Shown here one piece after another: positions 1-64,000 of a stretch of 64,000 nt of DNA. The stretch comes from Octopus vulgaris. Taxonomy: Eukaryota. The stretch covers positions 26,164,001 through 26,228,000 of the forward strand of contig OX597842.1 in the NCBI GenBank assembly GCA_951406725.2, written 5' to 3'. A program made the position numbers and the translations under genes. The stretch's first letter is position 1, and each line of letters opens with the position of its first letter. A model generated the notes under the pieces. It did no database searches. It was not told where the DNA came from and saw only the letters and a program-made list of their open reading frames with translations.

Positions 1-29175: not shown

Positions 29176-30509
29176 GATACCAGAGGGTGCACACTCTCCT
29201 AGCCTGATGTAATCTCCAGGGATACAGGCATCCAGCAACAGGACCTCTGTAATGCCATGATGGACCGTGAAGCCTGGCGTAGCATGGTAAATTCCATTGT
29301 TTCGACCACGGTCGCGATACCAGAAGGCGCACACTCTCCTAGCCTGATGTAATCTCCAGGGATACAGGCATCCAGCAACAGGACCTCTGTAATGCAATGA
29401 TGGACCGTGAAGCCTGGCGTAGCATGGTAAATTCCATTGTTTCGACCACGGTTGCGATACCAGAGGGTGCACACTCTCCTACCATGATGTAATCTCCAGG
29501 GATACAGGCATCAAGCAACAGGACCTCCGTAATGCCATGATGGACCGTGAAGCCTGGCGTAGCATGGTAAATTCCATTGTCTCGACCATGGTCGTGATAC
29601 CAGAGGGTGCACACTCTCCTAGCCTGATGTTATCTCCAGGGATACAGGCATCCAGCAACAGGACCTCTGTAATGCCATGATGGACCGTGAAGCCTGGCGT
29701 AGCATGGTAAATTCCATTGTCTCGACCACGGTCGTGATACCAGAGGGCGCACACTCTCCTACCCTGATGTAATCTCCAGGGATACAGGCATCCAGCAACA
29801 GGACCTCCGTAATGCCATGATGGGCCGTGAAGTCTGGCGTAGCATGGTAAATTCCATTGTCTTGACCACAGTCGCGATACCAGAAGGCGCACACTCTCCT
29901 AGCCTGATGTAATCTCCAGGGATACAGGCATCCAGCAACAGGACCTCTGTAATGCCATGATGGACCGTGAAGCCTGGCGTAGCATGGTAAATTCCATTGT
30001 TTCGACCACGGTCGCGATACCAGAAGGCGCACACTCTCCTAGCCTGATGTAATCTCCAGGGATACAGGCATCCAGCAACAGGACCTCTGTAATGCCATGA
30101 TGGACCGTGAAGCCTGGCGTAGCATGGTAAATTCCATTGTCTCGACCATGGTCGTGATACCAGAGGGTGCACACTCTCCTAGCCTGATGTAATCTCCAGG
30201 GATACAGGCATCCAGCAACAGGACCTCTGTAATGCCATGATGGGCCGTGAAGTCTGGCGTAGCATGGTAAATTCCATTGTCTTGACCACAGTCGCGATAC
30301 CAGAAGGCGCACACTCTCCTAGCCTGATGTAATCTCCAGGGATACAGGCATCCAGCAACAGGACCTCTGTAATGCCATGATGGACCGTGAAGTCTGGCGT
30401 AGCATGGTAAATTCCATTGTCTCGACCACGGTCGCGATACCAGAGGGTGCACACTCTCCTAGCCTGATGTTATCTCCAGGGATACAGGCATCTAGCAACG
30501 ATGATGATG
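29036..30509 (+). repeat. Tandem array, ~10.4 x 140 bp, of the LINE 3' terminus
   Basis: Exact 140-bp period: CAGAGGG/CAGAAGG at 29041, 29181 ... 30441. Ends in (GAT)n. Confidence 0.95.
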
Positions 30510-31416
30510 AGTCCATCAACCCCGAAAATATGAAAGCAAATCCAACCTTGACAGAATCTGAATTCAGAACATAAAAACAGACGAAATGCTGATAAACATT
30601 TTGCTGGTGGGCTAACGATTCACCCTGTAATTTAGTCAATACTGCCATTATTTCATCGTTACGCAGATTCATTAATTAAAATCATACGCATGATGTAAAG
30701 GTATTTGTCAAGCACATAAGTGGCCTGTTATATTCGTGACTGACAGACAAATATGATTCTTTGATGCAGTGACTAAATTAATTACTGTAATTAATATCGT
30801 AATTTTATACTCTGAGATGTTAACGATCAAATAATTAGTCATCTGATATTTGTAATGCATCAATTATAAGAATGGTGGGAATGGACTTTTGTAGGGTTTT
30901 ATTGTGTGTGTTTGTGTTTGTAGGTTTGTATGTGTGAGCACGGTGCTTGGGCTACGCTTGACTGTTTCCATAATATGACAAGGAGACACATGGCATACAC
31001 ACATATCTGTATGTATGTATGTATGTGTGTATGTATTTGTGTATGCATTTATGTATGTATGTACGTATGTGAGTGTATGTATGTATGTATGTGTGTGTAT
31101 TTATGTATGTGTGTGTGTATGTATGTGTATGTATGTATGTGTGTATGTATGTGTGTGTATGTATGTGTGTATGTGTGTATGTATGTATGTATGCATGTAT
31201 GTAATGTATGTATGTATGTATGTGTTTATGTGTGTATGTGTGTATGTATGTATGTACGTATGTGTGTGTATGTATGTGTGTATGTGTGTATGTATGTACA
31301 TATGTGTGTATATGTATGTATGTGTGTATGTGTGTGTGTATGTATGTATGTATGTATGTATGTACGTATGTGTGAGTATGTATGTATGTATGTATGTATG
31401 TACGTATGTGTGTATG

Positions 31417-31450
<34 letters not shown>

Positions 31451-31742
31451 TGTATGATTGTATGTATGTATGTATGTATGTACGTACGTATGTATGTATG
31501 TATGTATGAATGTATGTATGTATATATGTATGTATGTATGTATGCATGTATGTATATATGTATGTATGTATGTTGCCTATAATTTCTTTAAAACATCCAA
31601 AGATATAACCTCACCAAATACCATTATACTTGTGTGTGTGTGTGTGTATGTGTGTGTGTGTGTATGTGTGTGTATGTGTGTGTATGTGTGTGTGTATGTG
31701 TGTATGTGTGTGTGTGTGTATATGTGCGTGTGTATGTGTGCA

Positions 31743-31773
<31 letters not shown>

Positions 31774-32163
31774 TCACCATTATTCTTTCCACATCCAAAT
31801 TTCTACACTATAATAATCTACACACACTGAAAGCCATTTGTAGCAATTTTCATTTAAAAAAAAAAACAAAAATAAAAACAAACAAACCCTTTTTCCTAAA
31901 AGCTTTAAAGGACATATATCCAACTTGTGTGTGATATCTCCGGAAACTTCTCGAAACTTCTTTTGCTCCCCTCCTTCAAAGACATTTTTTTTGTTTCCAT
32001 AAGAGACGCAGATATAATCGGAATTTAAACCCGTCTAACACATATGTGTGGAAAATGGCTGGAAAAAAAGAAATTCGTTTTTCGGGAAATTATCAGAAAA
32101 TATGAACATAAAACATAACTGTATTTACAATGATCATGTGATTAATAAAGTGCATTGCAGTGT

Positions 32164-32261
<98 letters not shown>

Positions 32262-32348
32262 AAGAGTGAAAAGGAACACACGTGTCGATATATATGAAAA
32301 AACAAGTCAAAAATAGAAAATGCTAAAATAATTTTGTAGTGAACATTT

Positions 32349-32386
32349 CAGTACCGGTTTCGGTCATTTTGAGACCTTTTCAACTG
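32349..32386 (-). ncRNA. Minimal hammerhead motif with U3-A8 core
   Basis: CAG-TTGAAAA-GGTC tcaaaat GACC-GAAA-CCGGT-A-CTG. Inverted partner at 32586-32624 (+). Intact + copy at 45525-45562. Confidence 0.6.
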
Positions 32387-32761
32387 TAACGATTAAATAA
32401 TTAAATTTAGAAAAATTAGAAGAAAAGTTTTTTTAAAGGAATATTTCTATAGTAGTGTTCAGATTTAAGTGGCATTCTGCCTTTCTCTGACTCCCTTGTT
32501 TGCACTTTATCTGAACACTACTATAGAAATATTCCTTTAAAAAACTTTTCTTCTAATTTTTCTAAATTTAATTATTTAATCGTTACAGTTGAAAAGGTCT
32601 CAAAATGACTGAAAACCGGTACTGAAAGATTCACTATAAAATTATCTTAGCATTTTCTATTTTTGATTTGTTTTTTTCATATATATATATATATACACAC
32701 ATAGATATATATATGTTTATATATATAGATAGATACATATCTATCTATCAGGCTCTCTATG

Positions 32762-32792
<31 letters not shown>

Positions 32793-32832
32793 CTATTTAT
32801 CTATCTATTTATCTATCTATCTATCTGTCTGC

Positions 32833-32887
<55 letters not shown>

Positions 32888-33138
32888 TAAATGAAATAAA
32901 ACATATGCATATATATAAACATATATGTACGTACCTACCTCTACATGTACATATACACGCATATATGAGTACAGGACACCAAAGGGACGTCGAACACAAA
33001 GAGAAATGAAAACATAGACACAAACCAAAGGAACTGGACATTTTTTTAAAAACAATAAAAAATGGAGTACAGGACAATTAACACAACGAAAAACCCCTTC
33101 TTCAGTCGCTAAGGTTTCATCTACTCTACGTTTCGAAT

Positions 33139-33175
<37 letters not shown>

Positions 33176-33259
33176 TATAAGTAGTTGAATGAATTATCCT
33201 AGTATTGATAATTTAACTGATACCCGAAAAGTTTTTGTTCATCATGATGCTGACATAAG

Positions 33260-33358
33260 TTCCTTGTTTTTCCTGATGAGAAGGCGGCATAATGCACCCC
33301 TTATTCCTTCGAAATTAGGAAAATGCAGTCTTCGAAACATATGTCGAGAATAAAGGAA
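33260..33358 (+). ncRNA. Type I hammerhead ribozyme motif
   Basis: TTCCTTGTTTTTC-CTGATGA-GAAGGC..GTCTTC-GAAA-CATATGT-C-GAGAATAAAGGAA. Canonical core, GUC site, palindromic helix III ACATATGT. Related copies at 38545-38641, 46209-46308, 49224-49322 (+) and 38382-38457, 49061-49136 (-). Confidence 0.8.
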
Positions 33359-33398
33359 TTTTGTTAATTCGTCGTTCAACTCCATTCTTTCATTTATT

Positions 33399-33442
<44 letters not shown>

Positions 33443-33584
33443 CTATTGTTTTGCAATTGACTTAATCATTGACATTTTATTGTTATTTTAATTTTTATAT
33501 TTCTATTATATGTAATTTTCTAGATGGTGTAATTTAATTGTTCATTTTGAATTGATAAAAGATGGTTTCTTTCTAATTTTATAT

Positions 33585-33615
<31 letters not shown>

Positions 33616-33919
33616 GGTAAACAGTAAAAATAATTACAGACATGGACAAGAACATGAAACACCACAGAGACGACACAAGAACCACAGGACGGGACATTCG
33701 AAGCCCTCAGTCATCAGTCAAGAACCAGATCATCTTAGCAATTTCGGCTGATTAATCTTGAGATTGCTCCGATATGGGCAGCCCACCACGGGAAATCTAA
33801 GCCAAGTGCATTAGATCCCCTGGAAGAAAGCTTCGAATGTATACAACACAAGGACGGAAAACGAACGAAGTACACGAACAAAAATACAGAATACGTGACA
33901 ACAATAAGAATACAAAAAC

Positions 33920-33957
<38 letters not shown>

Positions 33958-34100
33958 GAGTGTATTTTACCTCGTTAACAATTAACACGGAAAAATAAAT
34001 AAATAGTTACCAGGGAATAAATGAATAGTATCAGTGGAATTTTCGAAACATATGTAGAAAGTAAAAATACTTGTTTAAACCTGCGTTAACTCCATTTTTA

Positions 34101-34139
<39 letters not shown>

Positions 34140-35103
34140 ACATACATACATACATATGTACATACATACATACATATACATACATACATACACAGACACA
34201 CATACATACATATATACATACACACACATTCATACATACATACACACACACATACATACATACATACATACACACAAATACATATATACATACATACATA
34301 CCTACATGCATACATGCATACATACATACATACATACACACATACATACATACATACATACATACACACATACACACATACATACATACATACATACATA
34401 CATACATACAAACATACATACATACATACATACACACATACATACATACACACATCCATACATACACACATACATACATACACACATACATACATACATA
34501 CATACACACATACATACAAACATACATACATACATACATACACACATACATACATACATACACACATCCATACATACATACATACAAACATACATACATA
34601 CATACATACATACATACAAACATACATACATACATACATACACACATGCATACATACACACATCCATACATACACACATACATACATACACACATGTGAC
34701 CAACAGTGTCTGCTTAAATCTTTCGTATCGAATTCACACACTCCATCCCCAATAGGCATGTTTTTCAAAATTGACATAATTATATTATCTGATATGTTTT
34801 GTCAGTAATTTACAGGGCAACGCAACGTGATTGAACTTGACTTGTTGGTTTCTGCGTATAAGAAATGGTTTGTAGTGAAATATGTGTCTCATCAGCAACT
34901 TAGGCAGTATTGTAAATTAATTTAGAATAAACATGATTGTGTGTTGGTGTATACTCGGGTATATCTGTCAGTCGATCTCTCTATTGACTTGTTTGCCTAT
35001 CCATTTATCTGTCTATCTGTCTTTCTATCTATCTATCTATCTATCTATCTATTTATCTATCTGTCTGTCTGTCTATCTCTCTATCTATCTATCTGTCTAT
35101 CTG

Positions 35104-35166
<63 letters not shown>

Positions 35167-35190
35167 GTCTGTCTGTCTATCCATCCATCC

Positions 35191-35293
<103 letters not shown>

Positions 35294-35314
35294 CATCCAT
35301 CCATCCATCCATCC

Positions 35315-35366
<52 letters not shown>

Positions 35367-35370
35367 GTCT

Positions 35371-35889
35371 ATGAAAAGGAAAGTGAGTGTAGAGAGGCAA
35401 GTTTTGTCTAGCGAACGTTTTAAAAAAAGATGGGTGAATGTAGCAAGGATGGCACGTATGAACGACAAATCCACCTTGAGCATAATCCCATGAACCCAGA
35501 AATTGAAAACAGAGGGTTACCCACTTGCAAACAAATGTCGAGGTTACCGTGGTTACCGTGGTCTTTTTCGTAGGCTTTTCTTCCCACGGATAAACCTTAC
35601 CTGCTTTCCCCTTTACACCATGCATCATGACACTGTGATATACGATCCCTATTGATCGTTTTTTTTCCCTCTTCCCCTTTTTTTTTCCCTCTTTTTCTTC
35701 TTTTTTCATTTTTTTTTCTTTTGTTCCTTTTCCTTTTTTTTTCCCTTTTATGATCCCTTTTGATCAAAAACCTACGCCACCTTTTTGTTTTGTTTCTTTT
35801 GTTTTTTGTTTCTTTCATCCCCCAAAAGAAAAGCTCTACCTTGTAATTTGTCCCATCTGTGTGCAGCCCTGTGTGGCCAATAAAGAAAC
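35371..35889 (+). mobile_element. Probable Tx1/L1-group LINE 3' end in a (TCTA)n tract
   Basis: Short ORF end ...ERFKKRWVNV..., T-rich 3' UTR, and AATAAA just before (TCTA)n resumes. Family assignment is tentative. Confidence 0.45.
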
Positions 35890-35904
35890 TTATCTATCTA
35901 TCTC

Positions 35905-35978
<74 letters not shown>

Positions 35979-35981
35979 AAT

Positions 35982-36035
<54 letters not shown>

Positions 36036-36061
36036 CATCTATCTATCAATTTATCTATCTG

Positions 36062-36110
<49 letters not shown>

Positions 36111-36500
36111 GTCTGTCTGTCTGTCTACCTATCTGTCTATCTATTAATTTGTGTGCTTATCTATCTATCTACCTATCTATCTACATGTCTATCCATCTAT
36201 CTGTCTCCTAGCCTTTGTTAGGGCATTCTTCTAGGCGAAGGTAACTCAGGTAACTGAGATAACTCCGACATAAAACCTGCAGCTCAGTGGTGACCGATGA
36301 TGTTGACTTGTTCTTCTTTTCGGATTATGGCTGCTGTTGCTTAGTGAGTGGGATTGACTCAGTGCACAGCCTTTCCTCACTTTAAAAAAAATCTTCTTGC
36401 ACAGGAATTGCACGATAACAACATTGATTAAGCTTCGTGCAATGGCCATACTCGATAACGAGGGGGCAGCCACCATGTATGTATGTATATGTATGTATGT

Positions 36501-36543
<43 letters not shown>

Positions 36544-36791
36544 TATGAAAGAAAGGAGTTGAACGACGAATTAACAAACTTCCTTTATTTTCGACATATG
36601 TTTCGAAGGCTGCATATTCCTAATTGTGAAGGAATTCAACTCCATTCTTTCATATATTTATATTTTTTAAAAAAACATACAAATTTCCACACGAAAGCAC
36701 GTAACTTCAAACGTGTCTTCTCTGATGTGAATTTGCTACCCAGGTATCGGCTAACCGAATTATCCATAACAAGATAATTCATTCAACTACT

Positions 36792-36832
<41 letters not shown>

Positions 36833-36836
<4 letters not shown>

Positions 36837-37419
36837 GGCTAGCAGCAGGCTGTTTCACCTCATACCGAAGGAATTAGAAATGGCAGTCAAAGACTGTTTT
36901 TTCCATTTTCTGTAAGTGGAGATTCCAAAAACGAAGGCCTGTGCGGCTCACATACACAAAACCGGAGTAGCAAATAGACGCAAACAGTCACCGTTAATAA
37001 CGAACATGTTTCTGGATCACAAACATAGAAAAGTAGTTTGATTTCCGTCATCGGCGCTATATTCGATAGCTTTACCAAATGCCACAGGCCCTCACTTCTG
37101 ACCCAGCGACATCAGATAGTGGGGGGAAGTGTGCAGCTGATGTCGCTGGGTCAGAAGTGAGGGCCTGTGGCATTTGGTAAAGCTATCGAATATAGCGCCG
37201 ATGGACGGAAATCAAACTACTTTTCTATGTTTGTGATCCAGAAACATGTTCGTTATTAACGGTGACTGTTTGCGTCTATTTGCTACTCCGGTTTTGTATG
37301 TGTGAGCCGCACGGGCCTTTGTTTTTGGAATCTCCACTTACAGAAAATGGAAAAACAGTCTTTGACTGCCATTTCTAATTCCTTCGGTATGAGGTGAAAC
37401 AGCCTGCTGCTAGCCCTCT
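36833..37419. repeat. Near-perfect inverted repeat, 283-bp arms and 21-nt spacer
   Basis: 36833-37115 is the reverse complement of 37137-37419, with about four differences by eye. Confidence 0.92.
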
Positions 37420-39570
37420 TATTCACTTTACTATATACTGAACCTTACAAAGTTCCTGACGATAAATTTGTCGTATTTACATACCGAAATTTACCGGTAA
37501 ATAATTGTTGGTTACATGAAAAACCACAGAAAAATTATTTACCATTTTTATTGCATTTATATATATATATATTTACTAAGAAGATATGTTAGGCTCATGA
37601 AGAGATGATTTCAACCAAGGAAACACTGGTTCAATACCTGGTATTTTGGTGGAATGAATTTCTTTAAAACAATAGGGAAATAGTAAGTATATAGTTTATA
37701 TCTATTTAAAAGAAGAAAAGAAAACGGTGATAAGGAAGTAAATAGTTATTGATTGTTAATGACAAATTGATCATATGCAGCTTCTTACAACCGTTTCAAT
37801 TAATGTTCAATAAATCAATTACAAATTTGTACATTAAATTTACATTTATATGACATGAATATAATTTCATAAGAGGAAGAAAGATGTACTTTTGAATGTT
37901 ACGTGTAAGTTTATGAATTCATTTTAGTAGAGTCTGCTAAAATTGATAATACCATATATAACGTCCAAAAGTACATCTTTCTTCCTCTTATGAAATTATA
38001 TTCATGTCATATAAATGTAAATTTAATGTGCAAATTTGTAATTGATTTACTGGGCGTTAATTGAAACGGTTGTAAGAAGCGAATATGATCAATTTGTTTT
38101 CAATGATAAACAATTACTGGCTTCCTAATCTCCATTTTCTTTTCTTTTTTTAAATAGATATATATATACATATATATATATACATATATATATAAGTAGT
38201 TGAATGAATTATCTTATTATGGATAATTCGGTTAACCGATACCTGGGTAGCAAATTCACGTCAGAAAAACACGGTTGAAGCTACATGCCAAGGGCAGAGA
38301 TCACGTGCTTTCGTGTGGAAATTTGTATGTTTTTAAATACAAATAAATGAAAGAATGGAGTTGAACGACGATTTAACAAAATTCCTTTATTTTCGACATA
38401 TGTTTTGAAGGAATAAGGGGTGCATTATGCCGCCTTCTCATCAGGAAAAACAAGGAACTTATGTCAGCATCAAGATGAACAAAATCTTTTAGATGACTGC
38501 CCATACGGAGCCCATAGCGATAATCATCTTGATGCTGACATAAGTTCCTTGTTTTTCCTGATGAAAGCGGCATAATGCACCCCTTATTCCTTCGAAATTA
38601 GGAATATGCAGCCTTCGAAACATATGTCGAGAATAAAGGAATTTTGTTAAATCGTCGTTCGACTCCATTCTTTCATTTACATATATATATATATATATAT
38701 GTACATTATTTAAAAGCAGCAGAAATATAACAAAAGCTGTTACTCGGAGTTTCCCGTTCCTGTTCGTCGGACAGTTTTGTTAAAATGGAACTGAAATAAC
38801 GATATAACCAAAACTAGTTAAAGGATACACCTTTAAAAATGTCCAACAAACAGGAACAAGAAACTCTGAGTAACAGCTTTTGTTATATTTCTGCTGCTTT
38901 TAAATAAACAATATTACTCCACCTCTGGTATTTGAGTACTCTACCTCTGGTATTTGAATACTCTTTTTTGAGTACTCTACCTCTGGTATTTGAGTACCAG
39001 AGTACTTACTCTGGTATATATAGCAAAGTAAAGTTGATTTACTGAGCATTAATTGAAACGGTTGTAAGAAGCGAATATGATCCATTTGCTGTCAATGATA
39101 AACAATTATTAGCTTCCTAATCTCCATTTTCTTTTCTTTTTTTTTAAATGGATATATATATGCATTTGTCCTTCATTCAATTATTACTGTTCTTATTCTG
39201 ATTCGTGTCCATTGTCTGGAAATCTTTTGTTACTCCTCTGTGACCTCTTCAGTGACACACTCTTCATGTGTGCTCTTGCTCTACTGATTCCTCTCTGTTC
39301 TCCTCTGTTGTGTATCCTTTGATGAGCATGCGTCTCTGTATGTGTACGTGTGTGTGTGTATGTGTGTGTGTCTGTGTTTGTGTGTGTGTGCATGCTATCA
39401 TCATCAATATTGTCATCAACATCATCTTCATCATCATTGTCATCATCGTCGTCGTCATCATCATCATCGTCATCGTCGTTGTCCTCCTCATCATCATCAC
39501 CATCGTCATCAGCATTCTCATCTTCATCAGCTTCGTCATCATCGTCATCAGCATCATCATCATCGTCATC

Positions 39571-39629
<59 letters not shown>

Positions 39630-39700
39630 CATCATCATCCTCATCATCATCATCATCGTCATCATCATCATCATCATCGTCATCATCATCATCATCATCG

Positions 39701-39742
<42 letters not shown>

Positions 39743-39748
39743 CCATCA

Positions 39749-39792
<44 letters not shown>

Positions 39793-40033
39793 TGTCATCA
39801 TCATCATCATCGTCGTCGTCGTCATCATCATCATCATCATCATTTCACAATTATCATCATTGTCCTCCTCATCATCATCATCATCATCATCGCTATCATC
39901 ATCATCATCGTCATCATCATCATCATCATCATCGTCGTCGTCATCATTTAGCCTCCGTTTCCCATGCTGAATATGTACTTTTAAATATTTTTTCAAGTAT
40001 GCATGTGTATCCGTGTAATTTTTCATGTGCATG

Positions 40034-40133
40034 NNNNNNNNNNNNNNNNNNNNNNNNNNNNNNNNNNNNNNNNNNNNNNNNNNNNNNNNNNNNNNNNNNN
40101 NNNNNNNNNNNNNNNNNNNNNNNNNNNNNNNNN
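40034..40133. other. Assembly gap (100 N)
   Basis: Run of n characters. Confidence 1.
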
Positions 40134-41643
40134 TACCTCAATGAGGCCAAGACTGAATATATAAACAAGTGCCTGTCCAATAGTGATTGCATCATCCATA
40201 CTCTCAACAATGCGCCCTTAAATATGGTTTCTGATTACAAATATCTTGGGTCATACATATCATCATCTGGAAAAGATTTTCTAACTAGAAAGGGTATGGC
40301 CTGGTCAGCCTGTAATGACATGCATAAGATCTGGTCATCAAATCTAAGTAGAGACTTCAAACTTGAAATCTTCAAAGCCACAGTCGAACCAATTCTACTA
40401 TATGGCTCAGAAACCTGGACGTTATCAAAGAAGCTTGAGAGGCGGTTGGATGGAACCTACACTCGCCTCCTTACGAGAGCTCAAAATCTCTCGTGGAAGC
40501 GTCATCCAACCAAAGTACAAATATATGGGAAATTACCACCTGTGTCATCTCTTGTGAAAGGTAGAAGAATCCAGTTTGCTGGACATTGTTGTAGAGCTGA
40601 AAAAGAAGTAATTTCTACTCTTCTCCTCTGGAAGCCATCTACTCGCAATACCAGAGGGCGCACGCTCCCCTACCCTGATGTAATCTCCAGGGATACAGGC
40701 ATCCAGCAACAGGACCTCTAATGCTATGAAGGACCCTGAAGTCTGGCGTAGCATGGTAGATTCTATTGTCTCGACCACGGTCGCGATACCAGGGGGTACA
40801 CACTCTCCTACCCTGATGTAATCTCCAGGGATACAGGCATCCAGCAACAGGACCTCCGTAATGCTATGATGGATCGTGAAGTCTGGCGTAACATGGTGAA
40901 TTCCATTGTCTCGACCACGGTCACGATACCAGAGGGCGCACACTCTCCTACCCTGATGTAATCTCCAGGGATACAGGCATCCAGCAACAGGACCTCCGTA
41001 ATGCCATGATGGACCGTGAAGTCTGGCGTAGCATGGTAAACTCCATTGTCTCGACCACGGTCGCGATACCAGAGGGCGCACACTCTCCTACCCTGATGTA
41101 ATCTCCAGGGATACAGGCATCCAGCAACAGGACCTCCGTAATGCCATGATGGACCGTGAAGTCTGGCGTAGCATGGTAAACTCCATTGTCTCGACCACGG
41201 TCGCGATACCAGAGGGCGCACACTCTCCTACCCTGATGTAATCTCCAGGGATACAGGCATCCAGCAACAGGACCTCCGTAATGCTATGATGGACCGTGAA
41301 GTCTGGCGTAGCATGGTAAATTCCATTGTCTCGACCACGGTCCCGATACCAGAGGGTGCACACTCTCCTACCCTGATGTAATCTCCAGGGATACAGGCAT
41401 CCAGCAACAGGACCTCCGTAATGCCATGATGGACCGTGAAGTCTGGCGTAGCTTGGTAGATTCCATTGTCTCGACCACGGTCGCGATACCAGAGGGCGCA
41501 CACTCTCCTACCCTGATGTAATCTCCAGGGATACAGGCATCCAGCAACAGGACCTCCGTAATGCTATGATGGACCATGAAGTCTGGCATAGCATGGTAAA
41601 TTCCATTGTCTTGACCAGGGTTGAACAATGGTGATGATGATGA

Positions 41644-41646
<3 letters not shown>
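40134..41646 (+). mobile_element. RTE-group LINE 3' part followed by 7 x 140-bp terminal repeats and a native-like (GAT)n tail
   Basis: Open RT C-terminal frame 40134-40721. Units at ~40646-41625. Ends GGTTGAACAATGGTGATGATG. Confidence 0.88.
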
Positions 41647-41688
<42 letters not shown>

Positions 41689-41691
41689 TAT

Positions 41692-60399: not shown

Positions 60400-61095
60400 A
60401 AGACACACATACACACCTCAGCCTCTCCACACACACACACATAATAGACACACACACATACACACCTCAGAATCTTCACACACACACATAATAGACACAC
60501 ACACACACATAATAGACACACACACATACACACCTCATCATCTCCACACACACACACATAATAGACGGCACACACATACACACATAATATACGGACACAC
60601 ATACACACACATAATAGACACACACACATACACACCTCAGCATCTCCACACACACACACACACACACATAATAGACACACACACATACACACCTCATCAT
60701 CTCCACACACACATAATAGACAACACACATACACACCTCAGCATCTCCACACACACACACATAATAGACGGCACACACATACACACATAATATACGGACA
60801 CACATACACACACATAATAGACACACACACATACACACCTCAGCATCTCCACACACACACACACACATACATAATAGTCGCACACACATACACACCTCAG
60901 CCTCTCCACACACACATAATAGACACACACACATACACACCTCATCATCTCCGCACACACACACATACACACCTCAGCATCTTCACACACACACACACAC
61001 ACACATAATAGATGCACACACACATAATAAACGCACACACATACACACCTCATCATCTCCACACACACATAATAGACGGACACACAGACACACAG
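60400..61095. repeat. CA-rich minisatellite directly upstream of the opsin ATG
   Basis: Repeated ATAATAGAC(AC)nATACACACCTCA(G/T)CATCTCC(AC)n units. Confidence 0.8.
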
Positions 61096-61126
61096 AGAAA
61101 CTACAGAACAAGATAACTCAGTTATT

Positions 61127-62059
61127 ATGACTTCATCCACAACACCGGATCGCGACAGCTTTCTGTTGCATCACCTCTTGCAGAACTGTACCAAGGCATA
61201 TCTCAGGTCAGCGGCACTCTACGAGGTCTTTGTGGTCGCGAGTCACACGGCGCATGTGGCGCGGGGCCGAGGAACGGACAGCGGCGTCGGCGTCGGGATC
61301 GGCGCCCCGAGCATCGGCGTGCTCGGCGGCACGCCCGGTAACGCGCAAACATTACCGGCGACCGCGATCAACGGTGCCGCTGACCGAGCCTCCGGGACGA
61401 GCATCGGTGGCAGCGGCGGAGCTGGCGGCACCGGGGCCACCGGCGGCACGGGCGGCGAAGAGATCCAGCTCCTTTCGCGAGAGGTCGGTCTCACCGTGGC
61501 CGGAGTCCTGGCCATATTTTCCATAGCCGCTGTCCTCATGAACGGGGGCGTGATCGCCATGTTCGCCCTACGACGCGACCTCATAACCCCAACAAATATC
61601 TTCATCGTAAATCTCACCCTCTGCGACCTTCTAATAGCAACATTCGGCAACCCTTTCGCTATTGTTTCTGGCGTGATGCGACGCTGGTATTTCGGCCACA
61701 GCGGCTGCGTCTGGTACGGATTCACCATGACGCTCCTGGGCCTCAACTCAATCACCCTGCTCACGGCCATCTCTGTCGATCGATACATCCTCATCGTACA
61801 CACCATTCGAGCGGTCACCATCAGTAAAAAGGCATCCCTCATCTCAGTATTTGCTTGTTTGATGTGGGCATCATTTTGGGCTGGAATGCCCTTACTCGGT
61901 TGGAATAGCTATGTGACTGAAGTCAGCGGCTTGGCATGTAGTGTGGACTGGCGAGGGCGGAACCCCGGTGATACATCCTATATAGTACTTCTCCTGGTGT
62001 TCTGTCTGGTTTTGCCCATGCTGACAATAGGGTACTCCTATATACGCATATTCTGGACG
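61127..62059 (+). CDS. Opsin (class A GPCR), first coding exon, N-terminus through TM5; probably xenopsin/c-opsin-like
   Basis: LITPTNIFIVNLTLCDLL (TM2), WYFGHSGCVWYGF (Cys110, Tyr113), DRY, WAGMPLLGWNSYVTE...CSVDW (Glu181, Cys187). Phase-0 donor ACG|GTAAGT at 62059/62060. The TM7 lysine lies outside the window, so the subtype is inferred. Confidence 0.88.
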
Positions 62060-62437
62060 GTAAGTCATATACAATTTAATTTATCTATATATATAAGTAC
62101 AGGAATAAGGGTGTCTGTCTATATCTATATATATATATATGTGTATATATGAAAATTATAATTAAGGGTATCGAAGAGATACCACCATGCTTGAAATAGC
62201 AGGTAGAACCGAACTCTAAAACCACACCATGGATTCATACAGCACAAAGTATGACTACATAATGTGGTTTTAGAGTCAGGTTTTGACTGCTATTTCGAGC
62301 ATGGTGGTATCTCTTCGATACCCTTGTTTATAATTCTAATAATAATTATTACCTATAAGGTTTTTTTTCCCATGCTGGCCACTTGATACGATTGTTATTT
62401 TAAATAACGGTCTTATCCTTATTTATATAAAAATTTA

Positions 62438-62481
<44 letters not shown>

Positions 62482-62553
62482 TATATGTATATATATATAA
62501 CTATATATAATTATATATATATATATGCTTATATAAATGTATATATGTATGTA

Positions 62554-62647
<94 letters not shown>

Positions 62648-62771
62648 AAAAAAGGGTGAAATATAATTAATTTTTTATTAGTAGGAGAAATAGTGATCTA
62701 TTTGGCTGCTGTTTCTAATATTTTCAGCATGTGGTTTTGAGCAACTTGTTGCAATTAACCCTTTATTATAA

Positions 62772-62814
<43 letters not shown>

Positions 62815-63367
62815 AAAAATGACTAATTATATATACAGATGTGTATACATGTGTTCTTATATAAATATGTATGTGTATGTATACAGATGTGTGCATGCGT
62901 ATATGTGTGTGTCTATGTGTATATATGTTTATCTAGTGACTATTGCTTACATACATTTGTATTTATAAATATACACGTGTGCAAATGCACGTGTGTGTGT
63001 GTATATATATTTATTTATTAATACATATTTATGTATGTATGTATATATATATATATATACAGGTGTTTACATGCACCTACTATCTTTCTATCTGTCCATG
63101 TATATGTGTGTGTATGCATATGTATGTTTATGTATATGTGTATATATTTTAATATCTACACATACACACACACAAACTTATATATACACACACACACACC
63201 TACTACCTTTCTATCTGTTCATATATGTGTGTGTGTGGATACATATATATGTTTATATAACTGTATATATATTTTTATACCTACACATACACACAAACGT
63301 ATATATACATACATATATATATACACACATACATACATACATATTTACATATATATCATATATATAT

Positions 63368-63406
<39 letters not shown>

Positions 63407-63638
63407 TACATACATATACATATATATATATATGTATATATATATATATGTGAGTATTTATATATATGTATATATATATGTATATATATGTATGTATATA
63501 TCACATATATAGTTTTTGTATGTGTGTATGCATCATTATATGTATGTAGTTCACACATAAAACTTGAGTGTTTGTATATATATTAATGTATGTATGTGTG
63601 TATGAGTATGTGTCTATACCTATGGGTGCATATATGCA

Positions 63639-63683
<45 letters not shown>

Positions 63684-64000
63684 GTATGTTTTTTTTACCT
63701 GGTTCTACATATGTTTGTACGGCCATATCACTTACATAAGTTACACATCTGTAGATGCATGCGTATGTATGTACATATGTATATATATGTGTGCACATAT
63801 ATATATATTTATATATATTTATGCATATATGTTTGTGATATCAAATAAACTGATCAATTTTTGCACAGGCTTAAACCAAATATAAAAATAAACACGCAAG
63901 AACACATATAGGTTTGTATAATTTATATGTATGTGTATATATAGCTTTGAGTGTGTAAGTATATATATACATATATACATACATAAACATACACATATAT

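Follow-up and report, generated by a model that had tools for sequence, protein, structure and literature searches.

The window analysed here, 64,000 nucleotides of the Octopus vulgaris contig OX597842.1, contains a hammerhead ribozyme motif at 33260-33358 on the plus strand. The motif lies within a repeat that is present as six full copies and one half copy, derived from three insertions (33180/46129, 38195/48898 and 36793 on the minus strand). Part of the window is duplicated in tandem: self-BLAST delimits a block at 28523-50713 in which approximately 28.5-40.0 kb is copied at 40.1-50.7 kb. The duplication doubles every copy of the repeat except the one at 36.5 kb, and the flanks are 98.5-99.8% identical. 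Such a tandem duplication, 11-13 kb at approximately 99% identity, could be an uncollapsed haplotype. The window also contains an opsin-like 7TM exon at 61130-62080 on the plus strand; the sole named relative among the five listed is a ‘melanopsin-like’ protein of Octopus sinensis (63% identity). At 28202-30499 and 40134-43546, a reverse transcriptase (RT) fragment (RVT_1, DUF6451) runs into 140-bp tandem arrays of 10 and about 20 copies. A 300-bp repeat flanked by (TA)n (3568-3873 and 33604-33908; 95% identical) carries TTCGAATGT on each strand.

A type I hammerhead with a long helix II

The initial annotation described the motif as a canonical hammerhead, and the sequence bears out the core and all three helices, together with a GUC site whose last letter is at 33345. 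This long form with an intact core (L33k) was identified from sequence, a descriptor scan and the Rfam model RF00163. Helix I (33260-72/33346-58) spans 13 positions with a 2x2 internal loop. It is followed by CUGAUGA (33273-79), helix II with the strands GAAGGC/GUCUUC (33280-85/33328-33), and GAAA (33334-37). Helix III is the self-complementary ACAUAUGU; as ACATATGT at 33337-33344, it would form a 2-bp stem with a tetraloop in a monomer and an 8-bp duplex in a dimer. Cleavage is predicted after C33345. Helix II encloses an insert of 42 nt (33286-33327) that contains an internal CCTTCGAAA and, in the constrained fold, an inner hairpin (33302-33323). The GAAGGC/GUCUUC closure and the internal CCTTCGAAA are present as annotated, but the insert had been given as about 45 nt and branched, whereas in the fold constrained to be active it is a single stem without branches, interrupted by an asymmetric loop and capped by a terminal hairpin.

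The letters that define type I (C3-U4-G5-A6-N7-G8-A9, G12-A13-A14, A15.1-U16.1 and an NUH site) are found in L33k and in two other copies, the long L49k and the short S49k. The short copy S38k departs from the core letters, and the core of the long copy L46k is altered. Three helices around the core, the G10.1-C11.1 pair and an open helix I are all present, but not as the lowest-energy fold of the monomer. For a putative tertiary contact between loop 1 and loop 2, helix I offers an internal loop, but helix II has no short terminal loop.

A strict descriptor scan of the window returned two matches, L33k and S49k only, against none in all 30 shuffles. With a looser setting, six matches were obtained compared with 0-1 in shuffles, and TTCGAAACATATGT matches eight times where 0.04 matches are expected. 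In local Rfam scans, Hammerhead_1 (RF00163) scored 22.7 bits for L33k (E 0.0018) and 25.5 bits for the short S49k. All 45 model positions, covering the core, helix III and helix I, align in both forms, while 50 letters of the long form and 27 of the short form land in the model's 10-position loop. Neither form reaches the gathering score of 34 bits, and the family is thus missed by routine Rfam annotation: the whole-window scan includes no hammerhead among the matches listed (150 of 251), whereas local scans recover it. The hammerhead RNA motif at 33260-33358 is real.

Insertions and composite copies

Each of the three independent insertions sits between (TA)n tracts. The 33k insertion (33180-33394, plus strand) joins the first 35 nt or so of a sequence termed segment A to a single hammerhead arm. 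Its duplicate at 46129-46344 (plus strand, 99.1% identical) contains L46k, which has an extra A in GAAA. A more complex structure is found at 38195-38680. This 38k composite consists of segment A (38195 to about 38340), an inverted arm carrying S38k (38382-38457, minus strand), the 45-nt upstream sequence of the family (about 38479-38523) and a forward arm carrying L38k (38545-38641, plus strand), after which it closes with (TA)n. The 49k composite (48898-49362) is its duplicate, with an extra 26-nt deletion 3' of the short hammerhead. It includes S49k (49061-49136, minus strand) and L49k (49224-49322, plus strand); both cores are intact, and helix II of L49k contains an A-C mismatch. A single insertion, later duplicated, accounts for both the 38k and the 49k pair, with flanks 99.1% and 99.8% identical. 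The third insertion (36515-36793, minus strand) is independent and is the same composite with an internal deletion, comprising segment A, the tip of the inverted arm and the 3' half of a long hammerhead. Judged by its sequence, the 33k insertion is likewise an internally deleted derivative.

The insertions have a 19-nt 5' end at the (TA)n border in common (five matches versus 0.07 expected). TTCAT(T/A) closes the copies ahead of (TA)n, some 35 nt past helix I, which places the hammerhead near a fixed 3' end. At 38345-38680 and in its duplicate, the forward arm has an inverted, 5'-truncated partner head to head, and the junction between segment A and the inverted arm recurs at 36.6k and 38.3k. 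The two 49k arms differ at 2 of 108 aligned positions, and both differences are common family alleles. Penelope-like elements optionally carry a tail of 30-40 bp; no tail difference was seen between the arms here, and no target-site duplication is discernible in the window copies, where it would be masked by the (TA)n flanks. The outer ends of the composite share only the 7-mer AGTTGAA at different offsets, and no terminal inverted repeats reach both ends. On the minus strand, segment A (38195-38340) ends like a hammerhead arm (TTCAACT); it also contains CTGA(C/T)GT as well as two hairpins, lacks a full hammerhead core and is high-copy in sequencing runs.

Origin of the short form

The short form arises from the absence of exactly 23 nt between two CCTTCGAAA repeats, a 9-nt direct repeat. 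In S49k, this one segment is gone and GAAGG/CCTTC and the core are kept, as the initial annotation stated. That annotation also placed long and short forms back-to-back on opposite strands at 38382-38641 and 49061-49322, and these coordinates are right. Core lesions are present in three of the six full copies: S38k reads CCTTCAAAAC, in which G12 is replaced by A; L38k is without 2 nt at the border of core and helix II, so that the first helix II pair is lost; and L46k has its extra A. The two small indels could be long-read errors. Given the lesions in S38k and L38k, intact cores on both strands are confined to the 49k pair.

As the local duplication is approximately 99% identical, the two short copies reflect one event. 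Neither the 23-nt deletion nor its joint is listed at 2% or more in any of four sequencing runs (24 loose-end rows listed, 132 more); since contigs drop rare variants and further loose-end rows exist, this result sets an upper limit on the frequency of the short form and does not imply its absence. These comparisons indicate that the long form with its 42-nt insert is the normal state of the family and that the short form is a single local deletion. The proposal that two alternative helix II architectures characterize the family is therefore not borne out, with one independent origin in the window and none at 2% or more in the four runs. A unique deletion with a single origin and direct-repeat boundaries is also, in part, the outcome that the annotation had set against its own reading. 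The contrast between long and short forms is an ordinary deletion, and the pair can serve as a control for whether the insert matters.

Abundance and variation of the family

The 49k stretch, or part of it, is present in 20 of 24 listed runs from nine studies and three organisms, and no RNA run is listed among the runs holding it. Four runs (X1, X2, X4 and X6; three organisms) were aligned to 33178-33396 at 80% likeness with a 2% reporting floor, using contigs, not raw reads. X1 is only guessed to be RNA, and the other three are not so guessed. The repeat is high-copy: 65, 1592, 1321 and 866 contigs fit this interval in the four runs. The 45-nt upstream sequence is seen as loose ends before 33227 in all four. 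Depth is near zero at 33218-33225 in each run, and the junction between segment A and the arm at 33k is thus locus-specific.

Variation is observed at 18 of the 99 motif positions, nine of which are within the helix II insert. None of the 12 core positions is among them (chance P about 0.08, with the 2% floor). A33312G, at 9-73% across the four runs, breaks the internal CCTTCGAAA, which is accordingly not conserved. A different insert of similar length also recurs, with loose ends at 33309 and 33328 in X2, X4 and X6 (7-12 contigs per row). In helix II, the pair 33284/33329 alternates between G-C and A-U at matching frequencies (A33284 with U33329; r 0.94, n=4, p 0.06), with a mean frequency gap of 0.05 versus at least 0.09 for 12 other variants; as position 33318 correlates as well (r 0.99), this match of frequencies reflects subfamilies and is no evidence of linkage. 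G33283A, at 9-36%, creates an A-C mismatch in helix II with no compensating change listed.

The repeat thus represents an animal hammerhead family that is high-copy, has an unusually long helix II and falls below the Rfam cut-off, and hammerheads in such genomes are probably undercounted for this last reason. A literature search for hammerheads in octopus or cephalopods yielded, besides unrelated papers, only Craig et al. 2021 and the giant squid genome paper, which gives 235 Hammerhead_1 loci. A search outside subscription papers, Repbase and Dfam found no published description of the family, and the word ‘ribozyme’ does not occur in the main text of a paper on O. vulgaris repeats. Metagenome contigs, viral contigs and prokaryote genomes were scanned for the pattern, with zero matches in each.

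Folding of monomers, dimers and composites

For each of the six copies, whether of the long or the short form, the computed cost of the active monomer fold is 4-5.6 kcal/mol, and this fold is rare in every one (P about 1e-3 to 1e-4). The 8-bp homoduplex of the palindromic helix III is estimated at -7.0 kcal/mol. By a rough sum, two active-open folds plus this duplex are more stable than two ground-state folds, with a margin of about 2 kcal/mol in L33k and in S49k; for L49k, the active dimer is favoured by 0.2 kcal/mol only. On these estimates, cleavage after GUC would be weak in a monomer and stronger once helix III joins two RNAs. The short form, if transcribed alone, would probably cut about as well as the long form. 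In the lowest-energy fold of L33k, the insert pairs with the core; the idea that the insert is a built-in switch was not sustained, because L49k and L38k adopt other folds and the internal repeat is variable.

Composites that are transcribed through behave differently in these models. Their folding energies are -184 to -224 kcal/mol, the core is paired whichever strand is transcribed, and in the 49k composite the probability of being unpaired is 0.00 at all seven core positions on both strands. The head-to-head layout is thus predicted to bury rather than double the ribozyme. In either polarity, read-through RNA would contain the complementary (antisense) arm first, which would then pair with the core, leaving the ribozyme silent inside a long hairpin. 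Escape would be expected only if transcription starts inside the 45-nt spacer. Head-to-head copies cannot supply the helix III dimer in cis. The annotated claim that both transcript polarities carry a ribozyme is therefore literally correct at 49k only, and even there both cores are predicted to be paired in read-through RNA.

A probable Penelope-like terminal repeat

The data directly support the motif, its copies with their (TA)n flanks, the abundance of the repeat, the boundaries of the deletion and the duplication within the window. We propose, with a probability of roughly 0.75, that the (TA)n-inserted repeat is the 3' terminal repeat (pseudo-LTR) of an endonuclease-bearing (EN+) Penelope-like element (PLE) or of a non-autonomous derivative, in which the hammerhead trims precursor RNA, probably as a dimer. 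Cleavage would trim the precursor RNA of the element, and a Penelope-like protein with RT and GIY-YIG domains encoded elsewhere would insert 5'-truncated copies into (TA)n. Insertion would often occur head to head, so that head-to-head copies would be insertion products. The motif appears to resemble PLE hammerheads in its working and is likely to belong among them. From sequence comparison, its ends seem most like those of the Hydra clade. The family is a new addition; the head-to-head hammerhead layout itself is already known for Penelope-like elements.

Several published systems support this comparison. As described in Cervera and de la Pena 2014 (PMC4209133) and a review (PMC6765202), with further context in Perreault 2011, the pseudo-LTR hammerheads of metazoan PLEs are type I, with a large helix II, a short proximal helix I and a small palindromic helix III. 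They are mostly solo copies, with some in dual, opposite-strand pairs 100-700 bp apart, and PMC4209133 reports a palindromic short helix III, a large helix II and low activity as dimers. The family described here differs in its 42-nt structured insert in helix II, in having no extra nucleotide between A9 and G10.1, and in that no RT frame was found with it in the window. For the anole Poseidon element, hammerhead cleavage was unnecessary for insertion in vitro (PMC11167929).

The Hydra clade provides the closest parallel. The supplement of Craig et al. 2021 (PMC8557442) includes elements that prefer (TA)n and carry a hammerhead near the 3' end, with a member in Octopus, as well as Penelope-13_HM, which has hammerheads on both strands. 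Hydra-1_Obim and Penelope-13_HM share with our copies the (TA)n targets, a canonical core near the 3' end, a near-palindromic helix III, and an inverted 5'-truncated copy with a hammerhead per strand. In contrast, the Hydra loop 2 lengths listed there are 3-10 nt compared with the 42-nt insert here, and the hammerhead sequence of Hydra-1_Obim is unrelated. In Files S1/S2 of the same study, the only long loop 2 sequences listed are those of PLE-X1_sMoe (35 nt) and PLE-X1_sTam (29 nt). A preference for (TA)n is common to Naiad targets as well and is not diagnostic of the Hydra clade alone. The Penelope elements of Adineta vaga (Arkhipova et al. 2013, PMC3846280) likewise have head-to-head inverted pLTRs in which one arm is shorter, with microhomology-mediated deletions in copies. 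They differ from the present copies, in which no ORF, tail or target-site duplication was seen, the arms carry different family alleles, and the extra segment A bounds the unit.

The 134 filtered open frames examined in the window, outside the duplicated block and the tandem arrays, include no Penelope-like RT or GIY-YIG frame, which is compatible with truncated or non-autonomous copies. The RT fragment at 28202-28933 (RVT_1 and DUF6451) was rejected as the element's own, as 4 kb separate it from the repeat and the two are not joined. Membership in the published Octopus Naiads was rejected as unproven, the two short likenesses seen by eye being in a different order. GTTCAACTCC and CTGATGAGAAGG gave zero matches in the published Naiad, Chlamys and Hydra consensus files, where line breaks could hide a match.

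Alternative and refined interpretations

The Penelope-like explanation can accommodate a refinement that we regard as a real though tentative prospect, namely that the composite of about 490 bp (segment A, inverted arm and forward arm) is a non-autonomous element copied as a unit by a Penelope-like protein. In all three independent insertions, the same 19-nt 5' end at the (TA)n border is linked to a hammerhead arm, the A-to-inverted-arm junction is repeated at 36.6k and 38.3k, and segment A is itself high-copy. The two differences between the 49k arms, being common alleles, are unexplained by a fresh mirror copy, although gene conversion could account for them. Three insertions within 6 kb could nevertheless stem from an old local rearrangement, and short contigs cannot reveal linkage of segment A to an arm elsewhere.

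A bolder extension is rather improbable. It holds that Octopus-like genomes contain an abundant, protein-free parasite of Hydra-clade Penelope elements, about 490 bp long, which has outward-facing ends only and is copied as a unit. Its long-insert hammerhead, which escapes Rfam, would cut only as an intermolecular dimer; its arms would come from two RNAs, with dimerization supplying the second template for the head-to-head junction. Should the composite move as a unit with arms from two templates, it would offer a genome-scale handle on the head-to-head ends of PLEs and the role of their hammerheads.

It is unlikely that the copies are dispersed monomers of an animal non-LTR retrozyme, in which a tandem hammerhead repeat yields circular RNA. 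Invertebrate retrozymes have type I hammerheads with a helix III of 2 bp and a tetraloop (PMC7229834), and dispersed, pLTR-derived monomers are described in a preprint (bioRxiv 10.64898/2026.07.22.740005); in these accounts, retrozymes are like the present family also in being non-coding, high-copy and likely PLE-derived. However, retrozymes require tandem units, whereas the arrangement here is inverted, without a head-to-tail unit within the window, and the loose ends listed behind 33391-33393 are AT-rich rather than upstream sequence.

We consider it very unlikely that the repeat is a foldback or MITE-type DNA element with the hammerhead as an inactive relic. The palindromic shape, the TA flanks and the frequent core lesions of the local copies would fit such an element, but inverted repetition between the outer ends of the composite goes no further than the 7-mer, the solo arms and asymmetric junctions suit retro-insertion, and the core is invariant at the 2% level across runs.

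Least probable is the reading in which both lengths of helix II are maintained as separate architectures, their pairing allowing transcripts of either polarity to self-cleave. In its favour, the short form retains the core together with a helix II of 5 bp, its active fold costs about as much as that of the long form (4.3-4.9 versus 4.5-5.1 kcal/mol) and both cores are intact at 49k. The short form nevertheless has one independent origin, is not listed at 2% or more as a deletion or joint in any of the four runs, is core-mutated in its 38k duplicate and would have its core paired in both polarities within the -184 to -224 kcal/mol hairpin, in a layout that recurs nearby with unrelated hammerheads.

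Neighbouring palindromes and hammerhead-like motifs

The head-to-head hammerhead layout is generic in this window. A relaxed scan returned nine matches, whereas 40 shuffles averaged 0.33. The layout is shared by at least three nearby palindromes (32262-32700, 36833-37419 and 38706-38907), which carry unrelated hammerhead-like motifs on diverging arms. The first of these, duplicated at 45176-45666, is a palindrome in (TA)n with a hammerhead per arm and a U3-A8 variant of the core (TTGAAAA). It has a 4-bp helix II, a palindromic helix III and a GUA site, and gives a weak match to Rfam HH9 (19.1 bits). The second is a 587-bp palindrome with arms 97.6% identical. At 37054 on its minus strand, it contains a hammerhead-like motif with a U4C core, a 35-nt helix II region and an NUU site, which is a second candidate for a long helix II. 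The left arm of the third shares a 19-nt stretch of core and helix with the Hydra-2_Ajap hammerhead; its helix II looks decayed.

Other motifs in the window are less complete. A palindrome at 37684-38160 has GAAAC-GGTT-GTA on both arms with a decayed 5' core, and a solo arm of it is found at 39034-39165. A relative of the 3' half of the family, with the same helix III, a GUA site and no 5' core, is present at 33955-34105 and 46570-46745. At 33060-33132 on the minus strand, GAAAC-GTA lies upstream of CTGAAGA, in the order of the ‘half core’ of the Octopus Naiad; this is possibly a permuted hammerhead-like motif. Single hammerhead-like motifs are also found on the minus strand at 972, 7852 and 10018; the one at 10018 matches the pattern of the Hydra clade, in that helix II is flanked by one additional nucleotide on either side.
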